A stretch of DNA of 64,000 bases from assembly GCA_965262915.1 (NCBI GenBank), contig OZ253564.1, positions 4,672,001 to 4,736,000 of the forward strand, in the 5' to 3' direction. Under the pieces are notes generated by a model. The model saw only the letters and a program-made list of their open reading frames with translations, searched no databases and was not told where the DNA came from. This DNA is from Candidatus Spongiisociaceae bacterium (GTDB lineage: Bacteria > Actinomycetota > Acidimicrobiia > Spongiisociales > Spongiisociaceae). Every line of letters starts with the position of its first letter. Within the stretch, counting starts at the first letter, position 1. This document shows positions 1 to 64,000 of this stretch, piece by piece. Position numbers and translations under genes: made by a program.

Positions 1-877
1 TCCTGAACGGGCCCTCGGTCCGCTCGACCAGATCCTCGGTCATCTTCTGGAACTCGGCCCGGGTGAGCCTCTTCTGCAGGTGCAGGGGTCCCGCCGCGGT
101 GGCGGTGATGAAGGGAAGGTTGAGATCGGTCTCGGGGACGGTCGACAGCTCGATCTTGGCCTTCTCGGCCGCTTCCTTGAGGCGCTGCACGGCCATCCTG
201 TCGCTCCCGAGGTCCACACCGTTCTCGTTCTTGAACTCGGACACCAGCCAGTCGATGATCGCCTCGTCCCAATCGTCCCCGCCCAGTTGGGTATCTCCGC
301 TGGTGGACTTCACCTCGAACACACCATCGCCGATCTCCAGGATGGAGACATCGAAGGTGCCGCCCCCGAGGTCGAAAACCAGGATGGTCTGCTCGACGTC
401 CTCCTTGTCGAGCCCGTAGGCCAGGGCGGCGGCGGTGGGCTCGTTGACGATGCGCGAGACCTCGAGGCCGGCGATCTGACCGGACTCCTTGGTGGCCTGC
501 CGCTGGGCATCGTTGAAGTATGCGGGAACGGTGATCACCGCCGAGGTGACCTCGCTTCCGAGGTAGGCCTCGGCGTCCCTCTTCAGCTTCATCAGGATCC
601 GGGCCGACACCTCCTGGGCCGTATAGCGCTTGCGGTCCGCCCGGGCGGACCAGCCGGTACCCATGTGACGCTTGACGGACCGGATCGTGTTGTCCGGATT
701 GGTGATGGCCTGGCGCTTGGCGACCTCGCCCACCATGACATCCCCCTCCTTGAAGGCCACCACGGACGGGGTGGTGCGGCCACCCTCGGCGTTGGCGACC
801 ACGGTGGGCTCCCCACCCTCGAGCACCGCGATCACGCTGTTGGTGGTGCCCAGATCGATTCCGACGGCCTTGGCCAT
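1..877 (-). CDS. dnaK: Chaperone DnaK (5' part; runs off window edge)
   Basis: Not in ORF track because it is truncated. Reverse strand reads [14 protein letters not shown]...[15 protein letters not shown]...[10 protein letters not shown]; RBS GAAGGAG upstream of ATG at 877. Confidence 0.97.
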
Positions 878-934
878 TCGAGTCTCCTTCTCTTACTTCA
901 GGTCGGTGGTTCTCAGTCTATCCGATAGGTATAA

Positions 935-955
935 CCTGAGTCATACCTTATCATA
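935..955. promoter_or_regulatory. Degenerate HspR (HAIR) operator upstream of dnaK
   Basis: CCTGAGT-N7-TATCATA vs consensus CTTGAGT-N7-ACTCAAG; only one good half-site. Confidence 0.35.
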
Positions 956-1085
956 TTCCTGCTATCCGGCGTCATCCGGTGCTTGGTCGCCGACGGCTGG
1001 GGGCCCGCCTGCGGCTGTGGTGTCCGACCGGTCGCTGTCGCCTTGCTGCGACAGAAGCCCACCCGATCTCCTGAGCCGGTCGCAT

Positions 1086-1145
1086 ATTTAAGGATTTTGA
1101 GGCCTTTATAAGTAAATCCCTTATAAGCGGTGCAAATCCTTAAAT
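1086..1145. repeat. AT-rich nested inverted repeat
   Basis: ATTTAAGGATTT (1086-1097) / AAATCCTTAAAT (1134-1145) with inner TTATAAG (1106-1112) / CTTATAA (1120-1126). Confidence 0.8.
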
Positions 1146-1200
1146 GTCCTCGATCCGGTGCAGGAGAATGCCTCGAACGGCATGGCGGGTGTTCATCGCA

Positions 1201-2373
1201 TCATGTCATCCGTCGGCTTATGAATCGGTCGAACATCGGAACAGTGAAGTCGATGATCCCGTGACGCGGGGAATAGCAGAGCCCCCGCTTGATGAGGGCG
1301 TCGCGGTGCGGACCGACCTGGCCGGTCGTCTTGCCCATTGCCGCGGCGACCTCACCCGAGGCGTAGGGTCCCGCGCCCAGTGAGGCAATTGCCGAGAGGT
1401 AGGTACGTTCGGTGTCCGTGGTTCGGTCTATCCGGACGCGGAAGAATCCGGTGTCGAGTTCGTCGGTAGCGATGGGAATGGCTGCATCGACGTCGGTGGG
1501 CGTGATCTCTTCGGGTCCTTCGGCAATGTTCCAGACCTGCTTGCCGAATTCTTGGAGAAAATAGGGGTAGCCTCGGGTTCGGGTCACGACCCGTTCAAGA
1601 GCATCTGGATGCCATCGGACACCCTCGGCTTGGGCGGGCTCGACAAGAGCAGTCGTCGCCTCGTCTGCTTTGAGGCTGTTGATGACCCTGAACTCGAACA
1701 ACCGCTCGGCGTACGACCTGGCGTCACCGACCAGAGCGAGGAGCGATGGCAGCCCGGCGCCGGCCACCACGAACGGAAGTTGTTCTTGACCGATGCTATG
1801 TAGGCCCACGATGAGCGCCTTTAGATGACGCCGACTCAGATACTGCATCTCATCGATGGTGAAGAGAACCCCGACACCTCGGGCCTTAGCCAGTTCGCCG
1901 ACCTCGATAAACAAGTCGGCAAGGTCGTGGTCGAGTTCTCCCGAGTCAGCGTAACCGGGCACCGGGTCGAACCCGGCCACGATATCCCCGTTGACAGGGA
2001 GTTCCCAGCGTACTTGGAATGACTTGAGCACCCCCCGCGCGCGACGGGCCCGTTCAGCGACCCGCTCGCCGATGGACAGACGTAGGATCGCCTTCCGTAC
2101 CAGGATGGCGAGGGTCTCGGGGAATCTGAGGTCCTCGGTTGCTTCGATCCTCTGGTATACCCAGCGGCTGCGTTCGCCGATGCGACCGAACTCTCTGAGG
2201 AGCACGGTCTTGCCGACCCCTCGGAGGCCGGTGAGCAGCATGCTCCTCGCTGAACGGCCCAAACCGAATCGTCTGACGGCGATGTCGAAGGCCTCAATCG
2301 CATGTTCGCGACCCACCAACGCGGGCGGCGGAGCACCTGCGCCCGGATTGTATGAGTTTCGCGCCGGGTCCAT
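1201..2373 (-). CDS. AAA ATPase (AAA_16-like) with C-terminal winged-helix-like region
   Basis: NPGAG..P..LVGRE N-terminus, Walker A GLRGVGKT, Walker B FTIDEMQ, GYPYFLQ. Confidence 0.85.
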   Translation of the reverse strand: MDPARNSYNPGAGAPPPALVGREHAIEAFDIAVRRFGLGRSARSMLLTGLRGVGKTVLLREFGRIGERSRWVYQRIEATEDLRFPETLAILVRKAILRLSIGERVAERARRARGVLKSFQVRWELPVNGDIVAGFDPVPGYADSGELDHDLADLFIEVGELAKARGVGVLFTIDEMQYLSRRHLKALIVGLHSIGQEQLPFVVAGAGLPSLLALVGDARSYAERLFEFRVINSLKADEATTALVEPAQAEGVRWHPDALERVVTRTRGYPYFLQEFGKQVWNIAEGPEEITPTDVDAAIPIATDELDTGFFRVRIDRTTDTERTYLSAIASLGAGPYASGEVAAAMGKTTGQVGPHRDALIKRGLCYSPRHGIIDFTVPMFDRFISRRMT

Positions 2374-2544
2374 CAACTGATGATAAGTATTCGTGGCGGC
2401 TCTTGAAGGTTTCTCTTATGAACGATACGAATCTCGATCGCTTTCGAGCCGCTGCGCCAGAAGATACAGAAGGAATCGTCGGCGTCTCTGAGAAGGTCTC
2501 CGGTACCCCGGCTTGCTCCAGAACCAGATTCCGGGCGGCGTGGT

Positions 2545-3024
2545 TCAGATCTCGCGGTAGCGCCGGCTGGAGATTACGCCGGTGTCGAAGCCGGCCAGGT
2601 TGAGGCGCCCCGAGAACCGGGCGTGCTCGATCTTGAGGCAGCGGTCCTGTACCACCTCGAGTCCGGCGTCGATAGCGGTCCGGGCGGCCTCGTCGTGGCG
2701 GAGGCCCAGCTGGAACCACACCACCTTGGCCCCGATGGCGATGGCGTCATCGACCACTCCCGGGAGCGCCGAGTGCTTGCGGAACACGTCCACGATGTCG
2801 GGAACCTCGGGTAGCGCGGCCAGGGAGGGATAGCACTTCAACCCGAGGATCTCGTCGTACATCGGGTTCACCGGGTACACCCTGAAGTGAGTACGCACCA
2901 GATAGGCGGCCACGAAGTTGGACGACCGAAGCACGTTCCCGGAGACCCCCACCAGTGCAGCCGACTTCGCCTCGCGGATGATCCGGAGGCGGGTGCGGGG
3001 GTCGGCTTCCAGCACTCTGGTCAT
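2545..3024 (-). CDS. CoA-binding protein (YccU-like)
   Basis: ALVGVS, VYPVNP, PDIVDVFR, VWFQLG, DRCLKIEH; ATG at 3024 just after the metY stop. Confidence 0.9.
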   Translation of the reverse strand: MTRVLEADPRTRLRIIREAKSAALVGVSGNVLRSSNFVAAYLVRTHFRVYPVNPMYDEILGLKCYPSLAALPEVPDIVDVFRKHSALPGVVDDAIAIGAKVVWFQLGLRHDEAARTAIDAGLEVVQDRCLKIEHARFSGRLNLAGFDTGVISSRRYREI

Positions 3025-3026
3025 CG

Positions 3027-4304
3027 TCAACTCCCCAGTGCCTGGTCGAGGTCCCAAATGATGTCCTCGATGTTCTCGAGACCGACCGAGATACGGATCA
3101 TGTCGTTTCCTACTCCTGCGGCGTCCCGCTCCTCCGCCGGAACCTGCTGGTGGGTGGTGCTAGCAGGATGTATCACCAGTGTCTTCGCGTCACCGACGTT
3201 GGCGAGATGGCTGGCCAGTTCCACTCCTTTGATGAACGACACCCCCGTCTCGTACCCACCCGCTATGCCGAAAGTGAACACCGCCCCGGGGCCGGCCGGC
3301 ACGTACTTGCGGGCCAAGTCGTAGGACGGATGGGATGGGAGGCCCGGATAGGACACCCACGAGACGCGGGAGTCGTTCTCCAGGAACTCCGCAACCGCCC
3401 GGGCGTTCGCAACGTGACGTTCCATACGCATCGAAAGCGTCTCGAGGCCCAGCAGCAGCAGGAACGAACTGAACGGCGAGAGCGCCGCTCCGATATCCCG
3501 CATCAACTCGGTACGGGCCTTCATCAGATAGGCGTACTCCCGAAAGTTCTCCCAGAAGCGGAGATCGTGGTAGGCGCGTGACGGTTCGACGATCGCCGGG
3601 AAGCGTCCGTTGTTCCACGGGAACTGCCCGCTCTCGACGATGACCCCGGCGATGACCGTACCGTGCCCCCCGATGAACTTGGTCGCCGAGTGCACCACCA
3701 CGTCGACACCGTACTCGATGGGGCGGCAGAGGGCGGGGCTGGCGAAGGTGTTGTCGACCACCACCGGCAGGCCGTACGAATGGGCGAGATCGGCGATGAC
3801 CTCGAGATCGAGTACGTCACCCCCCGGGTTGCCGATCGTCTCGCCGTAGATCAGCCGGGTCCGGTCGGTGATGGCGGCCTCCATGGCTTCGGTGTCGTTC
3901 GTATCGACGAAGGTCGTCTCGATCCCCATCCGGCGCAGCGTCACGTCGAACTGAGTGAAGGTTCCGCCGTACAGGGCCCGGTTGGCGATCAGGTGGTCGC
4001 CCGCCTCGCAGATGGTGAGGATCGACAGGAGCTGAGCCGACATCCCGGAAGCGGTGGCCAGGCCACCCAGCCCACCCTCCAGCGAAGCCATGCGCTCCTC
4101 GAAGGCGGCGTTGGTCGGGTTGCCGATGCGGGTGTAGATGTTGCCGAAGCTCTGCAAGGCGAACAGGTCTGCCGCGTACTGCGGATCGTCGAACACGTAG
4201 GACGTGGTCTGGTAGATGGGCATGGCGCGTGCACCCGTCTCCGGATCCGGTCTCTGACCGGCGTGGATGGAGCGGGTATCGAAACCGAACATGTGTCTGC
4301 TCAT
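3027..4304 (-). CDS. metY: O-acetylhomoserine sulfhydrylase (aminocarboxypropyltransferase)
   Basis: PIYQTTSY, YTRIGNPT, PLP lysine motif HSATKFIGGHG, HLANVGDAKTLVIHPASTTH. Confidence 0.92.
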   Translation of the reverse strand: MSRHMFGFDTRSIHAGQRPDPETGARAMPIYQTTSYVFDDPQYAADLFALQSFGNIYTRIGNPTNAAFEERMASLEGGLGGLATASGMSAQLLSILTICEAGDHLIANRALYGGTFTQFDVTLRRMGIETTFVDTNDTEAMEAAITDRTRLIYGETIGNPGGDVLDLEVIADLAHSYGLPVVVDNTFASPALCRPIEYGVDVVVHSATKFIGGHGTVIAGVIVESGQFPWNNGRFPAIVEPSRAYHDLRFWENFREYAYLMKARTELMRDIGAALSPFSSFLLLLGLETLSMRMERHVANARAVAEFLENDSRVSWVSYPGLPSHPSYDLARKYVPAGPGAVFTFGIAGGYETGVSFIKGVELASHLANVGDAKTLVIHPASTTHQQVPAEERDAAGVGNDMIRISVGLENIEDIIWDLDQALGS

Positions 4305-4325
4305 GACCGCCTGCTCATGGTGGGT

Positions 4326-5516
4326 TCAACAGGGAAAACCCCATTCGGATTCCAGATGATAACGGAGATGGGGCTCGAAGAGATGCGGCTCCAGCAGGAA
4401 GGCATCGTGGCCCTTCTCGGAGTGGACGGTGATCCAGTTGAACGGGAGTCCGGCCGCTTTGAGTTCCTCGGTCAGTTCCTCCTGCTCGATGCGGTAGTAA
4501 CAGACATCCGAGTCGATGGAGAACACCAGATACTCGTGGGCGCCACCCGCCAGCAACTCGGGCATGGTGACCCCCCGCCGCTCGGCCTCGGCGTAGAGGT
4601 CGAAGTCCTGCCAGGCCCACATGGTCCGCAGGTAGGCGTTGGCGTCGAAGCGCTTGACGAACTTGTGTCCCTGGTGCCACATGTAGCTCTCGAGAGGCAA
4701 GCGAACCCGTTCGTCGGCGGCGGCCACCACCTCGCCCCTGGCCCGCTCCCGTATCTGGCCCAGCGATACGAACGTCTTGTGTCCGATCATCCTGGCGAGG
4801 GCGAGACCGGCGTCAGGCGGGGGACCCTCGTAGTAGTCGCCGCCGTTGAAGTTCGGATCGTTGTAGATGGCGGTGATCTGCTCGAAGTCATGGATGACGT
4901 GCAGGGCCGTGGCCCGCAACCCGGCCGATATCGGAATGACGAAGCGGACCCGGTCGGGGTAGCGGGTAGCGACGTCGAGGCACATCATGCCACCCACGCT
5001 CCCACCCACCACGGCGTGGAGTCGATCGATCCCCAACTCGTCGAGCAGCCGGAAGTGAGCCCGCACGGTGTCCCCCGCCGACACCCGGGGGAACGACCCC
5101 CCATAGGGCTTACCGGTAACCGGGTCGATGCTCGGGGGACCGGTCGAGCCGTAGCAATGACCCACCCAGTTGGCGCAGATCACCGCGAACTTGTCGGTGT
5201 TGAGGGACCGACCCGACCCGATGAAGTCGTCCCACCACCCGACCTGCATCTGCTCGGTCCAGCGACCGCCCGTTCCCGGAACCCCCAAGTTGTAGCCGGC
5301 GGCGTGGTGGCTCCCGGTGAGGGCGTGGAACAGCAGGATGGCGTTGTCCCGGGCCTCGTTGAGTTCCCCGTAGATCTCGTAGGCCAGCGTGATCTCCGGC
5401 ATCGTGGCGCCGCTGTCGAACACGAACGGATCCGTTTCGCTACCAAAGGTGAAGTATTGGGTTTTGACCGGCCCGACGCCTTTGCCCACGTTCGTCCCCG
5501 ACTGTGTTGGAGTCAC
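4326..5516 (-). CDS. metX: Homoserine O-acetyltransferase
   Basis: HALTGS, GWWDDFIG, nucleophile GGSVGGM, FDANAY, GHDAFLLE. GTG at 5516 chosen because it lies 5 nt after TATCGT (leaderless). Confidence 0.9.
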   Translation of the reverse strand: MTPTQSGTNVGKGVGPVKTQYFTFGSETDPFVFDSGATMPEITLAYEIYGELNEARDNAILLFHALTGSHHAAGYNLGVPGTGGRWTEQMQVGWWDDFIGSGRSLNTDKFAVICANWVGHCYGSTGPPSIDPVTGKPYGGSFPRVSAGDTVRAHFRLLDELGIDRLHAVVGGSVGGMMCLDVATRYPDRVRFVIPISAGLRATALHVIHDFEQITAIYNDPNFNGGDYYEGPPPDAGLALARMIGHKTFVSLGQIRERARGEVVAAADERVRLPLESYMWHQGHKFVKRFDANAYLRTMWAWQDFDLYAEAERRGVTMPELLAGGAHEYLVFSIDSDVCYYRIEQEELTEELKAAGLPFNWITVHSEKGHDAFLLEPHLFEPHLRYHLESEWGFPC

Positions 5517-5637
5517 CGCTAACGATATCAAGGTATCCGGGGGTCTCGATCGCTTCCCCCTTCGATTTCATTCGAACCGCCGTGCCGGGCGTGCGGACCG
5601 TGGTCGGAAACCGGAATGAAGGTTGCACAGGTGCGGG

Positions 5638-6231
5638 TTACAGCGCCTGGCGCCCCGTCAGGGCTCGTCCGAGGGTGATCTCGTCGGCGTAGTCCATATC
5701 GCCACCGACAGGGAGACCGCTCGCCGGGCGGGTGACGGTCACGCCCAGAGGCTTGAACCGGCGGGCCAGGTACATGGCGGTGGTGTCACCCTCGATGGTG
5801 GGGTTGGTGGCGACGATCACCTCGGAAACCGATTCGGTCGGCAACCGAGCCGCCAGTTCCTCGATGCGCAACTGGGCGGGTCCGATCCCGTCGATCGGAG
5901 AAAGGGCGCCGCCCAGCACGTGGTACCGCCCGTTGAATTCCCGGGTCCGCTCCACGACCGCGATGTCCTGGGCGCGTTCGACCACGCAGAGGACGGTCGG
6001 GTCCCGCCGCAGATCCAGGCAGATCGAACACTCGACCCCGGAGGTTACGTTGTAACAGCGGGAACAGAACGAGGTCTGCTCGCGCAACTCGACGATGGCC
6101 TGCGCCAGGGCACGGGCATCGGACTCCTCCACGTTGAGGAGATGGAAGGCCAGGCGCTGGGCCGACTTCCGTCCTACGCCGGGGAGTCGGGTCAGTTCAT
6201 CGATCAATCTCTGGACGGGCCGTTCGAACAT
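5638..6231 (-). CDS. recR: Recombination mediator RecR
   Basis: LPGVGRKSAQRLAF, C4 zinc finger, YHVLGGALSP, ATNPTIEGDTTA. Confidence 0.97.
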   Translation of the reverse strand: MFERPVQRLIDELTRLPGVGRKSAQRLAFHLLNVEESDARALAQAIVELREQTSFCSRCYNVTSGVECSICLDLRRDPTVLCVVERAQDIAVVERTREFNGRYHVLGGALSPIDGIGPAQLRIEELAARLPTESVSEVIVATNPTIEGDTTAMYLARRFKPLGVTVTRPASGLPVGGDMDYADEITLGRALTGRQAL

Positions 6232-6303
6232 CAGCTTTTCCAGCGTAGCCGTCGGCCGGGCCAGGACGGTTGCACGGGGCGGGCAAGGACCGGATCCGGC
6301 GCG

Positions 6304-8106
6304 CTACGGCTCGTCGATCACCGTGGCGCCCAGTTCCGTCTGGAGTAGAGAGACCGCATCGGTTGCGGACGCCGGCGCCTCCGGCAGGCTGTCCTTGTCG
6401 GGGAGGGCGTGGTCCGCTTCGTCGGCCGGGTCCGGGTCGGAATGGACCGAACCGTCCGCAGCCCGGAACGATACCGACAGGTTCGCACCCAGCAGCGCCT
6501 CCGCTCGTTCGGACAGGAAACGTTTCAGCTCGGCATCGGTCGAGAGCTGCTCGAGGTGGAAGGCGGCCGGAACCGTGAACACCAGGGTGGAGCCTTCCAC
6601 GCCCCCCGGGATAGCGTCCCGGAACAGGGCTGCTCGGCGATAACCCAGCCGTTCCCTGACACCGGCCATCAGCTGCGGCCAGATCCGGTCGAGGTCGGCC
6701 GGCGTAGGAGGTCGATCCTCCGCCGCCGTGGGCGTGGCCGGTGGCGACGCCGGAGCATCGACCCGCGAGGGATCCCGAGGAGGGCCGGGAGCGGCGGCAA
6801 CCGGGGCGGCATCATCCCGATCAGGGAACCCGATCTCCGCGGCCGGAGAGGCTCGGTGGGGATCGGGCCCTGGGTCCGGTGACGGAAGGGATGCCGCGGC
6901 CGGCGTAGGTGCTCGTGCGGATGGCTGTGGAGCCGATTGCGGCAGGGCGGGCATTCCGATCCCGCCCCTCTCCAGCTTCTCCAACCGCCTCAGCAGCGCC
7001 CCGGCCCCGTCGTCCAGCTCCGGCCGGACCAGCCTGAGGACCGCCAACTCCAGCATCATCCGTTCCTCGCGGCCCTCCCTCAGCTTCACCAGCGCCTCTC
7101 CCAGCAGGTCCAGCGCCCTCATGGCAGCCCCCGGCGGGAGCCGCCCGGCCACCTCGCTCCATCCGGCCACAACTTCGGCGGGCTCATCGGTGAGATCCCC
7201 GACGTTGGGGCTGTACATGGTCAGGAACACCCCCCGGAATAAGGCCAGAGCATCCCCCGCGAAACGCCGCAGGTCGACGCCGTGGGCCACCAGGCCGGCC
7301 ACCAGCTCCAGCGCCGCCCTGGCATCTTCCTCGACGAGCGCGCCCACCAGCACCGACAACGCCTCCGGACCGGCGATCCCGAGGGCGTTGCGGACACCCT
7401 CGGGGGTGACGGAACCATCCAGCGCCGCCACCTGCTCGAGGAGGCTCAGCGCGTCCCGTACCGAGCCGGCGGCCCGGCGAGCTACCGCCACCAGGGCTTC
7501 GGTAGAGGCCTGGTAACCCTCCGCATCGCACACCCTCCGGAGGTGGCCGGCTATGAGGTCGGTGGGAATCAGGCGGAAGTCGAAACGCTGGCTGCGCGAG
7601 CGGATCGTGTCCAGCAGGCGGTAGGGCTCGGTGGTGGCCAGCACGAAATGAACATGTTCCGGGGGCTCCTCGAGTGTCTTGAGCAACGCGTTGCCGGCCG
7701 ACTTGGTGAGCATGTGGGCCTCGTCGAGGATGAACACCCGCTTGGCGCCTCCCACCGACGCGACCGTGGACACGCTGGTCCTCAACTCCCGGATGTCCTC
7801 CACCTTGTTGTGGGAGGCGGCGTCGAGCTCCAGCACGTCCATGGACGAGGAGCCGGCTACCGCGGTACAGGAAGGGCACGTCCCGCACGGCTCCCCGGCC
7901 GCCTCGCGGTGCGGGCAGTTCAGAGACTTGGCCAGCAACCTGGCCGTGGTCGTCTTGCCGGTACCCCGGGGCCCCGCGAAGAGGTAGGCATGGGCCACCC
8001 GGCCCTCGGCGATCTCCTTGGACAGGGTATGGGTGACGTGATCCTGCCCGATCACCTCGTCGAAGCGCTGGGGACGGTACTTGCGGTAGAGCGCCTGGTA
8101 CTCCAC
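6304..8106 (-). CDS. dnaX: DNA polymerase III subunit gamma/tau
   Basis: ALYRKYRPQRF, GPRGTGKTT, DEAHML, LKTLEEPP, TIRSR; Pro/Ala linker; GTG 6 nt after TACGAT. Confidence 0.95.
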   Translation of the reverse strand: MEYQALYRKYRPQRFDEVIGQDHVTHTLSKEIAEGRVAHAYLFAGPRGTGKTTTARLLAKSLNCPHREAAGEPCGTCPSCTAVAGSSSMDVLELDAASHNKVEDIRELRTSVSTVASVGGAKRVFILDEAHMLTKSAGNALLKTLEEPPEHVHFVLATTEPYRLLDTIRSRSQRFDFRLIPTDLIAGHLRRVCDAEGYQASTEALVAVARRAAGSVRDALSLLEQVAALDGSVTPEGVRNALGIAGPEALSVLVGALVEEDARAALELVAGLVAHGVDLRRFAGDALALFRGVFLTMYSPNVGDLTDEPAEVVAGWSEVAGRLPPGAAMRALDLLGEALVKLREGREERMMLELAVLRLVRPELDDGAGALLRRLEKLERGGIGMPALPQSAPQPSARAPTPAAASLPSPDPGPDPHRASPAAEIGFPDRDDAAPVAAAPGPPRDPSRVDAPASPPATPTAAEDRPPTPADLDRIWPQLMAGVRERLGYRRAALFRDAIPGGVEGSTLVFTVPAAFHLEQLSTDAELKRFLSERAEALLGANLSVSFRAADGSVHSDPDPADEADHALPDKDSLPEAPASATDAVSLLQTELGATVIDEP

Positions 8107-8149
8107 CCCCCGGATCGTACTCGCCCACGGTGACATAGAACTACGGCCG

Positions 8150-8480
8150 GCCGGAGTGCTCGCCGCCGGCGGACATCACACCTACGGGCTGCGTACGGAT
8201 GGGACCATCAGATGCCGGGGCGACAAGTTCCCGAAGGGGCCGGCGCATCCAGGCACCTGGAGACGCCCGCCGGGCAGTACCTGGCCATGGCCATCGGTCA
8301 GGACCACTCCTGCGCGATAGGCACCCATGGCGCAATCGCCTGCTGGGGTGAGAACTCATCGGGGAATACCGAACCGCCGGAGGGGAGTTTCGCCGATGAG
8401 TTAGTCGGGCGTTCCCACTCGTGCAGAATCCTCTCCGAGGGTGGCATCTCGTGCTGGGGTTCGAATTCCTTGAGGAGGCC
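8150..8480 (+). pseudogene. Decayed RCC1-repeat protein fragment (about 3 repeats, frameshifted)
   Basis: AAGGHHTYGLRTDGTIRCRG in one frame; AIGQDHSCAIGTHGAIACWGEN and VGRSHSCRILSEGGISCWGSN in another; no convincing start. Confidence 0.7.
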
Positions 8481-8637
8481 CCAATCTCCGGATGGAAGAT
8501 TTCACCGCCTTAGAAGGGTGGTGCAAGACCCCTTCACGGCCTGTCGGCACAAAGCAAGTTGTCCACTAACATCATCTATCGATGTCTATTGGCCATCGGC
8601 CATCGCGCAGCGACTATCGTCGGAGGGTGGGGGATCG

Positions 8638-9654
8638 ATGGACCGACTGAAGCGAGTGAACCGGACCGAGCGGGAGAGGCGGGAGCAGTCCGACCTCGCC
8701 CCGGCTGCTACCAGATCCGCGGAATCCAAGGGCAGGGAACGACCCGAAGAACCCGACCCGCTCCGGACCGCTTTCGAGCGGGACCGGGATCGGATAGTCC
8801 ACTGCAACGCCATCCGCCGACTTGCCCGCAAGACGCAGGTGTTCATCGACCCGGACGACGACCACTTCGTGACCCGGCTCACCCACTCCCTCCAGGTGGC
8901 CCAGATCGGCCGCGCCATGGCGATCGCGCTCGGTCTGAACGAGGCGCTCACCGAGGCGATCTGCCTGGGACACGACATCGGCCACGCGCCGTTCGGCCAC
9001 ACCGGGGAGGAAGCTCTGGCCGAGATCGTGGACGGAGGGTGGATCCACTCGTACCATTCGGTGCGGGTCCTGTCGGTCTTGGAGCCGCTCAACCTGACGT
9101 GGGAGACGCTGGACGGCATCAGGGCACATCCATGGCGCGTAGATCCCCCACCCACCACCCCCGAGGGGGGGTTGTGCCGCTTCGCCGACCGGATCGCCTA
9201 CCTGAGCCACGACCTGATCGACGCCATGCGGGCGGACATCATCCGCTACCGGGACCTGCCGTTCCGGGCCCAGGCTCTGCTGGGGGACCGCCACGGGCGT
9301 TGGGTCACCGCCATGGTGCATGCCGTGGTCGACGGATCCATCGCGGCCGGGACCATCAGCATGGATCCCGACATCGCCCAGGCCATGGCGGAGTTGAGAG
9401 CCTTCATGTTCGAGCGTGTCTACCTGCGCGCCGAGGGGGAGCCGCACCGTCGCGAGGCCATCAGGATCGTCCAGGACCTGGTGCGTCACTACGAAGCCCA
9501 CCCCTCCGAGGTCCCCTCCGCTCCCCTTCCCGGCAGCTCGCCTCTGGAGCGGGCGGTCGATTACGTTGCAGGGATGACCGATCGCTTCGCCTACCGCACT
9601 CACACCGAGCGCAGCGGACAGGTTGGTCAGTGGCCGGTGATCGGTGATCGGTAG
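8638..9654 (+). CDS. dgt: Deoxyguanosinetriphosphate triphosphohydrolase (HD domain)
   Basis: RTAFERDRDRI, KTQVF, TRLTHSL, GHDIGHAPFGH, DYVAGMTD; GGAGG upstream of ATG 8638. Confidence 0.9.
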   Translation: MDRLKRVNRTERERREQSDLAPAATRSAESKGRERPEEPDPLRTAFERDRDRIVHCNAIRRLARKTQVFIDPDDDHFVTRLTHSLQVAQIGRAMAIALGLNEALTEAICLGHDIGHAPFGHTGEEALAEIVDGGWIHSYHSVRVLSVLEPLNLTWETLDGIRAHPWRVDPPPTTPEGGLCRFADRIAYLSHDLIDAMRADIIRYRDLPFRAQALLGDRHGRWVTAMVHAVVDGSIAAGTISMDPDIAQAMAELRAFMFERVYLRAEGEPHRREAIRIVQDLVRHYEAHPSEVPSAPLPGSSPLERAVDYVAGMTDRFAYRTHTERSGQVGQWPVIGDR

Positions 9655-9680
9655 TGCCAGTGGTCAATGGTCGGTTGTAG
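9620..9680. repeat. Degenerate heptamer tandem array (YCRRTRR)
   Basis: tcagtgg ccggtga tcggtga tcggtag .. ccagtgg tcaatgg tcggttg. Confidence 0.7.
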
Positions 9681-9688
9681 GAGGAACG

Positions 9689-10732
9689 ATGCTCATCCCG
9701 GTGATCCTTGCAGGAGGTTTGGGAACCCGGCTATGGCCGATATCGCGTCCCGAGCACCCCAAGCCCCTCGCCCGGTTGACCGGGAAATCCTCCATGATCC
9801 AGGAGACGGTACTCCGCGCCGCGGCCATCCCCGGAGCGAGCGATCCCGTCATCGTGTGCGGCGAGGCCCACTACGCGCCGATCGTCGATCATCTCAGTGA
9901 GGTCGGACGACGCGACTGCACTGCCCTGCTGGAACCGTTCGGGCGGGGCACCGCTCCCGCGGCGGCGGCCGCCGCGCTGGCCGTCGAGGAGGACGACATC
10001 CTGGCGGTGATGCCTGCCGACCACGTCATCGCGGACATCGGGGCTCTCGCGGAAGCGATCGGCCTGGCCGCCGACGCCGCTCGGGCCGGATGGCTGGTGA
10101 CGTTCGGGGTCGTCCCCGACCGGCCCGAGACCGGATACGGTTACATCGAGCACGGTGATCCGATAGATGGCCTCCCCGGCACGTACCGCATCGCCTCCTT
10201 CCGGGAGAAACCCGACGGTCCCACCGCCCGCCGTTATGTCGAGACCGGCCGCTACTCGTGGAACAGCGGCATGTTCGTCTTCCGGGCCGGCACTTACCTG
10301 GACGAACTCCACGAGGCCGCCCCTGAGATGGTTCGGCGGACCGAAGCTGCTCTGGCGGGCGCCACGAACCATGGCAAGACGCTGCTCCGACGAGGGGGCA
10401 CCCGGCTGGACCCGGAGAACTTCTCAGGATGCCCCCATGGGTCGATCGACCGGACGGTCATGGAACACACCCGACAGGGCGCGATGGTGCCCTTGGAGGC
10501 CGGTTGGAGCGATGTGGGCTCCTGGGCGGCGCTATGGGAGTCGGGCGCCAAGGACGGGGCCGGAAACGTCGTTTCGGGAACCAGCCACCTGAGGGGAGTC
10601 TCCTCCAGCTACGTCCGGGCCGGGGAGCGCCCTGTAGTCGTGGTCGGCCTCGAGAACGTCATCGTCGTCGACGCCGGTGATGCGGTGCTCGTGGCGAGCA
10701 TGGATCACGCCCAAGAGGTCAAGCCGCCCTAG
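9689..10732 (+). CDS. manC: Mannose-1-phosphate guanylyltransferase
   Basis: PVILAGGLGTRLWPISR..PK, LEPFGRGTAPA, ETGYGYI, FREKPD, WNSGMF, WSDVGSW; RBS GGAGG. Confidence 0.9.
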   Translation: MLIPVILAGGLGTRLWPISRPEHPKPLARLTGKSSMIQETVLRAAAIPGASDPVIVCGEAHYAPIVDHLSEVGRRDCTALLEPFGRGTAPAAAAAALAVEEDDILAVMPADHVIADIGALAEAIGLAADAARAGWLVTFGVVPDRPETGYGYIEHGDPIDGLPGTYRIASFREKPDGPTARRYVETGRYSWNSGMFVFRAGTYLDELHEAAPEMVRRTEAALAGATNHGKTLLRRGGTRLDPENFSGCPHGSIDRTVMEHTRQGAMVPLEAGWSDVGSWAALWESGAKDGAGNVVSGTSHLRGVSSSYVRAGERPVVVVGLENVIVVDAGDAVLVASMDHAQEVKPP

Positions 10733-10825
10733 GAGGGTGGTCTAGAACGGTGGGGAGCAACGGCCCGTCTATTTGTCCTTTTTTGAGCACCCTCGCAGGC
10801 GCCCCGGACATCCGCACGCCGGAGA

Positions 10826-13800
10826 TCAACCGGCCAGGGGCGAGACCTCCGCCGTACCGGTCCGCTCGGCCTCCTCCTCGTACTCTCCGTCGGCACCGGG
10901 CATCTGGAGCGAGGCGAGCCAATCGGCGCCCAGGTTGGCGGGCAGCGCGCTTGCGCCGGGCAGGTCAGGCTGGATCCCTTGGTACCGGGCAGCCCCGGTT
11001 CCGGCCGGGATCAGCTTCCCGATTATCACGTTCTCCTTCAGGCCCCGCAGGTAGTCGGAACGACCGTTGATAGCCGCCTCGGTGAGCACCCTGGTGGTCT
11101 CCTGGAAGGAAGCCGCCGACAACCACGAATCGGTGGCCAGCGACGCCTTGGTGATACCCATGAGCTGCGGGCGCCCTTCGGCGGGCATCTTGCCCTCGGC
11201 CACCAGGCGCCGGTTCGCGTCCCGGAACTCTCCATGGTCCACCAACTGGTGGGGTAGGAATTCCGAGTCGTTGGCGCGTGCCACGCGAACCTTGCGCAAC
11301 ATCTGGCGGACGATCATCTCGATGTGTTTGTCGTGGATGTCCACTCCCTGCGACCGGTACACCTCCTGTACCTGTTCCACCAGGTAACGCTGGCAGGCCT
11401 TCACTCCCTGGATCTCGCACACCTCCTTGGGGTCGAGGGGTCCCTCGGTGAGCGGCGTGCCGGCCGTGATCTCTTGCCCTGTGCGAACCCTCAGGCGGGC
11501 TCGCCGGGAGACCTCGTAGGTCTTCTCCCCGTCGGCGGACGTGATCGCGATCTTCCGACCGCCGCCGTCGATCTCCTCGACGCCGATCCGACCGCTGACC
11601 TCGGAGAGGAGGGCCTTGCCCTTGGGAGCGCGGGCCTCGAACAACTCGACCACGCGCGGTAACCCGTGGGTGATGTCCTGTCCGGCCACCCCCCCGGTGT
11701 GGAACGTCCGCATGGTCAGCTGGGTACCCGGCTCGCCGATGGACTGGGCAGCCATTATCCCGACCGCCTCGCCGGGCTCCACCATCCTCCCGGTGGCCAT
11801 GCTGAGACCGTATGAGGCCTGGCTGATGCCATGACGGATCTCGTCGGTGAGCGGCGAGCGCACCCGGATCCTGGTGACCGCGGAGGTTGCCTCCAGGGCC
11901 ACCAGCGCATGACGATCGATCACCTCTCCGGCCACCAGATCGCGCCCGTCCTTGGTCTCCAGCGGGTGTCCGTCCACCATCACATCGTCGACCAGTACCC
12001 TTCCGAAGACCCGGTTGCGCAGATAGCGAACCGGCGTGCCGCCGTCCTCTCGAACGGTGATCACGATGCCGCGGTCCTCGGAGTCCTCATCGTGCACGAT
12101 GATCTCCTGCGCAACGTCCACCAGACGGCGCGTGAGGTAACCCGAGTCGGCCGTCCGCAGGGCGGTGTCGGCCAGGCCCTTGCGAGCGCCGTGGGTCGAG
12201 ATGAAATACTCCAGTACCGACAGTCCTTCGAGGAAGTTCGACTTGATCGGGCGCGGGATGATGTCTCCCTTCGGATTGGCCACCAAGCCGCGCATCCCAG
12301 CGATCTGGCGTACCTGCATCATGTTCCCGCGGGCACCCGAGGTCACCATCATGTCGATGGGGTTGAACAGGCCGCTCGACAGGGACTTCCGCATCGAAGC
12401 AGTCACCGCCTCGGTGGCTTCGGTCCAGATCTCGATCAGTTCCTGCCGGAGCTCGTCATAGGTGATGATCCCCTTCTGGTACTGCTTGTCGAACTTGTCG
12501 GCCTGGCGCTGGAAACCATCGATGATGCGCTGCTTGTCCCGAGGGGTCCGCACATCGCTCAGCCCGATGGTCAGGCCCGCCCTGGTGGAGTACTCGAACC
12601 CGAGTTCCTTGATCTCGTCGAGGGTACGCTGCACGACGTTCTTGTCGTACCGTTCGATGATCTCGGCGACCAGAACCCTGACGTCGCTCTTGAGCACCTT
12701 GGCGTCGAGAACGGGGAAGTCCCGCGGCAGCGCCCTGTTCAGCAGGGTCCGCCCGAGCGTGGTCTCGATCAGCTCGTTGGCGTCGACCGGCTCGTCGGTG
12801 ATCAGATGAGGGATGAAGTCCTTCAGTTCGGCATGGACTTCGGGGTCACCGGCGATGTCGTAGAGGCGGAGCTTGATCGGCGCGTGCAGCGCCAACTCAC
12901 CGAGGTCGTACGCCATCATCGCCTCGTCGAGATCGGTGAACGCCCGGCCCGCACCCTTGGCGTCGGGTACCTTCTCCGACAGGTAGTAGATGCCTATGAC
13001 CATGTCCTGGGACGGAGTGACGATAGGTCGCCCGCTGGCCGGCGAGAGCACGTTGTTGGTGGACAGCATGAGCAGCCGCGCCTCGGCCTGTGCCTCGGCC
13101 GACAAGGGAAGGTGCACGGCCATCTGGTCCCCATCGAAGTCGGCGTTGAACGCCTCGCACACCAGCGGGTGTATCTGGATGGCCTTGCCCTCGACCAGGA
13201 CCGGCTCGAAAGCCTGTATCCCCAGCCGGTGAAGGGTGGGCGCCCGGTTCAGCAACACCGGGTGCTCCTGGATCACCTCCTTGAGCACATCCCAGACCTG
13301 GGGCCGCTGCCGCTCCACCATCCTCTTGGCGGACTTGATGTTCTGGGCGATGTCCCGGTCGACCAGCCGCTTCATCACGAAAGGCTTGAACAGCTCGAGC
13401 GCCATCACCTTGGGAAGTCCGCACTGATGAAGCAGCAGCTGCGGACCCACCACGATGACTGAACGGCCCGAGTAGTCGACCCGCTTGCCGAGCAGGTTCT
13501 GCCGGAACCGGCCCTGCTTGCCTTTCAGCATGTCGGACAACGACTTGAGGGCCCGGTTCCCCTGTCCGGTGACCGCCTTCCCCCGGCGACCGTTGTCGAA
13601 CAGCGCATCGACCGCTTCCTGGAGCATGCGTTTCTCGTTGTTGACGATGATCGCCGGCGCGTTGAGGTCGAGGAGCCGCTTGAGCCGGTTGTTGCGGTTG
13701 ATCACCCTTCGGTAGAGGTCGTTCAGGTCGGAGGTGGCAAAGCGCCCCCCGTCCAGCTGCACCATGGGCCGCAGGTCCGGGGGGATGACCGGTACCGCCT

Positions 13801-14815
13801 CCACGATCATGCTCTTGGGCGAGTGCTTACCCTCCCAGAACGGCTTGACGACCTTGATCCGCTGGGTAGCCCGGTGGCGACGCTGGGCCGATTTCGCCAC
13901 GAGGTTCTCCCGCAGCATCTCCATCTCGGCATCGAGGTCCAGCCGGGAGAGCAGGCTCCTGACGGCCTCGGCGCCCATACCACCCTCGAAGTAGGCGTCG
14001 TAACGGTTGTAGAGCACCCGCCACAGCTGCTCCGACTCCACGAGCTTCTTGGTCTTGAGCGATCGGAAGGTGTTGAAAGCCTCCACGATCAACTCGCACT
14101 CACGGTCGGCGCGTTCCTCGCGCTCCTTCATCTCGCGGTCCACCTCGCGGCGGCGTGCGGTGATCTCCTGGGGCTTGGCGCCCCCCTCCTCCATCCGCAT
14201 CACCTCTTGCTCGAGGCGCTCCAGCCGGGCGTCTCTCCACTCGGCGAACTCCTCCCGTTCCATCTCCAACTCGGCGCCCATCCTCTGCTCGAGCTGCGGC
14301 AGATCGACCAGGCGCTTCTTCTCGTCGAGATGGGTGATGACGTAGGAGGCGAAGTAGATGACCTTCTCCAACTCCTTGGGCGACATGTCGAGCAGGTAGC
14401 CGAGACGGGAGGGGACCCCCTTGAAGAACCAGATGTGGGTAACGGGTGCGGCCAACTCGATGTGGGCCATCCGTTCCCTCCGCACCTTGCTCCGGGTGAC
14501 CTCTACGTTGCACTTCTCGCACAGGATCCCCCGGTAGCGGATCCGCTTGTACTTTCCACAGGCGCACTCCCAGTCTTTCTGGGGACCGAATATCCGCTCG
14601 TCGAAGAGCCCTTCCTTCTCCGGCTTCAACGTCCGGTAGTTGATGGTCTCCGGCTTCTTGACCTCGCCGAACGACCAGGAACGAACCTGGTCGGGCGAAG
14701 CAAGACCGATCTTGAGTTCGTCGAACATGTCACGTTCGGATACACCCGTGTGTGAGCGGTAATTCGTGTAGTGGCCGTAAGGGCCGTACTGCTCTGGTCT
14801 GGAACCCCAATCCAC
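10826..14815 (-). CDS. rpoC: RNA polymerase beta' subunit
   Basis: NADFDGD catalytic motif, [21 protein letters not shown]. Start uncertain: GTG 14815 (with RBS-like GAAGG) or ATG 14728. Confidence 0.97.
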
Positions 14816-14819
14816 TATG

Positions 14820-17800
14820 TCAACCTTCTTCCCTGCGCTCGGGGCGCGACAGATCGATGCCGAGCGACTCGGCCGTCCGGTAGAGATCCTCGTCCAGGTC
14901 CTTGAACTGGATCTCTTCACCGGCGGACAGCAACTCGACATTGAGACACAGGCTCTGCATCTCCTTTATGAGCACCTTGAAAGACTCCGGAACTCCGGGT
15001 TCGGGGATGTTGTCGCCCTTGACGATCGACTCGTACACCTTCACCCGACCCAGCACATCGTCGGACTTGATCGTCAACAACTCCTGGAGGGCGTAGGCGG
15101 CCCCGTAGGCCTCCAAGGCCCACACTTCCATCTCTCCGAACCGCTGGCCACCGAACTGGGCCTTCCCGCCCAGAGGCTGCTGGGTGATCATCGAATAGGG
15201 ACCCGTCGAGCGGGCATGCAGTTTGTCGTCGACGAGGTGCACCAGCTTGAGGATGTAGAGGTAGCCGACCGTGATGGGGGTGTCGAACGGCAGACCGTTG
15301 CGACCGTCGTAGAGGATCGCCTTGCCCTCGTCGTTCACGAGGCGCTCCCCGTCCCGGTTGGGCAGGCTGTGGGCGATGACACCCCTGATCTCGCCCTGGC
15401 GGGCGCCGTCGAACACCGGCGTGGCCACATGGGACCAGCGAGGCATCCCGGCCGAGATGGGGCCCTCGGCCTCGAAGGAACTCCATCCCTGGGCGGCCGC
15501 CCAACCCAGGTGGGTCTCGAGAACCTGCCCCAGGTTCATCCGTGAGGGAACCCCCAGCGGGGACAGCACGATGTCGACAGGTGTACCGTCCGCCAGGAAG
15601 GGCATGTCCTCCTCGGGCAGGATCTTGGCGATCACGCCCTTATTACCGTGCCGGCCGGCCAGCTTGTCCCCCTCGGAGATCTTCCGCTGGCTGGCCACGT
15701 AGACCCGTACCAGTTCGTTGACGCCGGGGGGAAGGTCGTCGAACCCGTCCGAACGCCGGAAGACCTTCACATCGATCACCTTGCCGGACTCACCGTGGGG
15801 CACCTTGAGAGACGAATCGCGAACCTCGCGGGCCTTCTCGCCGAAGATGGCCCGTAGGAGGCGCTCCTCCGGGGTCATCTCGGTCTCGCCCTTGGGGGTC
15901 ACCTTGCCTACCAGGTAGTCACCGGGACCCACATCGGCACCCACCCGGATGATGCCCTCGTCGTCGAGGTCCCGCAGCACCTCCTCGGCCACGTTGGGGA
16001 TGTCGCGCGTGATCTCCTCCGCTCCCAGCTTGGTGTCACGGGCGTCGATCTCGTGCTCCTCGATATGGATCGAGGTCAGCACGTCCTGTTTGACCAGGCG
16101 CTCGCTGAGCACGATGGCATCCTCGAAATTGTGGCCCTTCCAAGGCATGAAGGCCGCCAGCAGGTTCTTGCCGAGCGCCAGTTCGCCGGAGTCGGTGGAC
16201 GGGCCGTCGGCGATCACTGTGCCCGTATCCACCTCCTGGCCGACGGCCACCAGCGGCTTCTGGTTGATCGAAGTGCCCTGGTTGGAACGTTCGAACTTCC
16301 GTAGCGGGTGGCGGTGGACCTCCTTGGTGTCCGACGCCGTGATCACGATCTCGTCTCCGGTCACGGAGGTGACCACGCCCGGCACCTCCGAGATGATCAG
16401 GTCCCCGGAATCCCGGGCCGCCCTGGCCTCGACGCCGGTGCCGACCAACGGCGCCTCGGTCCGGAGAAGGGGGACTGCCTGCCGCTGCATGTTGGAACCC
16501 ATGAGGGCCCGGTTGGCGTCGTCGTGCTCGAGGAAGGGTATGAGCGATGTGGCAACCGACACGATCTGCTTGGGCGAGACGTCCATGAAGTCGACATCCG
16601 CGGGCGGCACGCGATCGATGTCCCCGCCCGCCCTGCGCACCAGCACCCGGTCCCGCTCGAAGGAACCGTCGAGGTTCAGGGGAGCGTTGGCCTGGGCGAT
16701 CACGTAACGCTCCTCTTCGGAAGCGGTCAAGTAGGAGATATCCTCGGTCACCCTTCCGTCCCTCACCTGCCGGTAGGGGGTCTCTATGAATCCGAACCGG
16801 TTGACTCGGGCATAGCTGGCCAGCGACCCGATCAACCCGATGTTGGGACCCTCCGGAGTCTCGATCGGGCACATGCGGCCGTAGTGCGAAGGATGAACAT
16901 CCCTCACCTCGAACCCGGCCCGTTCCCGAGATACACCCCCCGGTCCCAGGGCCGACAGGCGACGCCGATGGGTGAGACCCGCCAGCGGGTTGGGCTGATC
17001 CATGAACTGGCTGAGCTGGCTGGACCCGAAGAACTCCTTGATCGAGCCGACAACGGGACGGATATTTATGAGGCTCTGGGGCGTGATGGAGTCCGGATCC
17101 TGGGTGGTCATCCGCTCCCTCACCTGCCGTTCCATCCGGTTGAGACCCATCCTGATCTGGTTTTGGACCAACTCGCCGACAGTGCGTACCCGCCGGTTCC
17201 CGAAATGGTCGGTGTCGTCGGTCCGGACCGGGACCTCGTTACCGATCGCGGTGATCATCGTCCTCTTACCGGTCTTCAGGTGGACCATGTAACGGATCGT
17301 ATCGATCAGGTCGTCGTCGGTCAGGAGCCCGTTGACCGAGGCATGACCGTCGGGGTTCTGGAACTTCTGGTTCACCTTGTAGCGACCCACAGGGGTGAGG
17401 TCGTAACGCTTGGGGTTCCTGAAGACCGCCTGGATGAGGCCGCGGGCCGACTCGACCGTGGTCGGCTCACCCGGACGCTGCTTGCGGTAGAGATCCAGCA
17501 GTGCCTCTTCCACGTCATGCACGGGGTCCTTCTCAAGCGTGTTGCGGATGACGTCGGCACCCTCGAACATGTCGATTATCTGCTCGTCGGTCTCGACTAT
17601 CCCGAGGGCCCGGATGAACGAGGTCACGTACTGGCGCCGCTTGCGATCCACCCGCACTCCCAGCGTACCGCGCTTGTCGATGTCGAACTGCATCCACGCG
17701 CCCTGGCCCGGAATCACCTTGGCGCCGTAGATGTCCTTGTCGGAGGTCTTGTCTATACGGTGGTCGAAGTAGACACCCGGTGAGCGGACCAACTGGCTCA

Positions 17801-18191
17801 CCACCACCCGCTCGGTCCCGTTGATGATGAAGGTCCCGTTGCGGGTCATCATCGGGAAGTCCCCCAGGAACACTTTCTGCTCCTTGATCTCCCCAGTCGT
17901 TCGATTGACGAAACGGGCGATCACATGCAGGGGCTTCGAGTAGCTGGTGTCCCGCTCCTTAGCTTCTTCGACCGTCATGAGCGGATCTCCGAAATAGTGA
18001 TCGCTCAGGTCCAGAGCGAGAGAGCCCGAGAAGTCCTCGATCGGTGACAACCGCTTGAAGATATTGGCCAGCCCCTCCTCGAGGAACCACGAGAACGACT
18101 CCTTTTGCACCGCGATCAGATCGGGCAACGGGAGAACTTCGGGGATCTTCGAGAACGACAGGCGTTCGGCGGCGGCGCGAGCTATAAGCAA
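14820..18191 (-). CDS. rpoB: RNA polymerase beta subunit
   Basis: [40 protein letters not shown]; TTG start. Confidence 0.98.
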
Positions 18192-18490
18192 AGTTTCCTC
18201 CTAGAGACTCCCCAACCGGACGTTGGCCGGCCTGCAAAACCCATGTGACCCGACTAACTCCGTAGTCCAACCAACTGGTTGCGCAGACCTGTTCGTTCTG
18301 TCGTGGCGCGGGCCGCAGTGATCAGGGTCGGAATCCACCGCATACCCGGATGCACGGAACGGCTCCACACACGGCAAAAGACAGGATAGCACGCGCACTA
18401 CCCTGCCCTGACCGGGCGCAAAACACATTCAGTTATGATCGACGGGCTCCCGTCTCATTCCCCTCCGGGCATCCGTCCAATTCGGTGCCG

Positions 18491-18519
18491 ATACTAACGG
18501 GGGCAATAGGACCCGTCAA
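18491..18519 (-). promoter_or_regulatory. SigA-type promoter for rpoBC
   Basis: TTGACG-17nt-TAGTAT on the minus strand, about 300 nt upstream of rpoB. Confidence 0.65.
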
Positions 18520-18545
18520 GCACCATCCGGTACTTTTCGCGTTCT

Positions 18546-18700
18546 CCAGTGGTACATGTCGGTTGCCCGTGGTAAGTGGCCAATGGTCGGTAGTCAAGAC
18601 AACCTCTATTGCTGATAGGGGTTATTAAGCAATACTATCTTACTACTGACCACAAACTGCCGACTAGAGGCTGTCGACTACCGGCAGCCGGCTAACAACT
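18546..18700. repeat. Inverted pair of degenerate heptamer arrays flanking an AT-rich core
   Basis: Left: cccgtgg taagtgg ccaatgg tcggtag. Right: ctactga ccacaaa ctgccga ctagagg ctgtcga ctaccgg cagccgg ctaacaa (reverse-complement type). Confidence 0.7.
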
Positions 18701-18703
18701 GTG

Positions 18704-19090
18704 TCAGCGTATCTCCACGCTGCCGCCGACGGCCTCGATCTTGGCCTTGGCCGCTTCGGCTTCGTCCTTGGAAACCGCCTCGAGGACGGTGTTGGGGATG
18801 CCGTCCACTACGGCCTTGGCCTCCTTGAGGCCCAGGCGCGTGAGAGCGCGCACCTCCTTGATGACCTGGATCTTCTTGTCCCCGGACGATGTGAGAACCA
18901 GATCGAACTCGACCTGCTCCTCCTCGGCGGCTTCGGCACCACCGTCGTCTCCGGCCGCCATGGCCACAGCCATCGAAGCCGCCGCGGTCACATCGAAGTG
19001 CTGTTCGAAGGCATCCAGAAACTCTTTGAGCTCGAGGACGGTCATCTCCTCGAAGACACCCAACAGGTCTTTGGTACTTAGTTTGGCCAT
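18704..19090 (-). CDS. rplL: 50S ribosomal protein L7/L12
   Basis: [38 protein letters not shown]; RBS GGAGG. Confidence 0.97.
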
Positions 19091-19175
19091 GGTCATTCCT
19101 CCTGCGTTGACGCCCCGGCCGGGCCGGATGCCCGCCGGGACATGGACTCCATCGTTCGTCCGGTCTTCATGTCGT

Positions 19176-19733
19176 TCACACCGGAGCGGACGCTCCGGGT
19201 TCGGACCCGGCGCCCATCGATTCCTTCTTCTCAAGCAACTGCGAGAACACCGACGCCGCATCCCTGGTGAACGAACCCAACAGGAACGCTGCCTTCGATA
19301 GGGGGCCCTTCACCGCGCCCGCGATCTTCGAGAGCAGGACCTCCCGGCCGCCGAGAGTGGCGAGCACCGCCACCTCCTCCGGCCCGATCACCTTCCCGTT
19401 CAGCAAGCCGGCCTTGACCACCAGACCCTCGTTCTCCTTGCTGAACTCCATCAGAGCCTTGGCGGCCGGGATCGGATCGTCCTTGACGAAGGCGATGGCG
19501 GTGGGACCGGTCAGCCATTCGTCGAGACCCTCATGACCCAGTTCGTGCAACGCCCGACGGGTGAGGGTCATCTTCAACACCTTGTAGCGGGCCCCGGTTT
19601 CACCGAGCGACCGCCGGAGCTCTTGCTGCCGGTCCACCGGTAGCCCGCGGTACTCGGTCACGAACGACGAGGGAGAGTCCGCGAAGTACCCTCTGATCTC
19701 TTGAACCGCCCGTACCTTTTCGGGTCGTGGCAT
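19176..19733 (-). CDS. rplJ: 50S ribosomal protein L10
   Basis: [21 protein letters not shown]; RBS GGAGG. Confidence 0.95.
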
Positions 19734-19844
19734 ACCATCCTCCGCTGGTCTGGAGCGCGACACCGCGCCGCGCTGTAAGTTCGCATGCCCGCGCAGGCGC
19801 GCCGGAGTGGCGACAGCACGAGGGGGAGCCGGGGCGAATGCCCC

Positions 19845-19940
19845 GAATCGGCCTCGGCAGGTGAATCCACCCGGATCGCTTACACCGTCGTCGCAGGAGA
19901 TGTCTCCGTATGCGACTCAGGTACCGGCTGTCTGCGGTCC
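19845..19940 (-). promoter_or_regulatory. L10 leader (ribosomal protein autoregulatory RNA)
   Basis: Minus strand ACCGCAGACAGCCGG ... TAA ... CCTGCCGAGGC matches the L10-leader AGAC/CCGAGG pattern, upstream of rplJ. Confidence 0.7.
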
Positions 19941-20035
19941 ATACATTTTCCGGCACACGGCCGGAAGAGCGCACCGAAGGATAACCGGACGGTCCGAAAA
20001 CGCCAAAGAAGGCGACGGCGGGTCAGGTTCCGAAG

Positions 20036-20743
<708 letters not shown>

Positions 20744-20895
20744 GGTTCCTCCTTGTGGTATTGGCGGTCGGTCTGCGAAACGATCCGCCGTGTGCTGGTT
20801 GCCGCACCGGCATTTCACAAACAGACCACCGTCGAGTTGCTCTCGGCAACTCTCCCAGCTATCTGTCCAGATGTATGTGTGCCGCCGAGGCCTGC

Positions 20896-21324
20896 TCAGT
20901 CGGCTATTACGATTCCCATGGATCGGGCTGTACCCGCCACGATCTTCATCGCGCCATCGATGTCCGCGGTGTTGAGATCGGGAAGCTTGGTCTCGGCGAT
21001 CTGCCGGAGCTGGTCCCGGGACAGCGTGGCGACCTTCTCCCGGTTGGGCTCCGCCGAGCCTTTCTCCACCCGGGCCGCCTGCCGGAGCAGCACCGCGGCC
21101 GGAGGCGTCTTGGTGACGAAGGTGAAGGACCGGTCGGCGTAGATGGTCACTTCAGCGGGGATGATCGTGCCCGCCTGGGACTTGGTCGCCTCGTTATAGG
21201 ACCTGACGAACTCCATGAGGTTGATCCCGTGCTGGCCCAGAGCCGGACCTAACGGAGGCGCCGGGCTGGCTTCGCCGGCCGGAATCTCGAGTTTCACAAT
21301 AGCTACAACCCGTTTTCTACCCAT
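20896..21324 (-). CDS. rplK: 50S ribosomal protein L11
   Basis: [34 protein letters not shown]. Confidence 0.97.
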
Positions 21325-21395
21325 GATGGTCGATGTCCTTCGATCTTTCGTTGTCCGGTGACCGGCACGGCGGATGCCCTCACCCGCCCGTCCGG

Positions 21396-22280
21396 CTATT
21401 GCTTCTGGATGTCCTCGAACCCCAATTCCATCGGGGTGTCCCTGCCGAAGATCTCGACGAGCACGGTGACCTTCTGCTGGTCCACGTTGATGTCCTCGAC
21501 CACTCCGTTGAAATCGGCGAAGGGGCCGGCGGAGACGCGTATCGTCTCCCCGATCTCCCAGGCCGGCCGGAAACGAGGGGGCTTCTTCGCCGCTTCCTTC
21601 TTGAGACCCAGGAACCGCTCGACCTCCCGCTTGGACAGCGGAGTGGGCCTGTTCCCGCTTCCCATGCCCACGAAGGAGGTCACGCCCGGAGTGTTGCGCA
21701 CCGCATGCCAGGAGTCGTCGTCCATGTACATCCTGATCAGGAGGTAGCCCGGGAACATCCGCTTCTCGACCTCGACCTTGCGCCCACCCTTGAACTCCAC
21801 CACTTTCTCGGTGGGGATCACGACCTCGAAGATGCGGTCCTGCATGTGCATGGACGAACTGCGTGTAGCGAGGTTGGCCTTGACCTTCTTCTCGTGACCC
21901 GAGTAGGCGTGGATCACGTACCACGAACCCCGTTTGTCGTAGGGGCTGATCGGCTCCTCCTCCACCTCGGTCGCCAACGCGGTGCGGGGCTCGGCTGCGG
22001 CCTTGGTGCCGGGAGTGGCGGTGGCGCGGCGCCGAGCCGCGGCGGGCTTGCGGGCCTTCTTCGCAGCGGCCGCAGGAACCTCGGGCGGAGGCGCCGGCCG
22101 AGGTTCGGGCTCGGGCTCGGGCTCGGGCTCGGGCGTCGCCTCCGGTGGGGTTCCGTCGGTACCGAACCCGGCCGACAGGAGGGCAGTTCCCAGCAAACTG
22201 AGCGATTCCTCCGACGCATCGCTGTCAGCCCCGGCCTCGGGGTCATCATCGATTACAGGCAGAGTCCGGTCGGTCATCAT
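21396..22280 (-). CDS. nusG: Transcription termination/antitermination factor NusG with long low-complexity N-terminal extension
   Basis: [45 protein letters not shown]; start overlaps secE stop. Confidence 0.93.
22105..22134. repeat. (TCGGGC)5 coding microsatellite giving a Pro-Glu run in NusG
   Basis: Five exact 6-bp units. Confidence 0.9.
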
Positions 22281-22579
22281 CACCCCATCAATGCCTTGAT
22301 GAAGGCCAGTATCGAACGGCTGAAGGCCAGATCGACGAGGAATACATAAGCCGTGAGCGCCCCGGCGGTGACAACGGTCACGGTGGTGAAGGCGATCATC
22401 TGCTGGCGGCTGGGCCACCCGACCCGGCTGAGTTCGACCCGCACCTCGCGCAGGAACTGGACGAGGCGCGCCCAGCGGCTCCGCTGCGGTCCGCCGATGG
22501 GCGAGCGGCGTCCCCGTTTGTCCTTCTGTTTGCTGCGCCGCTCCTCCCTCTCGGCAAGCCGGCGCATCTCGCGGTTCAT
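22280..22579 (-). CDS. secE: Preprotein translocase subunit SecE
   Basis: FLREVRVELSRVGWPSR followed by one TM helix; between tRNA-Trp and nusG. Confidence 0.93.
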   Translation of the reverse strand: MNREMRRLAEREERRSKQKDKRGRRSPIGGPQRSRWARLVQFLREVRVELSRVGWPSRQQMIAFTTVTVVTAGALTAYVFLVDLAFSRSILAFIKALMG

Positions 22580-22635
22580 ATCTCTTCCTGTCCTCTTACG
22601 TGGGTTTCACCGGCGGGTATCGCCGTGAACGAGCC

Positions 22636-22714
22636 TGGCAGGGGCGGAGGGACTCGAACCCCCAACCTCCGGTTTTGGAGACCGGCGCTCTAACCAATTT
22701 CGAGCTACGCCCCT
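22636..22714 (-). tRNA. tRNA-Trp (CCA)
   Basis: AGGGGCG acceptor stem, anticodon loop CT-CCA-AA, GGTTCGAGTCC T-arm, encoded CCA end. Confidence 0.96.
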
Positions 22715-22728
22715 CGACCGTACGGGGG

Positions 22729-22758
22729 AGTATACGAACAGGTCGCCCCCAGTGTAAA
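22729..22758 (-). promoter_or_regulatory. SigA-type promoter for tRNA-Trp-secE-nusG
   Basis: TTTACA-18nt-TATACT. Confidence 0.6.
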
Positions 22759-22799
22759 TCAGTTGCGATGGTTCAGTGACCGGTAGCCGGTAGCAACTA

Positions 22800-23204
22800 C
22801 TACTGGCTACCTGCGGCCGACTTGATCCAGCGACCTGCGATCACCACTACACCGATAGCCGCCAGCGAAGCCGCCGACGCCACTGCCGCCCGCACGGAGC
22901 GGCGCCGCGTATCGTGGGCCATGGTAGGACTCTCCGGCAGGATCGTCATGGGCTGGTCCAGAACCACCGTCATGTCGTATGGGAGCGGCTCGAAGTGGCG
23001 ACGCATGGAGGCCAGTCCCTTGATGACCTGCCGCTGGCGAACGGTAGCCGCCTGGCAGACGAGACACCCCCGCCGGTGACGAGCGAGCATCGGCGGTATA
23101 CCGATCACCCCGGACTCGACGCCGTAGAGCACCAGCCGGGTCACCCCGCAGGCGGCCTCCCTGGGTACGCGGTCGATACCGGCGTGGGGCAGGAAGCGAG
23201 TCAC
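22800..23204 (-). CDS. Putative zinc-binding anti-sigma factor
   Basis: HRRGCLVC = HxxxCxxC (ZAS) motif, C-terminal hydrophobic helix, overlaps the ECF sigma stop (GTGA). Confidence 0.7.
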   Translation of the reverse strand: MTRFLPHAGIDRVPREAACGVTRLVLYGVESGVIGIPPMLARHRRGCLVCQAATVRQRQVIKGLASMRRHFEPLPYDMTVVLDQPMTILPESPTMAHDTRRRSVRAAVASAASLAAIGVVVIAGRWIKSAAGSQ

Positions 23205-23764
23205 ACCACCCCCCGCAACAACTCTCGCAACCGGAGATGGGCGCGATGCAGGCGCACCTTGGAAGCGGTCACAGAGATCGACATCGACTGGGCGATCTCC
23301 TTGTGTGACCAGCCGTAGACATCCTTGAGTATCACGATGGAACGCTGATGATCGGGTAGACGACCGAGGGCACCCTTCAGGTTGGCTCGGAGCTCCGCCC
23401 TCTCGCCTGCGATTTCGGGGTCCCCGCTGCTGTCGGCATGGGGCTGGCGAATCATGTCATCGAGGTTGTAGGTGGCCTGGCGGGCGGCCCGACCCTTGAG
23501 CGTCCAAGCGACGTTGACGGTGACCCGATACAACCAGGTGCTGAAGCTCGAGTCACCCCGGAACCGGCTGATCGCCTTCCAGGCGCGCACCAGCGCTTCC
23601 TGAGTAACGTCTGCAGCAAGAGTTCGGTCCCCGACCAAACGAACCGCCAATGTGTACACCTCGTGCTGGTGGAGTCGAACCAGTTCGCCGAAGGCGGCCC
23701 GATCACCCTGGCGTGACCGTTCCACCAATTCGTTGATATCCGCTTCGACCCGTTCACCCGACAT
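23201..23764 (-). CDS. ECF RNA polymerase sigma factor
   Basis: GDRAAFGELV, DVTQEA, FRGDSSFSTWLYRV, region 4 GWSHKEIA...KVRLHRA. Confidence 0.92.
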   Translation of the reverse strand: MSGERVEADINELVERSRQGDRAAFGELVRLHQHEVYTLAVRLVGDRTLAADVTQEALVRAWKAISRFRGDSSFSTWLYRVTVNVAWTLKGRAARQATYNLDDMIRQPHADSSGDPEIAGERAELRANLKGALGRLPDHQRSIVILKDVYGWSHKEIAQSMSISVTASKVRLHRAHLRLRELLRGVV

Positions 23765-23784
23765 CTGGTTACGTTACCCGCCCG

Positions 23785-24654
23785 CTAGCCGGTCCGGACC
23801 GTGATCGTAGCAACCACGTGGTTACCGGAATCGGAGACCACCGTCGTGCGGAGGGACGCCCGAGGGTCGGTACGGCTCGCCACCGTGGTGGTGACCGTGG
23901 CCGCCTCGTCAGGATAGAGGGGCCGGCGGAAGCGGAAACGGGCGTCCGCCAGGGGATCGCTGCGAACCACGGAGGCCGCCGCCGGCTGCGTGGCCCAAGC
24001 GGCCATCAGCAGTCCGTGGCATATGACTCCACCGACACCGGACTCGACCGCCCGTCCGTGGTCCCAGTGGACGGGGTTGAAGTCCTCACTGGCTGCCGCG
24101 TAGCGCACCAGATCGGCGCGGGAGGCCGACTTCGGGAGCGGTCGGAGCGCCGCGCCCGTAGCCGGAAGGGACTCGTGCGCCGGGCGGGCATTGGCCCGGC
24201 GAGCTTCCGGACCGGGCTCCTCACGGTCCGCGGCGCCGCCACCGGGCGGTTCCTCGTCCGACATCAGGAACAGCGACCTCGACGACAGCACCGTTCGCTC
24301 CCGATCGTCGGTCACCCTCGCGACGAACGTGACGAACGCCGTGGCACCCCGCTCTCGAAGCCGGTCGATCCTGGCTTCGATGGCGAGCAACCTCCCGATC
24401 CGCCACGGCGCTTTCCACGAGAAGACCTGTTCGCCGTGGATAAGCAGCCGGGCGTGGGACGAGACGTCCGGATCGGCGAAGAAGGCCGGCGCCACCTTGA
24501 ACAATACCGCTCCCGCAAAGGAGGGGGGCGCGTGGGTGTCCCACCTGTGCGGATCGTCACCCGTGGCCGCCACATAGGCGGCCACCTGCGCGGCGTCGAT
24601 CCGGAACGGGAACGGTCCGTAGGAGCGACCCGTGAGTGCCCCGGGGCCACTCAC
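23785..24654 (-). CDS. Fused double hot-dog MaoC dehydratase (HadA/HadB-like)
   Basis: N-half APPSF...LIHGEQ (MaoC_dehydrat_N type); C-half YAAASEDFNPVHWD...HGLL hydratase motif; position after rpmG as for hadABC. Confidence 0.8.
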   Translation of the reverse strand: MSGPGALTGRSYGPFPFRIDAAQVAAYVAATGDDPHRWDTHAPPSFAGAVLFKVAPAFFADPDVSSHARLLIHGEQVFSWKAPWRIGRLLAIEARIDRLRERGATAFVTFVARVTDDRERTVLSSRSLFLMSDEEPPGGGAADREEPGPEARRANARPAHESLPATGAALRPLPKSASRADLVRYAAASEDFNPVHWDHGRAVESGVGGVICHGLLMAAWATQPAAASVVRSDPLADARFRFRRPLYPDEAATVTTTVASRTDPRASLRTTVVSDSGNHVVATITVRTG

Positions 24655-24665
24655 CGCCGGTATCC

Positions 24666-24848
24666 CTAGCGGATCTCGCGATGCAGGGTGTGCCGGCGTA
24701 GGAACGGGTTGTACTTCCTGAGTTCCAACCTTCCCCGCGTGTTGTTGCGGTTCTTGGTGGTGATGTAGCGGGACGGGGGCTTGCCTTCGCCTCGTGCCTC
24801 CGTACATTCAAGCGTGATCTTGATACGGTTGCCCTTTTTTTTGGCCAT
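24666..24848 (-). CDS. rpmG: 50S ribosomal protein L33
   Basis: [10 protein letters not shown]...[27 protein letters not shown]. Confidence 0.96.
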
Positions 24849-24905
24849 GATGCCCTTCCCGTTCGCCCTGAACCTTCTAGAACCCTGGTGATTACAAGCG
24901 CCGGT

Positions 24906-26093
24906 TCACTTGGTGATTTTGGTGACGGTGCCCGCACCTACAGTACGACCACCCTCCCGAATAGCAAACCGCAAACCCTCATCCATAGCAATAGCAAACC
25001 CCAACTCCACCGACATATACGTATTATCACCCGGCATCACCATCTCCACACCCCCAGGCAACCCCACCCGACCAGTCACATCCGTAGTACGAAAATAAAA
25101 CTGCGGCTGATACCCAGGAAAAAACGGATTATGCCGACCACCCTCATCCTTAGTCAACACATACACCTGCGCATCAAAACACGTATGCGGCGTAATCGAG
25201 GACGGCGCAGCCAACACCTGCCCCCGCTCCACATCCCCCTTACGAACCCCCCGCAACAACACCCCAATATTGTCACCAGCCCGACCCTCATCCAACAACT
25301 TCCGAAACATCTCCACCCCCGTCGCCACCGTACGACGAGTCTCCCGAATCCCCACCACCTCAACCGTCTCACCAACCCGAACCACACCAGCCTCCACCTT
25401 CCCAGTCACCACCGTCCCCCGACCAGTAATCGAAAACACATCCTCAATCGGCATCAAAAACGGCCGATCCACCGGACGATCAGGAACCGGCACATACGAA
25501 TCAACCGCATCCATCAACTCCAACACACCCCCAGCCGCCACCGGATCACCCTCCAACGCCCCCAACGCCGACACCGGAACCACCGGCACGTCATCACCCG
25601 GAAACCCATAATCATCCAACAGCTCCCGAACCTCCAACTCCACCAACTCCAACAACTCCTCATCATCCACCAAATCAACCTTATTGAGCGCCACCACCAC
25701 ACACGGCACCCCCACCTGACGAGCCAACAAAACATGCTCCCGCGTCTGAGGCATCGGCCCATCAGCCGCCGACACCACCAACACCGCCCCATCCACCTGC
25801 GCCGCACCCGTAATCATATTCTTGATATAATCCGCATGACCCGGCATATCCACATGAGCATAATGACGAGCAACAGTCTCATACTCCACATGAGCAATAG
25901 CAATCGTAATACCCCGCTCACGCTCCTCAGGCGCCTTATCAATCTCATCAAACACCGTAAACACATTCCCAGACACACGCTCAGACAACACCCGAGTAAT
26001 CGCAGCAGTCAACGTCGTCTTACCATGATCAATATGACCCATAGTCCCAACATTCACATGCGGCTTAACCCGCTCAAACCTAGCCTTCGCCAT
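24906..26093 (-). CDS. tuf: Elongation factor Tu
   Basis: [47 protein letters not shown]. Confidence 0.98.
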
Positions 26094-26176
26094 GGCGTTT
26101 GTTTCTCCTCGTGATCTTTGGATGGTTCCGTGACATTCCACCGGCCGGCAATCCACGACAGACTGCCGACCGTTCG

Positions 26177-26250
26177 TAGCGGCGGGCAGACTTGAACTGC
26201 CGACCTCTCGATTATGAGTCGAGCGCTCTTACCGACTGAGCTACGCCGCC
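26177..26250 (-). tRNA. tRNA-Met (CAT, elongator type)
   Basis: GGCGGCG acceptor, CT-CAT-AA loop, GTTCAAG T-loop; CCA not encoded. Confidence 0.93.
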
Positions 26251-26294
26251 TCGCTGGAGTGGCTTCCGGCGCGTCGCCGGTACCACCCCGGTCG

Positions 26295-26368
26295 AGCCCC
26301 CTTCCGGATTCGAACCGGAGACCTCCTCCTTACCATGGAGGCGCTCTGGCCTACTGAGCTAAGGGGGC
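26295..26368 (-). tRNA. tRNA-Thr (GGT)
   Basis: GCCCCCT acceptor, CCTCC-AT-GGT-AA-GGAGG anticodon arm, GTTCGAATCC. Confidence 0.95.
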
Positions 26369-26401
26369 GCATCCCGATGAACGTTACCGCCCACGGCCGA
26401 G

Positions 26402-26484
26402 TGCCGGGAGGAGGATTCGAACCTCCGAAGGCATCTACCGGCAGATTTACAGTCTGCTCCCTTTGTCCGCTCGGGCATCCCGGC
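26402..26484 (-). tRNA. tRNA-Tyr (GTA)
   Basis: GCCGGGA acceptor, GCAGA-CT-GTA-AA-TCTGC arm, long variable arm, GGTTCGAATCC. Confidence 0.95.
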
Positions 26485-26562
26485 ACGGTTTGCTGCCACC
26501 GAGAAGCGTAGCGGGGGAATGCTAGTCGCTGCGAGCCCGAACCAAAACCCCTGGGCCGCCTC

Positions 26563-27420
26563 TCAGGTCCGGTAGTGCAGAGCCTCCAGCCGCCGGATCC
26601 TCTCCTCGATGGGGGGATGCGTCGAGAACAGGCGCCCGCCGCCACCACCCCTCCGACCGAATGCCTTGAGGGGATCCGCAATGAACAACTGGCTCACCGC
26701 CGGGTTCACCTGCATGGGGATACGCCCGCTCGCCGTGCCGATCTTGTCCAGGGCCCGGGCCAGGCTGAGCGGCTGTCCGGTCACCTCCGCCCCGGAGGCA
26801 TCGGCCTGGTACTCCCGAGCCCGGGAGATAGCCATCTTGATGATCATTCCCGCGATCGGGGCCAGGATGAATGCCGCGAGGGTGATCACCAGACCCGCAG
26901 GGTTGTTCCGGTCCCGCCCCCCTCCGAACCACAGAGCAATCCGGCTGAAGATGGTCAGCGCCGCGGCCAGCATGGCGGCTATCGACGAGATCAGTATGTC
27001 GCGGTTGCGAACATGGGACAGTTCGTGGGCCAGCACGCCCTCAAGTTCGTCGTCCCTCATGATCTGGAGGATTCCTGTGGTCACGGCCACGGCTGCGTGC
27101 TTGGGGTTGCGTCCGGTCGCGAAGGCGTTGGGCTGGGGGGACTCGATCAGGTGGATCGACGGCATCGGCATGTCCGAGGCTGCGGCCAGGCGACGGATCA
27201 TGCCGTAAACCTTGGGGAGTTCCTGCTCGGTGACAGGACGGGCCCGGCTCATCGACAGCGCCAGCTTGGCGGAGAAGAAGTAGGCGGCGAAGTTCAGTCC
27301 CGCCGCCAAGAGCAGGCCGATAACCATGCCCTGGGAGCCGCCGAACAGCACCAGGCCCAGCCACCACACGAGGGCGCTCATGAAGCTGAGCAGGGCAACC
27401 GTCTTGAGGTTGTTCATCAC
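26563..27420 (-). CDS. htpX: Zinc metalloprotease HtpX
   Basis: PNAFATGR, HELSH, ISRAREYQAD, FSTHPP; TM helices. Confidence 0.95.
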   Translation of the reverse strand: MMNNLKTVALLSFMSALVWWLGLVLFGGSQGMVIGLLLAAGLNFAAYFFSAKLALSMSRARPVTEQELPKVYGMIRRLAAASDMPMPSIHLIESPQPNAFATGRNPKHAAVAVTTGILQIMRDDELEGVLAHELSHVRNRDILISSIAAMLAAALTIFSRIALWFGGGRDRNNPAGLVITLAAFILAPIAGMIIKMAISRAREYQADASGAEVTGQPLSLARALDKIGTASGRIPMQVNPAVSQLFIADPLKAFGRRGGGGGRLFSTHPPIEERIRRLEALHYRT

Positions 27421-27466
27421 CCCCGATTCTACAGCTTCCTGACCCTTGCTTCTTCCACCTCGCGGA

Positions 27467-27550
27467 TGCGGAATAGAGATAGCGAAGGATGCGAAAAAAC
27501 GGTAACCGAAGGTGCGGAATAGAGATAGCGAAGGATGCGAAAAAACGGTA
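27467..27550 (+). repeat. Exact 38-bp direct repeat, period 46 (four ~23-bp subunits), overlapping a promoter
   Basis: TGCGGAATAGAGATAGCGAAGGATGCGAAAAAACGGTA at 27467-27504 and 27513-27550; TAGCGA-17-TATTGT-6nt-GTG(27561). Confidence 0.9.
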
Positions 27551-27560
27551 TTGTCCCCTT

Positions 27561-28802
27561 GTGATCCAGTACCATCCCCGATTCGTCGATACGATCATCG
27601 AGGAATTGCACGCCGATCTTCCTGCGTTGATGCTGGTCGGGCCCAGAGCCACAGGCAAGACCACAACCGCATCCCGGCACGCCGCCACGGTTGTTCGGCT
27701 CGACCGTCATGCCGAGTCGGCGGCCTTCCGGGCCGATCCTGATTCGGCGCTGCGCAACCTTGCAGAGCCGTTACTCCTCGATGAATGGCAGGCGGTCCCC
27801 GCCGTGCTGGGAGCAGTCAAGCGGGCAGTGGACTCCCATAGCCGACCCGGTAGGTTTCTGCTCACCGGATCCGTCCGTGCCCACCTCGAAGAAGAGACCT
27901 GGGCCGGCACAGGCCGCGTCGTGCGCCTCGCCATGTATACCCTCAACGTCGCCGAACAACTGGGACGCACGCCCCGCCGGACCCTCACGAAGCGGATCAC
28001 CACCCCCGAGGACCTCATCGCCGCCGACGACACCCCCGACTTACGCGGCTACATCGAACTCGCTCTCCGCGGAGGATTCCCCGAAGCAACCCTCGACACC
28101 GGCGACAGGGCGCGACCCTACTGGCTCGCAGGCTACGTCGAAGAAGTCGTCACCCGAGACGCTCTTACGCTCGCACCGGCTAGAGATCCCGTCCGTTTGG
28201 GCCGCTACCTGGAAGCCTACGCCCTCAACTCCGCCGGGCTCGCCCACAGCAAAACCCTCTACGACGCCGCCGGCATCAACCGCAAGACAGCCCTCGCCTA
28301 CGACCGACTCCTTCAGAACCTCTTCATCATCGACGAACTCCCCTCGTGGTCATCGAACCGGCTCAAACGGCTCGCCCGGTCCCCCAAGCGTTACCTGATC
28401 GACCCCTCACTACTGGTCGGGATCCTGGGAATCGACGCCGCCGCGGTCATGCGCGACGGGGACCTCCTGGGCCGGGTCCTCGACACGTTCGTTACCTCCC
28501 AACTCCGCGCCGAATCCATCCTCGGCTCCGGCAGGACCGGCAGAACACGCCTATATCACCTACGCCACGACCAAGGCCGCCACGAAATCGACCTGATCAT
28601 CGAGCTCCAAGGCCAATACGTCATCGGTATCGAGATCAAGGCCACCGCCGCGCCTGACACCCACGACGCCCGCCACCTCGCCTGGCTCCGCGACCAGATA
28701 GGCAACCGCTTCATAGCCGGGGTGGTCCTCCACACGGGACCCTCCACCTACTCCCTCGGCAACCGTATCACCGCCGCCCCCATCTCCGCTCTCTGGGCGT
28801 GA
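27561..28802 (+). CDS. AAA ATPase with DUF4143 / C-terminal PD-(D/E)xK-like domain
   Basis: GPRATGKTT, LLLDEWQ, FLLTGS, GGFPE, PKRYLID, EIDLII..IEIK. Confidence 0.88.
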   Translation: MIQYHPRFVDTIIEELHADLPALMLVGPRATGKTTTASRHAATVVRLDRHAESAAFRADPDSALRNLAEPLLLDEWQAVPAVLGAVKRAVDSHSRPGRFLLTGSVRAHLEEETWAGTGRVVRLAMYTLNVAEQLGRTPRRTLTKRITTPEDLIAADDTPDLRGYIELALRGGFPEATLDTGDRARPYWLAGYVEEVVTRDALTLAPARDPVRLGRYLEAYALNSAGLAHSKTLYDAAGINRKTALAYDRLLQNLFIIDELPSWSSNRLKRLARSPKRYLIDPSLLVGILGIDAAAVMRDGDLLGRVLDTFVTSQLRAESILGSGRTGRTRLYHLRHDQGRHEIDLIIELQGQYVIGIEIKATAAPDTHDARHLAWLRDQIGNRFIAGVVLHTGPSTYSLGNRITAAPISALWA

Positions 28803-29004
28803 AGGTCATCCGAGATCCGGGCGGGACGGGGTGGCTCCAGGACTGGATCGTGGAATCCGCCCCGATGATCGGGGTAGCCAACCTACGGCTACGCCGGGTC
28901 TCCATGGTTAATGAACAGCTTTTTTGATTGTCACTCAATCTTACCTATTACTAAATAGTATTAGAGAAACCAGGTATTGGTAGCGAGATCCGTCAACGTC
29001 CGGT

Positions 29005-30075
29005 TCAGGCACGCACGTCCAATACCATGAAGTCGCCCAACCCGCGGGGGTGGAGGAGGGTCTCTATCTCCTTCACCTTGCTCCGCACCCGGAGACGCTC
29101 GATCGGGTCACCGGCGCGGGCCAGTTCGAGCTCCTCCCCGCGCAGCCGCCTCATACGGTCTTCGAGACCCAGTTCTGCCAGGAAGTCCTGCTGGCGGCGC
29201 AACTCGCACCGCATGCCCGCCTCTTCCGCTACCTGCAACAGCGCCGAGAAGTTGACATCAGCGGTCAGATCGGTGCTGCCCGGTTCGTCCAGCGGGTGCG
29301 GGCCCAGGTGATGGGACCGGTAGGTACGCAAGGTTCCCTCTCGGCGGCGCGGCAACAACCCCTCGGAGGTGTCTCCGTAGTCGATCACCAGGATGGATCC
29401 GGCCTCGAGCCGTCCGATCACCTGGTCGAGCCACTCCGCCGCCTCGAGTTGGCACTCCACCACCCCGCCCTCGGGAGTGTCTCCTGCGTGCGCGTCCAGC
29501 CATGCCAGTACCTGCGGGCGGACCGGGGCCTCGACCAGCACCAGCCCGGCGCCGTCCACCCCCACCCAACGCTCCGTCCAGCCGTCCGCATCCTGTACCG
29601 CTACCGCCATGGGGAGGTTGTCCACCAACTCGTTGGCGATCACCACCCCCCGAAACCGGCCCGGTAGCCGCCCACGAGGTGCCAACTCGACCCGGGGCAG
29701 GCGGATCCCGATGGCTTCCCGAGCAGCCAGCGAAGCCTCCACCGCCACCGCCCGGGGAGCGAAGGGGAGCGCGCCCAGCAAGGCCTCCAGGAGGGAACCC
29801 GATCCGGCCCCCACATCCACCACCACGAAGTCGGGAGGGCCCCCGATACGGTGATATTCGCGCTCCACGTGGAGGGCCAGAGCGGCGCCGAACTCCGGAC
29901 TCACCTCGGGGCTGGTGAGGAAGTCGCCCCCCTCGTGCGAACGCAGCGGGCCGCCGGTGAAGTAACCGCCGCCGGGATCGTAGAGCGCTAGCTCCATGAA
30001 CCGTTCGAACGGGATCGGGCCCCTCCGGGCTATCTCGGCGGAGATGCCTTCCTTCAACGGCCTGACGCCGGGCAC
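29005..30075 (-). CDS. SAM-dependent methyltransferase, MidA/NDUFAF7 family
   Basis: FMELALYDP..GY, GDFLTSPEVS, DVGAGSG, ANELVDNLP, IDYG, DLTADVNF; start uncertain. Confidence 0.85.
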   Translation of the reverse strand: MPGVRPLKEGISAEIARRGPIPFERFMELALYDPGGGYFTGGPLRSHEGGDFLTSPEVSPEFGAALALHVEREYHRIGGPPDFVVVDVGAGSGSLLEALLGALPFAPRAVAVEASLAAREAIGIRLPRVELAPRGRLPGRFRGVVIANELVDNLPMAVAVQDADGWTERWVGVDGAGLVLVEAPVRPQVLAWLDAHAGDTPEGGVVECQLEAAEWLDQVIGRLEAGSILVIDYGDTSEGLLPRRREGTLRTYRSHHLGPHPLDEPGSTDLTADVNFSALLQVAEEAGMRCELRRQQDFLAELGLEDRMRRLRGEELELARAGDPIERLRVRSKVKEIETLLHPRGLGDFMVLDVRA

Positions 30076-30101
30076 CGGCCAATCAGCGGGTGGCCGGTCA
30101 C

Positions 30102-30926
30102 CTACAACCTCGGGAGCAGCGCATCGAACAGCGCCCGGAACCGCTCGGAGGCCTGCGCGGCACACTCGATGACCTCCTCCGACGTGATCTTCCTACCGGC
30201 GAGGCCCGCCGCACGGTTGGTGCAGAGGGAGACTGCCAGCACGTCGGCGCCCATGTGACGGGCGGCGGTGGCTTCGGGGACGGTCGACATACCGACCAGC
30301 GAGGCGCCGAGCGCCATCGCCATCCTGATCTCGGCCGGGGTCTCGAACATGGGACCGTGCCACCACATGTAGACACCCTCCCCCAGGTTCACACCCACCT
30401 CGGCCCCGGCGGCCCGAGCCTTCCGGCGCAGATCCGGGGTGTAGACATCGGTCATGTCAGGGAACCGGGGGCCGAGCCGCTCGTCGTTGTCGCCTCGCAG
30501 CGGGCTGACGCCGGCCATGTTGATGTGGTCGGTGATCAGCACCAGATCTCCCGGCTCGATCCCCGCGCCGCACCCTCCCGCCGCGTTCGTGAGCACCACG
30601 GTCCGGCATCCGGCCATGACCGCCGTCCGCACGGGAAAGGTGATCACCTCGGCCGGATAGCCCTCGTAGGCATGGACCCGACCCGCGAGCAGCAACACCC
30701 GGTTGCCGCCCCGCTGCACCGAGTAGGCGGTCCCGGCGTGGCCTACCGCCTGCGGGATGGGGAACCCCGGCAGATCGGTGTAGGACACCGCTACGGCGTC
30801 ATCGAACGTGTCGGGGTAGCCGCCCAGGCCGGAGCCCAGCACCACCACCACGTCGTGCCGGTCACGGCCGGTAAGTCGAGCGATGGTCCCGGCGGCCTGG
30901 GTGAGGCGTTCGTAGAGACCGCTCAT
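30102..30926 (-). CDS. punA: Purine nucleoside phosphorylase (trimeric PNP-I type)
   Basis: VLGSGLGG, GRVHAYEG, TNAAGG, GPMFETPAE, VGMSTVPE, CTNRAAG. Confidence 0.92.
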   Translation of the reverse strand: MSGLYERLTQAAGTIARLTGRDRHDVVVVLGSGLGGYPDTFDDAVAVSYTDLPGFPIPQAVGHAGTAYSVQRGGNRVLLLAGRVHAYEGYPAEVITFPVRTAVMAGCRTVVLTNAAGGCGAGIEPGDLVLITDHINMAGVSPLRGDNDERLGPRFPDMTDVYTPDLRRKARAAGAEVGVNLGEGVYMWWHGPMFETPAEIRMAMALGASLVGMSTVPEATAARHMGADVLAVSLCTNRAAGLAGRKITSEEVIECAAQASERFRALFDALLPRL

Positions 30927-30959
30927 AGGTACATCACCTCCATCATCCAGACGTGGACC

Positions 30960-31682
30960 TCAGCCATCGATAAGGGCGTCGAGGCCGACTCCTATCATCA
31001 CCTCCACCGCTTCGTAGACCACCGTGCGGTGGGGATCGTAGCCCTTCTCACGGTGCATAGGGTTGCCGTCTGCTACCAGCACCGCCCCGGTCTCCACCGA
31101 GTTGAGAGCGCCGTTCACGAAAAGGGCCGCGCACTCCATCTCGACAGCCACCGCCCCGGCCCGGTGCCAGAACTCGATGTCTCCGCCGAGCACATCACCC
31201 GGATAGAACAGCGAGTGGGTGAGTACCAGCCCCTCGTGCGCCGGCCGACCCGCAGCGGCGACCGCTCGCCGCAGAGCCATCGTCACGTCCACCGAGGCAG
31301 CCGCAGGAAACGACGGTGGTACCATCGCATTGGTCACCCCATCCTCCCTGATGGCCCCCGTCACGATGACCAGGTCTCCGTCCTCGACCTCCACCTTGAG
31401 CCCACCGCAGGTACCGGTCCGGATGATCCGCTTCGCGCCGGCCCGGCTCAGTTCCTCGAAGGAGACCGCCGCGCCCGGGGCCCCCACTCCGTGTGACGAG
31501 ACCGCCACGTCCACACCGCGATGCTTGCCACCGTACGTGACATACTCGCGGTACCGGCCCAGGAGACGGGTCCCGTCCAGCTTGGTCGCTGCTATCTCGG
31601 CCCTTGCCGGGTCCCCCATCACCAGCACCCGTTCGGCCAGTTCGTCCGGATCTACCCTCAGGATCGGGGTTATTTCCGCCAC
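30960..31682 (-). CDS. Nucleoside phosphorylase (hexameric uridine phosphorylase/DeoD fold)
   Basis: GDPARA, REYVTY, SHGVGAPG, IRTGTCGG, VEMECAA. Confidence 0.88.
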   Translation of the reverse strand: MAEITPILRVDPDELAERVLVMGDPARAEIAATKLDGTRLLGRYREYVTYGGKHRGVDVAVSSHGVGAPGAAVSFEELSRAGAKRIIRTGTCGGLKVEVEDGDLVIVTGAIREDGVTNAMVPPSFPAAASVDVTMALRRAVAAAGRPAHEGLVLTHSLFYPGDVLGGDIEFWHRAGAVAVEMECAALFVNGALNSVETGAVLVADGNPMHREKGYDPHRTVVYEAVEVMIGVGLDALIDG

Positions 31683-32135
31683 CTCATCACCTCTCAGACA
31701 CTCTCGCCGCCACGATCGATGCACCCTCTGCGAGCATCGAAGAACTCTACTTGAGCACCACCATCACGGTCCTCCTCCGACTTCTACCGGGAAGGAGATC
31801 AGAGCACGGGACAGCTTGGTCCTTTACCTGGGGGATAGCCGCATCGAACTGCGGGTCGGTTGCGGCCACCGAGCGGGCGAACAACTCTGCGAACGAGACC
31901 TCCGCGGGTCCTGCACCCCCGACGCATCACACGGATCACGGGGACGCTCGTCTCGGGTGTGCTCATTTCCTCAAGAGCTTCCTCCGCAACGCCTCCAGAG
32001 ATCCGAGTCCGGAGAGGAGACCGAAGCGCCCATCCCCGTCGCAGGGCTGGTCCCATAGGGGGTCGATTCAAGCAACCTCAGACTACGGGCGCGGGTCCCC
32101 CCGCGAGCCGCGGGATAGCCCTTCTACCGCGCGGT

Positions 32136-32531
32136 TCACCAGATCGTCGGTGCCGACGCCGGGCCCTGGTGACATCTGATACGGCCGTCTTTGGTTATGA
32201 GCTGCCAGCCGTTCTCGATGGCGGTGGCGTAGATGAGCCGATCGGCAGGATCGCGAGGAAAGGACCGGGGCAGCGCGACCGCGGTCGCGGCCACGGCAGG
32301 GGTGAGTACGGCAGTGCGGACCGACCGGGCGAGGGCACCGAGCCAGGTTCCGATCGGCACCCTCACCCTAATTCGGCCCCGCTCCGCGAGCCACGCGAGC
32401 TCGTACCAGGTCACCGCGGCGACAGACAGTTCGTCGGCCGCCTCGAGGGCGGCTGTAGCCGGGCCGCTGAGCCGAGCAGGTTCGGCAGACCACCATTGCA
32501 GAACATGGGTATCCACCAGGACGGTCGTCAA
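32136..32531 (-). CDS. vapC: VapC-family PIN toxin
   Basis: VLVDTHVL, ELAWL, DPADRLIYATA, LITKD; TTG overlaps the antitoxin stop. Confidence 0.9.
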   Translation of the reverse strand: MTTVLVDTHVLQWWSAEPARLSGPATAALEAADELSVAAVTWYELAWLAERGRIRVRVPIGTWLGALARSVRTAVLTPAVAATAVALPRSFPRDPADRLIYATAIENGWQLITKDGRIRCHQGPASAPTIW

Positions 32532-32755
32532 TCGAACTCCCAACCCGGGTCGGCTGTGAACAACTTCTCGTCGTCCTCGACGCTTTCGGCAACACCGGCG
32601 AAGCGGCCCCGCAGCGCGATAGGACCCCTCGCGGGGACTAGCCGGGCAACCGTGCGGCCATGCTTCGTGATCTCTATCTCGTCGCCCGAGGCCACGTCGT
32701 CGAGTAGGGCGAGGATCTGAGCCTTCGCCTGGGTTGCGGTAACTTGCCTGCCCAT
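32528..32755 (-). CDS. Phd/YefM antitoxin
   Basis: VTATQAKAQILALLDDV..GDEIEITKHGRTVARLVP. Confidence 0.9.
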   Translation of the reverse strand: MGRQVTATQAKAQILALLDDVASGDEIEITKHGRTVARLVPARGPIALRGRFAGVAESVEDDEKLFTADPGWEFD

Positions 32756-32775
32756 ATGACCATCCTAGTGGTCAT
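32756..32775. promoter_or_regulatory. TA operator palindrome overlapping a leaderless -10
   Basis: ATGACCA-N6-TGGTCAT; minus-strand TAGGAT-6nt-ATG. Confidence 0.7.
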
Positions 32776-32815
32776 CCAAGGCTCTATGGCCCCATATGTA
32801 GACATGGGAACACGG

Positions 32816-34786
32816 TCAGACAACCCGATCGTTGCCGCCGTCGACGGGAATCTGGGCACCGGTGGTGGCGGCGAAAGTTGCGCCGCATAGCTCGGTGACC
32901 ACACGGGCCACCCGGCTGGAGGTCACTTCCACTGAGAGCAGGTTCCGGGTCCGGTACTCATCGGCTGTCATGCCGTACGCTGTGGCGCGCTCGGCGATGA
33001 GTTCATCGGTCCACAGTCCGGTGTCGAACACGCCGTCCGGATGCACGATGTTGACGCGTATCCCGTCCCCGGCCCACTCCAGTGCAGCCACCCTGGCCAG
33101 CTGGGTTACCGCCGCCTTCGAAACGGAATACGAAGCCGCTCCCCGGCCCGGCGCCGGCGTGTTCTTGGAGCCGATCACCACCACCCGGCCTCCTACCGGC
33201 GAGCGGGCCAGCAGCGGATGTGCGGCGGCGAACAGGTTTGCCACGGCATCCACGTTGACAGCTTGGACCGACCGCCACCGCTCGGCGTCACGGTCGGCGA
33301 TCGGCGCGACCCGACCGAACACCCCGGCGGCCGCCACCACAATGTCGACCCCTCCGAACCGCTCCACGGTCCGGTCGAGCGCCGCCTGCTGTGCCGCAGG
33401 GTCGGTAACGTCGACCGCCATCCCGAGCCAGGCCGGACCCTCGAAGGCCTCTCGAACGGATACGTCCCGGTCTAGACCGGCCACCGCGCAACCCATGGAG
33501 AGGAGTTCATCGGCGCAGGCCCGGCCGATCCCCGAGGCTGCGCCGGTCACCACCGCCACCATCCCGGTGAACTCGGGTGGAAGTCCGGCCCGGCGTAGTT
33601 TGGCCTGTTCGAGATCCCAGTACTCGACCTCGAAGAGGTCTCCGGCGCTCAGTGCCACATACCCGCCGAGGTGATCCTCCGAACGCTCCAACACCGGCAT
33701 GGTGTGGTGGTAGATGTCGGCCGCGATCCCGGATGACGCGGCGGTCTCGCCCAGGGTGAGCAGGCCCAACTCGGGGTCGACCACCACCCGGGGGGCGGGG
33801 TCCAGCATGGTCAGTTCGGTCCGGCCCCGGTGGCGGTTCTCGTCGAAGTACAGGCGGTAGGCATCGACGTAGGCGTCCACGTCGGTACCGACCATCGGGA
33901 GGCGTTTCGTCCTGATGACATGGTCGGGGGTGAGTGGACCGCGTCCGGCCAGGCTCCCGATGTCGGGACGCCGCACGAACCGGGCCGTGGACGCATCGGT
34001 GTGGCGGGTCATGATCATCGGCTTGCCGGCTGCTTCCGAGACACGTCGCCGCAGGCCGGCCAACTCCAGAGGGCAGGCGGCCGGAAGGGCGGCCGCATCG
34101 TGGCTGGACTCGGGTGCGTGGACCTCGAGCCATCCCTCCGCCTTCGTGAGGAGCCGGATGTGACGCCGGTAGGCGGCCTTGGTGGTCGACCCGAAGGTGA
34201 ACAGGCCGTGGTTGAGAAGCACCATCCCGATCACATCGTCGTGGTGGTGATCCGCCCAGATGGTGACCACCGCCCGGGCGAGATCGAAACCCGGCATCAC
34301 GTAGGGAACGACGAGCACGGAGTCGCCGAACACCTCTCGTACCCGTGCCTCGCCGTCGGCCAGGTTGGTGAGCGTCACGATCACATCGGCATGGCTGTGC
34401 TGGACCGCCGGGTAGGGAAGGAAGGCATGCAGGAGCGTCTCGACCGAGGGCTGGGGCGCGGCGGGATCGAGACGGGCGGCCGACAACTCCCTCATCATGT
34501 CGGGGTCGGAGAGCCGATCGAGTGCGAGCAGTTCCTTCAACCGGTCGAGGGGCAGGGGCGTGAATCCTGGTGCTTCGATCGTGGCGAGGTCCCACCCGGA
34601 GCCCTTGACGTAGAGCGCATCCGCGGTCCGCCCGGTTATGTCCTCGACGGGGCCCTTGACCGAGGTATTACCTCCCCCGTGCAGGACCAGGAACGGGTCG
34701 GCACCCAGCAGCCTGGAACCGTAGACACACTCACCAAGGGACCCTTCGAATGCAGCCGCCTCAGCATCCCGCCATCTGTTCTCCAT
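32816..34786 (-). CDS. Bifunctional class II aldolase / short-chain dehydrogenase
   Basis: HGGGNTSVK, KGSGWDL, PSVETLLH, HSH, NHGLFTFG, TPDHVIRTK; SDR half TGAASGIG and YSVSK. Confidence 0.88.
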   Translation of the reverse strand: MENRWRDAEAAAFEGSLGECVYGSRLLGADPFLVLHGGGNTSVKGPVEDITGRTADALYVKGSGWDLATIEAPGFTPLPLDRLKELLALDRLSDPDMMRELSAARLDPAAPQPSVETLLHAFLPYPAVQHSHADVIVTLTNLADGEARVREVFGDSVLVVPYVMPGFDLARAVVTIWADHHHDDVIGMVLLNHGLFTFGSTTKAAYRRHIRLLTKAEGWLEVHAPESSHDAAALPAACPLELAGLRRRVSEAAGKPMIMTRHTDASTARFVRRPDIGSLAGRGPLTPDHVIRTKRLPMVGTDVDAYVDAYRLYFDENRHRGRTELTMLDPAPRVVVDPELGLLTLGETAASSGIAADIYHHTMPVLERSEDHLGGYVALSAGDLFEVEYWDLEQAKLRRAGLPPEFTGMVAVVTGAASGIGRACADELLSMGCAVAGLDRDVSVREAFEGPAWLGMAVDVTDPAAQQAALDRTVERFGGVDIVVAAAGVFGRVAPIADRDAERWRSVQAVNVDAVANLFAAAHPLLARSPVGGRVVVIGSKNTPAPGRGAASYSVSKAAVTQLARVAALEWAGDGIRVNIVHPDGVFDTGLWTDELIAERATAYGMTADEYRTRNLLSVEVTSSRVARVVTELCGATFAATTGAQIPVDGGNDRVV

Positions 34787-34889
34787 CAGAAACTCCCAGG
34801 CCCTCCAGACGGTAAGAGATTAGAGACCGGTGACCACCGACCTCTGCCACGCTTCGGTGGCTAGTGGCCAACGGCCTGACACCTGACAC

Positions 34890-35672
34890 CTAATACGGAG
34901 TATCCCCACCGTCGACGTTGACGGCTTGACCTCTGATGATCAATGCATCGTCCGACAGCAGGAAGGCGATCACCCTGCCGACCTCGACCGGCGCCACCCG
35001 CCTCCCCGGCTGGGACGGGCCCATACCGGCCAGGATACGGTCGGCCGGTATGTCGAGACGGGGGGACAACCACTCCGCGACTCCACGCAGCATCGGGGTG
35101 TCGACGCCTCCGGGACACACTGCGTTCACGTTGATCCTGTGCTCCGCCCATTCCATCGAAAGGGAACGGGTGAGGCCTATCACCGCGGCTTTGGAAGCGT
35201 TGTACGCCGCCATGTTCCGGTAGCCGACCTTCCCGCAATTGGAGGAGACGTTGACGATGGCACCGCCGCCTCTCGCCCTGAGCCGCTCGCCTACAGCCCT
35301 CGCCACGAGAAACGATCCGGTCACGTTCACGTCCAGCTGGCGATTCCAGTCGGCGGGGGTGGCGTCCCAAGCCTCGTCGAGGGTCACCGCGCCGGCGTTG
35401 TTCACCGCACCGTCGAGCCGCCCGAAGCGTTCGACCGTGGCTTCGACCATTCGCTCGACATCCTCGGCACGGGTCACGTCTCCCCCGAACGCGGCTGTCA
35501 CGTCGCCGGCGGGGTCGACCCGGCCGGCAGTTCGGGCCGCGCCCTCGAGATCGATATCCGTCAGGGCGGCCCGGCCTCCTTCTTCCAGAATCGCCTGACA
35601 GATGCCGGCACCGATCCCGCCGGCGGCGCCGGTCACCACGTATACCCGCCCTGCCAACCTGCCTCGTGTCAT
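34890..35672 (-). CDS. Short-chain dehydrogenase/reductase
   Basis: TGAAGGIG, NNAG, YNASK, NAVCPG. Confidence 0.9.
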   Translation of the reverse strand: MTRGRLAGRVYVVTGAAGGIGAGICQAILEEGGRAALTDIDLEGAARTAGRVDPAGDVTAAFGGDVTRAEDVERMVEATVERFGRLDGAVNNAGAVTLDEAWDATPADWNRQLDVNVTGSFLVARAVGERLRARGGGAIVNVSSNCGKVGYRNMAAYNASKAAVIGLTRSLSMEWAEHRINVNAVCPGGVDTPMLRGVAEWLSPRLDIPADRILAGMGPSQPGRRVAPVEVGRVIAFLLSDDALIIRGQAVNVDGGDTPY

Positions 35673-35683
35673 AGACCTCAGCC

Positions 35684-36457
35684 TCACCAGGTCGGGCGGC
35701 TGAGCACGCCGCCATCCACCACCAACTCGGCCCCGGTGATCCAGCGGGCCAGATCCGAGCAGAGGAACACGCAGGCATCGCCGATGTCCTCGGGGGTGCC
35801 GAGCCTCCCCATCGGACATGCCTTCCTCCAACGACGGACCCCCTCCGGCCAGGCCGACACTATCCCGGGCCGGGATATGAGGCCGGGCGACACGGTGTTC
35901 ACCCGGATGCCGGAAGGGCCGTACGAGAGAGCCGCAGCCCTCGCATGCATGATCAGGCCGGCCTTGGAAACCGAATAGTGACCGTGTCCCGGCGCGGGGT
36001 TGGTGCCCTCGATGGAGGAAATGTGGACGATCGAGCCTCCCGTACCCTGAGCTGCCATCGCCGTCGCCGCGGCCTGGGTGAGACGGTGAACCGCGGTCAG
36101 GTTGGTGTCGATCATCTCCGACCACTGGGCATCGGTGAGATCGGCGAAGGGCGCCACCGGCTGGATACCGGCGTTGTTCACCAAGGCGTCCAGACGGCCG
36201 AGATGCTGGAGGACCATTTCAACCAAGTCACGTGGACCGTCGGCCGTAGCGAGGTCGGCGACCACCCCGGCAAGGGGCTCGCCCGACCGATCCTGCAGAT
36301 GACCCACCGGTGAAGAACGGGTATGGGCCACTACGGTGGCGCCGGCCGCCACCATTCTGCGAGCGATTCCCGAGCCGATGTTCCCTCCGGCGCCGGTCAC
36401 CACTACCACCCGACCGAACAGGTCGATCATCTCAGCCGGAGATCGGGGATCGGTCAC
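35684..36457 (-). CDS. Short-chain dehydrogenase/reductase
   Basis: TGAGGNIG, NNAG, YSVSK, ITGAELVVDGG. Confidence 0.9.
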   Translation of the reverse strand: MTDPRSPAEMIDLFGRVVVVTGAGGNIGSGIARRMVAAGATVVAHTRSSPVGHLQDRSGEPLAGVVADLATADGPRDLVEMVLQHLGRLDALVNNAGIQPVAPFADLTDAQWSEMIDTNLTAVHRLTQAAATAMAAQGTGGSIVHISSIEGTNPAPGHGHYSVSKAGLIMHARAAALSYGPSGIRVNTVSPGLISRPGIVSAWPEGVRRWRKACPMGRLGTPEDIGDACVFLCSDLARWITGAELVVDGGVLSRPTW

Positions 36458-36498
36458 GGGAAAACCTCCTCCACCCCCCCGCCCTTCCCGCGGCAGGA

Positions 36499-36945
36499 CT
36501 ACCCCCTAACGTAGCGGGAGATATGGGCGGCGGCGGCGGGGTACCGGGCCACGAGTTCATCCGCCCGGCCCAACTCGAAGCCCTCCTTGCTGTAGGGAGG
36601 GGCCATGGTGGTCCCGACCAGGGACCACGCGCCTGTGGTGCGCGCCCCCATCCACACCCCGGGCTGCACGACCACACACGGTCGTTGCCCGCCAGCCAGA
36701 CCGTCCCCGAGCACGGGGTGTACCACCCCACCCTCCGGCTCGAGCAGGAGCATCCTCACCGGGTCCCCCGCGTAGTGGTGCCAGAGTTCGGTTCCTTCGA
36801 GCCGGTGCATAGCCGAGAAGTCGCCCGGCTGGAGCAGGTAGTAGATACCGGTACCGTGGTCGTCCTTCCAGGTCTGCGCCCACATCCCTCCCTCCACAGG
36901 CATCGGTGACAGGCCGAGCAACCCGGCCACTTCCGATCCGGTCAC
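36499..36945 (-). CDS. Cupin_5 (DUF985) protein
   Basis: LGLSPMPVEGG, IYYLL, HRL..ELWHHYAG, PGVWMGA, TMAPPY..FE; GTGA overlap with upstream gene. Confidence 0.85.
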   Translation of the reverse strand: MTGSEVAGLLGLSPMPVEGGMWAQTWKDDHGTGIYYLLQPGDFSAMHRLEGTELWHHYAGDPVRMLLLEPEGGVVHPVLGDGLAGGQRPCVVVQPGVWMGARTTGAWSLVGTTMAPPYSKEGFELGRADELVARYPAAAAHISRYVRG

Positions 36946-38246
36946 TCCGCCAACCGTCGGGCCCGCCGGGTCATGTCGGACCGCACGGCATCCGTGTCGA
37001 TCGAAGTCACCCGGCCGTCCTCTACCACTTTCCGGCCCCCCACCCATACCGACCTGACAACCTTCGGGGAGCCGGACCAGACGATGCGCGACACGGGATC
37101 GTCCTCGCCGGGGATCACGGGGTGGAGAGCCGGCTCGTCCGCAGACAACTCCACCATGTCGGCCCACGCACCGGCCCCGAGGCGTCCGAGATCGGGACGG
37201 TCTATGGCGTCGGCCGCTCCGGCCGTAACCATGTGGAGGACCTGCCGGGCCGGTAGGAATCCGGCATCCGCTTCCCTGATGCGTGCCAGCCGGATGGCCG
37301 TACGCATCTCTTCGAAAAGGTCCAGCCGTTGGTGGGAAGCCGGTCCGTCGGTGCCGATACCGACCCGGACGCCCGCCGCCAAGAGATCGCGGACCCTGGC
37401 GACACCGGAGCCATGCTTGGAGTTGGAGCAAGGACAGTGGGCCACCGACACCCCATGTCGGGCGAAGATCCCGATGTCCTCGTCCCCTATCCATACCGCA
37501 TGAGCGGCCAGCACCCGCGCTTCGAGAAGCCCGACCGCCTCGAGGTAGGCAGGTGCGGACATGCCGGAGCGTTCGCGCACCGCATCGTCTTCCCACTCCT
37601 GCTCGGCCACATGGATGTGGACGAGCATCCCGTTGTCGCAGGCAATCTCCGCGATGCGCCGCAGGCATTCATCGGGCACCGAGTAGGCGGCGTGGGGACC
37701 CAAACCCACTTCGATCAGATCGTTGGAGGCCCACCGCTCGCGGGTTGCCACCATCTCCTCCAGTTGTGACTCCCACGAGCCGAAACGGTCCAGTTGCGCA
37801 TCCTCGATCACGGGCGCAGTGACGACGCACCTCAACCCGGCATCGGCTGCCCCCCTCGCTACCGAGTCGCCGTGGAAGTACATCTCGACGGACGTGGTGA
37901 CACCGTTGGCGAGCAGTTCGGCGGCCCCCATTTGCATGCCCACCGTCACGTCTTCCGCGGTCAGGCGACCCTCGCGGGGCCACATGACCTCGTGCAACCA
38001 GCGGTCCACCGGGAGCCCCTCCCCGGCCCCTCGCAGCAGCACCATGGGGGTATGACAGTGGGTGTTGACCATGCCGGGCATGAGGATGCCTTCGACACGA
38101 TGAACCGTTGCCGTGCTCCGTTCAGGCGCTTCCGCACCCGGCCCTGACCAGACCACCCGCCCGTCCTCGACGTCCACAACACCGTGTGGGATCGGGGCCT
38201 GGCCTTCGGACATTGTCACTAATAGGTCGGCTTGGTAACGATCCAT
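36942..38246 (-). CDS. Amidohydrolase, MTA/SAH deaminase (MtaD)-like
   Basis: PGMVNTHCH, GPHAAYS, HIHVAE, AHAVW, HCPCSN, GTDGPAS. Confidence 0.85.
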   Translation of the reverse strand: MDRYQADLLVTMSEGQAPIPHGVVDVEDGRVVWSGPGAEAPERSTATVHRVEGILMPGMVNTHCHTPMVLLRGAGEGLPVDRWLHEVMWPREGRLTAEDVTVGMQMGAAELLANGVTTSVEMYFHGDSVARGAADAGLRCVVTAPVIEDAQLDRFGSWESQLEEMVATRERWASNDLIEVGLGPHAAYSVPDECLRRIAEIACDNGMLVHIHVAEQEWEDDAVRERSGMSAPAYLEAVGLLEARVLAAHAVWIGDEDIGIFARHGVSVAHCPCSNSKHGSGVARVRDLLAAGVRVGIGTDGPASHQRLDLFEEMRTAIRLARIREADAGFLPARQVLHMVTAGAADAIDRPDLGRLGAGAWADMVELSADEPALHPVIPGEDDPVSRIVWSGSPKVVRSVWVGGRKVVEDGRVTSIDTDAVRSDMTRRARRLAE

Positions 38247-38291
38247 TTGAGCCTCGGGTAGTTGTGTATACCGACGCCGTATGATAAGAGC

Positions 38292-39344
38292 ATGTGTCAA
38301 CTCGGGCAGCGCTCGCTCGACTGGATCGACGGTGCGATCCTCATGGTGGACCAGACCCGTCTACCGGACTGCTACCAGACGCTGCGGATCGACTCGGTCC
38401 CGGAAATGGTGGCCGCCATTCGCCGACTTTCCGTGCGGGGCGCTCCCGCGATAGGAGTGGCCGGCGCGTTGGGCGTGGCACTGGCTATCCGAGCCCATGG
38501 GACTTCCGGTTCTGCCTTCGAGTCCGCGGTGGCCTCCCTGCGGGAGGCGCGCCCCACCGCGGTGAATCTGGCCCGGATGGTTGATCGGGTGGCGCGAGTG
38601 GCCCCCGACGGCTTCGACCGAGCCCTGGCAGAGGCCCTCGAAATCCGGGATGAGGAGATCGCCGCGTCCATATCGATGGGGGAATATGGGGCCGACCTGG
38701 TCACCGAACTGGTAAGCGAGCCAGCCGCGAGGGCTATGACCATATGCAACACCGGAGGGCTGGCCACTATCGAACGGGGCACCGCTCTCGCTGTCATCCA
38801 GACCCTGCACGAACGAGGCGCGCTGGCAGAGGCCTTGGCTCTCGAGACGAGGCCCTTGCTCCAAGGCGCCCGGCTCACGACCTGGGAGCTCGGCCGGATG
38901 GGCGCTCCGCATCGTCTACTGGTGGACTCGGCGGCGCCTTTCATGCTCGCCCGCCGCCAAGCCGACGTGGTGCTCACCGGCGCGGACCGTGTGGCCGCCA
39001 ACGGAGACACCGCCAACAAGATCGGCACCTTCTCGCTTGCCCTGGGCGCCGGCCATGCGGGAGTACCCTTCATAGTGGTTGCGCCGGAATCGACCATCGA
39101 CATGGACACCCCCACCGGCGATGACATCCCTATCGAGGACCGGGGCCGCAACGAGGTGGTCGCGGTACGGAACACCATTACCGCGCCGGAGGACACAGAG
39201 GCCGCCAACCCGGCTTTCGACGTGACGCCGGCCGGGCTGATCACTGCCATAGTGACCGACCGGCGGGTGATCCGTCTGGATCGCGGTGATACACTCAACA
39301 AGGTAAGCCTCGGAGAACTTCGTACCGATACGGACATTCGCTAG
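38292..39344 (+). CDS. mtnA: S-methyl-5-thioribose-1-phosphate isomerase
   Basis: DQTRLP, VRGAPAIG, ARPTAVNL, TICNTG.LAT, ETRPLLQGARLT, GDTANKIGT, NPAFDVTP; leaderless (TATGAT-6nt-ATG). Confidence 0.95.
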   Translation: MCQLGQRSLDWIDGAILMVDQTRLPDCYQTLRIDSVPEMVAAIRRLSVRGAPAIGVAGALGVALAIRAHGTSGSAFESAVASLREARPTAVNLARMVDRVARVAPDGFDRALAEALEIRDEEIAASISMGEYGADLVTELVSEPAARAMTICNTGGLATIERGTALAVIQTLHERGALAEALALETRPLLQGARLTTWELGRMGAPHRLLVDSAAPFMLARRQADVVLTGADRVAANGDTANKIGTFSLALGAGHAGVPFIVVAPESTIDMDTPTGDDIPIEDRGRNEVVAVRNTITAPEDTEAANPAFDVTPAGLITAIVTDRRVIRLDRGDTLNKVSLGELRTDTDIR

Positions 39345-39374
39345 TACCCGAATAACGGGTAAAGGATCAACCAA

Positions 39375-40544
39375 ATGAGAACACTGCGCAAGCCTTTTGC
39401 ATTCGTACTGGCAACGGTGCTGATGATGGCGGCCTGTGGTGATGATTCGGACAGCACACGGGATACCGCCGCTACGACCGCCACTACCGCCGCACCGGAT
39501 ACCACGGGGGCGACCGCGGCGACTGCCGCACCGGATACCACGGCGGCGACCGCACCGGATACCACGGCGGCGACCGACACAACCGCACCTGCGGCTACGG
39601 AACCCCCGGCCGAGCCCATCAGCCTGATCTACGTCTCTCCCAACCCGATGGGCGTCAACAACTTCCTCATCCTCGGCGAGGTCGGAACCAAGCGAGTGGC
39701 CGAGCGACGCGGCGGCACTTGGAGGACTTTCGAGTCGGTCGACGACTCGACCCGGAGAGCCAACATCGAGGCGGCCATCGACGAAGCACCCGACGTGATC
39801 GTGCTAACAACCTTCACCCTTGTCGAGATGGCTGACGAGTTCTCCAAGGCCAACCCCGATCAGCAGTTCATCCTCATCGACGCTTGCCCCAACGAACCGG
39901 CGCCCAACCTGCACTGCGGGGTCTTCCGTGAGCACGAAGGCGCGTACCTGCTGGGTGTGATGGCCGGCCACCTGTCGGAGGCGAGGCAGATCGGATCGGT
40001 GGTCGCCCTCGATATCCCGTTCTTCAAGCGCTGGTGGGAGAGCTTCGCGCTGGGCGCTCAATCGGTCGATCCGTCGATCACCAACTCGGCGGTGTTCATA
40101 TCGGGCGACAACCCCTTCTCCGACCCGGCGCGGGCCAAGGAGCTGGCCCTTTCGCTGGCCGCGCAGGGACCCGACCATATCTTCGCGGTGGGCGCCGGTT
40201 CCAACGGCGGCATATTCGAGGCTGCCGAAGAGGCAGGCTTCCTCGCCTACGGGGTGGACGTGAACGAGTGTCCGACAGCCCCCGGGCTCATAGTCGACAA
40301 CAACCTGAAGCTGGTGGACGCGGTGGTCGAACAACTCATCGATCAGGTCCTCGACGGAACCGCCGGACCGGTGGTGGCCTTCGGGTTGGCCGAGGGTGGC
40401 ACGGGAGTCATGGCCCTACACCCGGATCTGGCCACGAGCCAGTGTCTGATTGCCGAGCATCCGGACATCATCGAGGAGGTGAAGCGGGTCGCCGACGGGA
40501 TCATCGACGGATCCATCGTGGTGCCGGATCCCCTGTTCGGCTAA
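39375..40544 (+). CDS. BMP-family nucleoside ABC transporter substrate-binding lipoprotein
   Basis: Lipobox MMAAC, Thr/Ala linker, FREHEGAYLLG, FSDPARAKE, GVDVN. Confidence 0.88.
   Translation: MRTLRKPFAFVLATVLMMAACGDDSDSTRDTAATTATTAAPDTTGATAATAAPDTTAATAPDTTAATDTTAPAATEPPAEPISLIYVSPNPMGVNNFLILGEVGTKRVAERRGGTWRTFESVDDSTRRANIEAAIDEAPDVIVLTTFTLVEMADEFSKANPDQQFILIDACPNEPAPNLHCGVFREHEGAYLLGVMAGHLSEARQIGSVVALDIPFFKRWWESFALGAQSVDPSITNSAVFISGDNPFSDPARAKELALSLAAQGPDHIFAVGAGSNGGIFEAAEEAGFLAYGVDVNECPTAPGLIVDNNLKLVDAVVEQLIDQVLDGTAGPVVAFGLAEGGTGVMALHPDLATSQCLIAEHPDIIEEVKRVADGIIDGSIVVPDPLFG
39490..39575 (+). repeat. Coding repeat (APDTT) x3 in lipoprotein tether
   Basis: CCGCACCGGATACCACGG at 39490, 39526, 39550. 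Confidence 0.85.
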
Positions 40545-40569
40545 CGAGAGTCCTGGTCCCTGACATGCC

Positions 40570-42093
40570 GTGACAGCGGCGCTCGAGCTTCGGGGTATCA
40601 CCAAGCGGTTCCCGGGCGTCCTGGCCAACGACGCCATCGACATGACGGTCCGGGCCGGGGAGATACACGCGCTCGTAGGAGAGAACGGGGCGGGTAAGAC
40701 CACCCTGATGTCGGTGCTGTTCGGGCTGTTTCCGGCCGATGCCGGAGAAATCTTCCTACACGGGGAGCCGGTACGGTTCGCGTCGGCGCTGGATGCGATC
40801 CGGGCAGGCCTCGGGATGGTGCACCAAGCCTTCCGGTTGTTCCCGACGCTGACTGTGGCCGACAACGTCGTCTTCAGGGAAGAACCGACCAAGCGGGGAC
40901 TCATCGATCGGGCCGAAAGTGTCGGGAGGGTGGGTGATCTGGCCGAGCGATACGGTCTGGCGGTGGATCCCAGGGCAGTGATCGAGACGCTCCCCGTAGG
41001 AGTGCTCCAGAGGGTGGAGATCCTCAAGGCGCTCTACCGGGAGGCCCGGATCCTTATCCTCGACGAGCCCACCGCGGTGCTCACCCCCCAGGAGCGGGAC
41101 AAGCTGTTCGAGGTCATCCGGCGCCTCCGTGACTCGGGCCGCACGATCCTGTTCATCACCCACAAACTCGGTGAGGTGATGTCGCTCTCGGATCGGGTGA
41201 CGGTGCTCCGGGATGGTCGGTCGGTGGCGGACCTGACCACCGCCGACACCAGCCCCGAGGAGATCGCCCACCAGATGACCGGTCGGGCCGTCGAGTTGGA
41301 CAAGCGGGCACCCGCTCATGAACCGGGCGAGCCGGTTCTCACGATCGCCAATCTCACGGTAATCGGGGAGCACGGCCGCCCCGCCGTCCATGATGCCGCC
41401 TTCGAGGTCCGGTCTGGAGAGATCGTCGGCGTAGCAGGCATAGCCGGCAACGGCCAGACCGAGCTCATCGAAGCCGTGGCCGGGCTCAAGGAACCGGCCG
41501 CGGGCTCGATCAGTCTGAACGGGAAGGACCTGACCACCGCCGATGTACTGGCGCGACGCTCGGTCGGGATGGCGTACGTACCGGAGGACCGGCACGGGGT
41601 GGGCACCAGCCATCGCGCATCCGTGTCGGCCAACCTGCTGCTGGGCCATCAGCGCACGCCGGGGTTGCAGCGCAAGGGTTGGTTGGATCTCAGAAGAGTG
41701 CGGAGCCACGCTCGCAGGCTCGTGGAGACCTACGCCATCAGGTCGGGCCCGATAGGCTCGCCCGTCTCCACCCTGTCGGGGGGGAACCTCCAGAAGGTGG
41801 TGGTAGCCCGCGAGATGTCCCATGGTGCACCCGTGCTGATCGCCGAACAGCCCACCCGCGGCCTCGACATCGCCGCCATAGAGTTCATCCACGAGCGCCT
41901 TGTCGAGTTCCGCGACGATGGTGGCGCTGTGCTGCTGGTGTCGGCCGAACTGTCCGAGATCCTGGCGCTCAGCAGCCGTATCCTGGTCATGTTCGAAGGA
42001 CGGATCGTTGCCGAACTGGACCCGGTCCGGGTGACCGAGACCGACATCGGCCTGTACATGACGGGAGCGCGCCGGGAAGCTCTCGATGCTTGA
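40570..42093 (+). CDS. Nucleoside ABC transporter ATP-binding protein (two domains)
   Basis: GENGAGKTT, LDEPTAVL, LSGGNLQK, QPTRGLD. Confidence 0.93.
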   Translation: MTAALELRGITKRFPGVLANDAIDMTVRAGEIHALVGENGAGKTTLMSVLFGLFPADAGEIFLHGEPVRFASALDAIRAGLGMVHQAFRLFPTLTVADNVVFREEPTKRGLIDRAESVGRVGDLAERYGLAVDPRAVIETLPVGVLQRVEILKALYREARILILDEPTAVLTPQERDKLFEVIRRLRDSGRTILFITHKLGEVMSLSDRVTVLRDGRSVADLTTADTSPEEIAHQMTGRAVELDKRAPAHEPGEPVLTIANLTVIGEHGRPAVHDAAFEVRSGEIVGVAGIAGNGQTELIEAVAGLKEPAAGSISLNGKDLTTADVLARRSVGMAYVPEDRHGVGTSHRASVSANLLLGHQRTPGLQRKGWLDLRRVRSHARRLVETYAIRSGPIGSPVSTLSGGNLQKVVVAREMSHGAPVLIAEQPTRGLDIAAIEFIHERLVEFRDDGGAVLLVSAELSEILALSSRILVMFEGRIVAELDPVRVTETDIGLYMTGARREALDA

Positions 42094-43198
42094 GCCCCGG
42101 ACCGCCCGCAGCGAGGCGGTAGGACCGAAGATCGGCGCCATGGTCTCTCACCCCGTCCTCTTCTCGCTGGTCTTCGCATTCGCTTTGGGCTGGGTGATCG
42201 TCTACCTGACGGGCAGCGACCCCGGATTTGCCTACCGGGAGATGTTCGATGGAGCGGTGACGGGCTCCGGGCTCCGCAATACGTTGGGGAGGGCGGTGCC
42301 GATCATCGGAATGGCCCTGGCGGTGTCCGTGGCCTTCCGCGCCGGGGTCATCAATCTGGGTGGAGAGGGCCAGATGGTGGTGGGGGGGCTGGCGGGCAGC
42401 CTGGTGGCAATCTACACACCGGGCCCCGGGGAACTGGTCATACCCTTGGCGATGGTGGCGGGGGGGCTGGCAGGGGCGGCTTGGGCGCTGCTGCCCGCCT
42501 TCGGGCAAACCCGGATCCGCCTCCCGATCCTGATAACGAGTTTGCTGCTCAACTACGTGGCCAGAGCCTTCACAGGGTACCTCGTGAGGTTTCGTTTCCT
42601 CGACCAGTCCGTTACGTTGACCTCCACCCGCCAGGTGCCCGAGACCGCCCGGATCCCGAAGATGCCCGTGTTCGGAGGGGTGAGCGTCTCCCTGGTGCTG
42701 GTGGTGATTCTCGTCCTGGTCGCATGGGTGGTCTACAGACGCACGGTGGCGGGCTACGAGACGCAGATGGCCGGCCTCAACGGACGTTTCGCCCGCTATG
42801 GAGGGATCCAGGTGGAGCGCCAGACGGTGGGGGTGATGATCGTGGCAGGCGCCATCGGAGGGGTGATAGGGACCCATCTGATCATCGGTGATGCGTACCG
42901 ATTCATCGACGGGGAACTGGTGCTGAGCGGGTTGGCGTGGACCGGACTGTTGGTGGCGCTGCTGGCGGCCAACCACCCTGGCCTGATCCTGGTAGCCGGG
43001 CTCCTCTTCTCGGGTCTCCAGATCGGGGGATTGGCGATGCAACGCAACGCCGACGTGTCCTGGCGCCTATCCCAGGTACTGCAAGCGCTGGTCATCGTCG
43101 CGGTTGCCAGCCGGCTGACCTTCGGCTGGTTCAAACGACGCACGGGACGCGCTCCGGCCGGTAGCGACCTCGAATCGGCCGCGGTGGGAGAGGTGTGA
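42086..43198 (+). CDS. Nucleoside ABC transporter permease
   Basis: FRAGVINLGGEGQ, ITSLLLNY, multiple TM helices. Confidence 0.9.
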   Translation: MLEPRTARSEAVGPKIGAMVSHPVLFSLVFAFALGWVIVYLTGSDPGFAYREMFDGAVTGSGLRNTLGRAVPIIGMALAVSVAFRAGVINLGGEGQMVVGGLAGSLVAIYTPGPGELVIPLAMVAGGLAGAAWALLPAFGQTRIRLPILITSLLLNYVARAFTGYLVRFRFLDQSVTLTSTRQVPETARIPKMPVFGGVSVSLVLVVILVLVAWVVYRRTVAGYETQMAGLNGRFARYGGIQVERQTVGVMIVAGAIGGVIGTHLIIGDAYRFIDGELVLSGLAWTGLLVALLAANHPGLILVAGLLFSGLQIGGLAMQRNADVSWRLSQVLQALVIVAVASRLTFGWFKRRTGRAPAGSDLESAAVGEV

Positions 43199-44118
43199 TG
43201 TTCGACCAGCTCTTCGACGCGGCGCTCCTCGACTCGGTCATCCGGGCAATGATCCCCATCCTGCTGGCGGCCCTGGGCGGGATGATCTGCGAGAGGGCGG
43301 GGGTCTTCCAGATCGCCATGGAGGGAATGATGCTGGCCGGCGCCTTCGGGGCGGTAACCGGATCCTACCTGGCCGTGTCCAGCGGGCTGGGCGTGGTGTT
43401 CGCGGTAGCCGCCGGGGTGCTCGTATCGCTGATGCTTGCCTTCGGGACCGTCAGCCGGCGCGGTGATCCGATAGTGCTCGGGATCGCGCTCAACCTCATG
43501 GCCCTGGGACTCACCGGATTCCTTCTCCCACAGATCTTCGACGTTAGGGGCGTGTTCCGGCACGAACGGATCGACGGGCTGGATCGCCTACCGATCCCGC
43601 TCCTCTCCGACATCCCCTGGATAGGACCGGTGCTGTTCAACCAGACGATCCTCGCCTACCTCGCCTTCCTACTGGTACCCGGAATCTGGATCGCCCTGTT
43701 CCGCACACCTATTGGTCTGCGCCTGAGAGGGGTCGGAGAGCGACCGCTGGCGGCCGAGTCGCTGGGAGTCAGCCCCACCGCCTACAAATACGGCGCGGTG
43801 ATCGCGTCCGGTATCCTTTCCGGCTTGGCCGGAGCCCAACTCGCACTCGGCAACGTGGTGCAGTTCGCCGAGAACATGTCGAGCGGGCGCGGATGGGTAG
43901 CGGTGGTGGCAGTGATGCTGGGACGCGCCCATCCCTTCGCAGTCTTCGGTGCCAGCCTCCTGTTCGCGTTCGCTGAGGGACTCGGCTTCCGCCTCCAGGG
44001 CAACGGCCTACCGGTCCAGATAACCGATGCCCTCCCCTTCGTAGTGACCCTGATCGCGTTGATCGCCGCCCGCAAGCGTTTCGCCCGCCTTCTGGATCTC
44101 ACCAGCGCCGCCGGCTGA
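43195..44118 (+). CDS. Nucleoside ABC transporter permease
   Basis: ERAGVFQIAMEG, RTPIGLRLRGVGE, GRGWVA, LPFVVT. Confidence 0.9.
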   Translation: MMFDQLFDAALLDSVIRAMIPILLAALGGMICERAGVFQIAMEGMMLAGAFGAVTGSYLAVSSGLGVVFAVAAGVLVSLMLAFGTVSRRGDPIVLGIALNLMALGLTGFLLPQIFDVRGVFRHERIDGLDRLPIPLLSDIPWIGPVLFNQTILAYLAFLLVPGIWIALFRTPIGLRLRGVGERPLAAESLGVSPTAYKYGAVIASGILSGLAGAQLALGNVVQFAENMSSGRGWVAVVAVMLGRAHPFAVFGASLLFAFAEGLGFRLQGNGLPVQITDALPFVVTLIALIAARKRFARLLDLTSAAG

Positions 44119-44172
44119 CGAGCCGGCCTCTCGAAGCCGGCAATGGGTGACCGATCGGGGTCGGCAGGCTCA

Positions 44173-44316
44173 GAGGGTGCGCGGATAGGTGCTCACCTGG
44201 GGAAACAGTGACCGGGACGGTTGACGAGTCCACGGCCCTGACCAGGGGTTCTCCGGCGGGGAAACCGGGTTGGGCTACGGATAGGAGCAGTCGCGTCCGC
44301 CTATCCGCGCACCCTC
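44173..44316. mobile_element. 144-bp MITE with 17-bp perfect TIRs and TCA target duplication
   Basis: GAGGGTGCGCGGATAGG (44173-44189) / CCTATCCGCGCACCCTC (44300-44316); TCA at 44170-44172 and 44317-44319; no ORF. Confidence 0.85.
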
Positions 44317-44519
44317 TCAGTAGATGATGACCAGGGCGTAACGCGGGACCCGATCCAATTCGGCCCTCTTCAGTTCATCAAGCCGATAGGAACAGTTCCC
44401 GGCGGCCCATGACCATGGCAAGCATCTTGCAAAAGGGTTGGCGAGCCTGTCGGCCGTACCGCGTTCGCTCAGCCTCCAGTCGACCGGCGGGGTGAACCGT
44501 AGCCGACCGGTGTGGCCGG

Positions 44520-45437
44520 CTACGGAGGGGTGTCGTGCTCATCCGACACGTTCGAGGAGTCCCAACGGACGAGCTCCAAGAGTCGGGCGGAGCGTGGATC
44601 GAGGTCCGTGTCCCTTCTCCATACCGCTTCGATCACGCGGAGCGCCACCAGCGGCCCTTCCTGGAGGCGGGAACCCGCCTCCCCGCCTTCTGCCACCTGT
44701 CTGGGGAGCACCGTGCGGGCGTAGCCCAGCACCGCCATCTGGCGTAACACCGTCGGGTGCGCGGACTCGAGCGCCACCTCGGGCCGGATGCCGAGCTGCG
44801 CCAGACCGTGGTCGATCAGGAGCCGGGTGCGGGATCCGGGCGGGTACAGCGCCCAGCCCTCAGGCGTCGCTTCGTAACCTTCCGTGCCGCGGGGCGCAAC
44901 GGGTGGATACTCTGGCGGGGAGTAGACGTGCATGCGCTCGACGGTGATCGGCTTCGACTCGTAACGCCTCCCGGCCGGCCCCACCACGAAGGCCAGATCC
45001 AGCTGGTAATCGTCGACCATCGACAGAAGCTCCGCCGATTCGGCCACCACCAACTGCAGGTCGATCTCGGGAAGTTCCTCCTGCAACCGGGACAGCCCGG
45101 AAGGGAGCGTGTACAGACCCACGGTGTCGATCATGCCCACCCGGAGCGAACCGACGTCGCCCTTCTCCCATCTCTCCAACCACCGGAGCAAGTCGGTGGT
45201 CTGGCCGATCACCCGGTCTGCGTAGCCCGCCACCCGCTGCCCGGGCTCGGTCAGCACCCGCCGCCGTCCGTCCTTCCTGAACAGGGCCACCCCCAACCGC
45301 TTGGACAGTTCGGCCAGGGATTGGGAGAGGGCGGGCTGGCTGATACCCAGCTGCCAGGCCGCCTCGGTGAAAGTGCCGCAGCGCTCCACCTCTTGGAGGC
45401 AGCGCAGGCTCCTGAAGTTCAGCGGCGGAATATCCAT
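44520..45437 (-). CDS. LysR-family transcriptional regulator
   Basis: GTFTEAAWQLGISQPALSQSL..L...LGVALF, LTEPG, GSLRVG. Confidence 0.93.
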   Translation of the reverse strand: MDIPPLNFRSLRCLQEVERCGTFTEAAWQLGISQPALSQSLAELSKRLGVALFRKDGRRRVLTEPGQRVAGYADRVIGQTTDLLRWLERWEKGDVGSLRVGMIDTVGLYTLPSGLSRLQEELPEIDLQLVVAESAELLSMVDDYQLDLAFVVGPAGRRYESKPITVERMHVYSPPEYPPVAPRGTEGYEATPEGWALYPPGSRTRLLIDHGLAQLGIRPEVALESAHPTVLRQMAVLGYARTVLPRQVAEGGEAGSRLQEGPLVALRVIEAVWRRDTDLDPRSARLLELVRWDSSNVSDEHDTPP

Positions 45438-45472
45438 AAGTATTCCTAATCATAATAAGTAGAACTATCTAT
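45436..45472. promoter_or_regulatory. Probable LysR binding boxes in the divergent LysR/ino1 promoter
   Basis: AT-rich ATAAGtattcCTAAT and ATAAGtagaaCTATC, T-N11-A type. Confidence 0.55.
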
Positions 45473-45529
45473 TTGACTGATGAGAAGTTGAGGTCAGACT
45501 GTGGTGAGTCGAACCCAGAGGACATGATC

Positions 45530-46597
45530 ATGAAAGAAATAAGAGTGGCGATCGTGGGGGTGGGGAACTGCGCCTCATCCCTCGTGCAGGGCGTCGAGTT
45601 CTACCGGGATGCCCCCGCCGACCAGACGATCCCCGGACTCATGCACCCCGTGCTGGGCGACTACCACGTCGGTGACATCCGCTTCGTGGCCGCCTTCGAC
45701 GTCGACGCCGCCAAGGTCGGCCAGGACCTCTCCAAGGCGATCACTGCGGGACAGAACAACACCATCTCGTTCTGCGATGTACCCCAACTGGATGTGACCG
45801 TACAGCGGGGTCGCACCCTGGACGGGATCGGCACCTACATCGCCGACGTGGTGGAGGAGTCCGCCGCGGCCGAGGTGGACGTGGCCGAGGAACTGCGGAA
45901 GGCCCGAGCCGACGTGGTCATCTCCTACCTGCCGGTCGGGTCGCAGAAGGCTACCGAGTTCTACGTCGAGCAGGCACTGGCGGCGGGGTGTGCCTTCGTG
46001 AACTGCATCCCGGTGTTCATCGCCCGGACCGGGGAATGGGCCGACCGCTTCCGCGAGGCGGGCCTCCCGATCGTGGGCGACGACATCAAGTCGCAGGTGG
46101 GCGCCACGATCCTGCACCGGACCCTCGTGAACCTCTTCCAGGATCGTGGTGTGAAGGTCGACCGCACCTACCAGCTCAACTTCGGGGGTAACACCGACTT
46201 CCTGAACATGCTGGAGCGACGCCGGCTCGTGTCCAAGAAGGAGTCGAAGACCAAGGCGGTGACCAGCCAGCTCGAAACCCGGACCGCGGTGGAGGACGTG
46301 CACATAGGCCCGTCGGATCACGTTCCCTGGCTGACGGACCGCAAATGGGCTCACATCCGCCTGGAAGGAACCGGGTTCGGCGACACCCCCCTCGACGTGG
46401 AGGTGAAGCTGGAGGTGTGGGACAGCCCCAACTCCGCGGGGGTGGTGATCGACGCTCTCCGCTGCGCGAAGCTGGGCCTGGACCGGGGAATATCAGGTCC
46501 GCTCTATGAAGCGAGCGCCTACTTCATGAAGTCCCCGCCCCGGCAGATGCGGGACGAGGCAGCTCGTGAAGCGGTGGAGACTTTCATAGCGGGCTAG
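45530..46597 (+). CDS. ino1: Myo-inositol-1-phosphate synthase
   Basis: [54 protein letters not shown]. Confidence 0.96.
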
Positions 46598-46653
46598 CTC
46601 GGCGACCGCGGGGGTCTCCTCAGCGGCCCGGTTCAGCGCGCGGCGGCGGGACC

Positions 46654-48969
46654 TCACTCATCCAGGGCCGCTAGCTCCGGAGGGTCGAACGCACCATGCA
46701 CAGGGACTTCTCCGTGCCACTTCTCGAGACGGACGAGGCAGGTGTGCGCGGCAGGTCCCTGGGCGAGGCTCGAAGTCCCCAGGTCGGAGGTGAGGATGTT
46801 CGGGTTTCCGTGAAGGCAAGTACCTTCGAGGTCCGGATCCGCCCCGGGTGCGTACCAGGCGCCCGTCGCCAACTGTACGACACCCTGGCGGACTCGATCG
46901 GTAACCGAGGCGCCCGCCAGGCACGCACCTCGCGAGTTCCACACACGCACCACATCACCGGAGACGATCCGGCGCAGGGCCGCGTCAGCTGGATGGATCC
47001 GGATCGCTTCGAGCCCGGAGACCTTGCCGCTCCGGCTCGTGGAGCCATGGTCCCACTGGCTGTGCAACCGGGTGCGCGGCTGGTTCGAGATGAGATGCAG
47101 GGCCGCTTCGTCGTCCGTCCCGCCCAGCCACTCCCTCGGCGCCATCCAGGCCGGACGGGGCGGGCAGTCCTCGTATCCGAATCCGGCAATGGTGTGCGAG
47201 TACAACTCGATCTTGCCGGACGGTGTGGCCAGTGGATGCGCATCGGGATCCTCGCGGAAGTCCTCCAGCAACACCCGCTTGGGTTCTCCCCCGGGATACC
47301 GCCGGTCCAGGAACCCTGCCTGCCAGAACTCCTCGAAGGTCGGGAGGCCCGGTTCGCGTCTGAGCAACTGCTCGTATAGATGCCGCACCCATTGGTCGGC
47401 GGTCCTTCCCTCGGAGAAGCGTTCGCCCTCGCCCAGCCGCTCCGCCAGCTGCCCGAATATCCCGTAATCGTTCCTGGCGCCACCGACCGGCTCGATGGCC
47501 TGCTGCATCGCAAAGACGTGGTTGTCGGTAGGAGCGCCCCCGATGTCGTTGCGTTCGAGCGGGGTGGTGGAGGGGAGGACGACATCGGCATGTTTGGCCG
47601 TCGCCGTCCAGAAGGGTTCGTTGACGACCACCGTGTCGGGGTGCTGCCACGCACGTCGCAGGCGGTTGAGGTCCTGGTGATGATGGAACGGGTTGCCTCC
47701 GGCCCAGTAGACCAGGCGGATGTCGGGATAGACGTAGGTGCCACCGTCATAGGTGAACTCGTCGCCGGGGTGTGCCAGCATGTCGGCTATGCGAGCCACG
47801 GGGATGAACGAGGCGACCGACCACCGGCCCCGGTTGAGGAAGGGAAGCCACGAGTTGCCGGAGCCGTTTCCTACGGAAGCCACCGCTCCGTATCCGATGC
47901 CGAGACCGCCCCCGGGGAGGCCGATCTGCCCGATTGCCGCGGCCAGGGCGATAGCCGCCGTCCAGATCACGTGCTCGCCGTGGTGCGAACGCTGCAACGA
48001 CCAGCTGACGTTGATCATCGACCGCCGCTCGACCATCGATCTGGCCAGGGATCGGATCTCGGCGGGGCGGATCGTGGTGATCGGGGAGGCCCATTCGGCG
48101 TCCTTAGCCACGCCGTCCTCGGCGCCGGTGACGTAGGCCGCCAGCGAATCCCACCCCGTGCAGTACCTGTCGACGAAGGCACGGTCGTAGGAGCCTTCCG
48201 TGATCAGCGTATGCATGAGAGCCAGCATCAGAGCCGTGTCGGTGCCGGGTCGGATCGGCAGCCAGACCGCCCGTAGCGAACCGCCCAGGTCGTCCGCGAT
48301 CGGTGACACATTGACGAAGCGGGTACCGCTCTCCGCCCACCGGCCCAGCCAGCCACGGAGCTCGTGCCGACCGACACCGCCGTGGTCGACCTGGCTGTTC
48401 TTGAGGGGGATCCCGCCGAAGGCAACCACTAGTTCGGTGTTGTCGGCGATCACATCCCAGGACGTGTGGGCGTTCTGGAAGCGCCACCACCCCATACCGA
48501 GTACGTGAGGCAGGATGACCTCGGCTGCGGCAAGACTGTAGGTGTTGACGGACCGCGTGTATCCGCCGATCGAGTTCATGAACCGATGCAGCTGGGTGCG
48601 TGCGTGGTGGAACCGTCCCGCGCTGGCCCAACCGTACGACCCGGCATAGATCGCTTGGTTCCCGTAGACACTTCGCACACGGTCGAGTTCGGCAGCCACC
48701 AGGTCGAGGACCCGGTCCCATCCGACCTAGACGAACCGCTCCCGCCCCCGCAGCTCCGGTGCGGTTCCGGGTCCTCCTTCGAGCCAGCTCTCCCTGACCG
48801 ACGGCATACGAACCCGAGCCCGTCCGACATCGACCATGGAGTACCCGATCGGGGATGGATCGGGATCGTCCCGAAACGGTCGCACCGCCCGGATCGAACC
48901 GCCCGACGATTCCACCTCGTAGGCACCCCAGTGAGTCAGAGTGAGGCTGGACGTCCCCTGATCGTTCAC
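46654..48969 (-). pseudogene. Molybdopterin oxidoreductase (BisC/TorZ/DMSO reductase type) interrupted by in-frame TAG at 48727-48729
   Basis: THWGAY N-terminus and RGRERFV*VGWDRVLDLVAAEL continue in frame into SYGWASAGRFH, GGNPFHHHQD, TPSGKIE, RLHSQ, HGNPN. Confidence 0.85.
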
Positions 48970-49195
48970 AACGCCGTCCTTCGGTAGGGGGAGACCATCC
49001 TACGGCGCGCGGCTTTCGGACCCTCGAAGACCGGGCCACCGATACGCTTCGGGGAAGCCTCGGGGCCACACGAGTCGAGGAGGCTGGTCAACAACCCCCG
49101 GTTGGCCCGACGGTCAATGACAGAGGGCACGTCAGCGGACCACGAGCCAACCATTTACCCGTTCATGAGCACCGTCGCGGGGGGAGCCGAGCTGT

Positions 49196-49208
49196 TGCTA
49201 ACGTTGCC
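49196..49208. promoter_or_regulatory. Possible LacI-family operator
   Basis: TGCTAACGTTGCC, imperfect palindrome centred on AACGTT, upstream of nucleoside catabolic genes. Confidence 0.35.
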
Positions 49209-49267
49209 CGGCAACCTTCGGTCCGGTCCGGCGAGGGTTGCTGCAAGGGAACCGGGGATTGACGATC

Positions 49268-50065
49268 ATGTCGGCGTTCGACAAGTCCGCTATCGACAAG
49301 GATGCATTTCAATACGCCACCCGGATCAGGCGGGGAGACGTGGGCCGCTACGTACTGCTACCCGGGGATCCGGCTCGGATAGACCGGATCGCGGCCCATC
49401 TCGACAATGTCAACCTGGTGGCGCACAGCCGGGAGTTCCGGACGATCACAGGCTCGTACCGGGATATCCGGATCAGCGCCATGTCCACCGGCGTCGGATG
49501 CCCATCCGCTTCCATCGCGGTCGAGGAACTGGTGAACGCCGGCGCCACCCACTTCATCAGGGTGGGCAGCACAGCCGGCCTCCAGCCCTGTATCAAGACC
49601 GGGGATATCGTCATCAACACCGGCATGGTCCGCAACGACGGAACGTCTCGGGCCTACGTACCGGATACCTACCCGGCCATCGCCGACCACTTCCTGGCCC
49701 ACGCCCTCATCGAAGCTGCCCGGGAGCGCCGGCGGGAAGGCGGCTTCGAGTTGCACATAGGCCTGGGCGCCTGCGACGACGCCTTCTACGCGGAGACACC
49801 CGAGTGGATCGAGCGCCATGCCAGGCTCGGACTGCTGAATATCGAGATGGAAAGCTCCGCCATCTTCACGGTGGCCCAACTCCGTGGAGTCCATGCGGCG
49901 ATGGTGTGTGGCGTGTCCGGGAACCTCGTGGTAGCCGACTTCGACTACGACCGGGGGGAGCACGGCAACGAGCGCCTCGTCGGGGCTTGGGAGGAAGCGA
50001 TCGTGATCGCCCTAGAGGCGATCCTCCGATACGACACGGAGCATTCCGATGCCCCGACGGTGTGA
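49268..50065 (+). CDS. Uridine phosphorylase-like nucleoside phosphorylase
   Basis: LLPGDPARI, REFRT, STGVGCPS, IRVGST, IEMESSA. Confidence 0.88.
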   Translation: MSAFDKSAIDKDAFQYATRIRRGDVGRYVLLPGDPARIDRIAAHLDNVNLVAHSREFRTITGSYRDIRISAMSTGVGCPSASIAVEELVNAGATHFIRVGSTAGLQPCIKTGDIVINTGMVRNDGTSRAYVPDTYPAIADHFLAHALIEAARERRREGGFELHIGLGACDDAFYAETPEWIERHARLGLLNIEMESSAIFTVAQLRGVHAAMVCGVSGNLVVADFDYDRGEHGNERLVGAWEEAIVIALEAILRYDTEHSDAPTV

Positions 50066-50067
50066 GG

Positions 50068-50307
50068 GTGAACAAAAGAGCGGCTCCCGCCGACCCGGAC
50101 GGCTTCATTGCGGAGATGCCCAAGGCCGAACTGCACGTGCACCTCGAAGCGACCCTGCAGCCGTCCACAGCTACCACCGATCCGGCGCGGTTCAGCGCCT
50201 CCATGTGCGAGAGCGAACTCCGGTTGGCCCTCCTCCAAGAGTTCGACACCTGGACATGTTCACACGACACCCTGAACCGAGACCCCCGCCCCCACCCCAT
50301 CTCTTGA
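50068..50307 (+). pseudogene. Internally deleted in-frame mini-copy of the adjacent adenosine deaminase (79 aa)
   Basis: IAEMPKAELHVHLE..L.PSTA joined to TD.AR-FSA.MCE.ELR..LLQEFDTW...DPRPHPIS; downstream TGATCCGAACC shared with add. Confidence 0.8.
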
Positions 50308-50321
50308 TCCGAACCTGACAG

Positions 50322-51446
50322 ATGCACCACGAGACCTTGGCCACCGACTTGGACGATCTCATCGCGGAGATGCCCAAGGCCGAACTGCACGTGCACCTGG
50401 AAGGAACCCTCCGGCCGTCGACAGCTGTCACGCTGGCCCGGCGCCACGGTCTTGTCGACACGCTACCCACTATTGATCCGGTGAAGCTCGCCGACTGGTT
50501 CGAGTTCAAAGACTTCAAGGACTTCATACGGGTGATAAGGGCCATCCAGAACCTGATCCGTACGGCGGATGACTTCGCCTTGGTCGCTTACCAGGCCGGG
50601 GCCGATATGGCAGAGCAGAACATCCGCTACCGCGAGCTGACGGTCTCTCCGTACAACCACACCCACATCTTCGACAAAGGGCTGTCCATAGGAGACATCC
50701 TCGGTGGTCTGGATCAAGGGCGAGACAGCGCCCGAGCAGACTTCGGCGTGGAGATCCGATGGGTGTTCGACATCTCCCGGAACTTCAGCTTCTCCGGCCC
50801 GGATGGGACCTACGATCCAGAGCCGGCGGAGGTAACCCTGCGCTACGGCCTGGCCGGGCAGGAGCACGGGGTGATCGGGCTGGGCATCGGAGGCGACGAG
50901 GAGGGGCGACCGCCTGAGCCCTTCGCCCATGCCTTCCGGGAGGCGAAACGGGCCGGCCTCAAGAGCCTCCCCCATGCCGGCGAGTCTCTCAGACCGTGGG
51001 GAGCGGACCACGTTCGAGGGTCGATCGACGTGCTGGAGGCGGACCGCATCGGGCATGGCGTAGGGGCAATCCGGGATCCGCACCTCCTCTCGGTCTTGGC
51101 AGACCGGGCCATACCCCTCGAGGTATGCCCCACCAGCAACCTGAGAACCCGCGTCTGCGAACGCACCGCCCTGCATCCGTTCCCGCACCTCGACGGGATG
51201 GGACTGACGCTTACGGTCAACAGCGACGATCCCCCTTTGTTCGGAACCACGCTCAACGACGAGTACCGGCTCCTGGCGACCGAGTTCTGCTACGGAGCGA
51301 CCGACCTGGCTCGGATCGCCCGCAATGCCTTCAGCGCCGCCATGTGCGAGGCGGAACTCCGGTCGTCCCTCCTCCAAGAGTTCGACACCTGGGCCCGTTC
51401 ACAGAACACTCCGAACCCGGACCCCCGGCCCCACCCCATCTCTTGA
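50322..51446 (+). CDS. add: Adenosine deaminase
   Basis: PKAELHVHLEG, HAGE, RIGHG, EVCPTSN, NSDDP. Confidence 0.92.
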   Translation: MHHETLATDLDDLIAEMPKAELHVHLEGTLRPSTAVTLARRHGLVDTLPTIDPVKLADWFEFKDFKDFIRVIRAIQNLIRTADDFALVAYQAGADMAEQNIRYRELTVSPYNHTHIFDKGLSIGDILGGLDQGRDSARADFGVEIRWVFDISRNFSFSGPDGTYDPEPAEVTLRYGLAGQEHGVIGLGIGGDEEGRPPEPFAHAFREAKRAGLKSLPHAGESLRPWGADHVRGSIDVLEADRIGHGVGAIRDPHLLSVLADRAIPLEVCPTSNLRTRVCERTALHPFPHLDGMGLTLTVNSDDPPLFGTTLNDEYRLLATEFCYGATDLARIARNAFSAAMCEAELRSSLLQEFDTWARSQNTPNPDPRPHPIS

Positions 51447-51544
51447 TCCGAACCGCCGATCAGGCGCGCCTACCCGTACTTGACGGTCTCCCAGAACCCC
51501 GATGCCAGCCGAAGGGCCAGGGTTTACATCCAGGCCCCTGGTCG

Positions 51545-52765
51545 CTACCGGGCCACACCCACACGAGTAGTTGAATCGGCCTCCTGACTTGTCAGGCGAG
51601 CCGTGTCGCGTGCGATGAGGGACTCCTCATCGGTCGGGATCACCCAGATGTCTATGGGACTGCTGCCGGTGGAGATGCGCCTCTCCCCTTCGCCCCGGTT
51701 CCGGGAGGGCTCGACCACCAGACCCATGCTCTCCAGACCGGTCAGGATGAGTTCGCGGGCCTCGTGGCTGTTCTCCCCGATGCCACCGGCGAAGACCACC
51801 GCGTCGCAAGGCGCCACCTGTACCAAGAAGGCCCCGAGATACCGGCGCACCCTATGCGCGAAGGCCTCCACCGCCAGCGTGGCGGGCGGATCGCCGGCCC
51901 GGGCACGGTCGGCAACCTGCCGGAAGTCAGGGGAGATCCCGCTCAGACCCAGCAGGCCTCCCTCCCGCTCCAAACCGCGGCGGATCTCGGCCGCCGGAAG
52001 TCCCGCGTCCAGCAAATGGAACACCACCGCCGGATCGATATCGCCGCTGCGGGTCCCCATTACCAGTCCCTCCAAGGGCGTCATGCCCATGGAGGTATCG
52101 ACCGCGTGGCCGTCCCGGACCGCGCACGCGGAGGCCCCCGCGCCCAGATGGAGAGTCACCAGGTTGGGTCGGGGCTTGTCCAGCAGCCCGGAGGCCCGCT
52201 CAACCAGGTACCGGTGGCTGATCCCGTGGAAGCCGTAGCGTCGCACCCCGAAGTCCCGCCACCAGCGGGTGGGGACCGCATACCTGTAGGCGTGGGGAGG
52301 GAGCGTGGAGAAGAAAGCAGTGTCGAAGACGGCCACCCCCACCGCTCCGGGTAGGAGCTCCCGAGCGGCCCGGATACCCGCCAGGTTGGCCGGGTTGTGG
52401 AGCGGGGCAAGGGCCTCCAGGGACTCGATAGCCTCGATGACCGAGCGATCGATCACCACAGACGCCGAGAAGCGGTCGCCTCCGTGCACGACCCGGTGGC
52501 CCACCCCCACAATGTCAGCCGGGTCGTTGATCGGAGGGGGCGACCCCCACTCCATCAGGACGTTGACGATCCGAGCCACGCCCTGCCGGTAGTCGGCAAC
52601 CTTTTTCTCGACCGTGGTCTTCCGATCACCCACGTGGTGGAGATGTCTCGGCCGATCCCCACCTACGCCCTCGATGATCCCGCCCGCCAGGGTGTCTCCC
52701 ACTCCCCGTCCGTACAGCTTGTACTTGATGGACGAGCTGCCGCAGTTGATCACCAGTATCCGCAT
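51545..52765 (-). CDS. ackA: Acetate kinase
   Basis: LVINCGSSSIKY, GHRVVHGG, APLHNP, FDTAF, YGFHGISH, DTSMGMTPLEG, GGIGEN, TDEE; RBS AAGGAG. Confidence 0.95.
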   Translation of the reverse strand: MRILVINCGSSSIKYKLYGRGVGDTLAGGIIEGVGGDRPRHLHHVGDRKTTVEKKVADYRQGVARIVNVLMEWGSPPPINDPADIVGVGHRVVHGGDRFSASVVIDRSVIEAIESLEALAPLHNPANLAGIRAARELLPGAVGVAVFDTAFFSTLPPHAYRYAVPTRWWRDFGVRRYGFHGISHRYLVERASGLLDKPRPNLVTLHLGAGASACAVRDGHAVDTSMGMTPLEGLVMGTRSGDIDPAVVFHLLDAGLPAAEIRRGLEREGGLLGLSGISPDFRQVADRARAGDPPATLAVEAFAHRVRRYLGAFLVQVAPCDAVVFAGGIGENSHEARELILTGLESMGLVVEPSRNRGEGERRISTGSSPIDIWVIPTDEESLIARDTARLTSQEADSTTRVGVAR

Positions 52766-52814
52766 GAGCTCCTTGCGGGTATCCACCAAGAGCAAAGCCG
52801 CTATACCGCTTTGT

Positions 52815-53327
52815 TCAGACCGTCAGCGCTCCGAGGATCTCGGGAAAGGCCGCCTCGGCGAGAGCCCGCATCTCCTCGTCGGTACGGTCCTGAATCGGAT
52901 GGGTGGTGAACACCCGGCGGGGGTGCATTCCCAGGGCCCGACCCTGGGCGTCTGCGGCCTGCACGAAGCGGTCCGACGCCACGAAGACACCCGGCAGGCC
53001 CCGGTCTTCCAGATCCACTATGTCGTGCACACTGCACGACGCGCAGGATCCTCAGTCGGCCAGGGCTTCGATCACCGCCCCGCATTCGGCGGCGATCTGC
53101 CGGCGCAAGTCGAGCGGCGCCGGTTTGGAGAAAGTAGGTTTGCGGTAGTGTCGCACCGCCACCCCCCTCTCGGCGAATAGCTCGCTCAACCTCCCGATGA
53201 ACACGTCCCCCCGCGGTTTGGAGATGTCCAGCAGGGCAACGGTACCGTGGGCGAGGTCGGCGAACCGGGGACCCAGACCCCGTTCCTGGGTGGTTCTTTC
53301 GCTTGTCGGGTCCAGCAATGTCGTCAT
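52815..53327 (-). CDS. UGSC-family selenoprotein (Sec at TGA 53052-53054), 170 aa
   Basis: ORFs 53052..53327 and 52815..53030 are in one frame, joined by ALAD-TGA-GSCASCSVHD; SECIS-like hairpin 11 nt after TGA. Confidence 0.85.
53022..53040 (-). promoter_or_regulatory. Bacterial SECIS-like hairpin
   Basis: GTCGTGCA-GTG-TGCACGAC, perfect 8-bp stem with G in the loop, starting 11 nt after the in-frame TGA. Confidence 0.75.
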
Positions 53328-53336
53328 CGGTCACCC

Positions 53337-54779
53337 CTAACGGTCGATCGCCACGGTGGTCATCTCCGAACTGGCCCTACCACCGATCCAGCCTGAGATT
53401 ACCGCCGAGAATCCCCCGGCATCCCCTCCTGCGTGTACGAACCAGAGCCCTTCGGGACCGAACTTCGGAATCTCCTTCTTCTTGTCCGCCAACCAGCTCG
53501 GCAGGCCTTCGGCTACGCCGCCCGCGCCGGCCACCATCTCGGAGGTTGGGAGGGTTAGCAGGGAGCGTATCTCCCGGCGGAGGCGGGCCTTCGTCCATCC
53601 TGCCTCCCGGAACACCCGGGCGTGTTCGGGGGAGACCACAACTATCGCCTCGGCCATTCCGGCCAGCTTCGGATGCCCGACCATGCGCAGCTGCAGAGCG
53701 AAGGTTCTCGCCAGCGACTCGGGAGTGCGGGACTTCTGGTCGATGATCTCGATCGGTCCGTGCCCGGCGAACAGCGTCACCGTGGAGTCCCCGGGCGAGA
53801 AGCCCCGTTCGACCGCTAGCGACTCCCACGGGGAGTCCTCCTCACCCTCGGGGAAGCAGAACGAGAGCTTGCTCGGGCTGCCGAACGTCGCCTGATCCAC
53901 TCCTCCCGGTCGGGCTCCACCGACGTTGCGGACCACCAGGTTGAGAGCCCGTCCGATGGTCAGGTTGGCCCGGTTGCCCTGACCGAGCACGTTGATCCCC
54001 GAGTTCATCCCGATCTGCCCTCGTACCGGCCCGTTGACGATCAGCACCGGCCCCGAGAAATAGGTGGTGGCCGAAACCCCGTGGATGTTGAAACGGCTCC
54101 CGGCCGCCGCCTCCACCGCCGCCAGCACCACCGGCAGGTATTCGGGCAGGCACCCTGCCATCACCGCGTTGATCGCCACCTTCTCCACGGTGCATTCCAC
54201 CAAGTCCGTAGGGATTATGCAGAGCACCTGGTCGGGAGGAAGATCGGTGCCCTCCAGCATCCTCGCCACCCGCTCCTCGGTGGGAGGGGTAACGGGGAGA
54301 CCATCCGTCCATCCCCGGGCGAAGGCAGCCTCGACCGGATCTTCTGAGGTTCCCAGATCCACTCTCCGTGACGACATAGGGTATGGCGAGTGGCGTCGGA
54401 GGAGCCTTTCGTAAGTGTCCGGCAGCATGGTGTCCGAACCGCACCCGGGACGCTGATCAGGAAGGCCCTGGCCCAAACCGGTAACTGCCGCCACCCGTTC
54501 CCATCCGGTCCTGTGCCACCCGGCCTGCTGATCGACCGCGTCCCCACCCTCGATCCGGTAGATGGTGGGGGTCGTCTCGGTACCCAGATGCCACGAGATG
54601 TCCAGTTCCCGGTCGTGGATCACGTCGAATCCCTCGGGGAAGCCGGCCCGATCCTGCGAAACCAGTGCTAGGGATTCCTCCCCTGCGGCAAGTCGGGCCA
54701 GCGCGGGCACCACCAAGTGGCATGTCTCGCAATCGTCCTTGACAACCACCAGCAGTCCGTCAGCAATAGGCAGGCTCAT
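53337..54779 (-). CDS. Thioredoxin-like (CETC) domain fused to uncharacterised UGSC-partner domain
   Basis: VVKDDCETC N-domain, PGCGS linker, GWTDGLPVTPPT, EKVAINAVMAGC, GNRANLTIGRA, SPWESL; 9 nt upstream of the selenoprotein. Confidence 0.8.
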   Translation of the reverse strand: MSLPIADGLLVVVKDDCETCHLVVPALARLAAGEESLALVSQDRAGFPEGFDVIHDRELDISWHLGTETTPTIYRIEGGDAVDQQAGWHRTGWERVAAVTGLGQGLPDQRPGCGSDTMLPDTYERLLRRHSPYPMSSRRVDLGTSEDPVEAAFARGWTDGLPVTPPTEERVARMLEGTDLPPDQVLCIIPTDLVECTVEKVAINAVMAGCLPEYLPVVLAAVEAAAGSRFNIHGVSATTYFSGPVLIVNGPVRGQIGMNSGINVLGQGNRANLTIGRALNLVVRNVGGARPGGVDQATFGSPSKLSFCFPEGEEDSPWESLAVERGFSPGDSTVTLFAGHGPIEIIDQKSRTPESLARTFALQLRMVGHPKLAGMAEAIVVVSPEHARVFREAGWTKARLRREIRSLLTLPTSEMVAGAGGVAEGLPSWLADKKKEIPKFGPEGLWFVHAGGDAGGFSAVISGWIGGRASSEMTTVAIDR

Positions 54780-54881
54780 AGGTCGCCGGTCCTCCCCGGG
54801 TTGGTCATCTCAAAGATAGTCATCCAACATCAAAGTGCATGCACCCTCTCGAACATCGGGCACCCCAAGCAGGACAGGCTC

Positions 54882-54899
54882 GTGATGCTATGATATCAC
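54882..54899. promoter_or_regulatory. TA operator palindrome over leaderless -10
   Basis: GTGAT-N8-ATCAC enclosing TATGAT, which lies 7 nt before ATG 54902. Confidence 0.6.
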
Positions 54900-54901
54900 T
54901 C

Positions 54902-55150
54902 ATGAGGACCATAATCACACTTCCGGATCATATGCACGCCGACGCCAAGCGGCGAGCTGCCGCGCTTGGAATCAGCTTCGCGGAGTTCGCCCGCCGCCTC
55001 TTCGAGAAAGAACTCGCCACAGCCGTACCACAAGGCGATATCGACTCGATATGCGGCATGGTAGAAGGAACACCCTTCGACATGGCAAGCGACGGAAGAC
55101 GGATGATCGAAGAGGCCACCATCAGTCTCATCTCCGATAGGCGTGGCTGA
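54902..55150 (+). CDS. Ribbon-helix-helix (CopG-like) antitoxin
   Basis: MRTIITLPD..HADAKRRAAALGISFAEFARR; directly upstream of PIN gene. Confidence 0.8.
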   Translation: MRTIITLPDHMHADAKRRAAALGISFAEFARRLFEKELATAVPQGDIDSICGMVEGTPFDMASDGRRMIEEATISLISDRRG

Positions 55151-55153
55151 GGG

Positions 55154-55573
55154 GTGGCTTATTCGTACGTAGACACGTCGGCATGGGTTTCCATGGCGGA
55201 CAGGGCGGAGGCGTCCCACCAGCGCGTCGCGACCGCGTTGCGCGCCCGTCGAGGCCGTCTCGTCACCAGCGACCACGTACTCCACGAGACATGGACCTTC
55301 ATGCGCAACCGGCACGGCTGGCAGGCAGCGGAGCAACTCGTCACCGGCATCCGGGGTGGTATCGCGCGGATCGAGGTCTCCGGAGTGGCCGACCTCGAAG
55401 CCGCGGCCACGATCGGAACCATCTTCGCCGACCAGGACTTCTCCCTGTCGGACCGCACTAGCTGGGCCGTGATGGAGAGGCTAGGAATCCACGACGCAAT
55501 ATCCCTGGACAGAGACTTCCACATCTACCGTTTCGGTCCCGGCCGACGCCGCTACTTTACCGTTTCACCCTGA
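55154..55573 (+). CDS. vapC: VapC-family PIN toxin
   Basis: YVDTSAW, TSDHVLHET, FSLSDRTSWAVMERLGI, SLDRDF. Confidence 0.88.
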   Translation: MAYSYVDTSAWVSMADRAEASHQRVATALRARRGRLVTSDHVLHETWTFMRNRHGWQAAEQLVTGIRGGIARIEVSGVADLEAAATIGTIFADQDFSLSDRTSWAVMERLGIHDAISLDRDFHIYRFGPGRRRYFTVSP

Positions 55574-55648
55574 TCCAACATCACGCCGGCCTGCTCCAAG
55601 GGGATAGTGCCCCTCGTTGTCACGTCGCTGGCTACACGAAGCCCCCGG

Positions 55649-58600
55649 TCAACGCGAAGGCGCGCCCGTCCGGACCGGCTCCGAAGCGCCGTCGGGGAGA
55701 GCAGGCTTTCCACACCGGACCCGCTGCGTCGTGGGGTCAATCCGACGATGGCGCACTTCGAGGATCGGGAGTTCCCAGGAGGGTACGACGATCCGCTCCC
55801 GGAATCCGGGCTTGCAGTCCTCCTTCCGGCGGAGCACTATCGCCAGGACACGGACTTCACCCACGCCCCGCATCTGTGCCCGTTGCCATGCCTTCGCAGC
55901 TGTTCTGGACAACCTCGCCACCTCGATACCGGTGTCATCGAGTACCCTCACCTGCCCGTCCTGGCCGGGCTGCAACTTGAGCGTATCCCCCGTACGCATG
56001 CGGGCCAGGGACCGGTGGATCGGATTCTTCTCTCCTTTCCTGCCTGCAAAGTCCAGGAACAGATCCCCCATCCCGAGGATCGTGTACGAGTGCTCGGCGT
56101 ACCTAGCCGTACCACTCCCGGCTACCCCCACCCTTCGGCGAATCACACCCGGCCCACACAGTTCGTCCAGATACGGAATCGGATCGTCCCTCCGACTGAG
56201 GAGGGTGAGGGTCTCCCGAGCACGGGTCATCGCCACGTAGTAGAGGCGTCGCTCCGCCTCCGACGAGTCTCGCTGTCCCGACCCCTTCCGCCATTCGCCT
56301 CCCAGTACCATGACATGGTGGAACTCGAGGCCCTTGGCGGAGTGGACGGTGCCGACCAAGACCCCATCACCAACAATGTGCGATCTCACGTGATCGGCCA
56401 GTGCCTGGTGAATAGCTTCGGCAACCTCGGTGGCTGCACACGGATGGGCACCGGTGCCCCCCTCAACTTCCTTGAGCACGCGTCGGGCCATCGCCGTCCA
56501 GAGCGACTCTGCACCGCAGACCTGTCCGAGCCGTGTTCTGAGTTCCGGCACGGAGATGTCCTTGGCTCGAAGCTCGTCCAGATGATCGAGCAGCAGTCTG
56601 AACTCCCGGATGCGACCTAACCAAGGCAGCCCGTCCGTGATCGCCCGGCGAACGGGAACGCCCTTCATCTCCAGGAATGCGCGTACGACCGCCACCTGCT
56701 TGTGGGTTCTGGCCAGGACGGCGAAGTCGTGCCAGTCCGGTGCCCGATCCAGCTTGCGCAGACGCTCGATCTCGGCAAGCACACGCGCTACCTCGGCACC
56801 CGCATCCCCCACATCGAGTAACAGGACATGGCCCCTGGCTTCAGGATCCAATGACTGCCACCTCCCGCCGGGAGGGTCGTCAGAGCGACGAAGATCTATC
56901 CGGATCGGGTGGTCGGTCTTCATCCGCTCCCGGTTGTTCCGGATCAGACCGTTCGAAACATCGATGATGTGCCTGGTGGAGCGATAGTTGTCGACCAGGT
57001 AGTGCCGCTCGGCGTCGAAGTCCTCCTCGAAGCGGCGCAGGAAACGTACGCTGGCCCCGCGCCACTCGTAGATACTCTGGTCGTCATCGCCTACCGCGAG
57101 GATGGCTGCGAAGCGATCCTCGTCATCATCGCTCCCCGCCCGCCGAGCGATATGGGTGATCATCTCGTACTGTTTCGAGTCGATGTCCTGGTACTCGTCG
57201 ACCAGCACGTACTCGAATCCCAAGAGGAGGCGATCCCGCAGCTCGTCGGGGGCGACCCCTACCGTCTGCTCCTTACCCCTGAGGCGTCGGTTGGCGTCTT
57301 CAATGATCGCGTCGAAGTCGATCTGCTCCCGGTCGCCTGCTTCGAGTCGCACCGCTGCCACCGACCGCTCGGTCAGCCGCAGGGCCAGGGAGTGGTAGGT
57401 GTGGACCGCGACCTGCCGTGCCAGATCACCCACTAGTAGACGCAGCCGGAGCCGTAACTCGTGCATGGCGGACCGGTTGAAACAGATCACCAGGATGCTC
57501 TGCGGGCGGATGCGCTCCACCCTGAGCAGGTAGGCGCAGCGATGCACCACCACCCTCGTCTTGCCCGATCCCGGACCGGCCAGCACCATCACGTTGCGTT
57601 CCTTCGGGGCGGTCACGATCCGTTCCTGCGCGTCGTTGCCGAGGCTCTCCACGATCTCGGCGTAGCTCGCTCTCGAGGTGGCCCGGTTGAGTGTTTCCCG
57701 AGCGCCCTTGAAGTAGCGCCGTTTGAACCCCTCCGTGGACATCTTGAAGTAGTCGTCCACGTACGGGCGAGCCGCGCCATCCAAGCTGTCCTGCGCTTCC
57801 TTCACGTACCGTCCGATAGCGTGGATCTGGAATATCCGCCCCTTGTAGTGATCCTGGAGTGGGCGGTAGTGGGAATTGCCGTAACGCTTGCCCTTCGCCT
57901 CCTCCCGCACGCGGATCGTCATGGCCTGGCGGAAGATCGCCAGCCCGTGCTGGAGCCGGATGACATGGTGCTCGTCCAGGAACAGGAGGGTCTTCTCGAT
58001 CAGGTCAAACGGGTCGGCGAGACGCGACGCAAGCCCGATGCGTCCGTCTATGGCTTTCCCGAGATCCTCCAGAGAGAACAGTATGAGCCGCTCGCCGACC
58101 AGTTTCTGCTCGTCGGCCTTCCTACCAAGCGTTTCGAGAATCACCCGGCCCACCTCGGTCCGCAACTCCAGCAACTCCCGCAGTTCATCCCAGCCGACCT
58201 GCACCCCGAGACGTATGCCGGAGCGTCCCTCACTCCTCAGGATGACCGGCGCCTGCCTACCTAGACCTTCCCGAGCCCAGCCCGCCAGCAGCTTCAGCAG
58301 GCTGTCGTTGATCAGGCGCACTCCCTGTACGCGCAGACGTTCCTGCAGGCGGGGGATGGAGATCTGTATCTCTTCACCGGAGCCACCGTCATGGTCTTGG
58401 GCGCGCAGCAGTTCCTGCAGTTTGGTCTGCGCCCCGTGGATCTCGTCCAACCGGTCCTGCGACTTGGTGGTCGTCTTGTGACGGATCCAGGCCGAGAAAT
58501 AGGTTCCGCTCTCCAGCAGTCCCGCCCGGGACATCTCGTAGAGTGTGCGGAAAATCTCCCGGGTGGCCATACGGTTGAGCCCTGCCGCATCGTCCCCGAA

Positions 58601-61012
58601 TCGGGTACGGAGATGCCAGAACAGCGACTTGAAGGAGCGCAGGGATGCGATCTGGTCGATGTCGATCCCATCCCGCAGATCGGCGGTTTGAAGGAGGTCC
58701 AGAACCTCGAGCCACCGGCGGCGCATGCTCTTCGAAAGGTTCAGTCCATCCATCTTGACCTGCGCAGCTTCGATATCGGGAACCGCCGGCACCCCCTGGA
58801 AGATCTGGGTCCGGTTCTCGTCCCGCAGCACGAAGCGGGTCCGTTCGAGCCACGAGATGGCGACCTTCACCTTGGTGGCGGCAGTCCGATCCTCGGCATC
58901 GAACGAAGTATCTGTATCAGGCACCCGTAGGAGTTCGCGGGGCGCGACCACGATCTCGTCGATGTCCCTCCGGCGCACCCGGCGGATCGCCCTGAGTATC
59001 TGGGCGATGTCCCGCTTCGTGAGACGATCGCGGGAGGCCAGATCGAACTGCCTCTCGAGATCCCCTTTGGTGAAGAGCAGCACGCAGTGGGCAGGTTTGC
59101 CATCCCGTCCGGCCCTACCCGCCTCCTGGAGGTAGTTCTCGATGGACCCCGGTACGTCGGCATGCACCACGATCCGGACATCGTCCTTGTCGATGCCCAT
59201 ACCGAACGCGTTGGTGGCCACGATGACCGGCAGATCGCCCGAGATGAATGCGTCCTGGACCCGTTTCTTCTCGGGGGGATCGAGACCGGCATGGAAGTGT
59301 TCCGCCTCCCAACCCCGCTGCCGGAGCAGCGTGGCGAGTTCCTCGGTTCCCCTGCGGCTGGAGGCGTAGATGATCGCCGCGCTCCGGGCGGGGTTCCCGA
59401 TTCGATCCGCCAGCAGTTCGTCGATTCGCGCCGCCTTGCGGGAGGTCGGTATCTCCTCGACCGAATAGTGAAGGTTGTCCCGGTCGAGGCGATCGCCGGC
59501 GATCTGCTCGATTTCCTGGCCGAGTTCCTCGCCAAAGTGCCCGACGATCTCCTCGCGCACATCCAACCTCGCGGTCGCGGTGAAGCAGGCCACCGGCGCG
59601 ATGTCGACGCCTTCCCGCTTTGAGAACTCCCGGATGAATCGGGCTGCGTAGAGGTAGTCGGGGCGGAAATCGTGACCCCATTTGGAGATGCAATGGGCCT
59701 CGTCGAACACCCAGGCCGCTATCTCGCGCTGCCGGATGGCCCGTTCGAAGGACGTGTTACGCAGCTGCTCAGGCGAAACGTAGAGCAATGCGTAGCGTCC
59801 GAGCCTTGTTCCTTCGAGCACGTCCCGGCGCTCGGGCATGGTCTGGAGACCGTTCAAGGTGGCGGCAAGAGTCGGAGACTCCGTCCTGCGGTTGAGGTTG
59901 TCGACCTGATCCTTCATCAGCGCCTGCAGGGGCGATATCACCACGATCAGGGCGCCGGACTGCTCGTTTCGAAGGATCGCCGGTAACTGATAGCAGAGTG
60001 ACTTACCCCCACCGGTCGGCATGATGCCGAGGAGAGAGCGCCCCTCGATGACTTGGGTAACGATCCGCTGCTGAAGGCTTTCACCGTCAGCCGTCTTCGG
60101 AGCGTCACGGAAGCCGGGGAAGCCAAAATACTTCTTGAGCTTGTCGTCCAGGTTGTGGTGCTTGGAGCAGTAGACGCACTTTGAGTTGCCGCACGGTGTT
60201 CCCCGCACAGCTCGGATAAGCCGGGATGCCGCCGGGAACTGGTGGTGTACCCATCTCGGTAGGACGGACTCCGTTCCCGCCACCATCGTCCAAGCAAGGG
60301 AATAGGCAATCGTGGGCCGGCTTTCGGCTCGATCGAGGAGCGGGGGAAGATGGCTCCGGATAGCATCCGGGCATGCCTTCTCCCCGGCGAAGTAGTGGAA
60401 GCCGCCCACGAGCCGATCGCGCTGCAACTCCCGACCGCCCAGGGCCTCGAGGAATAGGCCGGTTCCGTTCAGCTTGAGATCAGATGCCCCCTCCGCCTCA
60501 TCAGAATCGTCGAAACAACTCCTATAGAAGGACAGCAGCCAGCGGTTGTTGCTCTCCCATTCCTTGAGAAGGTCCCAGCATTCCTCGAGGAGCTGCCTGG
60601 TTAGTAGGCAGTCGGCGACCGGATCGCTTTGCTCCGCGCCGACGAGCTTGTAGTCCTTGACCAGACGGTGATAGGGACGCTGAGGCTTGGCAAGCGGCGC
60701 CAGGTAGAGCGTGTCCACCACCGGCAGATCGAGCAGCGTGGCTCCGCGCAGGCGGGCCTCGATGAGCGGCCGGTCATGGGCCACGATGTTGTGGCCCACC
60801 ACGAAGTCAGCACCCTCCCCGAAGGCGTTCAGCTCCCGGACGGCCTCGTCCGAGGATGTCGCATCAGGGATCTTCAACTTCCTGTCACCATGCAGCGCGC
60901 CGAGCAGCCTGATTGACCCATTCGCCCTCGCCTCCAAGTCGAGGATCAGGCACCTGTCAACGAATCGGCGCCAAGCCCGATCGGCAGCCTTAGGCGAGTT
61001 GCCGCCGGTCAT
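55649..61012 (-). CDS. Large fusion: DEDD-like exonuclease + RecQ (SF2) helicase + UvrD-like (SF1) helicase + HIRAN-like tail
   Basis: LDLE/GHNI..HD/VDTL; PTGGGKS, DEAHCISKWGHDFRPDY, ATNAFGMGIDK, QEAGRAGRDG; AGPGSGKT, VDEYQD, VGDDDQSIY, NYRS, HSAKGLEF, YVAMTRA. Confidence 0.88.
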   Translation of the reverse strand: MTGGNSPKAADRAWRRFVDRCLILDLEARANGSIRLLGALHGDRKLKIPDATSSDEAVRELNAFGEGADFVVGHNIVAHDRPLIEARLRGATLLDLPVVDTLYLAPLAKPQRPYHRLVKDYKLVGAEQSDPVADCLLTRQLLEECWDLLKEWESNNRWLLSFYRSCFDDSDEAEGASDLKLNGTGLFLEALGGRELQRDRLVGGFHYFAGEKACPDAIRSHLPPLLDRAESRPTIAYSLAWTMVAGTESVLPRWVHHQFPAASRLIRAVRGTPCGNSKCVYCSKHHNLDDKLKKYFGFPGFRDAPKTADGESLQQRIVTQVIEGRSLLGIMPTGGGKSLCYQLPAILRNEQSGALIVVISPLQALMKDQVDNLNRRTESPTLAATLNGLQTMPERRDVLEGTRLGRYALLYVSPEQLRNTSFERAIRQREIAAWVFDEAHCISKWGHDFRPDYLYAARFIREFSKREGVDIAPVACFTATARLDVREEIVGHFGEELGQEIEQIAGDRLDRDNLHYSVEEIPTSRKAARIDELLADRIGNPARSAAIIYASSRRGTEELATLLRQRGWEAEHFHAGLDPPEKKRVQDAFISGDLPVIVATNAFGMGIDKDDVRIVVHADVPGSIENYLQEAGRAGRDGKPAHCVLLFTKGDLERQFDLASRDRLTKRDIAQILRAIRRVRRRDIDEIVVAPRELLRVPDTDTSFDAEDRTAATKVKVAISWLERTRFVLRDENRTQIFQGVPAVPDIEAAQVKMDGLNLSKSMRRRWLEVLDLLQTADLRDGIDIDQIASLRSFKSLFWHLRTRFGDDAAGLNRMATREIFRTLYEMSRAGLLESGTYFSAWIRHKTTTKSQDRLDEIHGAQTKLQELLRAQDHDGGSGEEIQISIPRLQERLRVQGVRLINDSLLKLLAGWAREGLGRQAPVILRSEGRSGIRLGVQVGWDELRELLELRTEVGRVILETLGRKADEQKLVGERLILFSLEDLGKAIDGRIGLASRLADPFDLIEKTLLFLDEHHVIRLQHGLAIFRQAMTIRVREEAKGKRYGNSHYRPLQDHYKGRIFQIHAIGRYVKEAQDSLDGAARPYVDDYFKMSTEGFKRRYFKGARETLNRATSRASYAEIVESLGNDAQERIVTAPKERNVMVLAGPGSGKTRVVVHRCAYLLRVERIRPQSILVICFNRSAMHELRLRLRLLVGDLARQVAVHTYHSLALRLTERSVAAVRLEAGDREQIDFDAIIEDANRRLRGKEQTVGVAPDELRDRLLLGFEYVLVDEYQDIDSKQYEMITHIARRAGSDDDEDRFAAILAVGDDDQSIYEWRGASVRFLRRFEEDFDAERHYLVDNYRSTRHIIDVSNGLIRNNRERMKTDHPIRIDLRRSDDPPGGRWQSLDPEARGHVLLLDVGDAGAEVARVLAEIERLRKLDRAPDWHDFAVLARTHKQVAVVRAFLEMKGVPVRRAITDGLPWLGRIREFRLLLDHLDELRAKDISVPELRTRLGQVCGAESLWTAMARRVLKEVEGGTGAHPCAATEVAEAIHQALADHVRSHIVGDGVLVGTVHSAKGLEFHHVMVLGGEWRKGSGQRDSSEAERRLYYVAMTRARETLTLLSRRDDPIPYLDELCGPGVIRRRVGVAGSGTARYAEHSYTILGMGDLFLDFAGRKGEKNPIHRSLARMRTGDTLKLQPGQDGQVRVLDDTGIEVARLSRTAAKAWQRAQMRGVGEVRVLAIVLRRKEDCKPGFRERIVVPSWELPILEVRHRRIDPTTQRVRCGKPALPDGASEPVRTGAPSR

Positions 61013-61185
61013 CCTCTCGGGTCTCGTAGATTCTCAATACTTCGAACCAAGGACTGTCCTAATGCTGGATGGTGACCGAAGGCTGTCTACTGTTTCCCGA
61101 GTGCTCAGGTTGCAGGCTAGACGGTCCACTTCGACGTCGCGACTTATGAGAAGATTGATCCGTTCCTTGGAGGGATGATGGGTAC

Positions 61186-61248
61186 GTTCAGTTTGCATAC
61201 GACAGATGGTTCAATTCGTATAGGAAATGACCCTCATTCTACTAAAGT
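61186..61248 (+). repeat. Imperfect 23-bp-period direct repeats upstream of DUF4143 ATPase
   Basis: GTTCAGTTTGCATACGA (61186) vs GTTCAATTCGTATAGGA (61209); weaker third unit at 61232. Confidence 0.55.
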
Positions 61249-61312
61249 TAGAGGGGTGCTTGTTCTGTCGGCGTTGCATGTCCGGCTGAGCTGACCTAAC
61301 GAAAGGAACAGC

Positions 61313-62596
61313 ATGATACGCCGCCACTCGGGCGCCTCTCCCCGAGTCGGCTACATACCCAGGCAGATCGATGCACTACTCCGCGCTGAACTCGAAGTCT
61401 GGCCCGCTGTCGTCATCACGGGTCCACGCGGGGTGGGCAAGACGACCACCGCCCTGCAAGTGGTGGAGTCTGTAATCGACCTTTCGCAGCCGCAGCAGCG
61501 CGATGCCTTCATGCTGGACATGGAATCCGCCTTGCGGGCTTCTCCGAAACCGGTCCTGATCGACGGGTGGCAGCAGGCCCCCGATGTGTTGTGGGTGGTC
61601 AAGAAGCTGATCGACCAGGACGCCATGACGGGATTCGTCATCGCAGGCTCGTCCCGTATCCGGTCCAACGATGAGGATGGCAGCAATCAGTGGCCGCTGG
61701 TGCATCGAGGCGTCACGCTGGATATGCATCCGCTTACCGTGGCGGAGAAGCGCCGTAGGGCGTTCCACCCCTTCACGGATCGGCTGGCCGACATGAGCGC
61801 AGCCCACGGTTACCACGGTGTTTCCAGCCTGTACGACTACATCGACATAGCCTTGGAAGGTGGTTACCCGGCATATCTGGACATCAAGCAGCACTCCGAC
61901 CGCAGAGCGCAGATGGAGAGCGCCGTCCGCGACATCGTGCGGTTGGAGGCAGCAACGGGCCGGACCGACCATCGTAAGATGCTGGACTTTCTCCATGTCT
62001 ACGCCGCCAATTCTTCGGAACTGATCAACCAGACCACGTTGGCAGAGCACGCCGACATCTCTCGGGCCTCGGCCGAGAAATACGAGCGGGCGCTGCACAA
62101 CTCAGACATCGTGTCGCAGCTCCCGTCCTGGCATCGAACGCTCTCGAGTCGCACCGGCAAGCGTCCCAAGCGGTTCGTCAACGACACGGGAATGTGGGCT
62201 GCGATACTGGGAGTGGGTCCTGAGGACATACGCGGTGACTCCAAGCTGGTCGGCAACCTGATGGAGACCTTCGTGGTGTCGCAGATGCGCGCTCAGCAGT
62301 CCGCATCCCGGTCCGGGTATACCCTCTACCACTACCGCGACCAAGCCAGGCGGGAGATAGACCTGATACTGGAGAACCGCCTCGACCGCAGCCTGTTCGC
62401 GGTCGAGGTCAAGGCATCCAGCACCGTTACCCGCCATGATGCCCGCCATCTGGAATGGTTGCGGCACCAGTTGGACACCGACAATCCACGCCGATCCATT
62501 AGCTTCGCCCGCGGCGTGGTGCTCTACCCCGGTCCTCTGACCGTCGAGATCAGCGATCGGGTCTGGGCCATGCCGATCTCGGCGCTATGGGAATAG
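61313..62596 (+). CDS. AAA ATPase with DUF4143 / C-terminal PD-(D/E)xK-like domain
   Basis: GPRGVGKTT, LIDGWQ (Walker B Glu replaced by Gly), GGYPA, PKRFVND, ETFVVSQ, EIDLIL..VEVK. Confidence 0.88.
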   Translation: MIRRHSGASPRVGYIPRQIDALLRAELEVWPAVVITGPRGVGKTTTALQVVESVIDLSQPQQRDAFMLDMESALRASPKPVLIDGWQQAPDVLWVVKKLIDQDAMTGFVIAGSSRIRSNDEDGSNQWPLVHRGVTLDMHPLTVAEKRRRAFHPFTDRLADMSAAHGYHGVSSLYDYIDIALEGGYPAYLDIKQHSDRRAQMESAVRDIVRLEAATGRTDHRKMLDFLHVYAANSSELINQTTLAEHADISRASAEKYERALHNSDIVSQLPSWHRTLSSRTGKRPKRFVNDTGMWAAILGVGPEDIRGDSKLVGNLMETFVVSQMRAQQSASRSGYTLYHYRDQARREIDLILENRLDRSLFAVEVKASSTVTRHDARHLEWLRHQLDTDNPRRSISFARGVVLYPGPLTVEISDRVWAMPISALWE

Positions 62597-62728
62597 CTCC
62601 GCCGCTTCTCCCGCTTCCTTCCGGTATCTCGGTGGTGTTAGGGGTGGTCGTTAGCTTCTAGCGCTCCAATGTTCTGTTGATATCACAGAGTTTAATAATC
62701 TATATAATTGTATAACCCTACTTAGAGG

Positions 62729-62786
62729 TTGACACCTGTCACACGGGTTTGGTATAACTACATCATGAATGACGAACATACGTTCG
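62729..62786 (+). promoter_or_regulatory. DNA-damage-type promoter with LexA SOS box
   Basis: TTGACA-18-TATAAC-6nt-ATG; TGTCAC-N10-TATAAC resembles the PafBC/RecA-NDp motif; CGAAC-ATAC-GTTCG at 62773-62786. Confidence 0.7.
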
Positions 62787-64000
62787 CTCTCTTTGGAGAC
62801 AACACCGGCGCCGTCGCCACCAGCTTGGCCGACCCGGCATCCGAGGAATCAGCCAGGAGCACCGCCGAGCGGATCAGCGCCGCGCTCCGGGAACTGAACC
62901 GGATACAGATAGGCTCCATGTCTCGGACCGAAGCCAACCACACCCTCGGGCTGCTGGACCAGGCTCAATCGGTGGTCACTTCTCTGATGTATGACGTAGG
63001 CCGCCAAGTCGCCGACTCGGAACCTGACACCGATCCCTCCGAGGTGCTCCGGCAGGGAGCACGCCTGCCCAGTCGAGAGTCCAAGAAGATGGCGAAGGTG
63101 GCCAGACAACTGTCGGAAATACCCAAGGTCCGGGAGAAGTTCGCCACCGGTGATATCACGCCGACCCATGTCAACGCGTTGGCCAACGCGGCGGAGAAGG
63201 TCGGGCCCCATGCCGTTGAAAACGACCGGAGCTTGTTGGAGGCCGCCGACCGGATGTTGCCGGACAGCTTCGACCGCCACATCCGGAAGTGGTCCGAACG
63301 CAAGCTGATCGAGGCGGGTCTCGACCCACTCGAGCGGCAGCGGCGGGCCCGGGAAGCGAAGCTGTGGTGGAGAAGGAAACCGGACTCGGAGTGATCATGG
63401 CGAAGCTCCCTCGCCCCCAGTTCGAATACCTCCGCCAGGCGATCGACAGCCACTACATGCATCTCCTACGCCAGGACGGCGCCGACGGCCAGGATCCTGA
63501 TGCGTTGCGTACCCCGAAGCAGCGGTTAGCCGATGTGGTGGTCGAGCTGCTCAGCAGCCGTGATGCGATTACCGGTGAGTTCATCACCGAAACCGTAGGA
63601 ATCAAAGCCAAGGCCTCCACCCAACTCATCCTCATCGCCCCGGTAGGCGTGGTGGACGGCACTAACCCGAACGCACAGGTGGAGATGATCGGAGTCGGAC
63701 CCGTACCACGCGACATCCTCGGAACGCTATCCCCCGACACCGAACTGGCCGGAATGATTTTCGACCGGGCGGCCCGTCCCCTCTGGCTGGGCCGCAACCA
63801 GCGCCTAGGAAACGCCGCCCAACGACTGGCCGTGGCCGTACGCGACGGAGGATGCTTCGAATGCGGCGCCCCCATGCACCGATGCGAGCTCCACCACATG
63901 AAGGAATGGCACCGCGACCGCGGACCGACCGACATCGACAATCTGGTCGCTGCCTGCCGTCAACATCACAGGTGGTTGGAAACCGACAATTTGGTAGTCC
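62765..64000 (+). pseudogene. DUF222/HNH endonuclease (13E12-like), frameshifted near 63367, runs off window
   Basis: N-part ends LWWRRKPDSE*; the -1 frame continues VEKETGLGVIMAK...QRLAD...RDGGCFECG..CELHH..W...GPTDIDNL..CRQHH with no stop. Confidence 0.85.

Follow-up and report, generated by a model that had tools for sequence, protein, structure and literature searches.

G/T third positions in the duplicated tuf genes of an acidimicrobial bacterium point to a strand-asymmetric bias tied to gene conversion

Genes for elongation factor Tu (EF-Tu) are a textbook case of optimal codon usage. In the excerpts of the literature used here, the tufA and tufB genes are described as evolving in concert by gene conversion in Salmonella and E. 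coli and in six phyla including the Actinobacteria (PMC5485169, PMC6053082), and the conversion of Salmonella tuf as uniform in its initiation and bounded by the gene (PMC5485169). For mismatch repair, similar excerpts report that C. glutamicum EndoMS cuts G/T, G/G and T/T mismatches (PMC6159521) and that M. smegmatis NucS, in oligonucleotide recombineering, corrects solely G-G, G-T and T-T when these are on the incoming strand (PMC11551767). A 2026 preprint on M. tuberculosis states, in the portion available, that T>C changes are enriched in paralogous regions, and suggests reduced NucS repair during recombination (PMC13061034). That preprint was the nearest work returned by our literature search, and in the excerpts it yielded nothing was found that ties NucS/EndoMS to a strand-skewed composition of repeats.

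In this paper we looked at a tuf gene in a 64,000-nucleotide stretch of the genome of a Candidatus Spongiisociaceae bacterium (Acidimicrobiia; genome G000 in our set), hereafter the window. The features that the argument needs are as follows.

24906..26093, minus strand: tuf coding sequence (EF-Tu, 395 aa plus a TGA stop), the tufB-like copy, by translation, Pfam and a 100% protein match to the second copy
24933..26093, minus strand: G/T-third-position domain of tuf, codons 1-387, by codon counts and GC skew profile
24909..24932, minus strand: 3' tail of tuf, codons 388-395, with seven C/A-ending codons (AAA for Lys among them) and then AAG
24908..26095, no strand assigned: perfect DNA identity block with the second tuf copy, -2 to +1185 relative to the ATG
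26094..26175, minus strand: spacer/leader between tRNA-Met and the tuf ATG, keto 0.40-0.53, not G+T-rich
26176..26484, minus strand: tRNA-Tyr, tRNA-Thr and tRNA-Met, directly upstream of tuf on the same strand, by ARAGORN and Rfam
24666..24848, minus strand: rpmG (ribosomal protein L33, 60 aa), directly downstream of tuf, by Pfam

The tuf frame is open, stop-free and full length, and the three EF-Tu domains (GTP_EFTU, D2 and D3; PF00009 at 2.3e-62, PF03144 and PF03143) span residues 10-393. An open frame on the opposite strand (24888-26114) was considered as a gene and rejected; it matches no Pfam family, and it is open as an automatic by-product of a tuf without A-ending sense codons. The initial annotation had placed the gene at a tufB-like tRNA-rpmG site and had expected a second copy, and both points are borne out. 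The three tRNA genes lie upstream, and L33 is followed by NusG, L1, L10 and L7/L12 (Pfam); an Rfam scan of 22000-27500 gave four tRNAs and nothing else. The second copy, with a 100% protein match, is located at G000:C1:232863-234050 after an EF-G-like (fusA-like) gene. The two copies separate within the stop codon (TGA vs TAA), the sequences that flank them are unrelated, as are their leaders, and from the limits of the identity block it follows that the block equals the coding sequence. The pair thus lies in two contexts, after the EF-G-like gene and after tRNA genes, with identity over the gene and unrelated sequence outside, and homogenisation of the pair coincides exactly with the coding sequence. 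The gene neighbourhood is conserved at each locus, and each tuf copy is oriented in the direction of replication.

Codons ending in G or T make up 382 of the 395 in tuf, and 381 of the first 387. The 13 sense codons ending in C or A are numbers 90, 136, 168, 274, 298, 385 and 388-394, and seven of them form the run GGC ACC GTC ACC AAA ATC ACC before the final AAG. The reading of an unbroken opening run of 89 G- or T-ending codons, with ATC as codon 90, and of a bias that ceases at the last codons is therefore exact. The base counts of the coding strand are G 488, T 348, A 182 and C 170; the plus-strand GC skew is between -0.39 and -0.65 over tuf and mostly within +/-0.2 in the flanks, and the GC content drops to 0.49-0.63. 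Leu is encoded by TTG in 25 of 27 codons, 95% of the two-fold pyrimidine-ending codons end in T, and about 40% of all tuf codons are T-ending, a class that is rare in the genome. The fraction of codons ending in G or T (GT3) is 0.967, an outlier by about 8.5 SD from the 3621 model genes with 100 aa or more (mean 0.467, SD 0.059, maximum 0.77). When all ORFs of at least 150 aa are ranked by GT3 the two tuf copies come first, followed by a value of 0.83. Our own codon model selected neither copy as a gene.

The neighbouring genes are rich in C-ending codons, as was noticed from the start: those of at least 100 aa (a set to which the 60-aa rpmG does not belong) have a GT3 of 0.48-0.57, and GC3 is 0.74-0.92 in the neighbours vs 0.59 in tuf. 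In the gene row of the other copy, the str locus, the 706-aa EF-G-like gene (0.455) and the gene in the S7 position lie upstream of tuf with a GT3 of 0.445-0.455, and the gene downstream has 0.47. Together with the keto content of the leader, these values indicate that the skew does not span the transcription unit. About 15 ribosomal-protein-sized genes have a GT3 of 0.47-0.54, and so the possibility that other highly expressed genes share the pattern fails. The usual codon bias of high expression can also be set aside, as the initial annotation held: ribosomal-protein-sized and EF-G-like genes have a GC3 of 0.82-0.92 and a GT3 of 0.45-0.54, and tuf, with its lower GC3 and its T in the two-fold pyrimidine-ending codons, does not share their preferred codons. 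We also rejected a continuum of GT3 linked to expression; the next ten genes by GT3 are solute-binding proteins, oxidoreductases, a GntR regulator, RuvA and a transposase-related protein, none of them translational. The suspected shift of the protein towards Val and Gly is real. These residues make up 25.8% of the present EF-Tu; their share is 24.7% for the 15 tufs whose GT3 exceeds 0.9 and 19.5% for the 34 whose GT3 is under 0.55, and the skew has moved the composition of EF-Tu towards Val/Gly.

We regard the comparison with single-tuf relatives, which had been proposed as a check, as decisive, since across the Acidimicrobiia the skew is found only in lineages that keep their tuf paralogs near-identical. 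Among genomes for which both paralog sequences were available or whose assembly had at most 10 contigs, 24 have paralogs that are 98.1-100% identical with a GT3 of 0.55-0.98 (at least 0.64 in 23 of the 24), five have diverged paralogs (85-91% identical) with a GT3 of 0.40-0.66, and 13 with a single copy (assemblies of at most 10 contigs) have a GT3 of 0.39-0.52. This tally excludes fragmented assemblies with one tuf match, which are 29 of the 44 single-match rows; eight of the 29 have a GT3 above 0.8, in each case in an assembly with 30-640 contigs, and 20-contig assemblies hold two more of the single-match rows. In skewed tufs GC3 is 0.47-0.81, vs mostly 0.85-0.98 in unskewed relatives of similar genome GC. 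Paralogs within a genome are closer than orthologues (98.1-100% identity in the 24 genomes vs 21% of four-fold sites differing within a genus). EF-Tu identity drops with taxonomic distance, from 93-95% in the genus to 82-92% in the family and 72-81% in the order or class, and these levels by kinship class are consistent with vertical descent of the skewed gene. The skew is thus probably old and lineage-wide and does not reflect a recent event. As an outside comparison, 36 tufs labelled Proteobacteria, taken irrespective of copy number, are flat with a GT3 of 0.51-0.58 by sixths.

Inside tuf the skew begins at the ATG and fades from 5' to 3'. By sixths of the gene, GT3 runs 98, 97, 94, 83, 74 and 53 in one genome (G1044) and 83, 85, 80, 73, 68 and 47 in another (G061), and almost every skewed relative has an A+C-rich 3' end. 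The idea that the skewed interval is the same as the shared identity block holds only in part. In the present genome the skew lies inside a block as long as the coding sequence; in G004 the copies are identical throughout and pure G/T is found in codons 1-160 only. Between tufs of the same genus, 42 of 205 four-fold sites differ as G/T and four differences involve C or A, and of the sense-codon differences between paralogs in five genomes, 10 of 17 are third-position G<->T. Differences between G and T pass freely in tuf, and C- or A-ending variants are almost absent. Four-fold sites at which relatives with a normal tuf have C, and which would be ancestral C, are now G in 52 cases and T in 42 relative to one such relative (L021), and 39 and 32 relative to another (L027). 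A simple C-to-T conversion of a normal gene was tried and rejected: the T-ending sites match C in the relatives only moderately, and the G-ending sites match C about as often as G. The example mechanism first put forward, C-to-T change on single-stranded intermediates, does not explain why ancestral C is now G about as often as T.

The signature is not private to tuf. The proposal that a process acts only on duplicated genes was right in that repeats are affected, and too narrow in that transposable elements are marked as well. In 201 repeat genes GT3 falls from 0.576 over the first third to 0.312 over the last (difference 0.264 +/- 0.164); in 2335 unique genes the same difference is 0.022 +/- 0.079. 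Cut into 300-nt windows, repeats are skewed in 3.2% of the windows and unique sequence in 0.14%. Over whole elements the keto content falls from 65-79% at one end to 10-27% at the other, a gradient that is symmetric under reverse complementation (two-fold) and that was seen in at least seven insertion-sequence families, with IS30-like, IS1380 (two families), IS1182/IS5, ISL3, IS110, IS630 and IS4-like elements, and in a TrwC relaxase; in transposase genes it is present at all three codon positions and in the non-coding tails. For ISL3 transposases the gradient is stronger in Actinomycetota (mean 0.19, n=25, leaving out of 30 two rows from the present genome and the three partial hits L147, L151 and L165) than in Pseudomonadota (0.052, n=23); seven of 30 loci were skipped in this comparison for ORFs below 330 aa. 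For IS110 the phyla are not significantly separated (0.117, n=22 actinobacterial, vs 0.069, n=12; p=0.14). The actinobacterial IS110 set skips seven of 29 loci as incomplete or short, among them those of G047 and G175 (incomplete ORFs), and omits the locus of the present genome (L216); the G148 locus (L206) is among the 22 values. Proteobacterial elements have a weak gradient of the same sign.

Some observations limit what the elements can tell. The skew boundaries at insertion-sequence ends are sharp, and since elements move and carry their own history this is not diagnostic of a process limited by homology. A 2.9-kb unit of ISL3 plus IS110 has a sawtooth profile with one gradient per element, which led us to reject control by the homology block in composite repeats, as one block-wide gradient is missing there; a two-gene element has a single continuous gradient, and from both cases it follows that the unit is the element family and not the gene. 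Among the minor alleles of insertion-sequence copies, forward and reverse transitions are balanced, which is expected at equilibrium under any directional force, and so this spectrum is uninformative. A 4.8-kb non-mobile duplicate with 99.9% identity is free of skew and may simply be recent.

The candidate repair system is NucS. In the present genome it is a 234-aa ORF (G000:C1:5029377-5030081) with both NucS_N and NucS_C, and it is the only mismatch repair system found there: MutS_V (PF00488) and the MutL domain (PF01119) were not found in searches that were positive in 11 of 14 control genomes. NucS was found in every examined genome with a skewed tuf. It is also present in 115 of 161 sampled Acidimicrobiia, including genomes with a normal tuf, and for that reason its presence discriminates little. 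Families in which NucS was not found have single-copy tuf, and one genome with an unskewed tuf (G022, locus L029) gave no NucS hit. G025 (paralogs 99.4% identical, GT3 0.56, tuf weakly skewed at its 5' end) also gave none and was considered as a natural control; its assembly is only 85% complete and two of its six congeners, whose tuf GT3 is 0.53-0.81, have NucS. This control failed, and for that reason no dependence of the skew on NucS is claimed here. Five genomes (G978, G1009, G1021, G1060 and G174) have near-identical paralogs and NucS, yet a GT3 of only 0.64-0.70, so another factor must set the strength, such as time, conversion rate or gene arrangement.

A mechanism that fits these data, to which we give a probability of about 0.6, is a strand-asymmetric bias that accompanies gene conversion between the tuf copies and has over a long time produced their G/T third positions, with codon selection, transcription and gene transfer excluded as the source. 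The general suggestion of a strand-specific mutational or conversion process on the block shared by duplicated genes is supported by the two identical copies, the tie of skew to near-identical paralogs and the normal neighbours, and every outcome named beforehand as refuting it turned out in its favour. NucS/EndoMS as the cause of the bias is proposed and unproven, and its support is circumstantial. A single strand of one copy would pair with the other copy to form a heteroduplex. NucS/EndoMS would cut or reject heteroduplexes with G·T, G·G or T·T mismatches, while those with A·C, A·A or C·C would escape recognition and proceed to conversion. G/T alleles on the resident single strand would in this way be protected and A/C alleles overwritten, which may be called keto-biased gene conversion. 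For tuf, given its co-orientation with replication, this resident strand would in most cases be the coding strand, exposed either as lagging-strand template or as the 3' tail left by a collapsed fork. Events starting anywhere inside the gene would make the effect strongest at the 5' end and let it vanish or reverse towards the 3' end, and insertion sequences, being inserted in either orientation, would retain just the symmetric component. The sign of the bias would depend on the strand that NucS corrects in recombination intermediates; if NucS corrected the invading strand of a D-loop, as it does an incoming oligonucleotide, simple double-strand-break geometry would predict the opposite sign. 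The broader proposal is that the substrate range of NucS/EndoMS turns actinobacterial gene conversion into a strand-asymmetric drive that rewrites every repeat, from tuf pairs to insertion sequences and conjugative-element genes, and that forces the most abundant protein onto rare codons and changes its amino acids; we hold it only tentatively, at odds somewhat below even.

Some alternatives have to be weighed against conversion bias. One option is deamination of single-stranded recombination intermediates, in which C becomes U and A becomes hypoxanthine on an exposed 3' tail or a displaced D-loop strand, leaving C>T and A>G changes on one strand in the homology block. Both enriched bases are products of deamination, breaks resected outwards would be expected to give a symmetric gradient like that of the insertion sequences, the polarity and the block limits fit as well as under biased conversion, and the altered transition spectra in paralogous regions of M. 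tuberculosis, in the portion of the preprint available (PMC13061034), point the same way. Yet the counts of former C sites do not favour T, the differences between paralogs are mostly G<->T transversions and not transitions, and unique genes, which also undergo resection and sister-templated repair, are unskewed, so that we regard this option as unlikely. By a rough estimate from rate constants, spontaneous deamination during rare ectopic events is also far too slow without a dedicated enzyme. A selective explanation at the level of RNA or transcription is slightly less probable again. Here a tuf message poor in C and rich in G/U would fold weakly, resist the loading of Rho or, going by mycobacterial data, resist cleavage at cytidines, with the A+C-rich 3' end serving as a Rho entry site. 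Predicted folding per 150 nt is indeed -38 to -45 kcal/mol in skewed tufs vs -54 to -61 in unskewed relatives, the same protein recoded with EF-G-like and ribosomal-protein-like codon usage folds at -61 kcal/mol per 150 nt, and a skew that starts at the ATG and relaxes towards 3' fits selection near the ribosome-binding site or against premature termination. However, single-copy and diverged tufs of related genomes, which need the same expression, are unskewed, EF-G-like and ribosomal-protein-sized genes of the same gene rows retain C-ending codons, and an A+C-rich leader would pair with a G/U-rich body. Poorly expressed transposase genes bear the signature outside codon third positions and beyond the coding sequence, and the EF-Tu protein itself is shifted.

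Mutation associated with transcription, in which the non-template strand of a heavily transcribed gene fed by tRNA promoters gains C>T and A>G, has the right sign, with a G+T-rich coding strand. One tuf copy comes after three tRNA genes, and G+T-rich stretches are also found after tRNA genes at the ends of integrated elements. This reading is already largely refuted by the normal flanking genes, and we consider it very improbable: there is no skew in the leader, in the EF-G-like gene that precedes tuf in the same row or in single-copy tufs, and insertion-sequence genes, presumably weakly transcribed, are skewed where ribosomal-protein-sized genes are not. A foreign origin (recent transfer from a donor with a G/T bias) or an artefact (a segment wrongly assembled or polished) could be read from the low GC3 of tuf against its neighbours and from the failure of our codon model to pick either copy. 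The case was raised at the outset as one that would count against the conversion reading, and it fails, since the same skew is seen in dozens of independent assemblies, many of them of related genera, and EF-Tu identity tracks kinship. Both loci keep their gene neighbours, and among 80 named loci there is no donor lineage with a genome-wide G/T bias, so that this origin is refuted for practical purposes.

If the bias is indeed tied to conversion, a skewed tuf only where two copies overwrite each other suggests that in a bacterium a drive linked to recombination can prevail over selection on translation and even over selection on the protein. With a true link to NucS, this would be a new strand-specific, keto-favouring kind of biased gene conversion, and a readout at the sequence level of non-canonical mismatch repair on recombination intermediates, including strand choice, in Actinobacteria and Archaea. 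Under the broader proposal, the gradient within a repeat would be a fossil record of where recombination started and of the invading strand. Insertion-sequence gradients may be a new marker of the residence time of elements in hosts of this kind. In practice, as our codon model missed both tuf copies, codon-based gene finders and detectors of alien genes may mis-score such genes, and tuf-based phylogenies and dN/dS tests are biased in skewed lineages.

When the locus is set beside known systems, it resembles the concerted evolution of tufA and tufB, as far as the excerpts cited at the outset describe it, in the placement of the copies at str-operon and tRNA/secE-nusG sites, in identity confined to the coding sequence and in paralogs that are closer than orthologues. 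It differs in that the known pairs are described as homogenised with their composition unchanged, whereas homogenisation here goes along with a G/T bias that is nearly absolute and specific to one strand, with polarity from 5' to 3' and with a shifted protein. The proposed bias is also like GC-biased gene conversion, known from eukaryotes and proposed for bacteria, which is a non-adaptive transmission bias of heteroduplex repair where recombination is frequent and can overcome codon selection and even selection at the amino-acid level. Unlike that process, G and T on one strand are favoured here and not G:C pairs, and the bias is asymmetric between strands and reverses along the repeat; there is no gain of G:C pairs, as GC3 is lower in skewed tufs. 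NucS/EndoMS of Actinobacteria and Archaea, which suppresses homeologous recombination, has as substrates G·T, G·G and T·T, exactly the mismatches of the two enriched bases. Vertebrate mitochondrial DNA and strand-coordinated mutation clusters around breaks present a near-absolute third-position skew of one strand, a positional gradient and a strand switch at the initiation point. Such gradients of single-strand exposure are driven by damage and affect all exposed sequence, whereas here the effect is confined to sequences that have a homologue at another place in the genome. Finally, repeat-induced point mutation in fungi also singles out duplicated DNA and drives its composition, acting on both strands, by C-to-T changes only, and inactivating genes; here, unlike in that system, the gene is intact and essential and the change is strand-specific.

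The tuf gene of the window and its second copy, found by a whole-genome search of the same genome (G000, contig C1), are located as follows:

Window 24906-26093, minus strand: intact tuf gene for an EF-Tu of 395 aa (G domain plus domains 2 and 3)
G000:C1:232863-234050, minus strand: second tuf, 100% protein identity to the window copy

In the window copy each of codons 1-89 ends in G or T, codon 90 is ATC, and C- or A-ending codons number only 13 among 395 sense codons, seven lying in the run GGC ACC GTC ACC AAA ATC ACC that adjoins the final codon. This count agrees with the initial annotation, which had described the same G/T stretch and C/A-ending final run. The skew boundaries that it placed at the gene ends are also found, as the plus-strand GC skew is -0.39 to -0.65 over tuf and near zero in the flanks on either side. 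G accounts for 41% of the coding strand, T for 29%, A for 15% and C for 14%; two-fold pyrimidine-ending codons are 95% T-ending, and C is shunned at first codon positions too, with TTG making up 25 of the 27 Leu codons. The G/T skew of tuf is real and extreme. A 408-aa ORF without a Pfam family runs antisense over the entire gene (window 24888-26114, plus strand), because A-ending sense codons are nearly absent from tuf.

The G000 genome is one contig, 5.06 Mb long, with a GC content of 64.4%. A crude, self-trained gene set gave 3796 genes, and the fraction of codons ending in G or T (GT3) was calculated for the 3621 that reach 100 aa. Their mean GT3 is 0.467 (SD 0.059) with a maximum of 0.77, against 0.967 for tuf, so that the genome-wide comparison proposed earlier sets tuf apart; both copies top the ranking of ORFs of at least 150 aa (21,802 ORFs in all), and the ten genes next in rank include no translation genes. 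The 706-aa EF-G-like gene that adjoins the second copy upstream has a GT3 of 0.455 and a GC3 (codons ending in G or C) of 0.88, the gene preceding it 0.445, and the gene after tuf 0.47. About 15 ribosomal-protein-sized genes in the tuf gene rows have 0.47-0.54, and the NusG, L1, L10 and L7/L12 genes of the window 0.48-0.57. Based on these normal neighbours, the tuf skew is neither the high-expression codon bias of G000 nor a property of a transcription unit. The top non-tuf model gene, at 0.77, is a 508-aa ORF without a Pfam family (G000:C1:2993452-2994978, plus strand), high across all three thirds, and possibly not a genuine gene. A DUF4143/AAA_14 ATPase gene that lies two genes away from tuf (window 27489-28802, plus strand), unique in G000 by the repeat criterion described below, is skewed the other way at third positions (GT3 by thirds 0.46, 0.20 and 0.22).

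The second tuf had been expected in the initial annotation. The two copies are DNA-identical from 2 bases 5' of the ATG through the first base of the stop codon (TGA in one, TAA in the other), and beyond this block their flanks are unrelated. By cumulative GC skew, replication starts near 0.4 Mb and terminates near 2.85 Mb, and therefore both copies lie on the minus-leading replichore, co-oriented with replication. The gene order at window 22636-26484 is tRNA-Tyr/Thr/Met, tuf, rpmG, a MaoC-like dehydratase, an ECF sigma factor, tRNA-Trp and nusG, which we take to resemble the mycobacterial tRNA-rpmG-had-tRNA-Trp-secE-nusG row with tuf inserted. Most sampled Acidimicrobiia have their two tuf copies as direct repeats 17-90 kb apart; in the family of G000 the copies are far apart, mostly on opposite strands, and the skew is strongest in this family.

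Among 80 named tuf loci of many phyla, three have a GT3 above 0.8, all from Acidimicrobiia or Acidimicrobiales MAGs, and named relatives put G000 in Acidimicrobiia. In a set of 30 tuf loci, drawn from 22 genomes within the genus, family and order of G000, most have a GT3 of 0.86-0.98, six loci (five genomes) have 0.42-0.57, and that of genome G004 is intermediate (0.71). At 205 comparable four-fold sites of same-genus tufs there are 42 G<->T differences and 4 involving C or A; the skewed state has therefore been long held, with G and T swapping freely and C and A kept out. These comparisons indicate that the skew is old and lineage-wide. A class-wide sample of 161 Acidimicrobiia genomes, for which 60 further tuf sequences were fetched and paralogs compared, relates it to the state of the copies. 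In 24 genomes with copies at least 98% DNA-identical the GT3 is 0.55-0.98 (at least 0.64 in 23 of them), and in five with copies 85-91% identical (G992, G954, G938, G958, G1071) it is 0.40-0.66. The single-tuf relatives, a comparison that the initial annotation had called for, have 0.39-0.52 (13 one-copy genomes, in assemblies of at most 10 contigs). Eight single-match genomes with a GT3 above 0.8 are all assemblies of 30-640 contigs, in which a second copy of identical sequence would be collapsed into the first, and several of these matches stop at a contig end. This supports a process that is tied to conversion between tuf copies.

The skew is also polar. In every skewed tuf the G/T run begins at codon 2 and weakens or ends before the 3' end, with the final 6-9 codons C- or A-ending, including AAA for Lys; the tuf leader and the upstream genes show no skew. 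By sixths of the gene, GT3 in percent is 98, 97, 94, 83, 74 and 53 in genome G1044, 97, 95, 92, 91, 89 and 65 in G966, and 83, 85, 80, 73, 68 and 47 in G061. G004, of the same genus as G000, has a mosaic tuf (loci L011 and L031) whose copies are identical throughout: codons 1-160 are purely G/T-ending and the last third returns to a C-rich usage close to normal, with A-ending codons unusually frequent (A13 C55 G24 T6). Thus the proposal that the skew lies in the shared block stands, but the skewed interval is not simply the identity block, since it fades within fully identical copies, and is instead a polar function of position inside that block. The paralog identity of G004 reaches 16 nt beyond the stop, into an A+C-rich stretch. 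In G005 and G006, of the same genus (L012, L032, L013, L033), it runs about 40 nt beyond the stop, through a G+T-rich and then an A+C-rich arm that look like a shared hairpin.

The protein is shifted as well. In tufs with GT3 above 0.9 (n=15) Val and Gly make up 24.7% of EF-Tu residues, Lys 3.3% and Ile 4.5%, against 19.5%, 5.4% and 6.4% in those below 0.55 (n=34), the genomes being related and not independent; this bears out the suspected Val/Gly shift. Between the same classes of related genomes, the G+T fraction of first and second codon positions differs likewise (0.565 vs 0.489).

A G+T skew scan of G000 returned 18 extreme regions, the two tuf copies and 16 at the ends of transposase-like genes. 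Within the transposase reading frames there is a G+T gradient; in one example the GT3 of successive 40-codon bins is 0.90, 0.65, 0.62, 0.60, 0.55, 0.53 and 0.60, and in later bins 0.47, 0.30, 0.07, 0.12, 0.10 and 0.15. Repeated DNA (≥300 nt, ≥85% identity) makes up 9.5% of G000. In 201 repeat genes GT3 falls from 0.576 in the first third to 0.312 in the last (difference 0.264 ± 0.164), compared with a difference of 0.022 ± 0.079 in 2335 unique genes. The families are IS30-like, IS1380 (two groups), IS1182/IS5, ISL3, IS110, IS630 and IS4-like, and a 1620-aa TrwC relaxase-primase is also among the graded repeats. Examples of graded elements, all outside the window, are:

G000:C1:2799555-2801306
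G000:C1:1340972-1342782
G000:C1:1108761-1110592
G000:C1:693468-695422
G000:C1:311350-312796

In every IS family examined in G000, G+T drops near-linearly from 65-79% to 10-27% across the whole element, at all codon positions and in the non-coding tails, and the skew ends within 50 nt of the element ends. Neighbouring elements each have a separate gradient, and a two-gene element has a single continuous one. The pattern is reverse-complement symmetric, each strand being G+T-rich 5' and A+C-rich 3', and therefore the gradient mirrors the element as a two-ended unit and not the gene direction. Two integrated elements lie directly 3' of tRNA genes (G000:C1:4155440-4155880 and 1661505-1661900); on the tRNA strand their first 300-400 nt past the tRNA consist almost entirely of G+T, with T4G4-like runs and residual C's that appear mostly in CpG, and overlap the 3' end of an opposite-strand gene of 576-600 aa without a Pfam family. 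A 4.8-kb duplicate of ordinary genes with 99.9% identity (G000:C1:166308-171100 and 4916439-4921231) has no gradient; it is either recent or outside the process.

Other explanations fit these data less well. Translational selection is set aside because ribosomal-protein-sized genes use the opposite codons, and transcription-associated mutation because the leader, the gene-row neighbours and single-copy tufs are all normal. Recent transfer and assembly chimerism, which the initial annotation had kept in view, are excluded: many independent assemblies carry the skew, and EF-Tu identity tracks kinship. Its example mechanism, a C-to-T change, does not hold as a one-step conversion, since four-fold sites that are C in an unskewed relative are G about as often as T in G000. 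Selection for a weakly folded or Rho-proof tuf message is compatible with the onset of skew at the ATG and with the weaker folding predicted for skewed tufs (-38 to -45 vs -54 to -61 kcal/mol per 150 nt), yet we consider it improbable, as it leaves unexplained both the unskewed lineages with single-copy or diverged tufs and the shared skew of transposase genes and their non-coding tails.

The preferred reading is a biased conversion. What unites tuf pairs with insertion sequences is a homologous partner at another genomic site, with which they can form mismatched heteroduplex DNA. G000 encodes the mismatch endonuclease NucS/EndoMS with both domains; MutS and MutL domains were not found in it by searches that were positive in 11 of 14 control genomes. 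In the available part of one study, actinobacterial NucS acts in vitro exclusively on the mismatches G·T, G·G and T·T (PMC6159521); excerpts of another describe the same specificity in vivo for mismatches brought by the incoming strand (PMC11551767), and a third, in the part available, reports that NucS lowers homeologous and not homologous recombination (PMC5290159). The recognised mismatches are exactly those built solely from the two enriched bases. One possible option is pairing between a resident single strand, whether gap or 3' tail, and the other copy, with keto-keto (G or T) heteroduplexes rejected and those bearing A·C, A·A or C·C mismatches proceeding to conversion. A resident G or T would thereby be protected and an A or C overwritten, with G<->T and A<->C changes neutral. 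Such a scheme would predict several of the features seen, namely G/T wherever a position is free to vary (hence TTG for Leu), skew limits at the shared block, drift of the protein to G/T-rich codons, and G<->T as the common paralog difference; G<->T accounts for 10 of 17 sense-codon differences between paralogs in five genomes.

Polarity may follow from where conversion starts. Salmonella tuf conversion, in the available part of PMC5485169, has start points spread uniformly along the gene and keeps to its limits. For elements present in both orientations, initiation anywhere inside would give a linear, symmetric gradient. In a replication-co-oriented gene the coding strand would in most cases supply the resident single strand (lagging-strand template or collapsed-fork tail), and a one-sided skew would result, with its peak at the 5' end and vanishing or reversed at the 3' end. 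The sign of the bias would hinge on the strand that NucS corrects in the D-loop; were this the invading strand, the sign expected from the simplest double-strand-break geometry would be reversed.

NucS was found in all examined genomes with a skewed tuf, but it occurs in 115 of 161 Acidimicrobiia genomes, unskewed ones included, and families without detected NucS have a single-copy tuf. In genome G025 (paralogs 99.4% identical, GT3 0.56) neither the family model nor the G000 protein gave a NucS match, the genome being only 85% complete and two of six congeners having NucS; the tuf GT3 of its congeners is 0.53-0.81, and G025, at first sight a NucS-negative control, does not serve as one. The ISL3 transposase gradient has a mean of 0.19 in Actinomycetota (n=25) vs 0.052 ± 0.084 in Pseudomonadota (n=23; rank test p ~9e-6, kin not independent), and the IS110 gradient does not differ significantly (0.117, n=22, vs 0.069, n=12 Burkholderiales; p=0.14). 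The 36 tufs labelled Proteobacteria, copy numbers left aside, are flat by sixths (GT3 0.51-0.58). Given these mixed outcomes, the link of the skew to conversion is well supported and its link to NucS is a coherent, unproven hypothesis. The core of the initial annotation, a strand-specific process bound to the shared homology of duplicated genes, gains support from the comparative evidence, and the phenomenon is broader than was seen there: polar, ancient, common to mobile elements and protein-altering.

GC-biased gene conversion is a known phenomenon. Our literature search returned no account of a strand-specific G/T bias in tuf or insertion sequences, and nothing tying NucS to biased conversion. 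We rate the tuf skew as a new variant of biased gene conversion, for which a molecular cause is only proposed. Concerted evolution of tuf is well described, Actinobacteria included, in the available part of PMC6053082. The report nearest to such a bias or NucS link is a 2026 M. tuberculosis preprint, whose accessible portion describes T>C enrichment in paralogous regions and proposes reduced NucS repair during recombination (PMC13061034).
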